From Eubacteriales bacterium (GTDB lineage: Bacteria; Bacillota; Clostridia; Oscillospirales; CAG-272): 64,000 bases of DNA. Location: the NCBI GenBank assembly GCA_045602385.1, contig JAZSBL010000042.1:1722-65721 (forward strand). Reading direction: 5' to 3'. Position 1 is the first letter of the stretch, and each line of letters starts with the position of its first letter. A model generated the notes under the pieces. That model was not told the DNA's origin and made no database searches. It worked only from the letters and a program-made list of their open reading frames with translations. The translations under genes were made by a program, and so were the position numbers. This document shows, piece by piece, positions 1-64,000 of this stretch.

Positions 1-116
1 TATGTCATCTCACCTGAAAGGAGAAATGTCAGCTCACTGAATTTGATTTCATGGCGCTCAATTCCTTTATGGGAGGCAAATTTATTGTGTGCAAAATAGG
101 TAACTTCGTTAATCAT
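1..116 (-). CDS. 5' part of a probable AraC-family regulator (cupin N-terminus), truncated by the window edge
   Basis: Manual translation MINEVTYFAHNKFASHKGIERHEIKFSELTFLLSGEMT..., GGGGTG RBS; ELxFxxSG cupin pattern; divergent from the sugar operon. Confidence 0.5.
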   Translation of the reverse strand, partial: MINEVTYFAHNKFASHKGIERHEIKFSELTFLLSGEMT

Positions 117-190
117 ACTATCACCCCATCTTTACAGGTGGATTTTAATAAGTTTGTGCTAAAAATATTCCAAAATTCACGAATTGTCCA

Positions 191-218
191 TTGAAAAGAC
201 ATTAAAATATGCTATAAT
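191..218 (+). promoter_or_regulatory. sigmaA-type promoter of the sugar oxidoreductase operon
   Basis: TTGAAA-16 bp-TATAAT with extended -10 TG. Confidence 0.55.
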
Positions 219-354
219 AATTATAGCATATTAGTAATTAATTGTCAATATTGTTTTATTTAAACTTAAAGTATTTTACAAATCAGTATCTTCGGCCCTT
301 AAAAACGGACGGGAAACGTAATAAATCACTCAACACTAAGGACGGAAAACAACA

Positions 355-1179
355 ATGAAAAAGGTTTGCGTTGTAACAGGTGCAGGCGGCGTTCTCTGCG
401 CCGAATTTGCCAGAGAAATGTCAAAGAACGGATATGCCGTAGCTCTGCTTGATCTCAATGAATCTGCCGCTAAATCTGTGGCTGACGAGATCTGCGCGTG
501 CGGAGGACTGGCAAAGGCATACAAGGCTAACGTACTTGACAGAGAATGTCTTGATGACGTACACAGGCAGGTTCTTGCAGAGCTTGGCAAGTGCACGGTA
601 TTGATAAACGGCGCGGGAGGAAACAGCCCCAAAGCAACTACCGCTCACGAATATTTTGAAAAGGGTGACGAGGAGCGTGACGACATTCTCACATTCTTCA
701 ACCTTGACGAAGGCGGCTTTGATTTTGTGTTTGATCTCAACATGAAGGGAGTTCTTCTTCCTACACAGGTCTTTTCAAGAGATATGATCGGCGCCGAGGG
801 CTGCTCGATAATCAATATCTCCTCGATGAATGCATATACCCCTCTTACAAAGATCCCCGCGTACAGCTCCGCTAAGGCGGCTGTATCCAACTTCACGCAG
901 TGGCTTGCGGTCCACTTTGCAAAAGAGGGAATCAGAGTAAACGGAATTGCCCCCGGATTCTTCGCTACAAACCAAAACAGAGCGCTCCTCTTTAATCCCG
1001 ACGGAACGCCCACCGCAAGAACGGGTAAGATCCTTGCGGCCACTCCCATGGGTCGATTCGGCGAGGCAAGCGAGCTTCTCGGAGCTCTTAAATTCCTGGC
1101 AGACCCCACGGCATCCGGATTTGTCACAGGCACTGTAATTCCCGTTGACGGCGGATTCTCCGCATATTCCGGAGTTTAA
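355..1179 (+). CDS. SDR-family oxidoreductase (D-mannonate/fructuronate reductase-like)
   Basis: TGAGGVL NAD-binding glycine motif, NGAGGN, YSSAK catalytic motif, PVDGGFSAY C-terminus. Confidence 0.85.
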   Translation: MKKVCVVTGAGGVLCAEFAREMSKNGYAVALLDLNESAAKSVADEICACGGLAKAYKANVLDRECLDDVHRQVLAELGKCTVLINGAGGNSPKATTAHEYFEKGDEERDDILTFFNLDEGGFDFVFDLNMKGVLLPTQVFSRDMIGAEGCSIINISSMNAYTPLTKIPAYSSAKAAVSNFTQWLAVHFAKEGIRVNGIAPGFFATNQNRALLFNPDGTPTARTGKILAATPMGRFGEASELLGALKFLADPTASGFVTGTVIPVDGGFSAYSGV

Positions 1180-1199
1180 TACACGAGAGGAGAACAAAC

Positions 1200-2051
1200 A
1201 TGAACAACGAAAAAATCATTCTTTGCGGCTTTGCCGATGAGGCAGATCCCGGTATTGACGGTCAGATCGAGGCGCTTCGCGAAAACGGTATTTCCTTGCT
1301 TGAGATCAGAGGAGTTGACGGCAGAAATATAAGCGAGGTAACTCCCGACGAGGCAAAAGAGCTCCGAGCAAAATTCGACGCAAACGGAATTTCCGTTTGG
1401 TCCTTGGGCTCTCCTATAGGAAAGATCAACATAAACGACGACTTCGATAAGGAGATCGAAAAGCTCAGGGCACTCCTTGAGGTTGGTAAGATCCTCGGCG
1501 CAAGATGCATCAGACTCTTCAGCTTCTACGGAACAGAGGGCAAGGCTGAGCATCTCCCCGTAATTTGTGAGAGACTTAAGAAGTACGTTGAGATATCCGC
1601 AGAATACGGCATCATTCCTTGTCACGAAAACGAAAAGGGTGTTTACGGTGAGAACGCGGCACGCTGCCTTGAAATCCACAAGGCCGTTCCCGGACTTAAG
1701 GCGGTATTTGATCCCGCCAACTTCGTTCAGGCAGATCAGGACGTTCTTGAGGCATGGGACATGCTTGAGGAATACGTATACTACGGACATATCAAGGACG
1801 CAAACGAGGAAAAGAACATCGTTCCTCCCGGACAGGGATGCGGCAAGATTGCAGAGTATCTTCCCAAGTTTGTAGAAAAGGGATGCACTGTTCTTACCCT
1901 TGAACCTCACCTCATGGAATTCGTAGGTCTTGCGGGTCTTGAGGAAGAGGGCGCAAAGAGCGACGTAGGCTCTGTAATTAGTTTTGAAAGCGGCAGAGAC
2001 GCATTCAAGTGCGCAGCCGATGCTTTAAAAGAAATTATTGCTACCATTTAA
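1200..2051 (+). CDS. Sugar phosphate isomerase/epimerase (xylose-isomerase-like TIM barrel)
   Basis: FADE, SLGSPIGK, HENE, FDPANF and HIKD metal-binding motifs. Confidence 0.85.
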   Translation: MNNEKIILCGFADEADPGIDGQIEALRENGISLLEIRGVDGRNISEVTPDEAKELRAKFDANGISVWSLGSPIGKININDDFDKEIEKLRALLEVGKILGARCIRLFSFYGTEGKAEHLPVICERLKKYVEISAEYGIIPCHENEKGVYGENAARCLEIHKAVPGLKAVFDPANFVQADQDVLEAWDMLEEYVYYGHIKDANEEKNIVPPGQGCGKIAEYLPKFVEKGCTVLTLEPHLMEFVGLAGLEEEGAKSDVGSVISFESGRDAFKCAADALKEIIATI

Positions 2052-2063
2052 GGAGGTATTGCT

Positions 2064-2843
2064 ATGATCTTAGGTGTTCAGTTTTACACATTGCGTGAAC
2101 AGTGTAAGGACCTCAAGGGCTTTGAGGAGTCTATGAAGAAGGTCGCTGATATCGGATACACATCCATTCAGCTTTCCGGCGTTTGCGCTCACGAGCCCGA
2201 ATGGGCTTACGAGAAGGCACGTGAAAACGGCTTGTCCATTGACCTTACACACTACGATCTCAAGAAGATGTGCCACGAAACAGCTGCTACAATCGCTCAT
2301 CATGATGCCTTGCACTGCAGTCATATAGGACTTGGCTCCAGCCCATATCCGAAGACAGAGGAGGGTCTTGAGCATCTTTGTCAGAACCTCGCTCCCGTGG
2401 TTAAGGAGTTCGCCGCACACGGCAAGAAGTTCGCATATCACAACCACCACTGGGAGTTCTTCAGACACGGCGACAAGACATTCCTTGACGGCCTTTGCGA
2501 GCGTTTCACTCCCGACGAGCTTGCCATTATTCTTGACGTGTTCTGGGTACAGGCTGCAGGCGGTGACCCCGTAGCATGGATCAAGAAGCTTAAGGGCAGA
2601 CTTGACAGAGTTCACTTTAAGGACATGAAGATATTCCTTCATGAGGATATCTACAACATGGACTGCCGTAGAGTTGCATCTATCGGTGAAGGTATCATGA
2701 ACTACGATGCAATCATTGAGGCTTGCCTTGAAGCCAATGCGGGAATCGGTTACGTAGAGCTTGACGACTGCTACGGTGAGGATCCCTTTGAGTGCTTGAA
2801 GAGAAGCTACAAATACATGTCCGAGAGGTACGGACTTAAATAA
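2064..2843 (+). CDS. Sugar phosphate isomerase/epimerase (TIM barrel)
   Basis: GVQFYTLR, YHNHHWEF, LDVFW, HFKD, VELD. Confidence 0.85.
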   Translation: MILGVQFYTLREQCKDLKGFEESMKKVADIGYTSIQLSGVCAHEPEWAYEKARENGLSIDLTHYDLKKMCHETAATIAHHDALHCSHIGLGSSPYPKTEEGLEHLCQNLAPVVKEFAAHGKKFAYHNHHWEFFRHGDKTFLDGLCERFTPDELAIILDVFWVQAAGGDPVAWIKKLKGRLDRVHFKDMKIFLHEDIYNMDCRRVASIGEGIMNYDAIIEACLEANAGIGYVELDDCYGEDPFECLKRSYKYMSERYGLK

Positions 2844-2870
2844 ATTTGCTTTCAGAACCGAGATAACATT

Positions 2871-4070
2871 ATGAAAAAGATCAGGCTTGGTATAATAGGA
2901 CTTGGAAATATCGGCGCGCAGCATTACCGAAACGTTTTGGACGGAAAATGCCCCGAAATAGACGTAACGGCTGTTTGCGATATTAACCCCGACAGACTCG
3001 GGTGGGTACGCGATACATATGCAGAGTATCATAATGATGATGCGCATATTCCATTTCCCGAAATGTTTTCCAATGCTTCACAAATGATTGCAAGCGGAGC
3101 ATGTGAGGCAGTCATCATTGCAGTTCCGCACTACGATCACCCTCGCTATGCCATCGAGGCATTCAGACATGGGCTTCACGTTATGTGCGAAAAGCCCGCA
3201 GGTGTCTACACCTTGCAGGTAAGGGAAATGATTGCCGAGGCAGACAAGCATCCCGAGCTTAAATTCGGCATGATGTTCAACCAGCGCACCAATTGCGTGT
3301 ATCGCAAGATGAAGGAGATCCTTGACAGCGGCGAGCTTGGAGAAATAAGACGCACCAACTGGATTATAACCAACTGGTACAGGCCCCAGGCTTACTACAA
3401 TTCAAGTGAATGGCGTGCGACCTGGTCAGGAGAGGGCGGAGGAGTGCTGCTCAATCAATGCCCCCACAATCTTGACCTTTGGCAGTGGCTTTGCGGCATG
3501 CCGTCACGCGTATACGCTAAGATCGGCTTCGGTAAATGGCACGACATTGAGGTTGATGATGAAGCATCCGTTATTGTAGAATATCCTAACGGCGCTACCG
3601 GTAGCTTTATAACCTCAACGGCAGATTTTCCGGGCACTAACCGCCTTGAGATAGTCTGCGACCAAGGATCGCTTATTTGCGAGGACAACGTAGTAACAAT
3701 GCATAAGCTTGATGCTTCGGAATCTGCGTTTACAAAAATAAACAAAAGCCCTTATGAAGCTCCCGGTCTTACAACTGTAACGGTTGAGACCGACAATAAA
3801 AATGAGCAGCATCCCGCAGTTCTTAACGCCTTTGCGGCGGCTATCCTACGCGACGAGCCGCTTATAGCCGACGGACGAGAGGGAATTAACGCTCTGCTCA
3901 TCTCCAATGCGATGCATTTGTCCGCATGGACAGGAAGGGAAGTCGAGCTTCCTTTTGACGAGTCATTGTTTAAATCGCTGCTTGACGAGCGAATCAAAAC
4001 GTCAAAGAAAAAAGAAAACACGACCTATATCTTTTCTGAGTTCAACAAGACTCATAAAAGAATTTTATAA
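2871..4070 (+). CDS. Gfo/Idh/MocA oxidoreductase
   Basis: GIIGLGNIG, PHYDH, CEKP, GGGVLLNQCPH. Confidence 0.9.
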   Translation: MKKIRLGIIGLGNIGAQHYRNVLDGKCPEIDVTAVCDINPDRLGWVRDTYAEYHNDDAHIPFPEMFSNASQMIASGACEAVIIAVPHYDHPRYAIEAFRHGLHVMCEKPAGVYTLQVREMIAEADKHPELKFGMMFNQRTNCVYRKMKEILDSGELGEIRRTNWIITNWYRPQAYYNSSEWRATWSGEGGGVLLNQCPHNLDLWQWLCGMPSRVYAKIGFGKWHDIEVDDEASVIVEYPNGATGSFITSTADFPGTNRLEIVCDQGSLICEDNVVTMHKLDASESAFTKINKSPYEAPGLTTVTVETDNKNEQHPAVLNAFAAAILRDEPLIADGREGINALLISNAMHLSAWTGREVELPFDESLFKSLLDERIKTSKKKENTTYIFSEFNKTHKRIL

Positions 4071-4093
4071 TTAATTTTGAGGAGAATCCCACT

Positions 4094-5296
4094 ATGAGAA
4101 AAGTAAAAATGGGCATTATCGGTGTCGGTAACATGGGTGCCAGCCACCTTAACGAGATCATGGCTAACAAGAACCCTGATATCGAGGTAACTGCAATTGC
4201 CGATATAAGCGCAGAAAGACGCGAATGGGCTAAGCAGGCTATTGCTACTGCAAAGGAAAAGTATCCTGAAAGTAACATTGGCGAGATCGCAATTTTCGAG
4301 GACGGTTCCGACCTTATAAAGAGTGGAACATGTGAGGCGATCATTATCGCGGTTCCTCACTACGATCACCCCAGATTTGCCATTGAAGGCTTCCAGAACG
4401 GTCTTCACGTAATGTGCGAAAAGCCTGCGGGCGTTTACACGCTCGACGTAAGAGCAATGAATGAGGAGGCTGCAAAGCATCCTGAGCTTAAGTTCGGTAT
4501 GATGTTCAATCAGAGAACAAATTGCCTCTACAAGAAGATGAAGGAAATTATTTCCAGCGGAGAGCTTGGTGAGATCAGAAGAACAAACTGGATCATTACC
4601 AACTGGTACCGTCCCCAGTCTTACTACGACTCCGGTGCATGGAGAGCAACATGGTCCGGTGAAGGTGGCGGAGTTCTTATGAATCAGGCGCCTCATAACC
4701 TTGACCTCTGGCAGTGGATCTGCGGTATGCCTTCCAAGGTAGACGTTAAGATGCACTTCGGCAAGTGGCACGACATCGAGGTTGAGGACGACGTAACCGC
4801 ATACGTTGAATATCCCAACGGCGCAACCGGTACATTCATCACCACAACAGGTGATGCACCCGGTACAAACCGCTTTGAGATCGTTTGCGACGGCGGTATG
4901 CTTATCTGCGACGGTGTAACTCTTACAATGAAGAAGCTCGACGTGTTTGAGCCTGTATTCACAAAGACATTCAAGGGCGGTATGGGCGGCCCCAACGTAA
5001 CAACATCCAAGGTTGAGGTTGACGGCTCCAATCCTCAGCACCAGGGCGTTCGCGCGGCGTTTGCAGGCGCGATCCTTCGCGGCGAGCCTCTCGTTGCAGA
5101 GGGCTACGAGGGAATAAACGGACTTATGCTTTCCAACGCAATGCATCTTTCCGCTTGGACAAATGCTCCCGTAGAGCTTCCTTTTGACGAAGTTAAGTAC
5201 AAAGAGCTTCTTATGGAGAAGGTTAAGACATCCAGAAGAAAGACAAACGTTTCTGCAGTATTTGTAGAAAACATGGTTGGTACATTTAACGCGTAA
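4094..5296 (+). CDS. Gfo/Idh/MocA oxidoreductase (close paralog of the upstream gene)
   Basis: GIIGVGNMG, CEKP, GGGVLMNQAPH; long peptide stretches identical to 2871-4070. Confidence 0.9.
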   Translation: MRKVKMGIIGVGNMGASHLNEIMANKNPDIEVTAIADISAERREWAKQAIATAKEKYPESNIGEIAIFEDGSDLIKSGTCEAIIIAVPHYDHPRFAIEGFQNGLHVMCEKPAGVYTLDVRAMNEEAAKHPELKFGMMFNQRTNCLYKKMKEIISSGELGEIRRTNWIITNWYRPQSYYDSGAWRATWSGEGGGVLMNQAPHNLDLWQWICGMPSKVDVKMHFGKWHDIEVEDDVTAYVEYPNGATGTFITTTGDAPGTNRFEIVCDGGMLICDGVTLTMKKLDVFEPVFTKTFKGGMGGPNVTTSKVEVDGSNPQHQGVRAAFAGAILRGEPLVAEGYEGINGLMLSNAMHLSAWTNAPVELPFDEVKYKELLMEKVKTSRRKTNVSAVFVENMVGTFNA

Positions 5297-5305
5297 AATC
5301 ACAAA

Positions 5306-5350
5306 ACATAAGGCAAACCTACTAAAAGTAGGTTTGCCGTTATGTATTTT
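5306..5350 (+). terminator. Intrinsic terminator of the sugar operon
   Basis: GGCAAACCTACT/AGTAGGTTTGCC stem followed by a T-rich tail. Confidence 0.75.
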
Positions 5351-5398
5351 ATGAAATGATTGAAATTCAGTCTTTTTCGCTGTTTTTTGCATATTTTT

Positions 5399-5419
5399 AC
5401 CGATATAATTATACAAAAT
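5399..5419 (+). repeat. Left terminal inverted repeat (21 bp)
   Basis: ACCGATATAATTATACAAAAT, exact reverse complement of 7595-7615. Confidence 0.9.
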
Positions 5420-5445
5420 TTCAGTTTAATCTGAATTGCACAATT

Positions 5446-5570
5446 TGCACAGTCTGACATTGGCGCGGAGGACTGTCAGACTGTGCAGAAAGCGCTCCGC
5501 GCAAGGTTGAGAGAGGGCAAAGCGCACCGCAGCTGCAAGCAGCTGCTACTATGCCCGACAAGTCGGGCAT
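5446..5570. other. Hairpin cluster (candidate replication origin or structured ssDNA/RNA)
   Basis: 14-bp stem 5446-5459/5474-5487; GCAGCTGC-AA-GCAGCTGC 5529-5546; ATGCCCGAC-AA-GTCGGGCAT 5551-5570. Confidence 0.6.
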
Positions 5571-5613
5571 TTATCCGTGAAGCCTCATAAAGCAATATAG
5601 CCAACCGAGCAGT

Positions 5614-5658
5614 AAAAAAATATGGGTTTCGCACTTCCGGATGTGGCGAAACCCATAT
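5614..5658 (-). terminator. Intrinsic terminator of the element's rep operon
   Basis: 13-bp stem ATATGGGTTTCGC/GCGAAACCCATAT followed by a T run on the minus strand, just after the stop at 5665. Confidence 0.75.
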
Positions 5659-5664
5659 AAACGG

Positions 5665-5919
5665 TCAACTGCTAATCATCAGTTCGGTTATAGACCTACT
5701 TTCAAGAAAAGCATCAACGCAACATTTAAAACCGAGCCTAAAGGCTTGCTTTTGATATTCCTTGATACAATCAATCAAGGCAGGACAAAAAACATCTCTT
5801 TCCGACTGTTCACAAGGGGCAAGAGCATCAACAAACTCCATATAGCAATCAAGCGTTTTTTCACTCTCAAACGCGCCATCTTCAAACAGTTTTTCAAACA
5901 CAATATCAGCTATAAGCAT
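5665..5919 (-). CDS. Small helical protein of mobile elements (DUF6809-like)
   Basis: GAGGTG RBS then ATG at 5919; C-terminal EYQKQAFRLGFKC motif; third gene of the rep operon. Confidence 0.6.
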   Translation of the reverse strand: MLIADIVFEKLFEDGAFESEKTLDCYMEFVDALAPCEQSERDVFCPALIDCIKEYQKQAFRLGFKCCVDAFLESRSITELMISS

Positions 5920-5932
5920 AAGCACCTCAAAA

Positions 5933-6082
5933 TCAAATAGTTTTTTCTACAAAGACATTACAACGCGGGCAAATAACCCTAACAGTTACGCCATGCGGAA
6001 GAAAAGCGGAATGCCGAAAAAGTAACTTGTTGCAGTTCCAACAACGCAAAGAAACAAATTTATCGACAGAAAAATCACGCAT
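5933..6082 (-). CDS. Mu Com-like zinc-ribbon microprotein (49 aa, not in the ORF track)
   Basis: MRDFSVDKFVSLRCWNCNKLLFRHSAFLPHGVTVRVICPRCNVFVEKTI*; RCxxCNKLL...ICPRC; GGGGGTG RBS; overlaps the rep stop codon. Confidence 0.7.
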   Translation of the reverse strand: MRDFSVDKFVSLRCWNCNKLLFRHSAFLPHGVTVRVICPRCNVFVEKTI

Positions 6083-6968
6083 CTTTAACACCCCCTTTTA
6101 AATATATATCAAAACTCGCGCCGTAGTCCTCAATGCAAGAATTTTGAACGTAAGCAAGAACAGTATTGAAAATCAAAATATCTTGCTTAGTAAAATTCGA
6201 AGAACTGAGAATAATGTCAAGCAAAGAGCGGTCAAAGGACAAGGGGGTGGAAACCCCTGTTTCAAGTCTTTGCTTGGCAATAGCATCGTCAACGTGCCGT
6301 AAGGAAAACAAGCCATCGCGACCAAAATTCAAAAAAAACTCGCGTGGTGTCATTCCGTTAGCGCGCGCATCAAACATAGCCAACGCGCGATTGTTTGAAC
6401 TATCGTTCAGACCATCGGTACGCTCATAGTCAAACCACCAAGATTTATCGTCTGCTATGCGCTCATCTTCCGAATATTGGAATTTGTCAAGATCGTCAAG
6501 GTGACGGAGATACCGCCACGAACCGCAAGTGTCACGCATAATTTCAACGTGCGTTGCTTGGGGCAAGCAATCCCCGAAACGAGTGGCTTTATCAAGGTTA
6601 TCAAAATTCCTCTTAATAGCGCTAGAAGTCTTGGCAGAATATGTATATATAAGAACGTGTGTATGGGGTTCTTTAAGCGTTCCATCGTCCTTTAAGTCCT
6701 TATCATGAAGGCAATATGCCCAATGGTGTACCCAAGGGCAAGAACGCAAAAAACGATTGATTACATCAGAACAAATGTAAGAACGAATATGAAATCGTCA
6801 AGAACGCTCATCTTTGGGGTTTTTTGAGGTTGAAACGAGTTTACCATCTTCATAAATGTAATGTGTCTTTTTGAACTTGCGAGAGGGTTTAACCTCTGCA
6901 TTAGGTGAAATATCACCACTTTCCATTAGTAGAGATTTAGCGTTGCCGATAACATCTGATAGTTCCAT
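6075..6968 (-). pseudogene. rep: Rolling-circle replication initiator (Rep_2/pMV158-type HUH endonuclease) with an in-frame TGA at 6798-6800
   Basis: AAGGCGG RBS and ATG at 6968; one frame reading ...KDERS*RFHIRSY (motif I)...LHDKD...KEPHTHV (HUH motif II)...RYLRHLDDLDKFQY (motif III); the ORF track shows only the downstream 224 aa. Confidence 0.75.
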
Positions 6969-6989
6969 AATAGACCGCCTTATAAAAGA

Positions 6990-7039
6990 TATAGTTAGTT
7001 ATCTAACTATATACCATTATAGTTAGTTATCTAACTATA
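6990..7039. promoter_or_regulatory. Two identical 22-bp palindromic operators between rep and the HTH gene
   Basis: TATAGTTAG-TTAT-CTAACTATA at 6990-7011 and 7018-7039. Confidence 0.75.
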
Positions 7040-7087
7040 AGAGGGCTATATATAAGACTATTTTACAAACACAAGAAAGGAAAGAAA

Positions 7088-7306
7088 ATGTTAAAATGGA
7101 AAATTGAGCCTTTACAAGCATTGAAAGAAAAAGGCTACACAACATACACATTAAGCAAAAACCATATATTGAACGCAGGCACAATACAAAGTTTGAGAGA
7201 AAAACAGCGCATAGGGTGGGAAACGATAGACAAACTCTGCGCACTCTTGGAATGCCAAGTCGGTGACATGTTGGAGTACATACCAGACGAGCAGAATAAC
7301 AATTGA
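7088..7306 (+). CDS. Xre/Cro-C1 family HTH regulator (HTH_26-like)
   Basis: 72 aa; ETIDKLCALLECQVGDMLEY signature; AAAGGAAAG RBS. Confidence 0.85.
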   Translation: MLKWKIEPLQALKEKGYTTYTLSKNHILNAGTIQSLREKQRIGWETIDKLCALLECQVGDMLEYIPDEQNNN

Positions 7307-7369
7307 TATACATTCAAATGGATGTATATATACACTGAAATCAGTGTATAAGAGGGAAAAATAGAGAAG

Positions 7370-7615
7370 AATTATACAAAATCATAAAAAAATTGCACAG
7401 TAGCAAGTGCAACTGTGCAAAATGAGAGAAAGCCGAAGAAAGCCTTACGGCATAAGGGAAAAGGGCTGTTTTCGGGCAAAAGAAAATTGCACAGTAAAAA
7501 CCTTACTGTGCAAAAATATTTGATTGTCCGCTATTACCTCAAATGCAAGGAAAGCCTTACGGCGTAAAGGGTTCATGAATTATACAAAATTTTGATTTTG
7601 TATAATTATATCGGT
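7370..7615. repeat. Modular right-end repeat region, including the right terminal inverted repeat
   Basis: AATTATACAAAAT at 7370 and 7578 and inverted at 7595-7607; TTGCACAGT..ACTGTGCAA at 7393-7420 and 7487-7513; GAAAGCCTTACGGC at 7438 and 7550. Confidence 0.85.
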
Positions 7616-7684
7616 TGATGAATATGTGCCCTTTTTTACGAGATATTACTGTTTTTTGAGTTTTATAACTGTATTTCTCCTTGA

Positions 7685-7948
7685 TTATTTATTGCACAGA
7701 TACTTCTGCTTGGTTGCTTCTCCTCCTCGCAGGTGCCTTTCCTCCTTGTTTTTCTCCAGCACGCTTTTAACGTCCAGATACAAGGATTTATTGACCTTTT
7801 TTAATGACTGAGTTATATCTTTATGTACTGTGCTTTTACTGATCCCAAATCTTAATGCCGTAGCACGTACGGTCGTATTATTTTCTACAATATACAAACC
7901 GAGTACCACGCATCTTTCTTTACCGGATGCTAAATACATCATTGCCAA
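7685..7948 (-). CDS. spoIIID: Sporulation transcription factor SpoIIID
   Basis: YIVENNTTVRATA..FGISKSTVHKD...RHLRGGEATK. Confidence 0.92.
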   Translation of the reverse strand: MAMMYLASGKERCVVLGLYIVENNTTVRATALRFGISKSTVHKDITQSLKKVNKSLYLDVKSVLEKNKEERHLRGGEATKQKYLCNK

Positions 7949-7980
7949 CTACCTCTTTATTCGTTTGAGATTATAATATA

Positions 7981-8008
7981 AATTATGCTCGAACGGACGC
8001 GGTTATGA
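7981..8008 (-). promoter_or_regulatory. sigmaE-like promoter of spoIIID
   Basis: Minus strand tcATA-16 bp-CATAatt; spoIIID is sigmaE-dependent in B. subtilis. Confidence 0.6.
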
Positions 8009-8056
8009 ATGTATTACTGTATCTATACACAATGCTTTTATATTTAGGATCTGGAT

Positions 8057-8848
8057 ATGTTTAATATTGAAAATTTAGCCTTAGAGCTTGATAAATATGA
8101 TGTTTTTGAAGGAATGACCTCTATATCGGCTGTAATAAGATCGGTATCGCAGAATCTTAGCGACCGAAGGATTTTCGCCATTCTCTATGATTCGAAACGT
8201 GAAGATAAAAAAAGCCGTGAGCTTTCCTTTATAAAAAAATGCTCCCATGATTTGTCTTTTGAGGTCGCTTCGGTCTCATCCGAGGTGCTGTCCAACCTTA
8301 CAGCCGGTGAATCACACGGCGGTATCGTCGCAATAACCTCAAAACGCACATTCAATGACAACTTTGTTAAATTATTAACAAATACATCCTTTTATGCCCT
8401 TATAGACGGTATCGAGGATCCCTACAACTTTGCTTATTCGATTCGCTCACTCTATGCAGCCGGAGTTGACGGTATCATTCTTCCTCCGCGAAATTGGATG
8501 GATTATTCGGGTACTGTTGCGCGATCCTCTGCCGGTACGAGCGAGCTTGCAAATATATACGTGTGTGACACTCTTGAAGCGGTAAAACAATTTAAGGAAG
8601 CCGGATTCAAGGTCGTTTGCGCATCCATAAGAGACTCCGTTTCTATTTATGAATACGACTTCACTTCCCCTACTCTGCTCATTGTTGGCGGTGAGAAAAG
8701 AGGTATTTCCAGAAAGCTTTTAGATCTTTCCGATGCCAACGTGAGAATTGAATACGGCAGAGAGTTTATGGGATCTCTTCCCTCTGCCTCTGCAGTTTCG
8801 GTCATTGCGTTTGAGATTGCCCGTCAAAAGGCATCTTTCAACAAATGA
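8057..8848 (+). CDS. TrmH/SpoU-family RNA methyltransferase
   Basis: HGGIVA, IEDPYN, GGEKRGIS SPOUT motifs. Confidence 0.85.
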   Translation: MFNIENLALELDKYDVFEGMTSISAVIRSVSQNLSDRRIFAILYDSKREDKKSRELSFIKKCSHDLSFEVASVSSEVLSNLTAGESHGGIVAITSKRTFNDNFVKLLTNTSFYALIDGIEDPYNFAYSIRSLYAAGVDGIILPPRNWMDYSGTVARSSAGTSELANIYVCDTLEAVKQFKEAGFKVVCASIRDSVSIYEYDFTSPTLLIVGGEKRGISRKLLDLSDANVRIEYGREFMGSLPSASAVSVIAFEIARQKASFNK

Positions 8849-8927
8849 TGTTATATCAAATATTCCGCTATTGAATCATAATCAATAGTATTTATGTAAA
8901 AACAATTGAATCGTATCGAGGAATACC

Positions 8928-9776
8928 ATGAGAAAGAAAATATCCTTTATAGGAGTTGGAAATATGGCATCCGCCATTATTAACGGAATAACAAGCAAGG
9001 ATGAAAATCCTATTTTATGGTCTGACATTCTGCTTTATGACAACAATTTGGGAAAAATGTCGAAATACGCGCTTGAGGGCGCCCAAATAGCGCATAGCCT
9101 GGACGAGGCCGCCTTTTCAGCCGACTGCATTATTCTTTGTGTAAAGCCACAGAATTATGCGGAGGTTCTTCCCGTGCTTTCGGGAGTAGAAGGCATTCAG
9201 GACAAGCTTATTATTTCTATTGCAGCAGGTATTTCAACAGACAGCATTGAGCCGAGTGTTAAAGGTGCGCCCATAGTACGGGTTATGCCCAACACACCTA
9301 TGCTTATAGGTCAAGGGGTGAGCGCGCTTTGCAGAACATCAAAGGTTTCTGACGAGGATTTTGATTTTGCATGCGACATATTTGCTTCGGCGGGCAGAAT
9401 AATCAAAATAACCGAGGATGAGATGAACAAGATCATATGTGTCACAGGCTCTTCGCCTGCATACATATTTATGGTAATAAAAGCTATGCTTGATGCAGCA
9501 GAAAACCAGGGACTTGTAATGGCTGATACGAACCGGGCAAGCCTTGATAAAAAAGAGCTTTTAGATGCTATATGTGATACAGTAATCGGATCTGCAATGC
9601 TTGCTAAATCAAGCAGTAAAACTCTTGACGAGCAAATACAGACAGTTTGCTCCAAGGGTGGCACGACCGAACAGGCCGTGTCAGAGCTTGAAAGGTACAA
9701 AATATTTGAAGCATTTGACAGCGCGATGGCAAAATGTACTGCTCGCGCATACGAGCTTGGAGCAACTAAGAAATAA
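8928..9776 (+). CDS. proC: Pyrroline-5-carboxylate reductase
   Basis: FIGVGNMA, CVKPQ, RVMPNTP, TGSSPAY, VCSKGGTT. Confidence 0.92.
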   Translation: MRKKISFIGVGNMASAIINGITSKDENPILWSDILLYDNNLGKMSKYALEGAQIAHSLDEAAFSADCIILCVKPQNYAEVLPVLSGVEGIQDKLIISIAAGISTDSIEPSVKGAPIVRVMPNTPMLIGQGVSALCRTSKVSDEDFDFACDIFASAGRIIKITEDEMNKIICVTGSSPAYIFMVIKAMLDAAENQGLVMADTNRASLDKKELLDAICDTVIGSAMLAKSSSKTLDEQIQTVCSKGGTTEQAVSELERYKIFEAFDSAMAKCTARAYELGATKK

Positions 9777-9796
9777 ACCAAATATAAGGAACTATC

Positions 9797-10753
9797 ATGA
9801 AAGATACTACAAAAAAGAGATTCAATCTCTTTAAATTTAATCGAGACGGAAAAGGAATCGATCCCGGTGAGGACAGGACCCCCAACCTCAAGTTTTTCTT
9901 CAAGCAGCTTTGGAGAAAGCTCTCAAAGATACTTACACTTAACATGATAATGATCTTCCAGGTCATACCGCTTATACTTTGTTTGTATCTATACTTTATA
10001 GCTACCCCCACTACACCTACCTTTTATTTCCCCGAATACTCAGCAATGTTTGGAATACAAGAGGCGGCGGCTTCATCCGCAAGCTCAATCAATCTTGGTT
10101 TCTTCTCCCTGCAGCACCCTCTGCCTGCTTATGACACCTATATCTACTGGGTAATCGCAATATTGGCAATAATACACGTTGTCACGTTCGGTTGGCAGAA
10201 GGTCGGCGCGACGTATGTTTTAAGAGGTCTTGTGCGTGGCGACAGTGTATTTGTATGGTCTGATTTCTTCTATGCGATCAAGAAAAACCTGAAGCAGGGC
10301 TTGCTCCTTGGACTGATTGACAGTGTTGCGATGTTTGCCCTTGCATTTGATATCATATACTTCTACACCTCGCCCCCAAGCAGCATGAATAACTTCATGT
10401 ATATCATGACTATTGCGCTTATCGTGCTTTATATGATATTCCGCTTTTATACATATCTCATGGTCGTTACATTTGATATGAAGCTGTCAAAAATATTCAA
10501 AAACGCTCTGATCTTCATTGTGCTTGGCATCAAGAGGAATATTATGGCGCTTTTAGGGCTTGCCGCTGTTACCGCAATCGCGGTTGTATTTATTGTTCTC
10601 TTCCTGCCCATGGGCCTTGGAGTAACGCTTGTACTTCCCTTTATATATTATCTCGGCCTTTGCGGATTTATCTACACATATGCCGCGTATCCAATTATCG
10701 AGAGATACATGATAGAGCCTGTTGAAACAACCAATACATCATCAGAGGAATAA
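9797..10753 (+). CDS. Integral membrane protein (DUF624/YesL-like)
   Basis: Several TM helices; LVRGDSVFVWSDFFYAIKKNLKQ pattern. Confidence 0.7.
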   Translation: MKDTTKKRFNLFKFNRDGKGIDPGEDRTPNLKFFFKQLWRKLSKILTLNMIMIFQVIPLILCLYLYFIATPTTPTFYFPEYSAMFGIQEAAASSASSINLGFFSLQHPLPAYDTYIYWVIAILAIIHVVTFGWQKVGATYVLRGLVRGDSVFVWSDFFYAIKKNLKQGLLLGLIDSVAMFALAFDIIYFYTSPPSSMNNFMYIMTIALIVLYMIFRFYTYLMVVTFDMKLSKIFKNALIFIVLGIKRNIMALLGLAAVTAIAVVFIVLFLPMGLGVTLVLPFIYYLGLCGFIYTYAAYPIIERYMIEPVETTNTSSEE

Positions 10754-10764
10754 TAATATCCCAC

Positions 10765-10804
10765 AAAGGCTTTGAAGCAGCTACTACTTCAAAGCCTTTA
10801 TTTT
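10765..10804. terminator. Bidirectional terminator between convergent genes
   Basis: AAAGGCTTTGAAG/CTTCAAAGCCTTT stem. Confidence 0.7.
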
Positions 10805-11520
10805 GATCCTATAAGCTCGCTGACTGTGACAAATTGGTATCCTTTTTCAATTAATGTTGGCAAGAACAACTCCAGCGCCTCGACTGTTGGGCTGTTATAG
10901 GAAATATAGTCATGCATCAATATTATATCGCCCGAAGATGCCTTTTCGATAACCATTTTTGCTATACTTTCCGGAGGTGTATGGTCCCAATCGCGAGTAT
11001 CTATATCCCACAATATAACCTTATAGTCAAGCTCTCGCAAAAGAGTGGTAACGCCGTTGTCGATCATCCCCTCGGGCGGGCGGAAGAGCTTTGTACGACA
11101 CTCGCCGTGCTCATATATCTCCTCCTCACACTTCTCTACTTCTCTCCTCAAAGCATTTGTATCAATTCGTGACACGTGTGGGTGTGTATAGGTGTGATTC
11201 CCGATTTCATGCCCGTGGGATAGTATCTCCTCAAAAGCGCTTGGATAATAATGGACATTTGCTCCAACCGTGAAAAAGGTTGCTTTTATATTATATTTGT
11301 CCAAAACCTCAAGTATTTTGGGGGTGAGTCTCGGATGCGGACCGTCATCAAACGTAAGCGCTATCTTCTTATATTGATTCTCGTTCTTTCTGTAGACGTC
11401 GGAATGATCCCCTTCCTGAAAATTATTTGCCGATATCGCAATTTCGCAAGGCTTTATCCCACAATTAAACGCGACAACCGACAAAAGGATCAAGACTCCA
11501 ATCCTAATGAATATCCGCAT
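10798..11520 (-). CDS. Polysaccharide/peptidoglycan deacetylase (NodB domain)
   Basis: LTFDDGP, HEIGNHTYTH, FRPP, DTRDW, ILMHD; N-terminal signal/TM; start placed at ATG 11520. Confidence 0.88.
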   Translation of the reverse strand: MRIFIRIGVLILLSVVAFNCGIKPCEIAISANNFQEGDHSDVYRKNENQYKKIALTFDDGPHPRLTPKILEVLDKYNIKATFFTVGANVHYYPSAFEEILSHGHEIGNHTYTHPHVSRIDTNALRREVEKCEEEIYEHGECRTKLFRPPEGMIDNGVTTLLRELDYKVILWDIDTRDWDHTPPESIAKMVIEKASSGDIILMHDYISYNSPTVEALELFLPTLIEKGYQFVTVSELIGSK

Positions 11521-11527
11521 TGTTCTG

Positions 11528-12301
11528 TTACCCTTCAAGCTCATCAAGCGTTCCAAATCTATAGCCCTGTGATTTCAGCTCTCTTATGACATCGCCCAGA
11601 ATTTTCGCATTCGTGCTTGATGTTGGATGCAAGAGCATTATTTCACCGTTGTGGATATTGTCAAGTATTTTATTTTTGGCTTTCTCTGTATCCATTTGCT
11701 TTTGGTTATCCCAATCGGCATATCCGAAGCTCCAAAACACCGTTTTATATCCCATGGCCCTTGCATACTCAAGACTGTCACGGTCAAATTTTCCCTCCGG
11801 AGGTCTATAATATTTTGATAGGGGCTTCCCTGTTTTATCTATGCAAGACTCTTCAAGCCTTTCAAGCTCTGCTTGAAATTCGCTCTGACTCTTATTCACC
11901 ATGGACTTGTGTGAATAGGTGTGATTGCAGACAAGGTGACCTTCATTCTGCATTCTTTTTATCAAATTTGTTTCTTTTTCTATCATGTGTCCGAGAACAA
12001 AGAATGCCGCCGGAACTTTTTCATTTTTTAAGGTATCAAGGATCTTTGAAACGTTTCCGTTCTCATATCCTGCGTCAAATGTCAGGTAAATTACCTTGTC
12101 ATCGCAATCATCGCCGTGCTTTTTATCCAAGTAAAATCCCCCGTAGTCTTCAACAAAGGATATGCTTGAATCGGCTACGGGCTGTCGGTGATCTTTACGG
12201 TGGACACAAAACCAGCTGTGTACATTTGATTCCGCGCTGACAGGCAAGGCGAGGCACATAAGCAGGCTGCAAATACAAAACACCTTTGCTGTTTTTTTCA
12301 T
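11528..12301 (-). CDS. pdaA: Spore cortex muramic delta-lactam deacetylase, PdaA-like
   Basis: YLTFDAGYENG, NHTYSH, RPPEG, FWSF.YADW, LLH; AAAGGAG RBS before ATG 12301. Confidence 0.8.
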   Translation of the reverse strand: MKKTAKVFCICSLLMCLALPVSAESNVHSWFCVHRKDHRQPVADSSISFVEDYGGFYLDKKHGDDCDDKVIYLTFDAGYENGNVSKILDTLKNEKVPAAFFVLGHMIEKETNLIKRMQNEGHLVCNHTYSHKSMVNKSQSEFQAELERLEESCIDKTGKPLSKYYRPPEGKFDRDSLEYARAMGYKTVFWSFGYADWDNQKQMDTEKAKNKILDNIHNGEIMLLHPTSSTNAKILGDVIRELKSQGYRFGTLDELEG

Positions 12302-12421
12302 AAAAACATCTCCTTTCAACTTCTTTGTTATTAGTCTTTCATCATTGCTCCATCATATTTAACCAATTAAATGAAAAGGTGTTTTTTTAAGTAAATATAA
12401 TAATTTTTTTGGTGTTTTATA

Positions 12422-12450
12422 TTGACAAACACAAAAGTGAGGTATAGAAT
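12422..12450 (+). promoter_or_regulatory. sigmaA promoter
   Basis: TTGACA-17 bp-TAGAAT. Confidence 0.65.
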
Positions 12451-12504
12451 ATAAGTATAGACATTGCCTCAAACAAGATATTTTATGAGGATTTAGGAGT
12501 TACC

Positions 12505-12780
12505 ATGGGAGAATTTTGGGACGTTTTTTTGGGCATTTTTATAGGTGCTTTGTGTGGGGTGATACCGTTTGTTTACGGTCTGATTTCACATCACAATGCA
12601 TTGGCAATCGTCGCAATTGTCGCCACGATAATTTCCGGTGTGATCTTTGTAATCTTTGATAAGCCGCCGTTCACGGCGATAGGCGTAGCAATAATATTTC
12701 TGGTGTTCTTATTCGCCAAAAACAAGAACAAACACTATAAAGACAACGAAGATCACGAAGAATACTTAAATGATGAATAA
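12505..12780 (+). CDS. Small membrane protein, unknown function
   Basis: Three hydrophobic segments, AGGAG RBS, own promoter and terminator. Confidence 0.7.
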   Translation: MGEFWDVFLGIFIGALCGVIPFVYGLISHHNALAIVAIVATIISGVIFVIFDKPPFTAIGVAIIFLVFLFAKNKNKHYKDNEDHEEYLNDE

Positions 12781-12783
12781 ATT

Positions 12784-12815
12784 ACATCCGACATTGACAT
12801 GTCGGATGTTTTTTT
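12784..12815 (+). terminator. Intrinsic terminator
   Basis: ACATCCGACAT/ATGTCGGATGT stem plus a T run. Confidence 0.8.
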
Positions 12816-12911
12816 ATGCCGAAATATAGAAAAAACTATATACAAAAAGGAATTTATGTGTTATAATTATTATGTATAATAATATTTATATAGCACAAAG
12901 GGGTAGCGACC

Positions 12912-13766
12912 GTGGAAAAGAACAATTATAAGAAAAAGAGCAATTATAATAGAGGAGCGGACAAAAAGGATTTCCGTAACAATGAAATAGCTACGCACCA
13001 AAGAAACAACAGAAACGAAGAGCAAGGCGAGGACACGGGACTTGTCGTGGGCAGAAATGCAGTCCGTGAGCTTTTAAAGTCAAACCGTGAGATAGACAAG
13101 ATCTTGGTACAGCGCGGAGAGCGTGAGGGATCTATCGTAGTCCTTGTTGCTATGGCGATCGAAAAAGGAATCCCTGTAGTTGAGACCGACAAGAGCAAGC
13201 TCGATTCCCTTTCATCCTCTGCCCCCCATCAGGGTATTATTGCTATGGCTTCAGAAAAGGAATACTGCTCTGTTGAGGATATTTTGAATATTGCCAAGGA
13301 AAGAGGAGAGGCTCCCCTTATTGTTATTGCGGACGGCATTACAGATCCGCACAATCTTGGCGCGCTTATCAGATGCGCCGAGGGCGCAGGCGCACATGGA
13401 ATCATTATTCCCAAACGACGCTCCACGGGCTTAACACCTGTGGTTTCCAAAGCCTCTGCAGGTGCAATAGAGCATATGGCAATAGCAAAGGTTGCAAATA
13501 TCTCCAATACGATTCGCTATCTTAAGGATAACGGACTTTGGATCTTTGCAGCCGAGGCGGGCGGGAAGCCCTATTACGAAACAGACTTCAAGGGTCCTTG
13601 CGGACTCGTATTCGGAAGTGAGGGCAACGGTGTATCACAGATAGTTATTGATAACTCAGATGCGCTGACATCTATTCCTATGTATGGCAAGGTAAACTCC
13701 TTTAACGTTTCCACTGCAGCCTCCGTAATTCTCTGCGAGGCCGCAAGACAGAACAGAACAAAGTAA
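12912..13766 (+). CDS. rlmB: 23S rRNA Gm2251 methyltransferase
   Basis: GRNAVRE, HQGIIA, DPHNLGALIR, GSEGNG, IPMYGKVNSFNVS. Confidence 0.88.
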   Translation: MEKNNYKKKSNYNRGADKKDFRNNEIATHQRNNRNEEQGEDTGLVVGRNAVRELLKSNREIDKILVQRGEREGSIVVLVAMAIEKGIPVVETDKSKLDSLSSSAPHQGIIAMASEKEYCSVEDILNIAKERGEAPLIVIADGITDPHNLGALIRCAEGAGAHGIIIPKRRSTGLTPVVSKASAGAIEHMAIAKVANISNTIRYLKDNGLWIFAAEAGGKPYYETDFKGPCGLVFGSEGNGVSQIVIDNSDALTSIPMYGKVNSFNVSTAASVILCEAARQNRTK

Positions 13767-13784
13767 TCTACAAGGGGGATCGCG

Positions 13785-16643
13785 ATGGCAAAAAAGAAAA
13801 AAAGCGAGATAGATGCTATTCTCGAACAGCTTAAAAATTCATATTTCGATGATTCCCGCGATATAGATGAGGAATCAACCGAACAAGCCTTTGAATCCGA
13901 AGAGGATGCCGAGCTTGCGGCTGTGCTTGAAAAGATCTTCTCAGAATCCGAGGATGAATATAATGTGGCAAGCGACGAATTTGAGCAATCCGAAGCTCCA
14001 AAAGCACCAAATGAGGAAGTGATCAAAGCAGAGATCGCTGAGCCTAAGACTGAGTATTCAGTTGAAACTCCTCAAGAATCTACTACGGTTGCCGAGGAAT
14101 CCGACAACGAGGATTCTCAAGCAGTAATTAACGACGTAAAAACAGAAGAAGAACGCGTTGACGACGTTCTGAAATCAATGTTCCACTTTGGAGACTCCGA
14201 ACCCCAAGCAGCTCCCGCTACCGTGGAGAATGGCGACATTTTGGATAGCAAGGTTGACGAGCCGGTATCCGTTGAGATGACGGAGCCCTCACGATACGGC
14301 GCTATGGATACTGAGGCCGTTGATGTCATTGAGGAGCAGATTGCGGAAGAGCCCCTCCCCTCCTTGGTGGAAAACATATCCGACGAGCTCCCCTCTAATG
14401 ATGAGCCTGTGCTTAGTGATGCGACGGTGGAAGACTATTCCGGATTTGAGTTGATCGAGGAAGAACCGCAAAAGTCTTCTCTTGGCGATATTGTGGACTG
14501 TGATCCGTCCGCCACATATATCGACGAGCTTATTGAACAAGCAGCCGAGCCTATAGAAAAGAAAAAGATTGTTCTCTCTCCCGATGAGTACACTGACGAC
14601 ATTATGCAATATTCCCTTTCGGGTATTTCGTTCTACAAGCCCCAAAAGGATGTTGACTTTTCCGTGATTGAAGCCGCTATCAAAGCAGAAGAAAATGCCG
14701 AGATCGGCGAGGTCGTAACAAGCACAGAGAGCACAGACTCCAAGTCGGATATAAGCGACAAGGACATAGCTCTTCTCATGAAGCTTGGATACAGCGGCGA
14801 GATAAACGCAAGTGGAGAAAATGAGCATGCGCACAAAGTCATTTTTGACAAGAGCAAGACCTACGTTCCCGAAAGCCACGATATCGTACACGGCTTCTCC
14901 GGGAAGGAATTTACAAGCAGAGCTCAGGCCCCTGCTATTCAAAAGAAATTCAAGCAGGATAAGCTTTCCATACTGATCAGCGCAATAATAGTATCCTTGC
15001 TTGCACTGATCGCGGTCGTCACCGATTTTATTGCGGTATTCTCATACGTAAAATATGACTCACTTACGCTAATATGCTTATTGTGCTCGGTTGGCGCTTT
15101 ACTGGTCATGTCTAAAAAGGTACTTTCGGGCATATCTGCGATCATCAAATTTGATACAAATCAGTATTCAGTTCCCTCTCTGCTGCTTATAGAGGGTGCC
15201 GCATGCAATCTGATAATGGGATTGATCCTTGCACTCGGATCTGCATCTATGACCGGTGGATACTATTATTCTGTTGGTGGATATGCCGTTCTGTATATGG
15301 CGATCGCCGCATGGAGCGAATGGATCGACTGCTGCCGAGAATCGGGCGTATTTGATTTTATTGCAACAAACAAAAAAATGTACGTTGCAGAAAAGCGCAC
15401 AAGCGCAGATTTTCACTACAACGAGAACAAACGCAGACACGCAAGCTCGTCCGAAAATACCGGCGGCAGATACATTGTAAAGCAAGCAAAATTTGTTAGC
15501 GGATTCCATAACAAGATCACAAGCAACAGATCCGGTATTTCAAAGATCTTTATAACAATTGGTATTATCCCTGCGATAGCTATAATCATGGGAATGGTAA
15601 TAGCCATCGTTAACGACAGCCTTGTTTCGGGTCTCTCCGGAATGTCCTTTATCTTCTTCCTTTCAGCTCCGCTTTTAGGTGTTGTTTCCCTTTCCTTGGT
15701 CGAGCTTTTGAACTATTTCAAGCTCAAGCAGATCAACTCGGCCTTTATAAGCTCGGGGGCATTCGAATCTATATCCAACGCGCGCTCGATTGTATTTAAG
15801 GACAGGGATGCCGTTGAGGTGGTCGCCTACACTCCTATAAACCCGAACAAGAATGCGGACAATCCCCGCAAGTGGCTTAATATAGCAAGGCAGGTATTTG
15901 AAGCGCTTGGCGGACCGCTTTCGATAATTGAAAAAAACGAAAACACTTCTTCCTCCAACATCGAACACGATATCGCTATAAACGCTATATCCGACAACGG
16001 TATCGATATATACTTTGATTCGTCAATGAATATACTGATCGGCGATCGCTCATACATGCAGGCGCACAACATTAAGGTTAAGACAGACGTTAATTTGACC
16101 GGTGCGATACGCGGTGCGGAGCGTTCGGTAATATATATGGCATTCGACAAAGTGCCGCAAATAGGATTGATCGTCACTAGCAAGGTGAAGAAAAGCTTCC
16201 TTAAGACTATCTCTCTCTTAAGCAGTAACGGTATTAATATCGAAGTTAAGTCCTATGAGCCTGAGGTAAATGAATACTTCTTTGAACTAAACGTTCCCGA
16301 CTGTCCCATAACTACCGTGAAGCCTCTTAACTACGAGAGAGCCGATGCATCCGACGTTTCCGACTGCGAGCTTGTTTCCACCAATTCGCTGGATATATGC
16401 CGCTCGATCGTATATTCAAAGGTCGTTGCAAGCGACATCAGAAAGGCAAAAGCACAACGCAAGACCCAATCAATCATTGGTTTTATTGCATCCGTTGCTC
16501 TGGGGCTCCTGCTTTGCTTGCCCTCGAACATTAAGCTTATCGGCTTTTTGCAGAAATACAGCCCTGTGCTCTTCTATGCAATTTCGATAGCGATGATAAT
16601 CCCCAGCATTATACATATAGTAAAAGTTTTAAAGCGAAAGTAA
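13785..16643 (+). CDS. Large membrane protein: acidic disordered N-terminus plus a degenerate P-type ATPase-like C-terminus
   Basis: ~300 aa E/D-rich region, several TM helices, SIVFKDRD where DKTGT is expected, ILIGDRSYM. Confidence 0.55.
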   Translation: MAKKKKSEIDAILEQLKNSYFDDSRDIDEESTEQAFESEEDAELAAVLEKIFSESEDEYNVASDEFEQSEAPKAPNEEVIKAEIAEPKTEYSVETPQESTTVAEESDNEDSQAVINDVKTEEERVDDVLKSMFHFGDSEPQAAPATVENGDILDSKVDEPVSVEMTEPSRYGAMDTEAVDVIEEQIAEEPLPSLVENISDELPSNDEPVLSDATVEDYSGFELIEEEPQKSSLGDIVDCDPSATYIDELIEQAAEPIEKKKIVLSPDEYTDDIMQYSLSGISFYKPQKDVDFSVIEAAIKAEENAEIGEVVTSTESTDSKSDISDKDIALLMKLGYSGEINASGENEHAHKVIFDKSKTYVPESHDIVHGFSGKEFTSRAQAPAIQKKFKQDKLSILISAIIVSLLALIAVVTDFIAVFSYVKYDSLTLICLLCSVGALLVMSKKVLSGISAIIKFDTNQYSVPSLLLIEGAACNLIMGLILALGSASMTGGYYYSVGGYAVLYMAIAAWSEWIDCCRESGVFDFIATNKKMYVAEKRTSADFHYNENKRRHASSSENTGGRYIVKQAKFVSGFHNKITSNRSGISKIFITIGIIPAIAIIMGMVIAIVNDSLVSGLSGMSFIFFLSAPLLGVVSLSLVELLNYFKLKQINSAFISSGAFESISNARSIVFKDRDAVEVVAYTPINPNKNADNPRKWLNIARQVFEALGGPLSIIEKNENTSSSNIEHDIAINAISDNGIDIYFDSSMNILIGDRSYMQAHNIKVKTDVNLTGAIRGAERSVIYMAFDKVPQIGLIVTSKVKKSFLKTISLLSSNGINIEVKSYEPEVNEYFFELNVPDCPITTVKPLNYERADASDVSDCELVSTNSLDICRSIVYSKVVASDIRKAKAQRKTQSIIGFIASVALGLLLCLPSNIKLIGFLQKYSPVLFYAISIAMIIPSIIHIVKVLKRK

Positions 16644-16655
16644 AGAGAATTTAGC

Positions 16656-18512
16656 ATGAACGAAAAATTAAACGCCATATTAAAGCAAGTATCAAAGCCC
16701 GGACGCTATTCGGGCGGAGAGTATGGCCAGATAATAAAAGACAAATCAAAAATCAAGGCAAGATTTGCCTTTGCATTCCCCGACACCTACGAGATAGGCA
16801 TGTCAAACCTCGGTATAAGGATACTTTACGAGTCTCTTAACAGACAAGAGGATATTTGGTGTGAGAGAGTGTATGATCCTTGGGTGGACATGCAGGAAAA
16901 GATGAAGGAAAACAACATCCTTCTCTGGGCTCACGAAAGCAAGGACAACGTAAAGGACTTTGATTTCCTGGGCTTTACTCTTCAGTATGAAATGTCCTAT
17001 ACAAACGTATTGAACATGCTTGATCTCGCGGGCATGCCTTTGCGCTCCTCTGAGCGAGGTGAGGAATTCCCCATCGTGATCGGTGGTGGCCCTTGCGCGT
17101 ACAATCCCGAGCCTATTGCAGATTTCTTTGACATCTTCAATGTTGGAGAGGGTGAGAGCATGCTTGTAGAGGTAGTTCGTCTGTATATTCAGATGAAGGA
17201 CGAGGGCAGATACACCAAGGCTGCATTCCTCCATGAGGCGGCAAGGACTATCCCCGGTGTATACGTTCCCTCTCTCTACGACGTAGAATACAACGATGAC
17301 GGAACTATCAAGGCATACCTGCCGAAATATGACGATATTCCCACCAAGATAACAAAGCGTATCGTTGAGGATCTGGATAAATCCATTTTCCCCGACTATG
17401 CTATAATGCCCTACACCGAGGTCGTTCACGACAGGATTATGCTTGAGGTATTCCGCGGATGCATCAGGGGCTGCCGCTTCTGTCAGGCGGGTATCGTTTA
17501 CCGTCCCGTACGTGAAAAAACGCCCGACGTACTCAACGAGCAGGCAAAGTGCATTTTTGAAAATACCGGATACGAGGAGATCTCGCTTTCCTCACTCTCG
17601 ATAAGCGACTACACCGGACTTCCGGAGCTTACCGATAAGCTCCTTGAATGGACGAAGGACAACATGGTAAGCTTCTCGCTTCCCTCCCTTCGCGTTGACA
17701 GCTTTACAAAGGAGCTTATGGATAAGGTTGCGTCGGTTCGCTCTTCATCTCTTACGTTTGCACCCGAGGCAGGCTCACAAAGACTTCGCGACGTTATAAA
17801 TAAGAACGTGCGCGAGGACGATCTTATGCGCGCGGTGAACGTTGCATTCGACGCAGGCAAGACGCTTGTCAAGCTTTACTTTATGCAGGGTCTTCCTACC
17901 GAGACCGAGGAAGATCTGGCGGCTATCCCCGCGCTTGCAAAGAGCGTTATAGAGGCTTTCTACGCGAACCCGAACAGAAACCGTGCAAAGCAGCCTCAGG
18001 TGACATTCAGCGTATCCCCCTTTATTCCCAAGCCCTTTACTCCCTTCCAGTGGGAGCCTCAGGATACACTTGACGTAATAAAGCAGAAGCAGGAATTCAT
18101 AGGCAGCTGTGTCAACGACAGAAAGATAAAATATCAGCACCACGACGCAGAGACCTGCAGGATAGAGGCCGTGCTTGCAAGAGGTGACAGAAGACTCTGT
18201 CCCGCGCTTGAGCTTGCATGCCGAGAGGGCTTTAAATTTGACGCGTGGAGCGAGTTCTTCGATTACAACAAATGGATATCCGTATTCGAGAAAACCGGCG
18301 TAGATCCCGATTTTTACGCCAACAGAAGATACTCGTTTGACGAGGTTCTTCCCTGGGATATCATTGACTGTGGCGTTGACAAGAGCTTCCTTGTACGCGA
18401 GTGCAAGAATGCCTACGCATCACAAACTACACCCAACTGCCGCGAGAAATGCTCGGGCTGTGGAGCAAACAAGCTGGGAGGTGAAAGAACATGCTGTCCG
18501 AAAAGAAAATAA
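16656..18512 (+). CDS. TIGR03960-family B12-binding radical SAM protein
   Basis: FPDTYEIGMS, RGCIRGCRFC, FAPEAGSQRLR, C-terminal CxxxCxxC. Confidence 0.9.
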   Translation: MNEKLNAILKQVSKPGRYSGGEYGQIIKDKSKIKARFAFAFPDTYEIGMSNLGIRILYESLNRQEDIWCERVYDPWVDMQEKMKENNILLWAHESKDNVKDFDFLGFTLQYEMSYTNVLNMLDLAGMPLRSSERGEEFPIVIGGGPCAYNPEPIADFFDIFNVGEGESMLVEVVRLYIQMKDEGRYTKAAFLHEAARTIPGVYVPSLYDVEYNDDGTIKAYLPKYDDIPTKITKRIVEDLDKSIFPDYAIMPYTEVVHDRIMLEVFRGCIRGCRFCQAGIVYRPVREKTPDVLNEQAKCIFENTGYEEISLSSLSISDYTGLPELTDKLLEWTKDNMVSFSLPSLRVDSFTKELMDKVASVRSSSLTFAPEAGSQRLRDVINKNVREDDLMRAVNVAFDAGKTLVKLYFMQGLPTETEEDLAAIPALAKSVIEAFYANPNRNRAKQPQVTFSVSPFIPKPFTPFQWEPQDTLDVIKQKQEFIGSCVNDRKIKYQHHDAETCRIEAVLARGDRRLCPALELACREGFKFDAWSEFFDYNKWISVFEKTGVDPDFYANRRYSFDEVLPWDIIDCGVDKSFLVRECKNAYASQTTPNCREKCSGCGANKLGGERTCCPKRK

Positions 18513-19219
18513 CTCCCGGAGAAAAGAAGCTTGCGCTCCCTTTGCTTGAAAATCCGATAACTGTCAGGATCAAATTCTGTAAAACGGGAAATCTTCAGTT
18601 CGTGTCGCACCTTGATCTGCAGAGGACCTTCCACCGCGTGCTTGTTCGAGCAAACATCCCTATGTGGTACACAAAGGGATTCAATCCCCACGCCAAGCTT
18701 GTTTTCGGTCTTCCCTTGTCGGTTGGCACCGAGAGCATGTGCGAGATGGCTGACCTCAGGATAGAGCGCAAAATTGAGCTTAAAGACATAGTCAAGCAGC
18801 TCAACGAGCAGCTCACAGATGAGATGTACGTTCTTGACGCTTACTATCCAACAACTAAATTTGCCGATATAGCGTATGCAGAATATACCATCACCTTAAA
18901 GTCGGAGCATATCACTCCCGATACGGCACTTAAGGCGACAAGCCTTTTCGCGCTTCCGATAATGATGACCAAAAAATCAAAATCGGGCGAAAAAGAGGTG
19001 GATATTACAAGCTATATTAAAAAAATTCAGTTTGACTCATGTGACGGTCAGCTTGTAGCAAAGGCTATCCTTTCTGCCGGAAGCCAGGAAAATCTTAATC
19101 CCGAATATATCGTGTCGGCTCTCCGCGGCTGTGAAGCTCTTAAGACAGAGCTTGAGGATATGACCTACACGATCATGAGAAATAAGGTCTATGACGGCTT
19201 TATGGTTGAGTTTAAGTAA
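18491..19219 (+). CDS. TIGR03936-family radical SAM-linked protein (DUF2344)
   Basis: FVSHLDL.R, YTKGFNPH, LPLSVG. Confidence 0.88.
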   Translation: MLSEKKITPGEKKLALPLLENPITVRIKFCKTGNLQFVSHLDLQRTFHRVLVRANIPMWYTKGFNPHAKLVFGLPLSVGTESMCEMADLRIERKIELKDIVKQLNEQLTDEMYVLDAYYPTTKFADIAYAEYTITLKSEHITPDTALKATSLFALPIMMTKKSKSGEKEVDITSYIKKIQFDSCDGQLVAKAILSAGSQENLNPEYIVSALRGCEALKTELEDMTYTIMRNKVYDGFMVEFK

Positions 19220-19258
19220 ATTATACGGCACTATCCGTTAAAATGGAGGAAAGAAAAA

Positions 19259-19681
19259 ATGGCAATTAAAATGAGAGTTCTCTGCTATCCCGAGAACAAC
19301 AAAAAGCTTCACACTATTGCAGAGATAATCAAGGCTGAGTATAATCTTAACGTAAACTCGGTGGATAGAATTCCCCCTGCATACTCTTGCGACAAGGAAA
19401 GACTTGTTATCCTTGCTACTCAGATCAAGGGTAATCTTCCAGACAGCTACCGCTTGTTTGTTCGCGAGCTTACGAAGGCAAGAGCTGCAAACGTTGCGAT
19501 CATCGCCGCAGGTGACGAGCCTTGCGTTGAGAGAACAAAGGAGCTTCTGCGCGAGGCAGGCACAAACGTTATCGATGACGTACATAACGTAAAGATCGGT
19601 TTGTTTAACACAAAGGTTACAGACGAGGAAAAGGCTGCTGTTCTTGATTGGGTTAAGGAGTGCGTTGAAAAGCTTGCTTAA
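19259..19681 (+). CDS. Flavodoxin-like fold protein
   Basis: 140-aa alpha/beta pattern resembling flavodoxin with a degenerate phosphate loop. Confidence 0.5.
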   Translation: MAIKMRVLCYPENNKKLHTIAEIIKAEYNLNVNSVDRIPPAYSCDKERLVILATQIKGNLPDSYRLFVRELTKARAANVAIIAAGDEPCVERTKELLREAGTNVIDDVHNVKIGLFNTKVTDEEKAAVLDWVKECVEKLA

Positions 19682-19693
19682 AACAATATAAGC

Positions 19694-19733
19694 AAAAATA
19701 AAGGAGACTGAAATTCAGTCTCCTTTATTTTTT
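19694..19733. terminator. Bidirectional terminator
   Basis: AAAAATAAAGGAGACTG/CAGTCTCCTTTATTTTT. Confidence 0.85.
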
Positions 19734-20598
19734 ATTCAACTGTTATCAGCTCGTAATCCTTGGAGCCAAAGCCAAGCTTTTCTGCGGCATCTATTGTCAG
19801 AGTGCCGTTTCTGCTCTCTATACGCTCAATAAGGTGAGCCTTATTTTTGTCGTCACAGCCGTACACGAGATCAACACACGCCTTATCTATCGCAATCGGA
19901 TCAAGCGAGGCGAGAATGCCTATATCGGCGATATACGGGTCCTCTGCCTTTGCGCAACAGTCGCAATCTACCGACATGTTCATCATGACGTTAACATATG
20001 CGATCTTGCCGTCAAAATAATCAACAACAGACTTTGCCGCATCCGCCATAGATTCAAGAAATGAATCGTGGTCAGAATTCCAGAAATTCTCGGTATCACC
20101 GACACCGTGTATATACTTCTTACCGTATGAGGATGCAACACCGATCGACAACTGCTTTATCGCTCCGCCAAAGCCGCCCATTGGATGCCCTTTGAAGTGC
20201 GAAAGCACGAGCATTGAGTCATAGTTAACTAAGTTTTTTCCAACATAGTTTTTCTTTATCTGTTTGCCCTCCGGAATAGCAAGCTCCAGATCCGGGCCCT
20301 CTGCGTCAAGCAGATCGACCTTGAAGCTCTCGCTCCAGCCGTGATCGCGCAGAGTCTGAAGATGTATCTTGGTTTCGTGTCTTGCGCCCTGATATGCCGT
20401 GTTGCACTCCACCACTGTGCCGCCCACGTGCTCAATGATCGGCTTCCACATATCGGGCTTTAGAAAGTTCTGATTTCCCTTTTCGCCGGAATGTACCTTT
20501 ATAGCTACGTTCCCTCCCAGACTGCATCCGAGAAGCTTATACAGCTTAAGCACATTATCCGGAGTGATCTCTCGTGTAAAATATACCTTTGAGCTCAT
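19732..20598 (-). CDS. DUF362 domain protein
   Basis: AIKVHSGE, ECNTAY, SHFKGH..GGFGGAIK, DCDC, ASLDPIAID. Confidence 0.85.
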   Translation of the reverse strand: MSSKVYFTREITPDNVLKLYKLLGCSLGGNVAIKVHSGEKGNQNFLKPDMWKPIIEHVGGTVVECNTAYQGARHETKIHLQTLRDHGWSESFKVDLLDAEGPDLELAIPEGKQIKKNYVGKNLVNYDSMLVLSHFKGHPMGGFGGAIKQLSIGVASSYGKKYIHGVGDTENFWNSDHDSFLESMADAAKSVVDYFDGKIAYVNVMMNMSVDCDCCAKAEDPYIADIGILASLDPIAIDKACVDLVYGCDDKNKAHLIERIESRNGTLTIDAAEKLGFGSKDYELITVE

Positions 20599-20614
20599 TT
20601 TTATCTCCTTTAGG

Positions 20615-21196
20615 TCACATTACCTTTGGTGATACGAATGTAGTCTGATCCTTGCTATATGCCTCGAGGTTTTCCATGATAAGAGCAACCACCTCGTCAG
20701 GAGTCTTTGACGTTGTATCAATAACTATATTAAAATTGTTGTAGTCGTAATAGTCTACTCCGTAAATATCAACGAAGCGATCTCTCTCAACGCGGCTTCT
20801 TTCCACAAGCTTTGCGCAAGCCTCGTCAACAGTCTCATAATGCTCCTCACATCCGCGCTGATTCTTCATGACACGCTTTGCAGCCTCCATAGGCTCAATT
20901 GTCAAGAATATCTTAAATGTATTCTTGGCAAAATGCCACGCCATTCTGGAGTCAAATATAAGCTTGTCATCCTTGCGCTCCTCTGAAAGCTTGGTAACTG
21001 TTCCGTCGATCTCGTGGTCAAGCGAGGGATCGTCGTTAAGTCTCTTATTAAGCTCCAGGGTGGTTATTCCAAGTCTGCGCGCGTACTCGCGATTTATTGT
21101 TCCGGTGCTGAATATCTCGTATCCGTATCTCTCTTTCATTATATTGCATACGGTCGTTTTTCCGCTTCCGAGTCTTCCTGTGATAGATATAAGCAT
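20615..21196 (-). CDS. Cytidylate kinase-like protein (archaeal-type CMP kinase family)
   Basis: ISITGRLGSGKTT, FSTG, DSRMAW, YGVDY, IDT. Confidence 0.8.
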   Translation of the reverse strand: MLISITGRLGSGKTTVCNIMKERYGYEIFSTGTINREYARRLGITTLELNKRLNDDPSLDHEIDGTVTKLSEERKDDKLIFDSRMAWHFAKNTFKIFLTIEPMEAAKRVMKNQRGCEEHYETVDEACAKLVERSRVERDRFVDIYGVDYYDYNNFNIVIDTTSKTPDEVVALIMENLEAYSKDQTTFVSPKVM

Positions 21197-21285
21197 TTGC
21201 CCCTCCGATTTTTTTAATAAAACTAACCGACTTTTCCACTATACATTTGAATGTATTATGAGAGAAAAGTCGGTTATCGTTTAAA

Positions 21286-21882
21286 TTATTCCTCTGATGA
21301 TTTAATCAGCATTACGGTAAACTGAGCTCCGTCAACAAGGAATGCATCCTTAAGCGAACCGTCACCAAGTCCCTTCTTGATCTGATCTGCGCTGAGGTTT
21401 ATTGCCGCATCGTCCTTAAGAGCAAAGCATCCTGCGATCTCCTCAGCAGTAAGTGCTTCAGGGGCGACCTTCTTGTCCTCATTACCGTTGCGCTTTTCCT
21501 TGAGCTCATCGGTCAACTGTCCTGATACGTTGGAGACAAATCCCCAATAGTCACCGTTCTTCTTGTCAGCCTTCATACCGCCTATCTGGGTGATAGAGTT
21601 TTCCTTATCAACCTTACATACCCAATCGGCCTCGACGGAAAGATATGCCTGGACGACGTTCAAAATAGTGGGCTCTGCGTGTCCCTTATATGTATAATCT
21701 ATGGCCTCCACCTGGGTCTTTCCTGTGGCATCTTTGATTTGGAAAGAAACCGTTACCGTATACATGTCTCTTTCGGGAATAGCTATGTCGGCATTCCCCG
21801 AACCACTGCTATCACATGAAAAGAATACACAAGCGATCATTGAAAGAACCAATACCAATGACACGAGCCTAATTATTTTCAT
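21286..21882 (-). CDS. Lipoprotein, unknown function
   Basis: Signal peptide with FFSC lipobox; GGAGG RBS. Confidence 0.65.
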   Translation of the reverse strand: MKIIRLVSLVLVLSMIACVFFSCDSSGSGNADIAIPERDMYTVTVSFQIKDATGKTQVEAIDYTYKGHAEPTILNVVQAYLSVEADWVCKVDKENSITQIGGMKADKKNGDYWGFVSNVSGQLTDELKEKRNGNEDKKVAPEALTAEEIAGCFALKDDAAINLSADQIKKGLGDGSLKDAFLVDGAQFTVMLIKSSEE

Positions 21883-21979
21883 TTTATATTCCTCCATAGG
21901 TTACAAATAACTACGGTAATTATACAATATTATAAGGAATTTGTCAAGTGTATTCTCTACAAACAATTAAATTATTTTA

Positions 21980-22486
21980 TTAAATTCCCCACCAAAGTGA
22001 TAGATTGACAAACATTATATAAAACAACCATATCGTATTTACGTACATTACCAATGATGATCGAGGAGGACTGACTCTGCTCCACTCAATTGCGCAGCAC
22101 AATGAGCATATCAATGCAAGGATGGCAATTACGAGTGATAAAAATAATTTTTGCGCAAAAAACAGCACAGGAAACCATATCAAAAACATAAAAAAGGCAA
22201 AGGACAGATACAACGCGCCTCGGTAGGAGCTGATCTCAAAAGCCCCTTTATTATGCCCGCTTAGGACACAATCAATTATCCACCCCGCGCTCATCCCCAT
22301 CAATGTGCAAGAAATTACTGAAAGCAAATTAAAAACCCAAAGCGGTGGCAGGCAGTTAGTACTTTCCGTTATGTGAAGCATATTCATTGGATTTCCAAGC
22401 ACCGTGCGGGAAACAAAACATGCTACGCCCGCAACGCCCCCGTATATTATGGCGCGTGGGCTTAATATTTGATAAGATCTTTTCAT
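21980..22486 (-). CDS. TspO/MBR-like tryptophan-rich membrane protein
   Basis: PPLWVF, W.PVLFF, five TM helices. Confidence 0.65.
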   Translation of the reverse strand: MKRSYQILSPRAIIYGGVAGVACFVSRTVLGNPMNMLHITESTNCLPPLWVFNLLSVISCTLMGMSAGWIIDCVLSGHNKGAFEISSYRGALYLSFAFFMFLIWFPVLFFAQKLFLSLVIAILALICSLCCAIEWSRVSPPRSSLVMYVNTIWLFYIMFVNLSLWWGI

Positions 22487-22557
22487 AATAAAAACTCCAT
22501 AAGCTGTGTCAATATATAATTAACACAGTTTATGAAGCTACCTGTTTTTTTATTACG

Positions 22558-24603
22558 CTAATCCGGCTTATCGGCTTTAAACCATCCCAACTCAAGCTCC
22601 TCACTTTCGTCAAATTCCGTGGGTGGAGCTCCGGTATTCCTGTTATACGAGAGCTCAGCCACCCCATTTGAAATTTTGAATTTTTGAGTCTTAAAATAGT
22701 CTGTATCTTCGTATATTTTACTCATAACATCGTCCCATATACATATAGAGTAATTACCTCTGTAACAGCTTACGCTCCTTGGCATTTCGTATCCTTGCCA
22801 CACGCCCGCCAGAAGCTCCGGAGTGTAACCTATAAAGTATTTATCATGTGAGTTTTGACTGGTGCCCGTTTTGCCTGCAACCTCCACACTCTCCGCAAGC
22901 GTTACATATCCGCGGGCTGTTCCGTTATTCACGACCTGTTGCATGAGCTTTGTCATGATATTTGCGCTCGCCTGAGATATGACCTCGTTTCCCGAATAGG
23001 AATTATCAAGGATAACTTTGCCGTTTTTATCTGTTACCTTATAATAGGTGCGCGATTTGCTCATCATTCCGTTGTGAAATATTGAATATGCTGCCGTCAG
23101 CTCCCGCAGGGTTATTCCCTTTGACGGTTGCCCCAGAGCAAGCGAGGCGTCTCCACTATCCATATCTCTATCCAATGAGCCGATCAGAAGCTTGTCTGTC
23201 AGAAAGTCAAAGGCCTCTTCATTTCCAAGCATTTTTAACACCTTTACGGCAACGGTATTTAGAGAGTTTGCCACGGCATATCTTAAGTTGACATTACCAA
23301 GATACATCTTATTGGCGTTTGACGGCCACCCTGTATTGGTTCTTTCATCAACTCTGACGGGTGAATCCTCTATCACCGTTGCCCAATTTACAAGATCTCG
23401 GTCTATTGCGGGGGCATAGACCGACAAGGGCTTTATTGCCGACCCCGGAGGCCTTCTTGTATCGGTCGCATAGCTTTGTATCCTGTCCCCCCTTTTTTCC
23501 CCGACTCCGCCTGCGACTCCGAGAACGTCACCGCTGTACGGGTCAATTATTATCATTGACGACTGCGGAATTTCGCCGTTATCGTCCGACGGGAAATTGC
23601 CTAAGTTTGCAAAATACTCCTCCAAGATACTCTGAATTTCAATGTCCATTGCGGTGTATATCTTATATCCGCCCTTATATAGAAGTACAGACGCGGTTTC
23701 GGGAGAAATATTGTATTTTCTTGAGAAATCATTAACGACATCCTTGATCACGGCGTCCACGTACCACGAGTTATACCTTCTTGAAGATTTATCGGACAAG
23801 TTGAGCTTTATATCGCTTCTTATAGCGAGCTCGTATTCCCTTTGGCTTATATACCCCTCTTCAAGCATGCATAAAAGCACTGTATTCCTTCTTCCTTTAT
23901 TTGCCGCCGGATGAGTGACGGGATCGTATTTTGAGGGGTTATTGGTAATAGCGGCAAGACAGGCACATTCACAAAGGTCAAGCTCCTCTACATCCTTTGA
24001 AAAATAATATTTTGCCGCCGCGCCAACGCCTCGGCACCCTTGAGAAAGGTTGATTATATTCAAATACATTTCAAGTATCTCGCTTTTTTCATAGCTTTTT
24101 TCAAGCGCCATGGCACTAAATGCCTCGGTGAGCTTTCGTTCCACAAGCACGGCGTCATTACCTGTAATATTTTTTACAAGCTGCTGCGTTATGCTTGATC
24201 CCCCGAATGTCTTCGCGCCACCCAAAACGTAATTTATCACCGCGCCGATGCTTCGCCTATAATCTATTCCGGAATGATTATAAAAGCGTTTATCCTCTAT
24301 CGCCACAAAAGCGGAAATAAGATTTTGGGGCATTTTTGAATAATTGACATATTCGTATTTTGTCCCTGAGCCGATAGATGCATCCTTTATCTCCCGTGCT
24401 AAACCTGTTTCGTATAATCTGTCCTCATAGTCAAAATAATAAAACCGTGTTTCATCATAGGATCTTACCGCCTCCATAAGCTCCCCACTTACCTGTGAAT
24501 CCGAATATTTATATAGCACTGCGGCGCCGCACATAATACCGATCGACGCCACAAAGCAAACAATTATTGCCGTCACAAAAATTAATCTGACAAATTTTCT
24601 CAT
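22558..24603 (-). CDS. Class A penicillin-binding protein (PBP1A family)
   Basis: Transglycosylase EDKRF..H.G, GGSSITQQLVKN; transpeptidase SAIK, SLN, KTG. Confidence 0.92.
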   Translation of the reverse strand: MRKFVRLIFVTAIIVCFVASIGIMCGAAVLYKYSDSQVSGELMEAVRSYDETRFYYFDYEDRLYETGLAREIKDASIGSGTKYEYVNYSKMPQNLISAFVAIEDKRFYNHSGIDYRRSIGAVINYVLGGAKTFGGSSITQQLVKNITGNDAVLVERKLTEAFSAMALEKSYEKSEILEMYLNIINLSQGCRGVGAAAKYYFSKDVEELDLCECACLAAITNNPSKYDPVTHPAANKGRRNTVLLCMLEEGYISQREYELAIRSDIKLNLSDKSSRRYNSWYVDAVIKDVVNDFSRKYNISPETASVLLYKGGYKIYTAMDIEIQSILEEYFANLGNFPSDDNGEIPQSSMIIIDPYSGDVLGVAGGVGEKRGDRIQSYATDTRRPPGSAIKPLSVYAPAIDRDLVNWATVIEDSPVRVDERTNTGWPSNANKMYLGNVNLRYAVANSLNTVAVKVLKMLGNEEAFDFLTDKLLIGSLDRDMDSGDASLALGQPSKGITLRELTAAYSIFHNGMMSKSRTYYKVTDKNGKVILDNSYSGNEVISQASANIMTKLMQQVVNNGTARGYVTLAESVEVAGKTGTSQNSHDKYFIGYTPELLAGVWQGYEMPRSVSCYRGNYSICIWDDVMSKIYEDTDYFKTQKFKISNGVAELSYNRNTGAPPTEFDESEELELGWFKADKPD

Positions 24604-24683
24604 AGCCCCTCCGGTTTAAATGTTTTCTTTTATTTTCTCACGGCGGCTATCTTATATTAATGTAAATTCTTGCTTTAAATACA

Positions 24684-24712
24684 AATTCGCACCGCTTTCT
24701 GCGGTGCGAATT
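24684..24712 (-). terminator. Terminator-like hairpin after the metallophosphoesterase gene
   Basis: AATTCGCACCGC/GCGGTGCGAATT stem. Confidence 0.6.
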
Positions 24713-24716
24713 ATCG

Positions 24717-25505
24717 TTATTCTATGTTCTGCGGAGCGACGGTTATTTGAAGAACCTCGCATGGATTGAAAAATCTTGGAATAAAGCGGCAATTGTTTAC
24801 TGCGCCGCGGTTTATTATGAACCTACCGTCATACATTCCTGAGGTGTATTTTGGAAAAAGTCCTTGGTGGGGTGAGTATATTCCCCGACCGAATATTCTC
24901 CACTGACCGCCGTGCGCATGTCCCGCGATCATCAGATCAAACGTAGTGTTCTTCAGATATTTCTCATAATAATGAGGGTAATGACACAACAGTATTTTAA
25001 ATCCGCCCTCTCTGTCGTATCTATTCAAAAATCCGACGTCCGGCTCACTTATATTTAGCGCGGGGTTCATATCTCGGCCGCATACAAGACCGCCGACAAG
25101 CACATTATCATCAGTAAGGGTTATTTTTTCGTAGGAATCATTAATAAGATTGATCCCCAGATTCTTCACCTGTCTGAAGGTTTCCTTCTCCATCTCCTTA
25201 TTCGGTACTCTGTCGACTTCCTTGGGCGTGTGAGAATAATATATCTCATGATTGCCAAAGCAGTAATAGATCGGGGCTATAGGTGCTATTCTTTGAATAA
25301 AACGCATAGCGTTTTCGTTTCTCTTTTTCATATAGTCGTTTGAAACCTCTATAATATCTCCCGCAAGCAAAATTATATCGGGGGAGATTTTAACGAGGGC
25401 ATCCACCACGGCATCACTCTTTCTGCCATGAACGTCAGAAACGCAAGCTATTTTCAGAGAACTATTTACTTTAGGGGTATTGATTTGATATTGTGTTATT
25501 TTCAT
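24717..25505 (-). CDS. Calcineurin-like metallophosphoesterase
   Basis: SDVH, AGD, GNHE, H, GHAHGGQ. Confidence 0.88.
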   Translation of the reverse strand: MKITQYQINTPKVNSSLKIACVSDVHGRKSDAVVDALVKISPDIILLAGDIIEVSNDYMKKRNENAMRFIQRIAPIAPIYYCFGNHEIYYSHTPKEVDRVPNKEMEKETFRQVKNLGINLINDSYEKITLTDDNVLVGGLVCGRDMNPALNISEPDVGFLNRYDREGGFKILLCHYPHYYEKYLKNTTFDLMIAGHAHGGQWRIFGRGIYSPHQGLFPKYTSGMYDGRFIINRGAVNNCRFIPRFFNPCEVLQITVAPQNIE

Positions 25506-25515
25506 CAAAAGACTC

Positions 25516-27843
25516 CTACTCATCTAAATAAAATTCAATTTGACCTTCCCGTGGCACGAGATAATACGGTATGTACTCCGTCTCCGGCTTTTCAAAATAT
25601 CCTATCAAGGCTTCGTTGGCAAATGCTATCGCCTTGATTTGTCCCTTGCCGTCAATTCCGTATTTTTGCTTGACAGTGGGACCTCTGCCGCCGAAAATCA
25701 CGTATTTCGAATTTGAAATATAATATTCCGCTTTATCCGAAAGCGTGCTTTCGCTGTACGCTTGCGAAACATACGTGAGATTCTCCTTGCCTGTAAAAAC
25801 ACCGATAAGGTCGATCGGTACGACCGAGCGCTCGATATTATCTCTTGAATGCTCTATGACAACGTGTTCGAACATTTTAAGTCTGTCCCCGGACCTATAC
25901 ACGTATACCGACACACCGTTTTGCTCTGCAATCTGATACAGTCGCTCAAGCATATAATGCTCATCCTCGTTTAATGGATACGGCACCCATATTCCTCTTA
26001 TCTTATTTTCCGCGAATACGCGGTAGTAGGTTGAAATATGTGTGTTGGTATATCTGGTCATTATGATCGCATCTATCTCGGTAGCGCGAGATTCAAAAAC
26101 CTCTGCAAGTGCAAGACTATATGCTTTCCTGCTTCCGTTTGATACGTCGCAGATAACGACTTCCCTTTCGTCCGACAGCACAATAATGTCGGAGCTATGG
26201 GCAGTATTTATATATGTCGCATTAAGATTATCCTTATTGATGTCTTCATAGATGATCATCACGCCTGTAAACACCAGAAGGCATGCGAGAAACGGAATAA
26301 GTGAAAGAAATTGTTTTTTGTGGCGCGATGCAAATGAATATAACAATGCCGCGCCGAGTATTATCGCCATTGCCATGGCAAACGGGTAATTCAGAGAATA
26401 AACTATATCTTCAAGCTCCGACATTTTAGAGCAATAGCCGATCATCATTTTCGCCACGTTGCGCACAGCCCAAACAATAGCGTAAGACACGTAAGGAATA
26501 TTTGCAAGCGGCAACAGTATAAGCGACAGTATTATGACAGCTGACGTGGGAATTGACAAAACCAATGATGACATCACGCTTAAAACGGAGATCTCCTTGA
26601 TAAAGATGCACATAACTACGATCAAGGGGATAAGCGCAGCAAAGCAGGTGACTATTGCGGAAATTACCGAATATACAAGCTTTCGAATCTTAAGCTTCCG
26701 CCCCTTTTCGCATTTCTCCAAGCGTTTTTCAAAAAGATTGTTAAGCGCAGGCACGTATACAAGAATACCCAAGGTGGCGGAAAATGAAAGCCAGAATCCC
26801 GCATCCAGAATTGCCCCGGGAGATATTATAACTATTAAAAATCCCGCGACCGAAAGTGATGTAAGAGAATCGGGTATTCCCGACACCAAAAACGCAATAT
26901 AGACCATTAACAGCATGATCACCGATCTGGTAGCAGAGACTGAAAATCCGGTAAGCGCAAGATAAAATACCGCAAATACCGACAATATTACGATCAATAT
27001 GTTTCTGTTTTTGAACACTCGCCTTAAAAGAAACATTGCAAATCCCATTATTATGCTCATGTGCATTCCACTGAGCGCCAGTATGTGCGATGCGCCTACG
27101 CGTCTGAAATCACGCGCGGTCCGGCTTGACAGGAGCTGTTTATTGCCCAGGAGCAACGCGGAGCTTAAGCTACCCTCTTCTCCGCCGACAGATCCGGTAA
27201 GTACGTCCGAAAGGCTTTCGTTGATCCTCGGCAAGACGGTTTCATATCCCTTGCCGTCTGTATACTCTACCATCGAGAGCTGACTTGGATCATCTGAGGT
27301 AAATATTACAAATATGGATTTTGATATGGCATCTGCCCTTTCGCTGAAATTCCCGATACTCTCTTCGGGTAAACGAGTTGCGAGCGCGTTGACCAAAATC
27401 CTGTCTCCGATTCTGAGTGCGCCCGAATATTCACATTCGAGCTTAGCTTTATATTTATCTTTTTTTCCGTTTATGGCACTTACCAATATCTCATATTTTG
27501 AAGCGTAGGTGTTTTCATAATCGACTGAGTTAACGGTTGCCTCTAACATTACTTGACTATCGTACAGATCCGCATATTTTGCATAGCTTCTGTCATAATA
27601 ATTGAAGGACGATACGAGTGCGAGGGTTATCATTGCCAATGAAAGGATTAATGTTAAAAATATATTCTTCCTTTCAGCTGAACGGTATCTGAATATTGCA
27701 AGTATAAGCGAAAAAACAAATGAGAGTGCCGACAGAATAATTGCTATTATCTTGACGGTTCCACCTATAAAATATGCGGCCACAGAGCATGCAAGAAATA
27801 TCATACAGGATATAAACAGTGGTCTTTTTGAGAAAATATCCAT
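25516..27843 (-). CDS. comEC: Competence protein ComEC/Rec2
   Basis: SHILALSGMH, SVSATRS, AGFWLSFSAT; OB domain and a degenerate beta-lactamase C-terminus. Confidence 0.85.
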   Translation of the reverse strand: MDIFSKRPLFISCMIFLACSVAAYFIGGTVKIIAIILSALSFVFSLILAIFRYRSAERKNIFLTLILSLAMITLALVSSFNYYDRSYAKYADLYDSQVMLEATVNSVDYENTYASKYEILVSAINGKKDKYKAKLECEYSGALRIGDRILVNALATRLPEESIGNFSERADAISKSIFVIFTSDDPSQLSMVEYTDGKGYETVLPRINESLSDVLTGSVGGEEGSLSSALLLGNKQLLSSRTARDFRRVGASHILALSGMHMSIIMGFAMFLLRRVFKNRNILIVILSVFAVFYLALTGFSVSATRSVIMLLMVYIAFLVSGIPDSLTSLSVAGFLIVIISPGAILDAGFWLSFSATLGILVYVPALNNLFEKRLEKCEKGRKLKIRKLVYSVISAIVTCFAALIPLIVVMCIFIKEISVLSVMSSLVLSIPTSAVIILSLILLPLANIPYVSYAIVWAVRNVAKMMIGYCSKMSELEDIVYSLNYPFAMAMAIILGAALLYSFASRHKKQFLSLIPFLACLLVFTGVMIIYEDINKDNLNATYINTAHSSDIIVLSDEREVVICDVSNGSRKAYSLALAEVFESRATEIDAIIMTRYTNTHISTYYRVFAENKIRGIWVPYPLNEDEHYMLERLYQIAEQNGVSVYVYRSGDRLKMFEHVVIEHSRDNIERSVVPIDLIGVFTGKENLTYVSQAYSESTLSDKAEYYISNSKYVIFGGRGPTVKQKYGIDGKGQIKAIAFANEALIGYFEKPETEYIPYYLVPREGQIEFYLDE

Positions 27844-27916
27844 GTGCCCTTCCGCCTTCTTTTTTCGACATAATTCAGGAAAGTGAAACAAAAAATAACT
27901 TTTTCATAAAACTATA

Positions 27917-27945
27917 TTGACAAACAGCAAAAAAACGGCTATAAT
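27917..27945 (+). promoter_or_regulatory. sigmaA promoter of acpP
   Basis: Perfect TTGACA-17 bp-TATAAT. Confidence 0.8.
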
Positions 27946-27982
27946 ATCAACGTCATTAATAACTCACATGGGAGGAATAGAA

Positions 27983-28210
27983 ATGTTTGACAAGTTTAAA
28001 GAATTGCTGGTAAATGAGCTTCAGATCAAGGAGGATATGATTACTCTTGATTCCGAGCTTGCATCTGACCTTGGTATCAACTCTATCGAGCTTGCCGACC
28101 TCGTTATGATCTGCGAGGAGCAGTACGACCTTGTTATCGAGGATGACGATCTCCACGGCTTTATTACCGTAAGAGATGTTGTAAACTACCTCGAGGCAAA
28201 CTGCAACTGA
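27983..28210 (+). CDS. acpP: Acyl carrier protein
   Basis: 75 aa, acidic; DLGINSIEL with the phosphopantetheine Ser; GGAGG RBS. Confidence 0.85.
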   Translation: MFDKFKELLVNELQIKEDMITLDSELASDLGINSIELADLVMICEEQYDLVIEDDDLHGFITVRDVVNYLEANCN

Positions 28211-28274
28211 TAAGGCTCAACTTTCTTCAATACATATAAATGGCTATCCATTCTTTTGGGTAGCCTTTTATTTT

Positions 28275-29138
28275 TTAGCAAGGATAGCAAACTGCAGCAA
28301 ATGCTCCTTCGGATATTACCTTTGCCTCCGCCCTTTTGGCATTCTCCTCATTTCTGAAAATACCGAAAACAGAGGTTCCGCTTCCACTCATCATAGCCGA
28401 TACCGCGCCGTTATCCAATAAAAGTCGCTTCAGGGCTGCAACCCGGGGGCGTTCTGCCTCTACAACACTTTCGAAGATATTGAACATTCCCTTTGAATAT
28501 TCATCTATGGATATATCCGTAGCACGTGTTATTATCTCAAGCTTGTCTGTTTTGGGAACGTATTTTTTGAAATTATCATATTTTTTATCAAGCGCTTTAT
28601 AGGCATAAGGAGTTGACATTCCCTCGCCCATTCTTGCTATAACTATCGGGTAATTCGGCATAGGTACGGTCTTTTCCAGGATCTCACCCGTCCCTCTTGC
28701 GATACATGCCCCCATCTCGATACAGAACGGAACGTCTGCACCCAATTTGCCGCCAAGCTTCTTAAGCTCTTCCTTGCTCATGGGCTCATTGCACAAAGAA
28801 TTCAGCGCAACAAGAGTTGCCGCTGCATCTGCACTGCCGCCCGCCAATCCCGCGGACATGGGAATTCTCTTTTCGATCTCTATTCTTACCTTGCCGATCT
28901 TCCGCGGAAATATATCTGCGGCTTTATAGACAAGATTGCTTTTATCACAGGGTACGTCAAGGTTATCACAAAAGACAGAGATCTCTTTTTCTTCCGATTC
29001 CTCGCGCTCTACGCGCACAGTATCGTGAAGCGTAACACTCTGCATATGACTTATTATATTATGGTATCCGTCGGGTCTCAGCGACTCTATATCCAAAAAC
29101 AGATTGATCTTTGCATGCGCGTTTACCGAAATTTTCAT
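28275..29138 (-). CDS. ispE: 4-diphosphocytidyl-2C-methyl-D-erythritol kinase
   Basis: AKINL.L, KRIPMSAGLAGGSADAA, GADVPFC, MSGSG. Confidence 0.93.
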   Translation of the reverse strand: MKISVNAHAKINLFLDIESLRPDGYHNIISHMQSVTLHDTVRVEREESEEKEISVFCDNLDVPCDKSNLVYKAADIFPRKIGKVRIEIEKRIPMSAGLAGGSADAAATLVALNSLCNEPMSKEELKKLGGKLGADVPFCIEMGACIARGTGEILEKTVPMPNYPIVIARMGEGMSTPYAYKALDKKYDNFKKYVPKTDKLEIITRATDISIDEYSKGMFNIFESVVEAERPRVAALKRLLLDNGAVSAMMSGSGTSVFGIFRNEENAKRAEAKVISEGAFAAVCYPC

Positions 29139-29249
29139 CTTTTCTCCTTAAAACGACATAAATTACCCTTTTATTATACAAGATATATGTTATTATTTTA
29201 TGAATATTCGAATTTTTTTAAAATTTTGTTTGAATGGAATGCTTTTCTC

Positions 29250-29278
29250 TTGACTTGTCGTTAAAAAAATATTATAAT
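29250..29278 (+). promoter_or_regulatory. sigmaA promoter
   Basis: TTGACT-17 bp-TATAAT. Confidence 0.7.
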
Positions 29279-29320
29279 ATATGGGTAGATTTAATAATAT
29301 AATGCAACAAGGAGATAAAA

Positions 29321-29575
29321 ATGACACAGATTTCTTATAAGACACGCGGCGTTTGCTCACGTCAGATAGACCTCGAAATTGAGAACGACGTTATTGTCGG
29401 CGCGAGGTTCATCGGCGGTTGCTCAGGCAACACTCAGGGCGTTGCGGCTCTCGTTATCGGAATGACTGTAGATGAGGCTATCAAGCGTCTTCGCGGCATC
29501 AAATGCGGCCCCAAGGCTACCTCCTGCCCCGACCAGCTTGCCATCGCCCTTGAGGAATATAACTCACAAAAGTAA
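29321..29575 (+). CDS. TIGR03905 TSCPD-domain protein
   Basis: GVCS, GGCSGN, GIKCG..TSCPDQLA. Confidence 0.9.
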   Translation: MTQISYKTRGVCSRQIDLEIENDVIVGARFIGGCSGNTQGVAALVIGMTVDEAIKRLRGIKCGPKATSCPDQLAIALEEYNSQK

Positions 29576-29601
29576 TTTAATTGGAAGAAGGTACCGTATA
29601 G

Positions 29602-31317
29602 ATGAAATTTTATCTTGAAAACTATCAAAGATGGCTCTCTTGCCCCATCCTCACCCACGAGGAAAAGGCAGAGCTTGAATCTATCAAAAACGATGATGAT
29701 GAGATAAAAATACGCTTCTCCTCCGGCCTGACCTTTGGAACAGCGGGACTCCGCGGCACAATGAAGGTTGGCATGAATGCGATGAACGTATACACTGTCG
29801 CGCAGGCGACACAGGGACTGGCTAACCTCATCGTTAAGGAAAACAGAGCGGCTGACGGCGTTGTTATCGCATACGACTCCAGAAACAACTCCGAGCTTTT
29901 CGCAAAGGTTTCCGCAGAGGTTTTGGCAGCCGCCGATATTCCCGCATATATTTTCGACGAGCTTCGCCCCACCCCTGAGCTTTCCTTTGCTATCCGTGAG
30001 CTTGGCTGCGTTGCGGGAATAAATATTACCGCATCTCACAATCCCAAGCAGTACAACGGCTACAAGGCATACTGGGAGGACGGCGCACAGCTCCCGCCCG
30101 AGCATGCAAACACCGTATATGCGGAGATATGCAAGACCGATATATTCAATGACGTCAACAGACTTAACTTTGATGAAGCCGTAAAGAGCGGAAAGATCAC
30201 GATAGTTGGCAAAGAGCTTGACGAAAAATACCTCTCAAAGGTTGAAGAGCAGCTTGTCAACCCTAATGCGGTAAAGGCTGTTGCAGAAGATCTTAAGATA
30301 GTATATACACCTCTCCACGGCACGGGCCACAAGCTTGTTCCCGAGATCCTCAAGAGAATCGGCCTTAAGCATCTTTACCGTGTGGATGAGCAGTTCGTTA
30401 TTGACGGAAACTTCCCCACGGTTGAAAAGCCTAATCCCGAATATGCGGACGTATTCAAGCTTGGAATTAAGATTGCAAATGAGGTTGGAAGCAGCCTTGT
30501 TATAGCAACAGACCCCGACGCGGACCGTGTTGGAGTTATGGCAAGAACAAAGAGCGGTGAGTTCCGCACTATTACGGGCAACCAGATGGGCGCGCTTTTG
30601 CTTGACTACATCATTACCGCGTACGAGGAGACGGATACTATGCCTCCCATGCCTTATGCGGTAAAGTCACTTGTATCCACAGAGCTTGCTACCAAGATCT
30701 GCGCGGCGCACAACGTGGAAATGTTCAACGTTCTCACCGGCTTCAAGTTTATCGGTGAGGTTATCAAGAACCACGAGGCGAGCGGCGAGGGCACATATAT
30801 ATTTGGTTTTGAGGAGAGCTACGGCTACCTCAAGGGCACGTACGCAAGAGATAAGGATGCGGTTGTTGCCGCAATGCTTATCTGCGAGATGACTGCTTAC
30901 TACCACGCTAAGGGCATGACGCTTTGCGACGCGCTTGACGGTCTTTTTGAAAGATACGGCTTCTGCAAGGAATTCAACGTTGAAATTTACATGGAAGGTG
31001 TAGACGGCCCTGCTAAAATGGCGGCACTTATGGACGGAATGCGCTCCAACACCCCCAGTGAGCTTGGCGGCGTTAAGGTTGTTACCTTTGGTGATTATCA
31101 GGCACAGACATTCCTTGATGTTGCAAGCAAAGACAAGGTCTCCACGGGACTTCCCAAATCAAACATGCTCTGCTTCAAGCTTGAAAACGGAGACGTTGTA
31201 ATTGCTCGTCCCTCGGGAACAGAGCCCAAGGTCAAGTTCTACTTCCTTGTTATCGCAAAGGACGGCAACGAGGCGGATGCAAGAATTACAGCATACAGAA
31301 AAACACTTAACGTATAA
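29602..31317 (+). CDS. pgm: Phosphoglucomutase/phosphomannomutase
   Basis: FGTAGLRG, TASHNP, DPDADR, FEESYG, RPSGTEPK. Confidence 0.92.
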   Translation: MKFYLENYQRWLSCPILTHEEKAELESIKNDDDEIKIRFSSGLTFGTAGLRGTMKVGMNAMNVYTVAQATQGLANLIVKENRAADGVVIAYDSRNNSELFAKVSAEVLAAADIPAYIFDELRPTPELSFAIRELGCVAGINITASHNPKQYNGYKAYWEDGAQLPPEHANTVYAEICKTDIFNDVNRLNFDEAVKSGKITIVGKELDEKYLSKVEEQLVNPNAVKAVAEDLKIVYTPLHGTGHKLVPEILKRIGLKHLYRVDEQFVIDGNFPTVEKPNPEYADVFKLGIKIANEVGSSLVIATDPDADRVGVMARTKSGEFRTITGNQMGALLLDYIITAYEETDTMPPMPYAVKSLVSTELATKICAAHNVEMFNVLTGFKFIGEVIKNHEASGEGTYIFGFEESYGYLKGTYARDKDAVVAAMLICEMTAYYHAKGMTLCDALDGLFERYGFCKEFNVEIYMEGVDGPAKMAALMDGMRSNTPSELGGVKVVTFGDYQAQTFLDVASKDKVSTGLPKSNMLCFKLENGDVVIARPSGTEPKVKFYFLVIAKDGNEADARITAYRKTLNV

Positions 31318-31320
31318 ATT

Positions 31321-31351
31321 AAAAAATGCTTGGCAATGCCAAGCATTTTTT
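31321..31351. terminator. Bidirectional terminator
   Basis: AAAAAATGCTTGGC/GCCAAGCATTTTTT. Confidence 0.8.
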
Positions 31352-34300
31352 ATTTTAATACTACGTTCTCTTCTCCAAGTATTTTCTCAAGAGAATTTAC
31401 TACATATTCGGAGTAGTTCATTTTCTCGCTATACTCCTGATATTTCTTGGTAGACATATCGTAGAATATAACCTTGACCGTTCCCTCGTTGAAAATATCG
31501 ACGAGATTTTTCGCCTTTAAGAATTTTTCGTTCTGCATATTTTCAACCCTAAGATATGCCTTGGTAGGTATAGACGAAATTTCTGCAGCCTTACTTGTCA
31601 CAGGTCTTGCGGGGGCTTTTTTCTCCTCGGCCTGCGACTTTTCTGCATTGACCGACATTGCGTACATTGAAAGATACATTGAGAGGGGTGAGAGCGGGCT
31701 TGCCGCTGCAGCGCTTTGTTTATTTTCTTCCTCGGCTTGCGTTTTCAACGCATCTTTTCCGTTTTGCGCCTTTGATCCCTGATATGACTCGTTTTCAACA
31801 AGAGGAGCGAGTGAGTTGAGAATTATCTTTGGCTGTTCCTCTTCCCTTAGCGAAACAGTTCCCTCTACGTATATCGCATTGTCCAGGAATATCTCTGTCC
31901 CATGCTCCTTAAATGTCTTGGAAAAGCAGATGCACTCTATCTCGCCGTGTCTGTCCTCAAGCTTAAAGAACGCCATCTGCTCATTATTACGGGTAGTCTT
32001 AACGGTAACAGAGGTAATTATTCCTACGATGGCGACCTTGTCTCTGTCAGAATAGAGATAGCCTCCGTCAACATCCTTTTCAGAGATCTCCGAGATCGCG
32101 ATATGTGATACATCAGACACATGCTCTCCGAACGTATCGAGCATATGTCCCGAAAAATACATTCCAGAAGCTTCCTTTTCTAAGGTAAGCTTCTTTTTGA
32201 TGCTGAGGTCGGGGATATCGGGATAATCGTATTCGGGTGCTTCAACGCTACCGATAGCAAACATATCCATCTGTCCTGCCGGGTTATCCTTGCTCTTACG
32301 CATCACGTTGTCCACGATAGTCATATAGGACGCCAACAGCTGGGAACGGTATTTGCCGAGGTTATCAAACGCACCGCATTTGATAAGCGCCTCAACCTGA
32401 CGCTTATTAAGGTCGGATATTGCGCTCATTCTCTCGACGAAATTGTCAAAAGAGGTAAATCTGCCGTTGAAGCTACGCTCCTTTATTATAGACTCAATAA
32501 ATGACTTGCCTACGTTCTTAAGGGCAAGCAGTCCAAAGCGGATATTTCCGTCCTCTCTATCCGCGCTGAAATTCACTCGGCTTGAGTTTATATCAGGTGG
32601 TAGGACCGAAATACCAAATTTCGAGCATTCGTTAATATACTCTGCAACCTTGCCCTGGTTGCCCAAAACGCTTGTCAAGAGAGCTGACATATACGCCCCG
32701 GTATGGTGTGCCTTGAGATATGCCGTACGGTATGAAATTACCGCATACGCCGCCGCGTGCGCTTTATTAAAAGCATAATTCGCAAAGCTTGACATATCGT
32801 CAAAGAGCTTTTCCGCCTTATCTCCGTCAATTCCGTTTGCCTCTGCGCCCTTTATAAATGCCTCACGCTCTGATTCAAGCACGTCCGCCTTCTTTTTTGA
32901 CATTGCTCTGCGAACGATATCCGCATGTCCGAAGGTATATCCCGCAATAGTACGGAATATACTCATTACCTGCTCTTGATACACGGTACATCCATATGTG
33001 TTCTTCAATATCGGCTCAAGCTCCGGAATATCGTATTTTATCTTTGACCGGTCGTGTCTGCACTCAATAAAGCGCGGTATGGAATCCATAGGGCCGGGGC
33101 GGTACAGCGCGATAACCGAGATAACGTCCTCGAGGCTTTCCGGCTTCAGTCCCTGAAGAACCTGTCTTATACCGTCCGATTCAAGCTGAAAGAGTCCCAG
33201 AGCCTCTCCGCGAGATATAAGCTCAAAGGTCTTTTTGTCATCAAGCGGTATCTTCTCTATGTCGAAATCGGGATATTCTTCCCTGATTTCCTTTTCCGCA
33301 TCGCTTATGATAGTAAGATAACGGAGTGCCAAAAAGTCGAACTTCAAAAGTCCGAGATCCGCAATGGTATCCATATCAAACTGTGTGACAAGTGTGCTAT
33401 TGCTGATTGAAAGCGGAACGTAGTCACTTATAGGCTTGTCCGTAATGACAACACCTGCCGCATGAACCGAAATGTTCCTTGGCATACCCTCAAGTGAGAT
33501 CGCGGTATCTATTAGCTTTCTGTTTTGCTCCGATGCTTCATAGAGAGCCTTAAGCTCCTTAAAGCGCAAGGCGTTTTTGAGAGTGATGCCAAGCTCGTTT
33601 GGTATCGCCTTCGCTACCACGTCAACGTCGGCGTACGACATTCCCATAACGCGACCGCAATCACGAATAGCTGCCTTTGCGGCAAGCGTGCCGAATGTGA
33701 TTATTTGCGAAACGTGATCGCGCCCGTATTTATCAACTACATAATCTATAACCTCGTCGCGTCTGTTATAGCAGAAGTCCATATCGATATCGGGCATGCT
33801 AACGCGCTCCGGGTTGAGAAATCGCTCAAACAGGAGATCGAATTTTATTGAATCTATTTCGGTGATACCAAGCAGATACGCGACAAGGCTTCCCGCTCCC
33901 GATCCACGCCCCGGTCCTACGGGTATGCCTGCCCTCTTTGCAAACATAACATAATCCTGTACTATAAGGAAGTAGTCTGCATAGCCCATGGAATTGATAA
34001 CGGAAAGCTCGTACTCTATTCTGTCAAGATACGCCTTTTCGTTGTTATTTTCATTATCTCCGTAGATGATTTGCTTAGATCCAAGGCGGCGGTCAAGTCC
34101 GTCAAAGGTGAGCCTGCGAAGATATTCCTCAGCTCCCATTCCATTGGGACACGGAAACTTAGGAAGGTTGACCTTGCCGAATTCAAGCTCAAGATTGCAC
34201 TCATCGGCAATCTTGACCGTGTTCTCAATAGCCCCCTTATAAGCGCCGTAGATGCGCTTCATCTCGTCGGTCGTCTTGATATAATAATCGTCTGTATCAA

Positions 34301-35009
34301 ATGACGGCTTATTGGGGCTGTCAAGATTTGTATTGGTCTGTATGCACATGAGTATCTCTTGCATTTCAGAGTCACGCTTGCGCAGATAGTGGCAGTCGTT
34401 GGTCGCTACCATGGGTAATCCGCATTCCTCCGCTATTCTGACAAGATCAGGGAGTATCTCCTGTGTATTGGGAGTGCCGTGATCCTGAAGCTCTATATAG
34501 AAGCTATCCTTGCCAAAAATGCTTGAATACTCCATTGCTGTCCTTTTGGCGCCCTCGTAATCACCCGCAGACAAGAGCCTCGGAATCTTTCCGGAAAGGC
34601 ATGCGGACAGAGCGATAAGTCCCTCGGAGTGTTGCTTTAAAAGCTCCTCATCTACACGTGGCTTTGAGTAAAAGCCCTCTGTAAATCCCTTTGACACCAA
34701 ACGGATAAGATTCTTATATCCTGTCATGTTCTTGCAAAGCAGAACGAGGTGATAATAGGAATCGGTATTGCTTCTCTTGTCAAATCTGGATGCGGTGGAT
34801 ACGTAGACCTCACAGCCGATTATCGGCTTTATGCCGTTCTTTTTACAGGTCTTATAAAACTCGACAACTCCGTACATGTTACCGTGGTCTGTAATGGCAA
34901 CGGCATTCTGACCGCACTCCTTAAGCCTTGCGGGTATCTCCGATATACGGCACGCGCCGTCAAGCAAACTATATTCTGTATGCAGATGCAAATGTACAAA
35001 TTCTCCCAT
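31350..35009 (-). CDS. dnaE: DNA polymerase III alpha subunit
   Basis: HLHLHTEYSLLDG, GPGRGSGAGS, MPDIDMD, FANYAFNKAH, OB fold. Confidence 0.96.
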   Translation of the reverse strand: MGEFVHLHLHTEYSLLDGACRISEIPARLKECGQNAVAITDHGNMYGVVEFYKTCKKNGIKPIIGCEVYVSTASRFDKRSNTDSYYHLVLLCKNMTGYKNLIRLVSKGFTEGFYSKPRVDEELLKQHSEGLIALSACLSGKIPRLLSAGDYEGAKRTAMEYSSIFGKDSFYIELQDHGTPNTQEILPDLVRIAEECGLPMVATNDCHYLRKRDSEMQEILMCIQTNTNLDSPNKPSFDTDDYYIKTTDEMKRIYGAYKGAIENTVKIADECNLELEFGKVNLPKFPCPNGMGAEEYLRRLTFDGLDRRLGSKQIIYGDNENNNEKAYLDRIEYELSVINSMGYADYFLIVQDYVMFAKRAGIPVGPGRGSGAGSLVAYLLGITEIDSIKFDLLFERFLNPERVSMPDIDMDFCYNRRDEVIDYVVDKYGRDHVSQIITFGTLAAKAAIRDCGRVMGMSYADVDVVAKAIPNELGITLKNALRFKELKALYEASEQNRKLIDTAISLEGMPRNISVHAAGVVITDKPISDYVPLSISNSTLVTQFDMDTIADLGLLKFDFLALRYLTIISDAEKEIREEYPDFDIEKIPLDDKKTFELISRGEALGLFQLESDGIRQVLQGLKPESLEDVISVIALYRPGPMDSIPRFIECRHDRSKIKYDIPELEPILKNTYGCTVYQEQVMSIFRTIAGYTFGHADIVRRAMSKKKADVLESEREAFIKGAEANGIDGDKAEKLFDDMSSFANYAFNKAHAAAYAVISYRTAYLKAHHTGAYMSALLTSVLGNQGKVAEYINECSKFGISVLPPDINSSRVNFSADREDGNIRFGLLALKNVGKSFIESIIKERSFNGRFTSFDNFVERMSAISDLNKRQVEALIKCGAFDNLGKYRSQLLASYMTIVDNVMRKSKDNPAGQMDMFAIGSVEAPEYDYPDIPDLSIKKKLTLEKEASGMYFSGHMLDTFGEHVSDVSHIAISEISEKDVDGGYLYSDRDKVAIVGIITSVTVKTTRNNEQMAFFKLEDRHGEIECICFSKTFKEHGTEIFLDNAIYVEGTVSLREEEQPKIILNSLAPLVENESYQGSKAQNGKDALKTQAEEENKQSAAAASPLSPLSMYLSMYAMSVNAEKSQAEEKKAPARPVTSKAAEISSIPTKAYLRVENMQNEKFLKAKNLVDIFNEGTVKVIFYDMSTKKYQEYSEKMNYSEYVVNSLEKILGEENVVLK

Positions 35010-35027
35010 AACGGCGCCTCCTTTTCT

Positions 35028-35927
35028 TTAAATTAATTTTCTCTTTTTTGCTTCCTCGACTATTCTTATAAGTCGGTGATTCACTCCCGATTTGGATATC
35101 GGCGGGGTGTGGAGGGCAGCAAGCTCTCCTATATTCACGTCCGGGTTTTCTAACCGCAGCTTTGCGGTTATTTGAAGCTCGCGCGGCATATCGTCAAGCA
35201 CCTTTGATGACACGAGGGACTCTATCGCGGAAATGTGCACCGCCGCCGCGGCAACAGTTTTCATTATATTTCTCGCATCACAATTCGTTGCCCTGTTCTC
35301 CTCATTTCTGACGTTTTTTTCTATCAAGACGTCATAGAAAGAGAAAAGCGACTTGCTTCCGCCACACGCGGTAATAAAGTCCTCTATTGAGGATTCGTTT
35401 CTGTAAAACAGTCCGATAGCTCCCTTGCGATGGGTTATTGACGGTGGTGTTATTCCCCATTCCGCTATTACGTTATTTAAAAGCACTGCTCTGTTTTCGC
35501 TTGGCAAGCGAAGCTCCATAGTATAGCATTTCTGCGGGTCACTTACGCTACCCGACGAGCAAAATGCGCCTCTTACAAAAGCAGAGCGACAATGCTGACA
35601 TGTGAAAAAACCTTCAGGTGATACACCGTCATGATAGTTGTCCGCAAAGGTCAGAAATTCAGCTATTTTCTTGGATCTGAATTCAAGCGCGGTGCACTCA
35701 AAGCATCCTCTTTTTATTTTATTGACGGTCGCGCCGCATTTATATATAGAGTCTAACAGAAATATAATCTTTTCCGCCGTTGTCTCATCCGAAAGCTTGA
35801 CGGATATTATGTTGTTTTCATCATGCTCCGCGGAGATCAGTGCGCCAAAAAGAAAGGCCTTCTTACAGCAGTTGCTTTTTATCTGCAATGCATTGAGCTC
35901 TTCCTTTACTTGTTTGGAAAAAGACAT
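35028..35927 (-). CDS. whiA: DNA-binding protein WhiA
   Basis: MSFS..VK.EL, RGAFCSSGSVSDP, NRATNCD..N, SKSGVNHR. Confidence 0.9.
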   Translation of the reverse strand: MSFSKQVKEELNALQIKSNCCKKAFLFGALISAEHDENNIISVKLSDETTAEKIIFLLDSIYKCGATVNKIKRGCFECTALEFRSKKIAEFLTFADNYHDGVSPEGFFTCQHCRSAFVRGAFCSSGSVSDPQKCYTMELRLPSENRAVLLNNVIAEWGITPPSITHRKGAIGLFYRNESSIEDFITACGGSKSLFSFYDVLIEKNVRNEENRATNCDARNIMKTVAAAAVHISAIESLVSSKVLDDMPRELQITAKLRLENPDVNIGELAALHTPPISKSGVNHRLIRIVEEAKKRKLI

Positions 35928-35941
35928 ATTTTTTATCCTTT

Positions 35942-36853
35942 TTAGTATGGAATATAGATTATTTCGCTTTCAAGCGTTACGCCGTATTTTTCGAAAATTA
36001 CGGATTTCGTGTGTTCGATGACAGAAAGAACGTCGCAAGAGGTTGCGCCGCCCTTATTAACGGTAAAGCCTGCGTGCTTCTCGGATATCTGCGCGCCGCC
36101 TACCGAGTAGCCCTTAAGTCCTGCCTCTTCAATAAGCTTCCCCACAAAAATATTCTCGCCGGGTCGCTTGAAGGTGCTTCCTGCATTGGGCAATTCAAGG
36201 GGTTGCTTTTCTTTCCTCGATGTCATATTCTTATTCATCTTCGTGAATATTTCCTCTGCATCTCCGAGTGCGAGTCTTATTGTCGTAGATAAAACTATCA
36301 TGTCTCGGTTTTCCGCAAAGACAGAATGTCGATAGCTGAATTTATGCTCCTTGCCCGTAATTATTACTCTTTTTTCATTTTTCAGGTCATATGCCTCGGT
36401 TTCAATCACAACGTCAGACATTTGTCCGCCGTATGCGCCCGCATTCATATATACCGCTCCGCCGACCGTTCCGGGAATTCCGTAGGCAAACTCAAGGCCT
36501 GCAATGCTATGCTTCTTTCCGGCCTCGCTTGCAAGCTCGGTAAGTGATTTCCCGCACTCCGCCTTGATATACACCTCGTTATTTTTATGCAAGTATTCTG
36601 TGGAGGTCATCCTTGCTGTAAAGATGACAACACCGTCAAAGCCGCGGTCATCAAAAAGAAGATTGCTGGCGTTGCCGACGATCAGATACTTCTGACCTTT
36701 ATGCTTACAGGTATTGACTGCAAATATAAGCTCCTCTGCGTTTTTCGGGAAAAGCGCGTATTTGGCACCTCCTCCTATGCGGAACGAGGAATGCTTTGAG
36801 AGTGGCTCATTGATCTTTATTTCAATATCCTTGCCAAAATCAATATTGCACAT
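35942..36853 (-). CDS. murB: UDP-N-acetylenolpyruvoylglucosamine reductase
   Basis: FRIGG, GIPGTVGGA..MNAGAYG, F.YRHS, PNAGSTFK, SEKHAGF. Confidence 0.94.
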   Translation of the reverse strand: MCNIDFGKDIEIKINEPLSKHSSFRIGGGAKYALFPKNAEELIFAVNTCKHKGQKYLIVGNASNLLFDDRGFDGVVIFTARMTSTEYLHKNNEVYIKAECGKSLTELASEAGKKHSIAGLEFAYGIPGTVGGAVYMNAGAYGGQMSDVVIETEAYDLKNEKRVIITGKEHKFSYRHSVFAENRDMIVLSTTIRLALGDAEEIFTKMNKNMTSRKEKQPLELPNAGSTFKRPGENIFVGKLIEEAGLKGYSVGGAQISEKHAGFTVNKGGATSCDVLSVIEHTKSVIFEKYGVTLESEIIYIPY

Positions 36854-36876
36854 GTGACCTCCGAATAACGTGTAGT

Positions 36877-37566
36877 TTATTTTAAAAGCACCCCTGCCAT
36901 CTCGTCAAAATTCTTGACAACGTACGTAAGATTATAGCCCTGTGGCAGATCCTTGCATAAGGGGTTATACCAGCAGGTATCTATTCCCGCATTGATTCCG
37001 CCCTGCATATCCGAGGTGAGCGAATCGCCAATTATGATAGCCTTCGTGGGATCGTAATCGGGTATCTGCCGTGTTACCGCATTGAAGAAATTGATGCTGG
37101 GCTTTTCGTGCCCGATATCCTCGGAAATAAAGCAAGCATCAAAATATTTAAAGATAGGCGACGGAAAAAGTCTGCTTCTCTGTATATCCTTTTGACCGTT
37201 TGTTACTATATACATTTTGAATTTTCCATACAGCTTTTGACAAAGCTCTAAAGCACCTTCCAGCATATATGACTTTGTGGCAAGACGCTCGATATACTTA
37301 TCGCTTATCGCCTCTGCCTTACAGTCAAATCCGTAGTAGTCAATAAGGGACTGCCAACGCGCCGGATAGAGCTTTTCCTTCTCTATCTCTCCTCGCTCCA
37401 GCATCTTCCAATATCCCGCGTTTATCTCGGAATATTTTTTGATCACTCTGTCGTCGCTTGGGAGCGAAAAGAACTCAAGGCATTCTCTTACCGCCTCGGT
37501 TTCCGAGCGGTGAAAATCCATAAGTGTAGCGTCTGCATCAAACAAAAGCGTGCTGTATTTATACAT
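36877..37566 (-). CDS. YjjG-like HAD nucleotidase
   Basis: FDADATL, TNG, KP, IGDSLTSD. Confidence 0.85.
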   Translation of the reverse strand: MYKYSTLLFDADATLMDFHRSETEAVRECLEFFSLPSDDRVIKKYSEINAGYWKMLERGEIEKEKLYPARWQSLIDYYGFDCKAEAISDKYIERLATKSYMLEGALELCQKLYGKFKMYIVTNGQKDIQRSRLFPSPIFKYFDACFISEDIGHEKPSINFFNAVTRQIPDYDPTKAIIIGDSLTSDMQGGINAGIDTCWYNPLCKDLPQGYNLTYVVKNFDEMAGVLLK

Positions 37567-37654
37567 TTCAAAATCCTTTCAAATTAAAAATCCGCGATAT
37601 AATACAATACTTAACAATATTATACTATATCGCGGGTTAAAATGCAACTGATTT

Positions 37655-38191
37655 TTAAAAATTGAATCTGCAATCGGGACAATAATCTTTACCGAGGAAT
37701 CTACCGCACAGCGGACACATATGTATCTCCTCTTTTCTGCTGGGATTTTGCGGATATTTCATACCCTTATGGTGTATTATTTTGTCACCGATTCGGAACA
37801 CGTTCACATCAAGCTCTCTGCATGGGAATCTGAGCTTCTTTTGTTCACCGTCAGGCAACTCTGCGATAATGACAGTGTACTTTATCATTTTGGGAATCCC
37901 ACGCCAGCTTCTGTCAACCGCGTGAGCAAATGTCACGGGCTCGCGAGCTTCCTCACAGCTGACATTTGTAACGGTTCCCTCCCATGATCTGTCGCGTATT
38001 ATTTTCCACAAGCCGGACGAGCGAAGATAAACAAGCAATACCACAACAGATAAGAAGATTGAGCCGTTCACATAAAAATAGTCGGCGAGGTTATGGACGG
38101 ATATCGTACATGCGGCCAATAAAGCGCCCAGCATGACCATAATTATCACTTTTTTGATAATGATTTTCGCTAATTTACGCTTTCTATCCAT
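37655..38191 (-). CDS. Two-TM membrane protein with a C-terminal zinc ribbon
   Basis: Two hydrophobic helices; CPLCG...CPDC; GGAGG RBS. Confidence 0.6.
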   Translation of the reverse strand: MDRKRKLAKIIIKKVIIMVMLGALLAACTISVHNLADYFYVNGSIFLSVVVLLVYLRSSGLWKIIRDRSWEGTVTNVSCEEAREPVTFAHAVDRSWRGIPKMIKYTVIIAELPDGEQKKLRFPCRELDVNVFRIGDKIIHHKGMKYPQNPSRKEEIHMCPLCGRFLGKDYCPDCRFNF

Positions 38192-38379
38192 ATGACTTAC
38201 CTCCGTTAGAATTGTTTAACTAATTGTATCACATTTGACAGATGTTGTCAATGCAAGCCAAAGTCAAAATTATTGCAAGAAAAAGATACATATTGCGTTT
38301 TTCCTCTTGAAAAAAAGAGCGTTATGAGTTATAATATATTATATATGTTCATTTTGCGGAGATGCGGAAAGGAGTGGCG

Positions 38380-38985
38380 ATGACTGTTATTGGCATTACG
38401 GGTCCAAGCGGAGCCGGTAAGGGCGCGGTTTCCGCGATCCTACGCGAGAAATACGGATTTGAAATAATTGATGCCGACGCTGTCTATCATTCCTTGGTAT
38501 CTGCTCCCTCGCCGTGTCTTGATGAAATAAGACGTAACTTCGGTGATTCTGTTATCAACGAAGGCGGCGCTCTTAACAGAGAGGCGCTTGGACAGATCGT
38601 CTTCGGTGATGAGGCTAAGGGCAAGCTATTTCTTTTGAACAAGATAACTCACAAGTACGTTGTCGAAAAAATTGCAGACGCGATAAAGCACTGCAGGGAC
38701 AACGGAACAGACTGCGCGGTGGATGCTCCTCTTCTTTTGGAGGCAGGCCTTGAAAAATACTGTGACTTTACAGTATCGGTGCTTGCAAATAAGCAAACCC
38801 GTATTAACAGAATCATCGCGAGAGATAAAATATCAGCCTATGCTGCAAGGACGAGGATCTCCTCGCAAAAGGATGATGGGTATTATTCCTCGAATACCGA
38901 TTACACGGTTTTCAATGACGGGCAGATTTCCCTGCTTGAAGCGTCTGTCAAAAAAATACTTTCCGAGAGGAGAGTGGCAGAATGA
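38380..38985 (+). CDS. coaE: Dephospho-CoA kinase
   Basis: IGITGPSGAGKG, IDAD, LN.ITH, DAPLL.E. Confidence 0.9.
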   Translation: MTVIGITGPSGAGKGAVSAILREKYGFEIIDADAVYHSLVSAPSPCLDEIRRNFGDSVINEGGALNREALGQIVFGDEAKGKLFLLNKITHKYVVEKIADAIKHCRDNGTDCAVDAPLLLEAGLEKYCDFTVSVLANKQTRINRIIARDKISAYAARTRISSQKDDGYYSSNTDYTVFNDGQISLLEASVKKILSERRVAE

Positions 38986-39584
38986 AAACAGTAAGCAGAA
39001 ATAGAGCTAATTACGGATTGATTGTTTTACTTATTTTAATAATCTCCGTAATACTTGGATTCTTATTTGACCTCATTTGCACCGCTGTTGAAAAGCGGAG
39101 CTACCCCAAGCCCGATGAGTATGTTTCTTTTGTTGAAAAATACTCTGCGGAATATGACGTCCCCGAAGAGATAATTTATTCGGTAATGAGAACCGAAAGC
39201 AACTTCGATTCATCCGCAGTATCAAGCAAGGGCGCGGTCGGACTTATGCAATTGATGCCCACGACGTTTGAGTGGCTTACGAAGGATATTCTCCGCGAGC
39301 ATCTCAGCGTGGGAATGCTCTACGACCCCGAAACGAACATAAAATACGGTACATACTACCTATCAAGGCTCTATAACCGATTTGGCGATTGGGATACAGC
39401 ACTTGCCGCATATAACGGCGGTGAGGGTAACGTGTCAGAATGGCTTGCAGATTCAAGATACAGCTCTGACGGGAAAAAGCTTATAATCGATAACATCCCA
39501 CGCGAATTCAAGGAAACGAAAAACTACGTAAAAAAGGTCAATAAGGCCGTTGAAAAATACAAAAAGCTTTACACAGAAGAATAA
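38982..39584 (+). CDS. Lytic transglycosylase (SLT domain)
   Basis: ESNF, GAVGLMQL, ALAAYNGG, ET.NYV. Confidence 0.9.
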   Translation: MKTVSRNRANYGLIVLLILIISVILGFLFDLICTAVEKRSYPKPDEYVSFVEKYSAEYDVPEEIIYSVMRTESNFDSSAVSSKGAVGLMQLMPTTFEWLTKDILREHLSVGMLYDPETNIKYGTYYLSRLYNRFGDWDTALAAYNGGEGNVSEWLADSRYSSDGKKLIIDNIPREFKETKNYVKKVNKAVEKYKKLYTEE

Positions 39585-39619
39585 AATTGAGCACGAAACG
39601 TGCATGAAAGGACATAATA

Positions 39620-40996
39620 ATGAACGAAAAGAAGCTCACCTACACAAAGGCTAATTTCTATGACAACGCAACCGAGGCGGAGATCAAGGCTGCATACGAC
39701 TACTGCGTTGGCTACTGCGATTACATGGACAACTCCAAGACCGAGCGTGAGGCTGTAAAGGTCTCTATCGCGCTTGCAGAGGCACAGGGATACAAGCCCT
39801 ACGCGTTTGGCGACAAGATCAAGGCGGGAGATAAGCTCTACTACAACAACAGAGGCAGAAATCTCTATCTTTTCCGCATTGGTACAGAGAATATCAACAA
39901 CGGTGTGAGAATTATCGCTTCTCACGTTGACTCCCCCAGACTTGACTTCAAGCAGTCCCCCATTTACGAGGACGGCGGATTCTGCTTTGCAAAGACACAC
40001 TACTACGGCGGCGTTCGCAAGTATCAGTGGGTAGCTACACCTCTTGCGCTCCACGGAACAGTTGCAAAGAAGGACGGCACGACCGTTGACATAAAGATCG
40101 GTGACGAGGCGGGCGATCCCGTATTCTACATCAACGATCTTCTTCCCCACCTTGCAAAGGATCAGAACGCTAAGCCTCTCGGCACTGCTATCCCCGCAGA
40201 GAGCCTTAACATAGTTCTCGGCTCCCGTCCCATCGCTGACGATGAGGAGTCCGCAAAGATCAAGATGAATATTCTTACAATTCTCAACGAGAAGTACGGC
40301 ATGGACGAGGAGGATTTCCTCTCCGCTGACATTTTCGTTGTTCCCGCAGATAAGTCCCATGACGTTGGATTTGACCGTTCGCTTATTTCCGCATACGGTC
40401 ACGACGACAAGGTCTGCGCTTATCCCTCTCTTACCGCCCTCTTTGAGACCGACGACAGCGTACACACTGTTATGGTAGTTCTTGCCGACAAGGAGGAGAT
40501 CGGCAGCGAGGGTAACACAGGCATGCAGAGTGCTCTCTTTACCGACCTTCTCGGTGCAATTACAGAGGAGCTTGGCGGTAACGTTTACGCGGTAAAGGCG
40601 AACTCCAAGTGCCTCTCCGCAGACGTAAACGCTTGCTTTGATCCCAACTTCTCCGAGGTGTTTGAAAAGAAGAATGCCGCTAACATAAACTGCGGTATCG
40701 TCATGTCCAAGTATACAGGCAGCGGCGGAAAGGGCGGCACAAACGACGCTCCCGCAGAGTACATTGCTTGGATAAGAAGAATATTTGAGGAATACGGCGT
40801 TGTTTGGCAGACCGCAGAACTCGGTAAGGCAGATCAGGGCGGCGGCGGAACAGTTGCAAAGTTCATTGCAAGGCATAACATAGAAACAGTTGACCTTGGT
40901 GTTGCCGTAATCTCGATGCACGCGCCCTACGAGCTTGTTTCCAAGGCAGACGTCTATTCCGCACACAAGGCGTTCTACGCATTCTTCAAGGCGTAA
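39620..40996 (+). CDS. M18-family aminopeptidase
   Basis: SHVDSPRLD, YGHDD, DKEEIGS, SADV, SMHAP. Confidence 0.9.
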   Translation: MNEKKLTYTKANFYDNATEAEIKAAYDYCVGYCDYMDNSKTEREAVKVSIALAEAQGYKPYAFGDKIKAGDKLYYNNRGRNLYLFRIGTENINNGVRIIASHVDSPRLDFKQSPIYEDGGFCFAKTHYYGGVRKYQWVATPLALHGTVAKKDGTTVDIKIGDEAGDPVFYINDLLPHLAKDQNAKPLGTAIPAESLNIVLGSRPIADDEESAKIKMNILTILNEKYGMDEEDFLSADIFVVPADKSHDVGFDRSLISAYGHDDKVCAYPSLTALFETDDSVHTVMVVLADKEEIGSEGNTGMQSALFTDLLGAITEELGGNVYAVKANSKCLSADVNACFDPNFSEVFEKKNAANINCGIVMSKYTGSGGKGGTNDAPAEYIAWIRRIFEEYGVVWQTAELGKADQGGGGTVAKFIARHNIETVDLGVAVISMHAPYELVSKADVYSAHKAFYAFFKA

Positions 40997-40999
40997 AAT

Positions 41000-42076
41000 A
41001 TGTTTAATAAGCTTGATTCCACAGTTGAAAAATACGACAGACTTGAATACGAGCTTGCCAATAATACGGCTCTGATAACCGACGCGCAGGCTTATGCCAA
41101 GGCGATAAAGGAATACCGTTCCCTATCCCCGATAGTGGAAAAATACCGTCAGTACAAGAGGACCGAGCAGGATATTGATGACGCGCTTTCCATTATCTCC
41201 GAGGCGGATGATGAGGAGATGCGCGAAATGGCACAGGAGGAGCTCAAGGACGCGAAAGCGCGCCTTGAGGTTCTCTCCGAGGAGCTGACAATCCTTTTAA
41301 TTCCCCGCGACCCCAACGACGACAAAAACGTTATCGTTGAGATACGCGCTGGGGCAGGCGGCGAGGAGGCGGCGCTTTTTGCCGCGGTTCTCTACCGCAT
41401 GTATTCCATGTACGCGGCATCGGTCGGCTTCAAGGTGTCTGTTGCCAATGCAAATGAGACCGAGCTTGGCGGATTTAAGGAAATATCCTTTTCCGTCGAA
41501 GGTGACGGCGCATATTCAAGATTTAAGTTTGAGTCCGGTGTTCACCGCGTTCAAAGAGTTCCCGAAACCGAATCACAGGGGCGTATTCAGACCTCTACCG
41601 CGACTGTTGCAGTCCTTCCCGAGGTTGAGGACGTTGAGGTCGAGATAAAGGACTCCGATCTTATCTACGAGTCCTGCAAGTCAAGCGGCGCGGGCGGTCA
41701 GCATATTAACAAAACCGAATCTGCCGTGCGACTCACCCACAAGCCCACGGGCATAGTTATCGAATGTCAGGAGGAGCGCTCACAGTTCAAGAACAAGGAC
41801 AAGGCACTCAAGATGCTCCGCGCAAAGCTTTACGATATTAAGCAACGCGAGCAATCCGAGAAGCTGGCAAGCGATAGACGCAGTCAGGTCGGCACGGGCG
41901 ACAGAAGCGAAAAAATAAGAACCTACAACTATCCCCAAAACCGTGTTACCGACCACAGAATCGGCGTTACTCTCTATTCCCTTGAGGACTTTCTCAACGG
42001 AAATATTGGCGGAATGATAGATTCACTCATTGCTACCGATACAGCTGAAAAGCTTAAGGCTGAAAATAACAATTAA
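41000..42076 (+). CDS. prfA: Peptide chain release factor 1
   Basis: GVHRVQRVPET (PxT motif), GAGGQH, GDRSEKIRTYN. Confidence 0.95.
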   Translation: MFNKLDSTVEKYDRLEYELANNTALITDAQAYAKAIKEYRSLSPIVEKYRQYKRTEQDIDDALSIISEADDEEMREMAQEELKDAKARLEVLSEELTILLIPRDPNDDKNVIVEIRAGAGGEEAALFAAVLYRMYSMYAASVGFKVSVANANETELGGFKEISFSVEGDGAYSRFKFESGVHRVQRVPETESQGRIQTSTATVAVLPEVEDVEVEIKDSDLIYESCKSSGAGGQHINKTESAVRLTHKPTGIVIECQEERSQFKNKDKALKMLRAKLYDIKQREQSEKLASDRRSQVGTGDRSEKIRTYNYPQNRVTDHRIGVTLYSLEDFLNGNIGGMIDSLIATDTAEKLKAENNN

Positions 42077-42096
42077 CACATGAAAGGAGTCGCAGG

Positions 42097-43158
42097 ATGA
42101 ATACTCGTCTTATTAAAATTGAAGACATTGAAGCGCAGAGCGCAGATATCGATCTTGCGGCTTCTATTCTTAAAAACGGTGGACTTGTAGTTATTCCTAC
42201 CGAGACTGTTTACGGTCTTGGCGGTGACGGAACAAATCCGTCGTCATCAAAAAAAATATATGAGGCAAAGGGACGTCCGTCTGATAATCCCTTGATCATA
42301 CATATTGCAGATCCGCGTGATGCGGAAAAATACGCGTACACAAACGAGCTTTATTACCGTCTTGCCGACGCGTTTATGCCCGGGCCCCTGACGGTGATAT
42401 TACCCAAGAAGGACACCGTGCCTTATGAAACGACAGGTGGACTTGACACCGTGGCGGTACGTTGCCCATCTCATCCGGTCGCACATGCGATAATCGAGCG
42501 CGCGGGGATACCGATCGCGGCTCCATCCGCTAACATTTCGGGCAGACCGAGCGCGACGAACAGCGAGTATGTCATCGAGGATTTTGACGGAAAGGTTGAC
42601 ATGATAATAGACGGCGGCGACTGTGAGATCGGTCTTGAGTCTACTATCGTTTTGATAAAGGATGATTCCCTTGTTCTTCTCCGTCCCGGAGCGATCACCT
42701 GCGATGCGCTATCATGCGTATGTGAAAAAGTAGAGATCTCCCCAACCATTGAAGGTGTGCTTAAGGAGGACGAGCATCCTCTATCCCCAGGAATGAAATA
42801 CAAGCATTACGCGCCAGCAGCTCCATTGGTTCTGCTTGACGGAAATGAGGATGACGTGCTTGAATTTCTGATGTGCGAGCAAAGAGCTAAGCGATGCGCT
42901 ATCATTTGCTACGATGAGGAGATAAATAGATTATCGGACGAGCTTCTTTTACCGATAGGAGCCAGGGACGACCTCTCCTCTCACGGAAAGATGATCTTCG
43001 CACGACTCAGGCAATGCGACAGGCTCTCCCCAGAAATAATATACGCACATCTGCCCGAAAAGGGCGGGCTCGGTCTTGCTCTGTATAACCGTCTTATAAG
43101 GGCGGCAGCGCATACCGTACTCAAAATTGACAAAGATTACTTTACGAAAGGTGTTTAA
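42097..43158 (+). CDS. tsaC: L-threonylcarbamoyladenylate synthase (Sua5/YrdC with SUA5 domain)
   Basis: PTETVYGL, KGRPSDNPLI, APSAN.SG, SPGMKYKHYAP. Confidence 0.92.
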   Translation: MNTRLIKIEDIEAQSADIDLAASILKNGGLVVIPTETVYGLGGDGTNPSSSKKIYEAKGRPSDNPLIIHIADPRDAEKYAYTNELYYRLADAFMPGPLTVILPKKDTVPYETTGGLDTVAVRCPSHPVAHAIIERAGIPIAAPSANISGRPSATNSEYVIEDFDGKVDMIIDGGDCEIGLESTIVLIKDDSLVLLRPGAITCDALSCVCEKVEISPTIEGVLKEDEHPLSPGMKYKHYAPAAPLVLLDGNEDDVLEFLMCEQRAKRCAIICYDEEINRLSDELLLPIGARDDLSSHGKMIFARLRQCDRLSPEIIYAHLPEKGGLGLALYNRLIRAAAHTVLKIDKDYFTKGV

Positions 43159-43163
43159 CATAG

Positions 43164-45410
43164 ATGGCGAGGAAAAAGAAACAGCTTGAAGAAATACAAC
43201 CCATCGTTTATGCCCCGGTAATACCTCAATATATTACAGATACTATCGAAAAAAACTACATGCCCTATACAATGAGCGTAATCGTAGCCAGAGCTATTCC
43301 CGAAATAGACGGCTTCAAGCCCGCTCACAGAAAGATCCTTTACACCATGTACAACATGGGACTGTTAAAAGGACCAAGGACAAAGAGCGCGAATATCGTT
43401 GGTGCAACGATGAAGCTCCACCCACACGGAGACCAGTCCATTTACGAGACTATGGTTCGTCTTACAAGGGGTAACGAGACGCTACTGCACCCATTCGTTG
43501 ACTCCAAGGGAAGCTTTGGTAAGCAGTACTCATCTGATATGAAATACGCTGCTCCCCGTTATACCGAGGCAAAGCTTGACCCCTTCTGCGCCGAGTTGTT
43601 TGAAGGCATTGACAAAAATGCCGTTGATATGATAGACAACTACGACGGAACTATGAAGGAGCCACAGCTCCTTCCCACAACCTTCCCCAACATCCTCGTC
43701 ACTCCCAACAGCGGTATCGCGGTTGGTATGGCATCCGACATATGCTCCTTTAACCTTGCGGAAATTTGCGACGGCACTATTGCGGTACTAAAAAAGCCCA
43801 ATGTAGACGTTGAAAAAATAATGGAAATAATTAAAGCTCCCGATTTCCCGGGTGGCGGTCAGATAATTTACGATGCCGAGCAAATGAGGCAGATCTTTGA
43901 GTCGGGTGACGGCTCCTTTAAGATAAGATCAAGATACTCCTACGACGCATCTGAAAACTGCATTGATATTCTTCAGATCCCCTATTCAACGACTATCGAG
44001 CAGATACTTAACAAGATCTCTGCACTCGTTAAAGAGGGTAAGCTTAAAGAGGTAGTTGATTTCCGCGATGAGATCGACCGCGACGGCTTTAAGCTCACGC
44101 TTGACCTCAGAAAAGGCACTGATCCCGACAAGCTTATGCAGAAGCTCTTTAAGATAACTCCTCTTGAGAGCAGTTTCAAGTGTAACTTCAATATCATCAT
44201 CGACGGAGAGCCCAGACAGCTTGGCGTAATTGATATTATTTCCGAGTGGATAGATTTCCGTAAGGCTTGCCTTTCAAGAGAGCTTAAATTTGATCTTGGC
44301 AAAAAGAGAGATAAGCTTCATCTGCTCTTAGGTCTTGGAAAGATACTCCTTGACATTGATAAGGCGATCAGGATCATCAGAAAGACCGAAAAGGAGGAGG
44401 ACGTTATCCCCAACCTTTGCGAGGGCTTCAGTATTGACGAGATCCAGGCGAACTACATTGCCGAGATCAAGCTCCGCAACCTTAACAGAGAGTATATTAT
44501 CAACAGAATATCCGAGATCGAGGACCTTAAGGCTCAGATCGCAGAGATCGAAGAGATACTCAAGGACGAGTACAAGCTCAAGGCTCTTATTGCAAAGCAG
44601 TTGACCGATATCAAGAAGAAATACGGTCAGCCCAGAAGAACTCAGATCATCGGCGCGGATTCTATTGAAGAATACGTTGAGGAGGATTCGGTCGAGAATT
44701 ATCCTTGTAAGATCGTTCTCTCCCGTGAGGGCTACTTCAAGAAGATCACTCTCAAGTCCTTACAGGGTAACGATGAACAAAGGTTTAAAGAGGGCGACGG
44801 ACTGCGCCAGATATTCGACGCCGAAAATAAGGACACGGTTCTCTTCTTTACCGACAAGGCTCAGCTTTACAGGGCCGCTGTTGCCGACTTTGAAAACTCC
44901 AAGGCATCGGTTATAGGCGACTTCCTTCCTGCCGAGCTTAAGATGGATCCCGGTGAGAGACCTATATACATGACTCTTCAGAGTGAATTCCGTGAAGGAT
45001 ACAATTACGTATTCGTATTTGAGAACGGTAAGGGCGTAAGAATCCCCGAAAAGGCTTACGAGACGTCAAGCGTCAGAAGAAAGCTCAAGGGTATATTCTC
45101 TACCGCTTCGCCTATCGTGGCGGTGTTCTCCGAGCAGGAAAAGAATCCCTTTGAGATAATGCTTGTTTCAAGCGAGGACAGAGCTATCATCATAAAGACG
45201 TCGCTTATTCCGCTTAAGAGCACAAAAACCTCTATCGGTGTTCAGCTTATGAACGTAAAGAAGAATCACAAGCTCACCGCAGCGATCTCGAACTTTGAAA
45301 ACGTATACGAAAACACCAAGGGATACAGAAAGCTGAAGCTCCCCGCAACAGGCGTATTGCTCAGCGAAAAGGATATTAATAAACAACAAATCAGCATAGA
45401 AGATATTTAA
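43164..45410 (+). CDS. Type II topoisomerase A subunit (ParC/GyrA family, probably topo IV)
   Basis: RAIPEIDGFKP..R, HPHGD, AAPRYTE catalytic Tyr; no GyrA-box seen. Confidence 0.85.
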   Translation: MARKKKQLEEIQPIVYAPVIPQYITDTIEKNYMPYTMSVIVARAIPEIDGFKPAHRKILYTMYNMGLLKGPRTKSANIVGATMKLHPHGDQSIYETMVRLTRGNETLLHPFVDSKGSFGKQYSSDMKYAAPRYTEAKLDPFCAELFEGIDKNAVDMIDNYDGTMKEPQLLPTTFPNILVTPNSGIAVGMASDICSFNLAEICDGTIAVLKKPNVDVEKIMEIIKAPDFPGGGQIIYDAEQMRQIFESGDGSFKIRSRYSYDASENCIDILQIPYSTTIEQILNKISALVKEGKLKEVVDFRDEIDRDGFKLTLDLRKGTDPDKLMQKLFKITPLESSFKCNFNIIIDGEPRQLGVIDIISEWIDFRKACLSRELKFDLGKKRDKLHLLLGLGKILLDIDKAIRIIRKTEKEEDVIPNLCEGFSIDEIQANYIAEIKLRNLNREYIINRISEIEDLKAQIAEIEEILKDEYKLKALIAKQLTDIKKKYGQPRRTQIIGADSIEEYVEEDSVENYPCKIVLSREGYFKKITLKSLQGNDEQRFKEGDGLRQIFDAENKDTVLFFTDKAQLYRAAVADFENSKASVIGDFLPAELKMDPGERPIYMTLQSEFREGYNYVFVFENGKGVRIPEKAYETSSVRRKLKGIFSTASPIVAVFSEQEKNPFEIMLVSSEDRAIIIKTSLIPLKSTKTSIGVQLMNVKKNHKLTAAISNFENVYENTKGYRKLKLPATGVLLSEKDINKQQISIEDI

Positions 45411-45426
45411 AACAGGAGATTATGCA

Positions 45427-45531
45427 ATGAAATCAACCAAGCTTTGGATAAAGATCGTAGCATTGACGCTTGTCGCATTTATGATAAGCGGCGCAATTTA
45501 CACAGCAGTTGCTATCATCATTTCCATGTAA
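45427..45531 (+). CDS. 34-aa single-TM microprotein (not in the ORF track)
   Basis: AGGAGA RBS; MKSTKLWIKIVALTLVAFMISGAIYTAVAIIISM*; lies between the topoisomerase stop and the terminator. Confidence 0.55.
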   Translation: MKSTKLWIKIVALTLVAFMISGAIYTAVAIIISM

Positions 45532-45540
45532 TCAAAAGAA

Positions 45541-45577
45541 AAAAAGAAGAGCGCCGAAATTCGGCGCTCTTCTTTTT
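45541..45577. terminator. Bidirectional terminator
   Basis: AAAAAGAAGAGCGCCG/CGGCGCTCTTCTTTTT. Confidence 0.85.
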
Positions 45578-45578
45578 A

Positions 45579-45836
45579 TTATTCCTCGTCTTCTTTTGTG
45601 TCGAGTATAATAGTATCAACCTCTCCGTTGCCAGTAGTATCGATCATGATAGCCTCGGGGATTCCGTCACCGTCAAGATCTATACGTCCAAGTATTCTGG
45701 AGCTGTATTTCTTCTCAAGATATTTGTATGCTACTGCGCATGCACCTGCAATAGCCAATACGGCGGTTATAAATCTCAAAACCGTTCTAAGCGGAGATTT
45801 ACCGTCGTCAACCACAAAATAATTATCTTTGCTCAT
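45579..45836 (-). CDS. Small membrane-anchored protein with DxDxDG-like loops
   Basis: AGGAG RBS, one TM, DLDGDG and DTTGNG. Confidence 0.6.
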   Translation of the reverse strand: MSKDNYFVVDDGKSPLRTVLRFITAVLAIAGACAVAYKYLEKKYSSRILGRIDLDGDGIPEAIMIDTTGNGEVDTIILDTKEDEE

Positions 45837-45859
45837 ATATGTTTTCTCCTATAGATTTT

Positions 45860-46447
45860 TCAGGAATAAACCGCGCGTGCTCCACCGATAAATTTAGGTC
45901 TTGTATACGCGCATACTACGTTGGCTTCGCCTATTCTCTTGACCGAAAGTCTTATCGGGACTGCCACATCACGAAGATGCATTCCGATCAGGGTATCACC
46001 TATATCAATGCCCGCATGCGCCCTGACATGCTCTACCGCGCAAGGGTCGGTCATATTTTCATATGTGACCGTGGCAAATGAGCCGCCCGCCTTGGGCTGC
46101 GGGAGAACAGACACGATCTCGTATCCGTACTTCTCTGCGCATTCTCTCTCTAAGATGAGGGCGCGATTAAGGTGCTCACAGCACTGCGCGGCGAGATATA
46201 TCCCCTTGTCTCTCAAAACAGGATAGATCGCGTCAAAAAGGATCTTTGCGGCCTCATAGCTTGATCCTTTGCCTATCTTGTTGCCTATTATCTCTGAGGA
46301 GGAACAACCGATCACAAGGATCTGACCCGTCTTAAGGCTTGTGTTTTCGATAAGCTCCTTCACAAGGGTTTTTGCTGATTCATTTATCGTACGGGCGAGC
46401 TCTGTGTCTACAGAATTCTCTGCCCCTGCTAAATATTCTTTGTTCAT
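45860..46447 (-). CDS. TIGR01440/UPF0340 (YwlG-like) protein
   Basis: GCSSSE, QCCEHLNRAL, AGGS, GIDIGDT.IGMH, RPK.IGG.RA. Confidence 0.9.
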   Translation of the reverse strand: MNKEYLAGAENSVDTELARTINESAKTLVKELIENTSLKTGQILVIGCSSSEIIGNKIGKGSSYEAAKILFDAIYPVLRDKGIYLAAQCCEHLNRALILERECAEKYGYEIVSVLPQPKAGGSFATVTYENMTDPCAVEHVRAHAGIDIGDTLIGMHLRDVAVPIRLSVKRIGEANVVCAYTRPKFIGGARAVYS

Positions 46448-46469
46448 TTATATTTTGTCTCCGGTTAAA

Positions 46470-47642
46470 TTACCAATTATCCTCTCCGTTATCGGGTATG
46501 ACCTCTTTAAGCGCGGCAATAGCGCACTCTATCATATCGTCATCCGGCTCCTTAGTGGTTATCTTCTGAAGCCAAACGCCCGGCGCGGAAATAATACGTG
46601 TAAAGAGATTATCGTGTCTGCCCGCGATCTTGATAAGCTCATATCCCACTCCAACTATCAAGGGGAGCAAAAGGAGCTTTATAAGCACTCTTACTATCGT
46701 AATGGGTGTAAATCCGAATATGAGATAAAAAAGAGGGTCTATAAAGAAGGATATGAATATGCCCACGAGTATCATCAATATCAAAAAGCTTGTTCCGCAT
46801 CTGGGGTGAAATCTCTTCTGCTCTCTTACGTTCTCAACGGTAAGCTCAAGTCCCGCCTCATAGCAGAATATCGCCTTGTGCTCTGCACCGTGGTACATAA
46901 AGGTACGCTTAATATCCTTCATAAGCGATACCAGAGCCATATAGCCTACGAGTATTACTATCTTAAGCACTCCCTCAAAGACAGACTTTATAAGCGACTG
47001 TATTGCGGGATTCTCATTATTCAAAAACGGCATTACGTAGGTCGCGCCCCTATAAATATATGTCGGCAGCACGATGAACAACAACACCGAGAATGCAATT
47101 CCCAAAATCACGCTGAATGCAAGCACCGCAGTTATTGCCGCGGAGGATTCTTTCTTTTTTCCCTTTGTTTCGGTCTCCTCTGCCTTTTCGGGCTCGGCAT
47201 CCTCGACTGCAGCATCGGGTGCAATGCTCTCATCTTGTGGAGTAACGGCATCACTCTCTGCAGCAATATCATCTGAAACGGCAACATTCTTTCTTGCTGC
47301 CTTCTTTGCGGCTTTCTTTGCCTTCTTCTCTTCCTTCTCGCGTCTAAGCTCCTCTTCGGCATCCTCAAGGCCCGCTATCTCCGCTGATCGCATGAGGCTC
47401 TTTGTTCCGATAACCATAGAGTCGATATAATTAAAGACTCCTCGGACTACGGGAAGCTTAAAGAATTTTGCGCGCTTGGCAACCGACGTGGGGGAGGTTT
47501 CAATGACTATCTCACCCTTCGGATTTCTGACCGCCATTGCGGTTGTTTGCGGACCGCGCATCATAATTCCCTCCATAAGCGCTTGACCGCCTATGGACGT
47601 TTTTTTATTGCACGAGATCCGGCATTTTTTTTCTTTCTTCAT
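46470..47642 (-). CDS. DUF1385 membrane protein
   Basis: IGGQA..EGIMM, YHGAEHK, HPRCGTSF, LQ.ITTKEP. Confidence 0.9.
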   Translation of the reverse strand: MKKEKKCRISCNKKTSIGGQALMEGIMMRGPQTTAMAVRNPKGEIVIETSPTSVAKRAKFFKLPVVRGVFNYIDSMVIGTKSLMRSAEIAGLEDAEEELRREKEEKKAKKAAKKAARKNVAVSDDIAAESDAVTPQDESIAPDAAVEDAEPEKAEETETKGKKKESSAAITAVLAFSVILGIAFSVLLFIVLPTYIYRGATYVMPFLNNENPAIQSLIKSVFEGVLKIVILVGYMALVSLMKDIKRTFMYHGAEHKAIFCYEAGLELTVENVREQKRFHPRCGTSFLILMILVGIFISFFIDPLFYLIFGFTPITIVRVLIKLLLLPLIVGVGYELIKIAGRHDNLFTRIISAPGVWLQKITTKEPDDDMIECAIAALKEVIPDNGEDNW

Positions 47643-47735
47643 CTATCTGAAGTTTCCTTTCAGTATCCTATAAAATAGCCTTACGGCTACATAACACCGC
47701 AAAGAGATCTCTGCGGTGTTGAAAAAGTAGTATTA

Positions 47736-48863
47736 TTATTTACCTGCTTGTATTTCAGCTCTGTGCTTTGCAACAATTGCGTTGATGCGCTTTGCGGGAT
47801 CAAGCAACTCGCTGATGGTAGCATCATGATTAAGCGTGTCTATAATGTAGGACACATACTTACACATATTGACCTCAACGTGCCAGGGCTTTTCCTTAAG
47901 TCCGGGACGGCTGTATACGAGGTTTGTGGTAAATACCTTGCAGATAGTACCGTCCTCATATGCCTTATCAAATTTCTCGAAGCCGTCGGTAAAGAGTCCG
48001 AAGGTTGAGAATGCGAATATTCTCTTGGCTCCTCTCGATTTGAGCTGGGAGCAAACATCAAGCATGGACTCACCTGACGAGATCATATCGTCTACTACGA
48101 TAACGTCCTTGCCTGTGAGATCCTGTCCGAGGTACTCATGAGCCTCGATGGGGTTCTTTCCGTTAATGATAACGGAGTAGTTACGGCGCTTATAGAACAT
48201 ACCGATATCGATTCCGAGAACAGACGAATAGTACATGCATCTGCCCATAGCGCCCTCGTCGGGAGAGATCATCATGAGGTGCTCCTTATCAATCTCGATG
48301 TCGGGAACGCTCTTTATAAGTGCCTTTATCATCTGGTAGGATGGTCTTACGTTGTCAAAGCCGGAAAGCGGGATAGCGTTGCAGACTCTGGGGTCGTGAG
48401 CGTCAAATGTGATAAGATTTGATACTCCCATGGAAACAAGCTCCTGGAGCATGATTGCGCAGTCAAGAGACTCTCTGGTGGATCTCTTATGCTGTCTGCC
48501 CTCGTAAAGCATCGGCATGATTACCGTGATTCTTCTTGCCTTACCTGCTATTGCAGAAATAATTCTCTTGAGGTCAGCATAGTGGTCATCGGGGCTCATC
48601 GGTACAGTCTGGCCGTACATACGATATGTAACTCCGTAATTGAAAACGTCACAAATAATGTAAACGTCCTGACCGCGCATTGAGTGGTGGATCAGTCCCT
48701 TGCCCTCACCTGTGCCGAATCTGGGGCAAAGCGCCTCAACAAGATATGTATCCTCACTTGTGTGTCTACGCCACTCCTTAAGGTAGTTATCTACCTGCTG
48801 CGCGAATGCCTCGCAGCCTCTCATTCCGATCACGCTTAACTCTGCAAACAGTGCATCCTTCAT
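47736..48863 (-). CDS. prs: Ribose-phosphate pyrophosphokinase
   Basis: F..GEGK, RQH, DAH, SPDEG, VVDDMISSG PRPP-binding motif. Confidence 0.9.
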   Translation of the reverse strand: MKDALFAELSVIGMRGCEAFAQQVDNYLKEWRRHTSEDTYLVEALCPRFGTGEGKGLIHHSMRGQDVYIICDVFNYGVTYRMYGQTVPMSPDDHYADLKRIISAIAGKARRITVIMPMLYEGRQHKRSTRESLDCAIMLQELVSMGVSNLITFDAHDPRVCNAIPLSGFDNVRPSYQMIKALIKSVPDIEIDKEHLMMISPDEGAMGRCMYYSSVLGIDIGMFYKRRNYSVIINGKNPIEAHEYLGQDLTGKDVIVVDDMISSGESMLDVCSQLKSRGAKRIFAFSTFGLFTDGFEKFDKAYEDGTICKVFTTNLVYSRPGLKEKPWHVEVNMCKYVSYIIDTLNHDATISELLDPAKRINAIVAKHRAEIQAGK

Positions 48864-48910
48864 TTTTTGCTCCTCCCAAATGATTGCTGAAATATTTTAT
48901 GCCTATCCTA

Positions 48911-50392
48911 TCAAACTATCTGCGCAAGCTTGCAAAATCTCTCGTATGCGCAGTCCCACGCTTCTCTCTGCTTGGTGGGCTCATAGTGCTTAAGCTCTGT
49001 GGAGTTTGCGATAACCTCGCGTGCCTCGCTGAGGTTTGCAATCTCGCCCGCTGCAATTGCCTGCATTACGATATTACCCATTGCAGTTGCCTCTTCAGGA
49101 CCTGCGCAAACGGGTATGCCGCATGCATCGGCGGTCATTTGTGACAGGAACTTATCCTTTGTTCCGCCGCCTACAACGTTGATCATAGATGCCTTCTTGC
49201 CCCTGAGTGTTTCAAGGGTCTCTACGGTATATCTATACTTAAGTGCAAGAGATTCATAGATGCAACGTACTACCTCGCCTACGGTTTCGGGCACGTGCTG
49301 GCCTGTAATTCTGCAGAATTCACGAATCTTCTCGGGCATATTTCCGGGAGTATTGAATGTGTGGTAGTCGGGATTGATGAGCGATGCGAAGGGCTTTGCC
49401 TCCTTTGCCCAGTTTTCCATCTGTGCGAAGCTATATTCGTTGCCCTCACGCTTCCACTGTCTTCTCGACTCTTGAATGATCCAGAGGCCCATAATGTTCT
49501 TGAGGAATCTTATGGTTCCCATCGCGCCGCCCTCGTTGGTGAAGTTAGCGATTCTGGTCTCGTCGGTAATGAGCGGCTCGTCTATCTCTGCGCCCATAAG
49601 CGACCATGTTCCGCTGGATATGTAGATGAAATCCTTGTTCTGTGCGGGAACCGAAATTACCGCGCTGGCGGTATCGTGCGATGCAACGTTAACGACCTTG
49701 ATATTGTTCTTACCAACCTCCTCGTTGATCTGAGGAAGAAGTGCGCCGAGATCGTTACACGGCATTACGAGCGGAGCAAAGAGCGAACGGTTGATACCAA
49801 GCTTATCGGTAAGCTCGTATGCGAATTCCCTCTTCTTTGCATCGAGGAGCATTCCCGTTGACGCTATCGTATACTCGGTTGCCATCTGACCTGTCAAGAA
49901 GTAATTGAGAAGGTCGGGAGTCATCAGCATTTTATCCGCGCGCTCAAGGAGTGCGGGGTCGTCACGCTTCTCTGCGGCAAGCTGGTTGATCGTATTGAAA
50001 TCAGCCGCCTGTATACCGGTAACTCTGTATATCTCCTCAGGAGATACGAACTGCTTTACATAGTCGGTAATATTAACCGTTCTGGTATCACGGTAATGTG
50101 TGGGGTTAGCCATCATTCTTCCGTTCTTGTCGATGAGTGCGTAGTCAACTCCCCATGTGTCAATACCCATTGACGAGATATTCTCCTTGTCAATGACGGT
50201 CTTTGTGATAGAATTCTTTATCTCAAAGAATATTCTCAAAATATCCCATGTAAATCTTCCGTTTACAAATACGGGATCGTTCGAAAATCTGTGGTTTTCA
50301 CGAAGCACAAGTTTGTTACCGTCGAATGAACCGATTATGCCTCTTCCGCTGGACGCTCCGAGGTCGATTGCAAGCATTTTAAGTTCAGCCAT
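48911..50392 (-). CDS. rhaB: Rhamnulokinase (FGGY family)
   Basis: LAIDLGASSGR, DTWGVD, SHDTASA, SSGTWSL, TNEGG, KNIMGLW. Confidence 0.85.
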   Translation of the reverse strand: MAELKMLAIDLGASSGRGIIGSFDGNKLVLRENHRFSNDPVFVNGRFTWDILRIFFEIKNSITKTVIDKENISSMGIDTWGVDYALIDKNGRMMANPTHYRDTRTVNITDYVKQFVSPEEIYRVTGIQAADFNTINQLAAEKRDDPALLERADKMLMTPDLLNYFLTGQMATEYTIASTGMLLDAKKREFAYELTDKLGINRSLFAPLVMPCNDLGALLPQINEEVGKNNIKVVNVASHDTASAVISVPAQNKDFIYISSGTWSLMGAEIDEPLITDETRIANFTNEGGAMGTIRFLKNIMGLWIIQESRRQWKREGNEYSFAQMENWAKEAKPFASLINPDYHTFNTPGNMPEKIREFCRITGQHVPETVGEVVRCIYESLALKYRYTVETLETLRGKKASMINVVGGGTKDKFLSQMTADACGIPVCAGPEEATAMGNIVMQAIAAGEIANLSEAREVIANSTELKHYEPTKQREAWDCAYERFCKLAQIV

Positions 50393-50535
50393 AATTCCCT
50401 CCCAAAAAGTTGAAAGCGTATGCCATTATCATACTCCATATATTATAACACATATAAATCGTATTTGTATTAACAAACTGTTAAAAACCCATTTTGTTAC
50501 AAACATTTTTCGGCATTTTTTATTTCGACTTTTTT

Positions 50536-50563
50536 CACTATTATCCGCCGACATCATAAAATA
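50536..50563 (+). promoter_or_regulatory. sigmaK-like promoter of dpaAB
   Basis: cAC-16 bp-CATAaaaTA; spoVF is sigmaK-dependent in B. subtilis. Confidence 0.6.
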
Positions 50564-50611
50564 GTAGTGAGACCATTTTTACAAGTCCACAAGTTCGGGA
50601 GAATCAACAAT

Positions 50612-51511
50612 ATGTCAAACAAATATACATTTTCTGTGATCGGCGGCGATCACAGGCAGGTCACAATTATAAAAAAGCTACTATCACTCGGTCATCGCGT
50701 CAAGATCTTTTCGTTCGGCGCGACAATTGAGTGCATTACAGGCGCGGAGATAACCTCATCAGCCGAAAAGGCTCTTGCCGGATGCGATGTTCTCCTTCTT
50801 CCCTTACCAATGAGCCGCGATGGGATAAATATTAATCTTACATCACCCGATCAGGCGGTCAAAGCTGCGTCTCTTTTCGCACTGATTTCAAGGAAAGATA
50901 AGCCTCTCGTTTTAGGCGGAATGGTATCCAATGAAGCACGCGAGCGGTTAGGCAACAACGGCATAGAGGTGATCGATTATTATAAAAACGATGTTCTTCA
51001 GCAAAAGAATGCACTGCCAAGCGCAGAGGGCGCGATTATGGTGGCAATGGAAAATACCGACAGGGTCATTGAAGGCATGAAGGCTCTCGTGTGCGGATAC
51101 GGACGTATCGGCAAGATCCTCTCTCAAAAGCTAAAGCTTCTCGGCGCAGACGTATCCGTTGCCGCGCGCAGAGATGAGGTCTTATGCGAAATCGCAATGG
51201 GTGGATTTAGCCCCGTGGATCTAAGATCGACTGATGGACTTCTTGGCGCATCTAAAAACTCGGATGTTATTTTCAACACGATCCCGATGCAGATCTTCAC
51301 AAAGCACGTAATCGATAAAATAGAAGCAGATCCCCTTTACATCGAGATAGCGTCATCGCCCGGCGGCATAGACCTTCAAGCGGCACGCGAGCGCGGTATG
51401 AGATTGATCTTCGCTCCATCTCTACCCGGTAAATACGCTCCAGCCAGCGCGGGGGATTACATTTTTGAGACGGTAAAAGATATTCTTGACAAACGAGGTA
51501 TGAATATATGA
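50612..51511 (+). CDS. dpaA: Dipicolinate synthase subunit A
   Basis: VIGGD.RQ, N..PSAEGA, GYGRIG, NTIP, AS.PGG, SLPGK; start set at ATG 50612. Confidence 0.88.
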   Translation: MSNKYTFSVIGGDHRQVTIIKKLLSLGHRVKIFSFGATIECITGAEITSSAEKALAGCDVLLLPLPMSRDGININLTSPDQAVKAASLFALISRKDKPLVLGGMVSNEARERLGNNGIEVIDYYKNDVLQQKNALPSAEGAIMVAMENTDRVIEGMKALVCGYGRIGKILSQKLKLLGADVSVAARRDEVLCEIAMGGFSPVDLRSTDGLLGASKNSDVIFNTIPMQIFTKHVIDKIEADPLYIEIASSPGGIDLQAARERGMRLIFAPSLPGKYAPASAGDYIFETVKDILDKRGMNI

Positions 51512-52068
51512 TAGGCTACGCTTTATGTGGTTCGTTCTGCACCTTCAAGGCATCCACAGAAGCTCTTTTAAGCTTGAAGGATAAATACGGAGATATAGTC
51601 CCCATTATGAGCTTTAATGCTTACTGCACCGATACTCGGTTCGGTGGACATGACGAATGGATAGAAAAAATAGAGGGGATATGTGGAAACAAGATTATCC
51701 ATACGATACACGATGCAGAGCCGCTGGGGCCCAAAATCGCCCTTGATGCTCTGATTATTGCACCGTGCACGGGAAATACTCTCGCAAAGCTTGCAAACGG
51801 AATTACCGACACCCCCGTATGCATGGCGGCGAAGGCCCATCTTCGCTCTGATCGGCCGCTTGTTATTGCCCTTGCATCAAACGATGCCATGAGCGCAAAC
51901 CTTGGAAATATCGCAAAGCTGCTATTGCGGAAAAACATATATTTCGTCCCCATGCTTCAGGATGACCCGATAAAAAAGCCCCACTCTCTTGTTGCGGATT
52001 TTTCGCTTCTTGAGAAAACGCTTGAGGGTGCGCTTTCGGGTAAGCAGATAAGAAAGCTATTTCTCTGA
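51508..52068 (+). CDS. dpaB: Dipicolinate synthase subunit B
   Basis: CGSFCTF, DTRFG, APCTGNTLAK, QDDP.KKP.SL. Confidence 0.92.
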   Translation: MIGYALCGSFCTFKASTEALLSLKDKYGDIVPIMSFNAYCTDTRFGGHDEWIEKIEGICGNKIIHTIHDAEPLGPKIALDALIIAPCTGNTLAKLANGITDTPVCMAAKAHLRSDRPLVIALASNDAMSANLGNIAKLLLRKNIYFVPMLQDDPIKKPHSLVADFSLLEKTLEGALSGKQIRKLFL

Positions 52069-52081
52069 TAAAACAAAAAAC

Positions 52082-52107
52082 GGCACAAGCGCATTTGCGC
52101 TTGTGCC
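52082..52107. terminator. Terminator between convergent genes
   Basis: GGCACAAGCGCA/TGCGCTTGTGCC. Confidence 0.7.
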
Positions 52108-52114
52108 ATGTTCT

Positions 52115-53068
52115 TTATACTATTCGGTTGCGTGATTCGCCCTTCAAATATGCCTCGATGTTTTTAACGGTCTCGTTGCAGCAGCGCACGCGCGCCTCGT
52201 ATGATCCCCACGCCATATGCGGTGTGAGGAGCACGTTATCACGTCCCGCAATCGACGCATAAGGATGATCATTTGGAAAGGGCTCGACAGAATAAACGTC
52301 TACTCCCACTCCGCCTATCCTTCCTTCAATTACCGCGTCGGCAACTGCGGCTTCATCAACCACCGCGCCCCTTGCTACGTTGATAAGGATAGCATCCCTC
52401 TTCATCATAGCAACACGCTCGCGATTTATAAGATTGCGTGTTCCGTCATTTAAAGGTGTGTGAATACTGATAATATCCGAATTTGCGCATAGTGTATCGA
52501 TATCAACGCACTCCGCGCCAGCAACCGGTGTACGCTTATATACCATCACCTTACAGCCAAGCGCCTCGGCAACACGGGCAACCTGCTTGCCTATATTTCC
52601 GTATCCGACTATTCCCCACGTCTTACCGTATATCTCATGGTATACGGGGGTGAGAATATTCGCACTCGTTCCGCGAGAGTAAGTACCGTCGGCAACAAGT
52701 CGGTTATACTCGTTGAGATGGCATATCAAAGACAAAGCCATAGACACCGTAAGCTGGGCTACGTTCTGCGTGGAATAACCCACAACATTACATACCGCAA
52801 TTCCGTTTTCCCTGCAATAATCAAGATCGATATTATCGAATCCCGTAGCGGTTTCACATATAAGCTTTACGCTTTTACACTCCGAAAGATTATGTCTGCC
52901 GACCTTGATCTTATTGAGAATTATAACGTCACTGTCGGCAACGTTTTTCGCAAAGTCCTCGGCGGATGTATTCATAAATATCCGAAGCTCTCCGAATCTC
53001 TCAAACATTGAAAGGTCAATATCCGAGCCAAGTGTTGCGGAATCCAAAACTGTAAGCTTAAGTGACAT
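52115..53068 (-). CDS. D-2-hydroxyacid dehydrogenase (glycerate dehydrogenase-like)
   Basis: ATG.DNID, GIVGYGNIG, H.PL, INVARG, DVY..EP, TPHMAW. Confidence 0.9.
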   Translation of the reverse strand: MSLKLTVLDSATLGSDIDLSMFERFGELRIFMNTSAEDFAKNVADSDVIILNKIKVGRHNLSECKSVKLICETATGFDNIDLDYCRENGIAVCNVVGYSTQNVAQLTVSMALSLICHLNEYNRLVADGTYSRGTSANILTPVYHEIYGKTWGIVGYGNIGKQVARVAEALGCKVMVYKRTPVAGAECVDIDTLCANSDIISIHTPLNDGTRNLINRERVAMMKRDAILINVARGAVVDEAAVADAVIEGRIGGVGVDVYSVEPFPNDHPYASIAGRDNVLLTPHMAWGSYEARVRCCNETVKNIEAYLKGESRNRIV

Positions 53069-53301
53069 TATGCCTCACCCTCTGCCTTATATTCATCATC
53101 CGATTCAAATTCTACGTCAGAAAGCTTTTCTTCCAAGATGGCGCGGATCTCGTCTTCGATCTCTGCCTCTCTCTGCTTCTCGGCTTCTGCTCTCTTTTTA
53201 AGCATTGCAAGCATTGCACCGATTGCGGCTATTGCGGCAACCACTCCAGCAGCTAAGAAAATCAGCTTGCGAAGATTATTCTTCTTTTTTGTTCTTTTCA
53301 T
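53068..53301 (-). CDS. Small single-TM protein with an acidic coiled-coil tail
   Basis: Basic N-terminus, TM, E-rich C-terminus; in an operon with uxaC. Confidence 0.6.
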   Translation of the reverse strand: MKRTKKKNNLRKLIFLAAGVVAAIAAIGAMLAMLKKRAEAEKQREAEIEDEIRAILEEKLSDVEFESDDEYKAEGEA

Positions 53302-53333
53302 ATTTTAAAACTCCGTTTGTTCAAAATTTAAAC

Positions 53334-54755
53334 TCAGTTGTCAACCTTGAATCCGAAATAGTTTACTGTGTTGTAGTAGGATATACGCTCAACGATCTCT
53401 GCAGCAGCATCGTAATCGGGATAAAGTCCCTTTTCAACCCATTCTCCGATAATGTTGCAAAGAATTCTGCGGAAATACTCGTGTCTGGGGTAAGACATGA
53501 AGCTACGGGAGTCGGTGAGCATTCCGAGGAAGTTACCGAGGGATGCGAGGTTACCGAAGCTCTTCATCTGAGCCTCCATACCGTCAATGTTATCATTGAA
53601 CCACCATCCGCTGCCCTGTACCACTGTGGGCTTGTTGCTTCCGTCTCCGCGGCAGAAGCTTCCGCAAAGAGTTCCTACAGCCGCGTTATCTGCGGGATTG
53701 ATGGGGTAAATTATCGTTCTGGGAAGCGCCTCGTTCTCCTGGAGATAATTGAGGAGCTGTGCCATATCAGCTATGCAGTTCTGCGCGTGGATCGTATCGT
53801 ATCCGGAGTCGGGGCCGAGCTTTGCAAACATAGTCTTGTTGGGATTTCTCAATACACCGTAGTGAAGCTGAAGCACCCAACCGCGCTTTACATATTCAAG
53901 TCCGAAAAATCTCATCATCTGAGTCTTCCAAAGCGCAAGCTCGTTTTCGGTAATTCCCTCGCCGTCGTTGGCAAGAGCCTTTTTGAATATCTCGTTTGCA
54001 TGATATGCGTCGGGCTTGCAGAAAGGAATGTAATTGTCCATTCCGTGGTCAGCCGTTAAGCATCCGAGTGCAGCAAATCTATCAAGAGAAACCTGATATG
54101 CCTTGCAAAGGCTATCAAGGTCGGTGATCTCAACGCCTGTGCTCTTTGCAAGCGACTGAATATACGCGGTGATCCCGCGTCTTTCGATATTAAGACCCTT
54201 ATCTGGACGAAATGCGGGAAGAACCTGAACCTCAAAGCCCGAAGCCTTGATCTCTGCATGGTAATGGAGATCGTCGATCGGGTCGTCGGTCGTGCATACG
54301 AGCTTAACGTTAGAATTTACGATGTAGTCACGTGCTCCCCAATTATCCTTTGCGATCTTCTCGGATGTGATCTCCCAGATCTTCTGACAGTTCGCGCTAT
54401 TGATGGTAAGCTCACAATCAAAGTATCTGCGAAGCTCAAGGTGGCTCCAATGATATACGGGGTTGCCTATAAGAAGAGGCATGATACGGCAGTACTCGCT
54501 GAACTTTTCAAAGTCAGAAGCGTCTCCCGTGATATATTTCTCATCAACTCCGCAGGAGCGCATTGCTCTCCACTTATAGTGGTCTGCATAGAGCCAAAGC
54601 TCGGTTATATTGGTAAACTTCTTGTTCTCCGCAATCTCCGCAGGCACGAGGTGGCAATGGTAGTCTATTACAGGCAGCTTTGCCGCATGCTCGTGATAAA
54701 GCTTTTGGGCTGTGGGTGTTTCAAGAAGAAAATCCTTATCCATAAATTTTTTCAT
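53334..54755 (-). CDS. uxaC: Uronate isomerase
   Basis: IDYHCH, DHYKWR.MR, CTTDDP, WWFND, GMLTDSRSF.SY.RHEYFRR. Confidence 0.96.
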   Translation of the reverse strand: MKKFMDKDFLLETPTAQKLYHEHAAKLPVIDYHCHLVPAEIAENKKFTNITELWLYADHYKWRAMRSCGVDEKYITGDASDFEKFSEYCRIMPLLIGNPVYHWSHLELRRYFDCELTINSANCQKIWEITSEKIAKDNWGARDYIVNSNVKLVCTTDDPIDDLHYHAEIKASGFEVQVLPAFRPDKGLNIERRGITAYIQSLAKSTGVEITDLDSLCKAYQVSLDRFAALGCLTADHGMDNYIPFCKPDAYHANEIFKKALANDGEGITENELALWKTQMMRFFGLEYVKRGWVLQLHYGVLRNPNKTMFAKLGPDSGYDTIHAQNCIADMAQLLNYLQENEALPRTIIYPINPADNAAVGTLCGSFCRGDGSNKPTVVQGSGWWFNDNIDGMEAQMKSFGNLASLGNFLGMLTDSRSFMSYPRHEYFRRILCNIIGEWVEKGLYPDYDAAAEIVERISYYNTVNYFGFKVDN

Positions 54756-54868
54756 GTTGTTTTACCTCTGTGTAAAATTTAGTTAAGTATATTCTATCAC
54801 AACTTGACCCCTTTTTCAAGTATATTAATACATTTTAAGTCGTTTTTTTACAGCAATATAAGTTTTTA

Positions 54869-54897
54869 TTGACACGCTGAGCTTTCTGTGGTATAAT
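54869..54897 (+). promoter_or_regulatory. sigmaA promoter
   Basis: TTGACA-17 bp-TATAAT with extended TG. Confidence 0.8.
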
Positions 54898-54961
54898 TTA
54901 TGCGTTAAAATGTGTAAAAAACGAGCCGACATACAGTCTGCTCATTACGGAAGGATAGAAA

Positions 54962-56566
54962 ATGTATCTTACTAATTTCAGTCTGCTATTCCCCGATGAA
55001 ATCACAAAAAAGGAGCATTACTCCGGCATAAGCACCCCTGATATAGATATGTATACCCTTGAGGAGCTTGGCATGCTTGAGATGCTTGACCTTAAGAGCT
55101 CCGAGCTTTCGGATTATTTCACGACCTCCGAGTCTGTCATGAAGTACAGAAACGAGGTCTTTGCGGACATGCTTGCTTCTCCAGAGCTTTCAGCGACACT
55201 AAACAAGCTCATGCCCGTACTGTCGGATATCACCGAGCTTCGCCGTCTTGAGTCGGACAGCCAGAGTGACGACTATCTCTCAAGCATAACGGAAATTGAG
55301 CTCTATATCTCATGTATCGACATTCTTTACAGCGGATTTAAAAACATTACAGGACTTCAGAGCCGCGCCTTTACCCACTTCTCCGAAAAGATACGGGAGC
55401 TTGCGGAATCCGAATACTACCTTGAGCTTAACAAGAAGCTCTCCGAGCTGACACGAAGAGTCCGTGAGATCAAGAGCGTATCGATCGGTGTAAATCTTGA
55501 CGCGCAGCTTCGCCCCTCGTATGCGGGCGTTTTGTCGATAAACTCTGAGCCTTTTAAATCGGGAGATACTATCGATAAGATATTACGGCTCGATTTCAAG
55601 GACGATGACTACACCTGCATAGCTAACCTTGTTCCCTTTGGCAAGTCACAGTCGGAGAATCAAAAGAGCGCAATGTCTACCGCATTTAACTCCGCTATCA
55701 ACGAGGTATATCGCTCTTCCCTCAAATCCTGGAAAAAGATAATCCAGGCCTACGTTCTTGAGAACACCGATTTTCTGCTTAATCTTATGCCTGAGATCGA
55801 ATTTGTTGTCAAGGGCACGGAGCTTCTCTCAAAGCTCAAATCCAGAGGATGCGAGCTTGCAAATCCCGTTATTGCCCCAATGAGCGAGAGGATCTTTAAC
55901 GCTAACGATCTTTACAATCCCGCAGTCGCACTGAAGCTTGACGAGGGTGAGGAGATCGTTGCGAACGACGTTAGCTTTAACGATACTGACGCGTACATAT
56001 ACGTTCTTACCGGTCCTAACAGAGGTGGTAAGTCGGTCATCACTTGCGCACTTGGTCTTTCTGTGGCAATGATGCAGCTTGGAATGTTCGTACCCGCAAG
56101 ACAGGCGACCATAAGCCCTGTTGACGCTATATATACCCACTTCCCGACCGGAGCTGACGACACTATAGATAAGGGTCGTCTTGGCGAGGAGTGCGCAAGA
56201 CTCGGCGAAATTTTCGACGCTGTCACACCTAACAGCCTTGTGTTGCTTGACGAGTCCTTCTCTTCTACCGGATCGTATGAGGGCTCTTATATCGCGGCAG
56301 AGGTCCTTTCCGGAATATCAATGGTAGGTTGCCGTTGTCTCTTTGCAACTCATCTTCATGAGCTTGCCGCAGAGATCGATCGCATAAACGCTGACACGGT
56401 ATCCCGCGGCGGCGCCAAAATCGACACCCTTGTAGCCGGCATTGAGGAGGGTCAAAGATCCTTCAAGATATTCCGCGCAAAGCCCGACGGAAAGAGCTAC
56501 GCCCGTGATATTGCCGAAAGATACGGTCTTACATACGAAAATATACTCAAAAAAATTGGCAAATAA
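54962..56566 (+). CDS. MutS-related ATPase (domain V only)
   Basis: TGPNRGGKS Walker A, LLDESFSST Walker B, ATHLHEL; no mismatch-binding or Smr domain seen. Confidence 0.8.
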   Translation: MYLTNFSLLFPDEITKKEHYSGISTPDIDMYTLEELGMLEMLDLKSSELSDYFTTSESVMKYRNEVFADMLASPELSATLNKLMPVLSDITELRRLESDSQSDDYLSSITEIELYISCIDILYSGFKNITGLQSRAFTHFSEKIRELAESEYYLELNKKLSELTRRVREIKSVSIGVNLDAQLRPSYAGVLSINSEPFKSGDTIDKILRLDFKDDDYTCIANLVPFGKSQSENQKSAMSTAFNSAINEVYRSSLKSWKKIIQAYVLENTDFLLNLMPEIEFVVKGTELLSKLKSRGCELANPVIAPMSERIFNANDLYNPAVALKLDEGEEIVANDVSFNDTDAYIYVLTGPNRGGKSVITCALGLSVAMMQLGMFVPARQATISPVDAIYTHFPTGADDTIDKGRLGEECARLGEIFDAVTPNSLVLLDESFSSTGSYEGSYIAAEVLSGISMVGCRCLFATHLHELAAEIDRINADTVSRGGAKIDTLVAGIEEGQRSFKIFRAKPDGKSYARDIAERYGLTYENILKKIGK

Positions 56567-56572
56567 CATAAG

Positions 56573-56605
56573 AAACCGCAGGACGGGATCCGTCCTGCGG
56601 TTTTT
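56573..56605. terminator. Bidirectional terminator
   Basis: AAACCGCAGGACGG/CCGTCCTGCGGTTT. Confidence 0.8.
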
Positions 56606-56607
56606 CT

Positions 56608-57966
56608 TTATTTACCGATAACCTGCATCGTCTTATTTAAGAGCTTTGCCATATCCCCCCTTGTAACACTTGCCCCCGCATCAACTGTCATATCCGGGAA
56701 CTCAAGTATACCAAGAGTGTAAAGAGATTCTATTGCCGCATTAGACCATGACGGAATATTATCGGAATCTGCAAACGTGGGGGTCACGTCAGGCTTGGCA
56801 TAACCAATCATATTGCTGATAATCACTGCCGCTTCCGATAGCTGAACCGTATCGTCAGGCCTGAAATATATCTCCCCGTTTTGCTTTATACCGCTTATGT
56901 ATCCCTTGGAATATGCAAGCGCGATATATCCCTTCATTGCCGGGTTTATATCTCCGTCATCCGCAAATCCCGTGGTTGCAACGTCCGGCACGCTCTTGAT
57001 CCCGATAGCATTCATAGCGGTCACAACAAGCTCCGCGCGGCTGACCTCTCTATCCGCCTCAAAATAGAAATAATTGCCCACCTGCACGCCGTTCATAAGT
57101 CCCGATTCCGTGACAGCAAGCGCGTGACTGTAAAGCTCGTTTTCAAGCATATCACTGTATACCAACGCGGTCTTTTGCGCGTTGACCTCGATAGTCACCT
57201 TTGCAGAGGTACTGTAATTTCCGTATTTATCTCTGACAACGTACTCAAAGCTATCACTTCCCGTATACGATTCATTCGGTGTATAGGTATATGTTCCGAG
57301 TGTCTTATTTTCAAGAACCAGCAGACCGTGCGCGGGATAGCTGACTATCTCGTACGTAAGCTCATCTCCCTCCGGATCATGTCCCGCCAGCACGCCGCTT
57401 ATCATTATATCCTTATATGTTTCGTTATTTAGCGAAGCATAAGATGCCATTTTAACGGTTGGTGAATAATTTACCGAATCCAGCATGAAAATATTGCAGA
57501 TAATATCGTATGAATTGTCGTCTACCGAAAACTCAAAGCTTGCAGGCTTACCCAATCCCGTTTTTGCCTCCTCGTATGTCATGAGTGAGATATTGTCTGC
57601 GCTGATCCTTTGTCCCACCGACACCGCATCTCCGCCGATATAAAGCGCACCGCAGCTGACGCTTGGAAGTGCGGTTATCGTTATACTCTCTATGCTTGAC
57701 AGGTTCATCGCGCACATAAATCTTTCCGCGGAAAACGAGAGCGCATTCCCGCTTATTCCCGCTATCGCCATTTGGTTCTGATAGGCTATGACCTCAAGCG
57801 CGCCCGACACCATACCCTGTTGGTTTGCAAGCACCGCAGTTCCGCTTGATATCATATTATCAAGCGCCGTGGGCCGTGATTCCTCTGCCGAAACAGCGAT
57901 ACACAAGGCGCAGGTCACAAGTCCTACTGCCACAAATATCACTAATAATTTTTTAAACAGCTTCAT
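56608..57966 (-). CDS. Secreted Ig-like (cadherin/Big-type) domain protein with C-terminal SLH domains
   Basis: Signal peptide; DPEGD.LTY...P.HG...YTY.P...G.DSF.Y; SLH motifs (VSRAE, FRPD, VTRGD). Confidence 0.82.
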   Translation of the reverse strand: MKLFKKLLVIFVAVGLVTCALCIAVSAEESRPTALDNMISSGTAVLANQQGMVSGALEVIAYQNQMAIAGISGNALSFSAERFMCAMNLSSIESITITALPSVSCGALYIGGDAVSVGQRISADNISLMTYEEAKTGLGKPASFEFSVDDNSYDIICNIFMLDSVNYSPTVKMASYASLNNETYKDIMISGVLAGHDPEGDELTYEIVSYPAHGLLVLENKTLGTYTYTPNESYTGSDSFEYVVRDKYGNYSTSAKVTIEVNAQKTALVYSDMLENELYSHALAVTESGLMNGVQVGNYFYFEADREVSRAELVVTAMNAIGIKSVPDVATTGFADDGDINPAMKGYIALAYSKGYISGIKQNGEIYFRPDDTVQLSEAAVIISNMIGYAKPDVTPTFADSDNIPSWSNAAIESLYTLGILEFPDMTVDAGASVTRGDMAKLLNKTMQVIGK

Positions 57967-58140
57967 ATCTTCCTCCAAAAATTTTAATCTGTCTAATTAT
58001 ATTTGCAAAAGGCCTTTTTTATTACCAGACAGCTTTTCCCATACCGAGATTTTCCGCTACAAGTTACAAATTATTCGCACTTTTGTTTTTGATATGTGAT
58101 ATAATGGTTTTATTGAAGTATGCTTTAGAGGAAATGTCAA

Positions 58141-59100
58141 ATGAAATTTATTATCGAAACGCGCGATGCGGGGATGACGGTCTTATCCTTTCTGAAATCA
58201 AAATTGAAGATATCCACATCCGCGCTTGCATCTCTGAAGCGTGTCGATATGGGAATTTGCGTGAATGAAAAGCACGTAACGGTCAGATATATCCTCTCCG
58301 AGGGTGATATCCTTACAATAAAGGATAGGGACTCCTTTGAGGACGTGAACGAGACCGTTGAGCCACATTGTATTCCGCTTGACGTAATACTTGAAAACGA
58401 GGAGCTTTTTATCATAAACAAGCCGCCGTTCATGCCTACGCATCCTTCACATAACCACACCGATGATACTTTAGCAAATGCCTTGGCGCATCTATATGCA
58501 GAGCGCGGAGAGCCTTTGGTCTTCCGCCCCATAGGCAGGCTTGACCGAAACACAAGCGGAATATCTCTTATAGCAAAAAGCTCCATATCCGCGTCGTTTC
58601 TCCACTATGCGCGATCCCATGGCATGATGCAGAAAAAATACATAGCCTTGCTTGAGGGTAAGATCGCAGACGATGAAGATTGGCACGTTACAGAAACGTA
58701 TATGAAACGAAGCGAGGACAGCGTTATAGTCAGGTGCGTTGGCGAAAGCAATGACCCCGACGCGTTCGTTGCCATAACGCGTTGGCGGGTGTTGTATTCC
58801 TCTGATGCACTCAGCGTGGTAGAGGCTATTCCCGAAACCGGGCGAACACACCAATTAAGAGTTCATTTCTCTCACCTCGGTCATCCCATACTCGGTGATG
58901 ATATTTACGGAACCGAAAGTGAAATGATCTCGCGCCACGCTCTGCATGCATACAGTCTCTCTATCCCCATGCCGTACTGTTGCGAGAGCAAGACATTTAC
59001 CTCTTACCCTCCGGCGGATATGCGCAGAGCATTTGAGCTTATAACAGGTGAGGAATTATCAAAATATATACCAATCACAAAGGATACGAATGAAAAATAA
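58141..59100 (+). CDS. RluA-family pseudouridine synthase
   Basis: NKPP, RLDRNTSG, TGRTHQLRVH, GHPILGD.IYG, LHA. Confidence 0.92.
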   Translation: MKFIIETRDAGMTVLSFLKSKLKISTSALASLKRVDMGICVNEKHVTVRYILSEGDILTIKDRDSFEDVNETVEPHCIPLDVILENEELFIINKPPFMPTHPSHNHTDDTLANALAHLYAERGEPLVFRPIGRLDRNTSGISLIAKSSISASFLHYARSHGMMQKKYIALLEGKIADDEDWHVTETYMKRSEDSVIVRCVGESNDPDAFVAITRWRVLYSSDALSVVEAIPETGRTHQLRVHFSHLGHPILGDDIYGTESEMISRHALHAYSLSIPMPYCCESKTFTSYPPADMRRAFELITGEELSKYIPITKDTNEK

Positions 59101-60292
59101 CACACACGGATCGCCTTCGCGCGAACGCATAATAGATGCCAAGGATTACTTTTTTCTTCCCGATGAGGAAAAAGCCTTTTATAAGGAGCATGATAAAAAA
59201 TACGAGAGGCTCCCGCTATGGAGCAAAATATCTCTGATCGTCGCCGCGGTATCTCTATTGCTCTACATTGTAATATGTATTAGTCCCGTTTTTGCGGATT
59301 TCTTTAACAAATATATCGGCGGTTTCTTCAGATTTTTATTTGCACAGATAACCAATATTCTGCCTTTCTCCTTGGCAGAGGCCGCCTTAATACTGATACC
59401 GGTTTTTCTTTTTTTGATAATAAGATACGTTTGGATATGCCGATGCAACACGCGTAAGGCTACGATCGTAACTCTGCTTTGCATACTTTCGGTTGCATCT
59501 ATATTCTTTTCAAGCTTCGTTTGGACCTTTGCCGCAGGATACCGAGGCACAGCTCTTGAGGATAAGCTGGAAATAAAATCCGAAAAGATAGATAAATACG
59601 ATCTTTACAATACCACCGTATATTTGGTCGGTGAGATCAACATGCTCTCACCCCAAATCGCATATGATAGCGACGGTTTTTCGGTAATGCCTTATTGCAT
59701 TAATGAAATGAACAACAAGCTTATTGACGCTTATGAGGTATTTGCATCCGAGAACGGCTTTGTCAACAATTTCTACAGCAGACTGAAGCCTGTGCTGTTA
59801 AGCGAGGCAATGTCCTACGCCCACATAACCGGAATATACACCTATTTTACGGGAGAGTCGAATATCAACGTATGCTTCCCGGACTACACGTTGCCGTATA
59901 CAGCCGCGCACGAGCTTGCACACCAGAGAGGAATAGCCAAAGAGGACGAGGCCAACATGATGGCTTTCTTAATATCCGTTCGCTCCGATGACGCATATAT
60001 CAGATACTGCGCGTATGTGAACATGTATGAGTACGTTGCGAACGCTCTCTACAAAGCAGACAAGGAGCTATTCAAAAAGGCGTACAGGATGCTTGATTCG
60101 GACGTAGCCGCTGAGCAGGTAGCATACAATGCATTTTTCGAAAAATACTCCGAATCGGTCACAAGCCAGGTAAGCGGAACAGTCAACGATATATATCTTC
60201 AATCGCAAGGCACCGAGGGCGAAAAGAGCTACGGAATGGTGGTAGATCTCACCGTTGCATACCTCAAAAGCCTTGGCAAAATCGAGAAATAA
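59090..60292 (+). CDS. DUF3810 membrane zincin-like protein
   Basis: TM helices, G.Y..FTGE.N.N, HELAH..G...EDEAN. Confidence 0.85.
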   Translation: MKNNTHGSPSRERIIDAKDYFFLPDEEKAFYKEHDKKYERLPLWSKISLIVAAVSLLLYIVICISPVFADFFNKYIGGFFRFLFAQITNILPFSLAEAALILIPVFLFLIIRYVWICRCNTRKATIVTLLCILSVASIFFSSFVWTFAAGYRGTALEDKLEIKSEKIDKYDLYNTTVYLVGEINMLSPQIAYDSDGFSVMPYCINEMNNKLIDAYEVFASENGFVNNFYSRLKPVLLSEAMSYAHITGIYTYFTGESNINVCFPDYTLPYTAAHELAHQRGIAKEDEANMMAFLISVRSDDAYIRYCAYVNMYEYVANALYKADKELFKKAYRMLDSDVAAEQVAYNAFFEKYSESVTSQVSGTVNDIYLQSQGTEGEKSYGMVVDLTVAYLKSLGKIEK

Positions 60293-60300
60293 AACGAACA

Positions 60301-60345
60301 AAAAATTACCTCACGGAATACAATATACGTGAGGTGATTTTTTTA
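60301..60345 (+). terminator. Intrinsic terminator
   Basis: AAAAATTACCTCACG/CGTGAGGTGATTTTT plus a T tail. Confidence 0.7.
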
Positions 60346-60594
60346 TTTTTATGCATTTTTAATGTCGTAGTGGTGTGTGTTATTGATACAACGACATTAT
60401 TTTTTAACAAAAGTAACTTTTTATCAATATTTTATTCATTTATTGCCTTTTGTTGGCTTTTTATTCATTTATTTGGCAGTTTTACGTTTATTTAGTACAT
60501 GTGTACTAAAAATACATGTCATATATTATTGACAGGAATCGATAATTTATCTTACAAAATTTGTAAATAAATTATAAACTTTGACAAAAAGTTC

Positions 60595-60623
60595 TTTACA
60601 TATTTATTCATATATGTTATAAT
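60595..60623 (+). promoter_or_regulatory. sigmaA promoter of murA
   Basis: TTTACA-17 bp-TATAAT with extended TG. Confidence 0.6.
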
Positions 60624-60754
60624 ATATTCACGTCACGACAAAGGTGATAAACACAAAAATATTGTATTACCCCGCACCGTTCGGTGCATACACAAACATA
60701 AACTTTTTAGTAAATTCCAAGTCTGATTCGGCTTGGATAAGACGGGAGGAAATT

Positions 60755-62050
60755 ATGGAAAAGATCATAATCAACGGCGGAAGACCCCTTTACGGTAACG
60801 TATCTATCGGAGGCATGAAGAATGCTGCACTCCCTGTTATTTGCGCGTGCGCACTCAACGAGGAGAGCTGCATAATCGACAATATCCCTCCCGTAAGTGA
60901 TATAGAAACTCTTCTTGAAATCCTCTCCTGCATCGGCGCATCGGTCAGAAGACTCACAAGAACATCGGTTGAAATAAACTGCAAGAACCTCGTTCCCTGC
61001 TCCTCTCCTATGGAGCTTGCAAACACTCTCCGCGGTTCCTCCTACCTCCTCGGTGCGGAGTTCGGTCGCTTTGGTAAGGCAAGCGTTCCTCATCCGGGCG
61101 GATGCAGCATCGGCGCACGCCCCCTCGACCTTCACATGAAGGCTTTTGAGGCTCTCGGCGCAGACTGCATTCACAAGAACGGTAGACTTGAGGTCGAGTC
61201 CGAGGACGGTCGCCCCCACGGTGCAAGCATCTATTTTGACAAGGTTTCCGTAGGCGCAACGGTTAACGCTATCCTTGCATCCGTACTTGCAGACGGTGTT
61301 ACAACTATTGACAATGCAGCACGCGAGCCTCACATTGTTGACCTTGCGGTATTCCTTAACGCATGCGGCGCAAACATCACAGGCGCAGGAACTTCTGTTA
61401 TCAAGGTAAAGGGAGTTGAAAAGCTCCACGGCTGCCGTTACTCTATCATTCCCGATATGATCGAAGCGGGTACATACATGGCGGCGGTTGCAGCAACAGG
61501 CGGTAGAGTTACAGTTACCAACGTTATCCCCAAGCACCTTGAGGCTATTACCTCCAAGCTTGAGGAGGCAGGCACAAATGTTACAGTCGGAGACGACTAC
61601 GTTACGATCGAAAGCACGGGTAAGCTTCGCGGTATCAGCATAGTTACACAGCCCTACCCCGGATTTGCAACCGATATGCAGGCACAGTTCGGCGCAATGC
61701 TCTGCTTTGCAGAGGGAACCTCTGATATCGTTGAGAACATTTTCAACAGCAGATTCCAGTACACCGACGAGCTTTCCAAGATGGGCGCAGACATCAAGGT
61801 TGACGGCAACCACGCGGTAATTCGCGGTGGCGCAAAGCTCTCCGGCGCTCCCCTTATGTCGCACGACCTTCGCGGTGGCGCGGCTATGGTAATCGCAGCT
61901 CTCGCAACAGAGGGCACTTCTGTAATCGACGGTATCGACAAGATCGAGCGGGGATATTATAATATTGTAGGCAAGCTCCGTGAGCTTGGCGCAGATATTC
62001 AAAAAAAAGAAGTTGTCACAGACAAGCAAAGACTTGCTTCTATGATGTAA
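60755..62050 (+). CDS. murA: UDP-N-acetylglucosamine 1-carboxyvinyltransferase
   Basis: G.KNAALP, PGGCSIGAR (catalytic Cys), SVGAT, PD.IEAGT, PGFATD, DLRGG, IERGY; GGGAGG RBS before ATG 60755. Confidence 0.95.
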   Translation: MEKIIINGGRPLYGNVSIGGMKNAALPVICACALNEESCIIDNIPPVSDIETLLEILSCIGASVRRLTRTSVEINCKNLVPCSSPMELANTLRGSSYLLGAEFGRFGKASVPHPGGCSIGARPLDLHMKAFEALGADCIHKNGRLEVESEDGRPHGASIYFDKVSVGATVNAILASVLADGVTTIDNAAREPHIVDLAVFLNACGANITGAGTSVIKVKGVEKLHGCRYSIIPDMIEAGTYMAAVAATGGRVTVTNVIPKHLEAITSKLEEAGTNVTVGDDYVTIESTGKLRGISIVTQPYPGFATDMQAQFGAMLCFAEGTSDIVENIFNSRFQYTDELSKMGADIKVDGNHAVIRGGAKLSGAPLMSHDLRGGAAMVIAALATEGTSVIDGIDKIERGYYNIVGKLRELGADIQKKEVVTDKQRLASMM

Positions 62051-62084
62051 TGAGATAGAGTTCCCTTTTCATCATAAAAGATAC

Positions 62085-62111
62085 ATAAATAAAAATATCC
62101 TCTCATATATT
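62085..62111 (+). promoter_or_regulatory. sigmaE-like promoter of spoIVA
   Basis: ATA-16 bp-CATAtatT; spoIVA is sigmaE-dependent in B. subtilis. Confidence 0.6.
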
Positions 62112-62157
62112 TTAGCGAAAACATTATCGTCTAAAATTATGGGAGGATTTTTATTTT

Positions 62158-63636
62158 ATGGCAGAGCATTCTATTTACAAGGACATAGCGGAAAGAACGG
62201 GCGGAGACATATATATCGGAGTAGTCGGACCCGTCAGAACGGGAAAATCTACGTTTATAAAGAGATTTATGGAGGCATTGGTTCTCCCTAATATCGCAGA
62301 GGGATATTCAAGAGAGCGCGCACGTGACGAGATGCCGCAGTCCGCGGCAGGCAAGACTGTTATGACAACAGAGCCTAAGTTTATTCCCGATGAGGCAGTA
62401 CCGATCAATATTGATTCCTGCTCCACCCTAAAGGTGAAAATGGTGGACTGCGTGGGATATGTCGTGCCTGAGGCATTGGGAACAATTGAGGACGGTCAGC
62501 CCCGCATGGTGCGTACCCCTTGGAGACAGGAGCCTATGCCCTTCATCGAGGCGGCGGAAATGGGCACGCACAAGGTAATAAGCGAGCATTCGACTATCGG
62601 TATGCTTGTAACCACTGACGGCTCTATCGGTGACATATCAAGACCGAGCTACGTTGAAGCTGAGGAAAGAATAGTAAGTGAATTAAAGGCTCTTGGCAAG
62701 CCCTTTGCGGTTATTCTCAACTCTGCTCGCCCGCAGAGTGACGAGGCTATCTCGCTGGCGTATGAGCTTGAGGCAAAATACGAGGTGCCTGTCGCGCTTG
62801 TTTCCTGCATCGACCTTGACGCGGAGGATATACGACATATCCTTGAGCTTGTTTTGCATGAGTTCCCTGTCTCGGAGATCCGCGTTACCATGCCGGAATG
62901 GACGACCGCCCTTGACGATACTCACAGAATAAAGCTTTCCTTGCTTGATGACATAAAGGAATGCGCAAGTAAGATAAGCAAGGCGGGAGATATTCAGGGA
63001 GCGTTTGATTCGCTTTCCGAAAACGAATACATAAAGAGCGCGTCCATAAATGAGATAGACCTTGGCACGGGCTGCGCGACATTATCAATTGCCATGAAGG
63101 ACGGCCTGTATTACGACGTTATAAGTGAGCTTACCGGCTTTGACATAGGCGGCGAGGATGAGCTTATTTCCCTGCTTAAATCCTTGGCAGAGATGAAGGA
63201 AAGATACGATAGGATAGAGTCCGCGCTTGACGAGGCAGAAGAACGCGGCTACGGAATCGTAATGCCCGACGTGCGCGAGCTTCACCTTGCAGAGCCCGAA
63301 ATAGTTAAGCAGGCCGGCGGATATGGCGTGCGACTTCGCGCATCGGCTCAGTCTATTCATATGATAAGAGCTAATATAGAAACCGAGATCAATCCGATCG
63401 TTGGAACCGAACAGCAGTCCGAGGATCTCGTCAAATATATGCTTAAGGAGTTTGAAGAGGATCCGCAGAAGATTTGGAGCTCCAATATGTTTGGCAAGAG
63501 CCTTTACGAGCTTGTCAACGAGGGCCTTCACTCAAAGCTTGAACACATGCCCGAAGCATCGCGCACAAAGCTCTCCGAAACTCTGGAACGTATCATCAAC
63601 GAGGGCAGCGGCGGGCTTATCTGTATTATTCTTTAA
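62158..63636 (+). CDS. spoIVA: Stage IV sporulation protein A
   Basis: GVVGPVRTGKSTFIKRF, MTTEPKF, DCVGY, GGLICIIL C-terminus. Confidence 0.97.
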   Translation: MAEHSIYKDIAERTGGDIYIGVVGPVRTGKSTFIKRFMEALVLPNIAEGYSRERARDEMPQSAAGKTVMTTEPKFIPDEAVPINIDSCSTLKVKMVDCVGYVVPEALGTIEDGQPRMVRTPWRQEPMPFIEAAEMGTHKVISEHSTIGMLVTTDGSIGDISRPSYVEAEERIVSELKALGKPFAVILNSARPQSDEAISLAYELEAKYEVPVALVSCIDLDAEDIRHILELVLHEFPVSEIRVTMPEWTTALDDTHRIKLSLLDDIKECASKISKAGDIQGAFDSLSENEYIKSASINEIDLGTGCATLSIAMKDGLYYDVISELTGFDIGGEDELISLLKSLAEMKERYDRIESALDEAEERGYGIVMPDVRELHLAEPEIVKQAGGYGVRLRASAQSIHMIRANIETEINPIVGTEQQSEDLVKYMLKEFEEDPQKIWSSNMFGKSLYELVNEGLHSKLEHMPEASRTKLSETLERIINEGSGGLICIIL

Positions 63637-63652
63637 TAACAAAAAAAATATA

Positions 63653-63681
63653 AAAAGCCCAACCTGTTGCGTTGGGCTTTT
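63653..63681 (+). terminator. Intrinsic terminator
   Basis: AAAAGCCCAAC/GTTGGGCTTTT. Confidence 0.75.
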
Positions 63682-63757
63682 CTCTTATAAATAAAGGGAT
63701 TGCAAAATGTAAAAAAATGTGGTATAATACCTTATATTATGTAAAGGATACACACTA

Positions 63758-64000
63758 ATGAACATACAACAGTTTTGGTCTGACGTTCTCGCACAGATAG
63801 CAGACGAGATAAGAGAATATTTCCACGCCGATGCTTATGTGAATTGGCATTGCTCCAATGAGTATTTCACGGTTGAGGAATTTATAAGAGCCAACTGCGA
63901 GTATCCCGGCGATTGGGATGGCGAGGTTGAAAAGATCGTTACGACAGACGATATGATTATCACCGCAACACGGGTATATCCCAAGGATCGCTCCGCTTCT
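63758..64000 (+). CDS. NTF2/SnoaL-like protein, truncated by the window edge
   Basis: MNIQQFW..VL.Q....IREYFH.DAYVNWHCSNE.FTVEEFIRANCEYPGDWDG; upstream TTGCAA-17-TATAAT promoter. Confidence 0.65.
   Translation, partial: MNIQQFWSDVLAQIADEIREYFHADAYVNWHCSNEYFTVEEFIRANCEYPGDWDGEVEKIVTTDDMIITATRVYPKDRSAS

Follow-up and report, generated by a model that had tools for sequence, protein, structure and literature searches.

The window, by which we mean the whole 64,000-nt stretch of DNA that was analyzed, carries a compact module between a Gfo/Idh/MocA gene that ends at 5296 and spoIIID (7685-7948, minus strand; PF12116, E 3.2e-33). The gene content put forward in a preliminary description of this DNA, namely rep, a Com-like zinc ribbon, a small helical protein, a divergent Xre HTH, and a terminator, is borne out by the ORF list and by Pfam, which for the five plausible ORFs gave matches to Rep_OBD, to HTH_26, and, weakly, to a zinc ribbon, and no others (Table 1). 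No recombinase, relaxase, or capsid gene had been reported, and we found none among the ORFs of at least 35 aa in 5399-7615, nor any morphogenesis ATPase (pI/Zot), coat, or adsorption gene among the ORFs of the element. The element occurs once in the 1.71 Mb of host genome, and its DNA gave no match in phage or plasmid collections; the 22-nt candidate operator sequence had no exact match in viral contigs. A homologue search with the 86-aa protein retrieved three proteins, including the window's own entry, an atlas feature search returned unnamed phage or Bacillota clusters only (top score 0.91), and the structure model, made with three sequences as input, was poor (mean pLDDT 63.2, pTM 0.42).

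Table 1. Features of the element and its junctions (positions in the window)
Feature	Position	Strand	Remarks
Left arm of 21-nt inverted repeat	5399-5419		8 nt of host flank ACCGATAT plus 13-nt dif arm
Left copy of 15-nt direct repeat AATTATACAAAATTT, crossover core	5407-5421	+	all 15 letters match on either side of the 7577→5407 joint
Mobile unit, 2171 bp, GC 0.40	5407-7577		self-closing joint in metagenome contigs
attL hybrid site	5408-5435	+	ATTATACAAAA TTTCAG TTTAATCTGAA
14-bp-stem hairpin	5446-5487		z -5.9; first of three with TTGCACAGT...ACTGTGCAA stems; candidate origin or single-strand-origin structures
Terminator-like hairpin and T-run	5620-5658	-	behind the rep operon
86-aa acidic helical protein	5665-5925	-	no family
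52-aa Com-like zinc-ribbon protein	5933-6091	-	overlaps rep end; PF10122 E 0.0037, below cut-off; phrog_13819 gpCom E 1.3e-6
rep, HUH rolling-circle initiator (Rep_OBD)	6075-6968	-	297 codons with one in-frame TGA
Premature TGA in rep, codon 57	6798-6800	-	Arg (SRRF) in homologues; CGA in circular copy (6800 A>G in metagenome run X1)
Two identical 22-bp palindromes TATAGTTAGTTATCTAACTATA, candidate operators	6990-7039		in the gap from which rep and xre diverge
72-aa Xre/Cro-type HTH protein, candidate repressor	7088-7306	+	HTH_26, PF13443, E 7e-12
Internal third dif-arm copy, then TCATAA (site at 7371)	7370-7382	+	possible second attP
Two ~100-nt units, each with TTGCACAGT hairpin (7393-7420, 7487-7513) and AAAGCCTTACGGC box	7383-7577		z -6.75
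Right copy of 15-nt direct repeat AATTATACAAAATTT	7578-7592	+	
attR, complete host dif	7579-7606		ATTATACAAAA TTTTGA TTTTGTATAAT
Right arm of 21-nt inverted repeat	7595-7615		dif arm, then host flank ATATCGGT (8 nt)

The Rep_OBD match comes from the ORF at 6075-6749 (minus strand), which aligns to positions 31-111 of the 121 in PF01719 (E 7.6e-11, 42.7 bits, cut-off 24.6), and rep extends beyond this ORF, from 6968 down to 6075. A frameshift near 6780-6827 was considered and rejected, as the homologue alignment shows one frame throughout with a single TGA. All 16 sequences compared have H29 and H31 (PHTHVLIY) as well as R79-Y80-L81-H83, and Y80 is, by analogy with the family, the putative catalytic tyrosine. 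Searched against solved structures as a single protein and as a profile, Rep matched no Rep structure, the best matches being unrelated (E 0.00028 and 0.24), and a Rep scan of viral contigs gave three distant loci, without dif arms. The motif TACTACGAC, presumably the pMV158 nick site, lies in a G+C-rich hairpin loop in two loci discussed below (L102 and L097); it is absent from L113, the relative in a sister species, and the only similar sequence in the window is TACTATG at 5547, on the opposite strand and at chance level. With its nonsense codon, the window copy lacks a full-length open rep and probably cannot replicate, barring readthrough of the TGA.

We then turned to the repeats that bound the module. 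The perfect 21-nt inverted repeat ACCGATATAATTATACAAAAT of the preliminary description is real, its arms being 100% complementary and 2175 nt apart; in 200 mononucleotide shuffles of 4000-9500, a crude test, no inverted repeat of 21 nt arose (longest 19). Its right arm also pairs locally, as one half of a 30-bp hairpin (7578-7590 with 7595-7607). A search for this 30-bp palindrome as AATTATACAAAAT-N4-ATTTTGTATAATT, with up to two mismatches, found it in 68 genomes among the 201 of the order, in single copy in 65 of these and in double copy in 3, and the backwards control pattern gave no match in the same search. The palindrome arms covary among the genomes of the order, and the four central bases vary. 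In two closed relatives (G033 and G063, respectively), the palindrome is found at 0.514 and 0.511 of the contig, opposite dnaA (at 325 and 664), and the GC skew switches from plus to minus exactly there (+0.088 to -0.092 and +0.004 to -0.047). The single copy, the position opposite dnaA, and the skew switch together identify this palindrome as the chromosomal dif site of the host.

An Xer orthologue lies 7.9 kb from dif in G033, 6.5 kb in G063, and 0.6 kb in L102. The host genome (G000) has one XerC/XerD-like gene, on contig C23 and coding for 344 aa, which scores 216 bits against XerC and 197 bits against XerD, both below the equivalog cut-offs; as a second tyrosine recombinase gene adjoins xer in G033 and G063, either one or two recombinases may act. 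A dif half-site upstream of xer was examined as an autoregulatory feature and discarded: the exact arm occurs in G000 and G003, and none was found in G018, G009, G033, or G063. Extra single dif arms are also seen near dif in L023, L025, L029, and L030 and were considered as further small inserts; that of L029 falls inside the spoU gene and is a chance match.

The uninterrupted palindrome stands beside spoIIID in 16 of 19 relatives' loci, and, read in the same orientation, most relatives' loci within the genus have a site with exactly the attR sequence. By comparison with dif, attL has a perfect arm, 3 of the 6 central bases, and 6 of 11 positions of the second arm. Both window junctions lack the C-rich flank with which dif is associated in 38-43 of 45 relatives' loci. 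The preliminary description had noted no evident target-site duplication; there is in fact a perfect 15-nt direct repeat (one dif arm plus TTT), and it is this repeat that forms the true boundaries of the element. The "terminal inverted repeats" are not element ends: their inner 13 bp are host dif arms split by the insertion, and their outer 8 bp are host flank, outside the 2171-bp self-closing unit. It had been proposed that an empty site already holding both inverted repeats would refute the element as first described, and such is the case for the inner 13 of 21 bp in those 16 of 19 loci. A Rep_2-driven transposon bounded by the 21-bp repeats, the second alternative of that description, was suggested by a perfect inverted repeat placed around a rep gene, and we now regard it as almost certainly wrong, since the inner arms pre-exist at the empty site and since, of the two flanking arms, a single one belongs to the self-closing unit, from which the outer 8 bp are absent altogether. 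Moreover, the element is single-copy in its genome, it and two close relatives are at dif, and the family is found at dif whenever the context is visible; neither element-specific ends nor copies at unrelated loci, as would be expected of IS91, ISCR, or Helitron-like elements, were found.

A search for circle junctions, which had been recommended, was positive in public gut metagenomes. A 2200-nt contig of run X1 matches 7107-7577 and then 5407-7136, such that its joint goes back 2171, and the 7577→5407 joint is present in contigs of two runs (X1 and X2) of one study, at ~98% identity. The same 2171 bp thus occurs closed on itself, at a circle or a tandem junction, as a tandem array could look circular. 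In X1, rep is open as far as the listed differences go. The circle joint rebuilds from the attL hybrid a dif-like attP, which matches dif in one arm and in some of the central bases. None of the metagenome contigs compared bridged attL or attR, and the integrated state of the window element is documented by one MAG contig. In two further runs (X3 and X4), the flanks were matched at 0-3 differences with an element interior depth of 0, and the X3 flanks run into other sequence; no 5421→7593 joint is listed for either run, the unitigs breaking at the shared palindrome. The absence of the flanks in X1 is a hole in the contig data and carries no weight.

These data bear on the possibility that the assembly falsely joined a free plasmid to the chromosome through the 15-mer that they share, given that a false join through a shared core gives identical junction sequences and that no independent contig crosses the junctions. 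Common metagenome assemblers, however, use word sizes larger than 15 bp, and independent assemblies join three relatives of the element (L113, G002, and L102) to host flank at dif, which makes such a chimera extremely improbable.

The first of these relatives, L113, is 68.8% identical to the element over 1349 nt, encodes an intact 301-aa Rep, and keeps the same order of rep, zinc-ribbon, and 86-aa genes right up to the junction. It ends with an arm followed by TCTGGG and TTTTGTAAGAA, and the flank beyond matches that of the uninterrupted dif of G003 at 94.5% identity over 127 nt. L113 comes from a sister species, in which it occupies the corresponding position; the reference genome of that species has the empty dif. 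G002 has a decayed relative beside dif, with several stops. In L102, another Clostridia genome, a 5-kb prophage encoding a Zot-like protein (phrog_197, E 5.6e-8), Xre, and Rep, with no integrase ORF, is inserted with a copy of the arm on one side and a full dif on the other, all 6 central bases being common to dif; its Rep is distantly related (Rep_2-type, 34-36% identity), and its origin hairpin is different. L097 was rejected as a second clean example, as it encodes its own 203-aa tyrosine-recombinase-like ORF in spite of having the same geometry. Location at dif is consequently no proof, in itself, of Xer use.

The element could conceivably be the immobile deletion derivative of a dif-integrated filamentous prophage, of which only the replication and regulation module was kept. 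The premature TGA in the window rep, the lack of structural genes, the decayed G002 copy, and the occurrence of Rep relatives in Zot-encoding genomes of 5-6 kb all fit such a dead remnant, and the window copy itself may be dead. However, the self-closing form with an open rep was recovered from two runs, L113 retains the gene order of the element up to its junction, and two of the closest Rep homologues sit on contigs of only 2036 and 1858 nt, so that the small form looks like the propagating unit and we consider a remnant unlikely.

Elements that lack a recombinase and are integrated at dif by that of their host are named IMEX, for integrative mobile element exploiting Xer. The element studied here is integrated at dif, encodes no recombinase of its own, and has a dif-like attP, and in these respects fits an IMEX. 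We conclude with good confidence that it is a 2171-bp circular rolling-circle mini-replicon that entered dif, most likely via the host Xer machinery. The absence of a recombinase and the precise position at dif agree with the first alternative of the preliminary description, a non-autonomous mini-element moved in trans by a host recombinase.

Based on these observations, we propose the following model. Besides rep and a gene for an Xre-type regulator, the element has two small ORFs and a structured non-coding stretch. Its free form would be copied by Rep-driven rolling-circle replication, and the Xre protein would repress at the two 22-bp palindromes. Insertion was by site-specific recombination between the chromosomal dif and the dif-mimicking attP, most likely catalyzed by the host Xer tyrosine recombinase. 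The crossover lies within the 15 bp of identity; a full dif is regenerated on the right, and an arm followed by element sequence remains on the left. With matches at just 3 of the 6 central bases and a degenerate second arm, strand exchange probably takes place only on the perfect-arm side. Integration might instead have been carried out by the HUH Rep of the element, since HUH enzymes are able to join DNA site-specifically, or by homologous recombination over the 15-bp identity. We judge this very unlikely, given that the target is the recombinase-binding palindrome itself, that the element site mirrors the arm-spacer-arm layout of dif, that L102 reached the same target with a divergent Rep and another origin hairpin, and that no sequence resembling a Rep nick site is common to the element and dif.

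As for the spread of the replicon, packaging by a helper filamentous phage is our leading guess. In Vibrio, RS1 and TLC live as satellites of filamentous phage, and the element is possibly a satellite of clostridial filamentous phages. A bolder and rather doubtful version would be that elements of this kind are the first recognized ~2.2-kb Rep-only satellites of such phages, hijacking a symmetric-arm Xer/dif system. Two arm-plus-spacer sites (the TTTCAG junction and TCATAA at 7371) would then let the element enter either side of an identical-arm dif, and the zinc ribbon or the acidic 86-aa protein would serve as an FtsK-independent Xer activator or as a helper-phage anti-repressor.

The kind of element is already known, while its host group and Rep lineage appear to be new. 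According to a review (PMC5357621), Xer-borrowing elements are best known from Vibrio, Neisseria, and Enterobacter, where they shape virulence and the order of phage entry. The present finding would extend Xer borrowing to spore-forming gut Clostridia and to a pMV158-type Rep lineage, and it supplies a defined attP/dif pair in a case where both dif arms are the same. In gut anaerobes, it points to dif as a site where small replicons and filamentous phages land, and as a place to seek "integrase-less" prophages. In addition, dif and its linked xer gene are now defined for a large, mostly uncultured order, which helps to find replication termini in fragmented genomes.

The closest known systems are the IMEX of Vibrio cholerae (RS1 and TLC-phi, and phages of the CTX-phi and VGJ-phi types), described among others in the same review (PMC5357621). 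Like them, the element has no integrase and resides at chromosomal dif; its attP mimics dif through one good arm, partial central identity, and a degenerate second arm, and a functional-looking dif is regenerated on one side. Like the satellites among them, it combines a divergent repressor, a rolling-circle Rep, and small ORFs with no structural genes, although dependence on a helper is only proposed here. It differs in its host, a spore-forming gut Clostridia bacterium, in its smaller size (2.17 kb), and in its Rep, which is of the Rep_OBD/pMV158 kind, with no relation to RstA or Cri implied. The host dif differs from that of Vibrio in having two identical arms, and the host genome shows a single XerC/XerD-like gene. 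In the gonococcal genetic island, as described in the same review (PMC5357621), a good dif lies at one end and a degenerate dif-like site at the other, the latter with a conserved XerC arm and central region and a divergent XerD arm. The element shares this layout of a good site on one side and a degenerate one on the other, but the island, conjugative and 57 kb long, is of another kind than a small replicon.

With pMV158-family plasmids, the element has in common a small circular replicon and a Rep above the PF01719 gathering cut-off, the closest plasmid matches coming from Mycoplasma, Lactobacillaceae, and Enterococcus (plasmids of 1.6-3.4 kb, with 30-42% identity across part of Rep). Unlike these plasmids, it integrates at dif, its Rep has ~70 extra N-terminal residues and a long C-terminal part, and it lacks the nick motif of L102 and L097. 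In the phage collection, all 29 matches to Rep are 4-6-kb gut filamentous phage records (31-41% identity among the 15 listed), annotated as Inoviridae "bajarodino virus," "Inovirus sp.," "Dulem virus," and Enterocloster inoviruses, one Rep-matching record, a circle of 6113 bp, encoding a repressor in addition to Zot and Rep. The contigs of Rep homologues P0002-P0011 measure 2.0-7.3 kb. The Enterocloster inovirus paper (PMC10061712) gives direct repeats at the prophage ends, and the word Xer does not occur in it. Compared with these gut phages, the element is without Zot/pI, coat, and adsorption genes, and the L102 prophage is such a phage at this kind of dif.

Between its perfect 21-nt inverted repeats, of a length (at least 21 nt) that arose in none of 200 shuffles of the region (longest, 19 nt), the element carries the genes that the preliminary description had listed, and among its ORFs we likewise found no recombinase, relaxase or structural gene. 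That description had, however, reported no evident target-site duplication and missed a perfect 15-nt direct repeat, AATTATACAAAATTT. It had also overlooked that the right arm of the inverted repeat is half of a local 30-bp hairpin, and that rep contains a single in-frame TGA, at a position where all fetched homologues have the Arg of an SRRF motif. Directly upstream of the site is a tandem pair of paralogous oxidoreductase genes of the Gfo/Idh/MocA type.

Features of the element and its surroundings (window positions)
Feature	Position	Strand	Remark
Oxidoreductase paralogue 1	2871-4070		399 aa
Oxidoreductase paralogue 2	4094-5296		400 aa
Inverted repeat	5399-5419 / 7595-7615
Direct repeat	5407-5421 / 7578-7592
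Mobile unit	5407-7577		2171 bp
Left junction	5408-5435
Right junction	7579-7606
Local hairpin	7578-7607
Species-specific flank, ACCGATAT/ATATCGGT	5392-5406 and 7608-7615
Rep_OBD (PF01719) protein		minus	between inverted-repeat arms
rep start	6968
In-frame TGA of rep	6798-6800
Com-like zinc ribbon		minus	between inverted-repeat arms
86-aa orphan protein		minus	between inverted-repeat arms
Hairpin with T-run			after minus-strand genes
Xre/Cro-type HTH gene			divergent from minus-strand genes
Internal second arm	7370-7382		spacer TCATAA
Non-coding part of circle	7307 through joint to 5664

We searched the flanks of the element in 40 relatives and fetched 19 loci. In 16 of these, an unbroken palindrome, AATTATACAAAAT-TTTG/CAAA-ATTTTGTATAATT, lies beside spoIIID and is 100% identical throughout, whereas spoIIID itself is 67-84% identical and the flanks are unrelated. 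Allowing up to two mismatches, the pattern occurs in 68 of 201 genomes of the order (once in 65, twice in 3), with 0 matches for a backwards control pattern. Its arms covary (AATTAAAC...GTTTAATT, AACTATAC...GTATAGTT), and the four bases at the centre are free to vary. In two closed genomes with dnaA at the contig start, the site is at 1,145,997 of 2,229,578 (0.514; G033) and 1,538,858 of 3,008,576 (0.511; G063). GC skew in 10-kb bins switches sign exactly there, from +0.088 to -0.092 and from +0.004 to -0.047, respectively, with signs consistent in almost all bins across 100 kb on each side. Given its single copy, covarying arms, mid-chromosome place and skew switch, the palindrome is by its signature the chromosomal dif, and a single-copy site at the skew switch could be used for finding termini in fragmented genomes. 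Read as 11-6-11, dif is ATTATACAAAA TnnnnA TTTTGTATAAT, its arm agreeing at 8 of 11 positions with what we take to be the XerD arms of E. coli and B. subtilis dif. In the class, 76 of the 301 genomes sampled have the pattern, and 4 have a match to the control pattern.

The dif of the order and of many other Clostridia is a palindrome of 30 bp whose two arms are identical and whose 4-nt centre is free to vary. A C-rich flank usually lies on one side and reads CCC at positions -5 to -3 in 38-43 of the 45 loci, these having been oriented by that same feature. In the window, the 8 outermost bp of each inverted-repeat arm (ACCGATAT/ATATCGGT) are species-specific host sequence and stand in place of the C-rich flank that otherwise accompanies one dif arm across the order. 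Farther left, GCTGTTTTTTGC still matches the C-rich-side flank of one fetched locus (L026); template switching within the palindrome is one possibility for the replacement.

At the right junction of the element there is a complete dif that, after like orientation, does not differ from the site in most loci of the genus. The left junction has a perfect arm, the centre TTTCAG (sharing TTT with the TTTTGA of dif) and a second arm matching at 6 of 11 positions. The circle junction for which a search had been proposed was found in public gut-metagenome data. In one run (X1), a 2200-nt contig of depth 13.1 matches 7107-7577 and then 5407-7136, thus going back 2171 nt at a joint where 15 letters fit either side, with a 30-nt overlap between the contig's ends; a second run of the same study (X2) has the identical joint in a 340-nt contig. 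The contig represents a circle or a head-to-tail tandem, two forms that contigs cannot separate. These joints define the mobile unit. Of the two flanking arms it contains only one, in addition to the internal copy at 7370. The 21-bp repeats are consequently not its ends, as had been supposed: their outer 8 bp lie wholly outside the unit and only one flanking arm lies inside. The X1 copy and the window differ at 39 positions. Of the 35 listed, 20 lie within 6753-6843, a 91-nt stretch of rep that, from its sequence, resembles a patch acquired by recombination with a diverged relative. At 6800 an A>G change replaces TGA with CGA; once the listed differences are introduced, rep is free of internal stops, and 14 of its 23 differences are silent. 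The integrated form of this exact element is known from the source assembly alone. In another run (X3), the flanks (5000-5421 and 7577-8000) are present with 0-1 differences and the element's interior is absent; since on either side of dif these flanks pass into other sequence ('...AGCACCCCA' precedes the arm), that strain may carry a different insert.

The Rep family is rare: 6 of the 401 genomes sampled from the order and 2 of 39 from the genus carry it, the host being counted in both. Close relatives of the element lie at dif wherever the context is visible. A 1657-nt metagenome contig (L113), 68.8% identical to the element over 1349 nt, has the zinc ribbon and the 86-aa gene in common with it and carries an intact 301-aa Rep. 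The contig ends in ATTATACAAAA TCTGGG TTTTGTAAGAA followed by a flank that matches the one beside the unbroken dif of genome G003, ATTATACAAAA TCAAAA TTTTGTATAAT, at 94.5% identity over 127 nt, without any difference in the nearest 45 nt; judged by sequence, the two are an occupied/empty pair in a sister species. Genome G002 has a decayed Rep fragment with stops and a dif flank 88% identical to the element's end. In a Clostridiales MAG (L102, 5277-10310), a 5-kb stretch has an arm copy on one side and a full dif on the other, the two sites agreeing at all six central bases. It encodes Xre, a distant Rep (Rep_2), a 107-aa coat-like protein with a signal peptide, a secreted protein of 402 aa and a Zot-like ATPase (phrog_197, E 5.6e-8). 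No integrase ORF was found in this insert, a complete-looking integrase-less prophage. The 29 phage-collection records that match Rep all belong to filamentous phages and are 4-6 kb long (31-41% identity for the 15 listed); one of them, a circle of 6113 bp, encodes Zot, Rep and a repressor. The best plasmid-collection matches are plasmids of 1.6-3.4 kb. The longest contigs of the closest Rep homologues form two size groups, about 1.4-2.5 kb and 4.6-7.3 kb, with one of 17 kb.

Another Clostridia MAG (L097, 4828-7830) has a 3-kb element with Rep_2 between arm and dif, beside spoIIID, and a direct repeat, at least 33 nt long, that comprises 20 flanking nucleotides, the arm and TG. We rejected it as evidence for Xer use since it encodes a 203-aa tyrosine-recombinase-like ORF. 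Further arm-like sites in L097, at 1980 and 3847, lie within or beside ordinary host-like ORFs (437 and 264 aa). A 5427-nt metagenome contig (L118) encodes Rep_2, Mob_Pre, a Replicase/PriCT protein and MobA/MobL and has three copies of a variant arm, ATTAAACAAAA, which could be Xer sites of a plasmid or have arisen by chance. A 5331-bp circle is probably delimited by the copies at 82 and 5413.

The host genome encodes a single XerC/XerD-like protein of 344 aa, whose scores of 216 and 197 bits fall under the equivalog cut-offs. Its orthologue is the sole strong match in G033 and G063, 7.9 kb and 6.5 kb from dif, respectively, and lies 0.6 kb (576 nt) beyond dif in L102. A second tyrosine recombinase gene is convergent to xer in G033 (C1:1153901-1156601) and G063 (C1:1545357-1547243), 6-10 kb from dif. 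The stretch fetched around the host xer shows no such neighbour, so the order may include both one- and two-recombinase forms of the dif system. On host contig C23 (L081:2449-2500), an exact copy of the dif arm stands 14 nt ahead of the xer start codon and immediately follows a TGTATAAT box, a hint of xer autoregulation; the arm is also upstream of xer in G003 and absent there in G018, G009, G033 and G063 (L196-L200).

Based on these features, we propose that in the free form Rep, whose H-x-H and R-Y-L-x-H residues are invariant, would nick an origin in the non-coding part of the circle. This part holds three hairpins with a common stem (TTGCACAGT/ACTGTGCAA) and repeated AAAGCCTTACGGC boxes, and as single-stranded DNA folds far better than shuffles (z -6.75, -5.9); the nick motif TACTACGAC, present in a hairpin loop of L102 and L097, was not found in the window element. 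Two identical 22-bp palindromes between the divergent rep and xre starts are obvious candidate operators for the Xre protein. Host Xer would bind dif and the arm-spacer-arm site of the element and, the match being limited to the arm and the first three central bases, would exchange one pair of strands on the perfect-arm side, the junction presumably being resolved by replication, as described for CTX-phi-type elements (PMC5357621). The L102 phage, with its fully matching spacer, would be of the reversible type. The spacer of the internal arm shares TCA with the opposite reading of dif (TCAAAA), and this arm may, speculatively, permit entry from the other side. No gene or feature of the element accounts for transfer, and our best guess is that a helper filamentous phage spreads it.

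Literature searches on IMEX, Xer and dif and on the arm sequences retrieved no description of Xer-exploiting elements from Clostridia. Neither 'Xer' nor 'dif site' occurs in the main text of Roux et al. 2019 (PMC6813254), and 'Xer' is absent from the accessible portion of the Enterocloster inovirus paper (PMC10061712). Kono et al. 2011 (PMC3025954) predicted dif in 97 of 100 Firmicutes, and the site itself may already be on record in their supplementary lists. [quoted passage not shown] The element is of a well-known kind, and what appears new is its host group, Rep lineage, very small size and symmetric dif.
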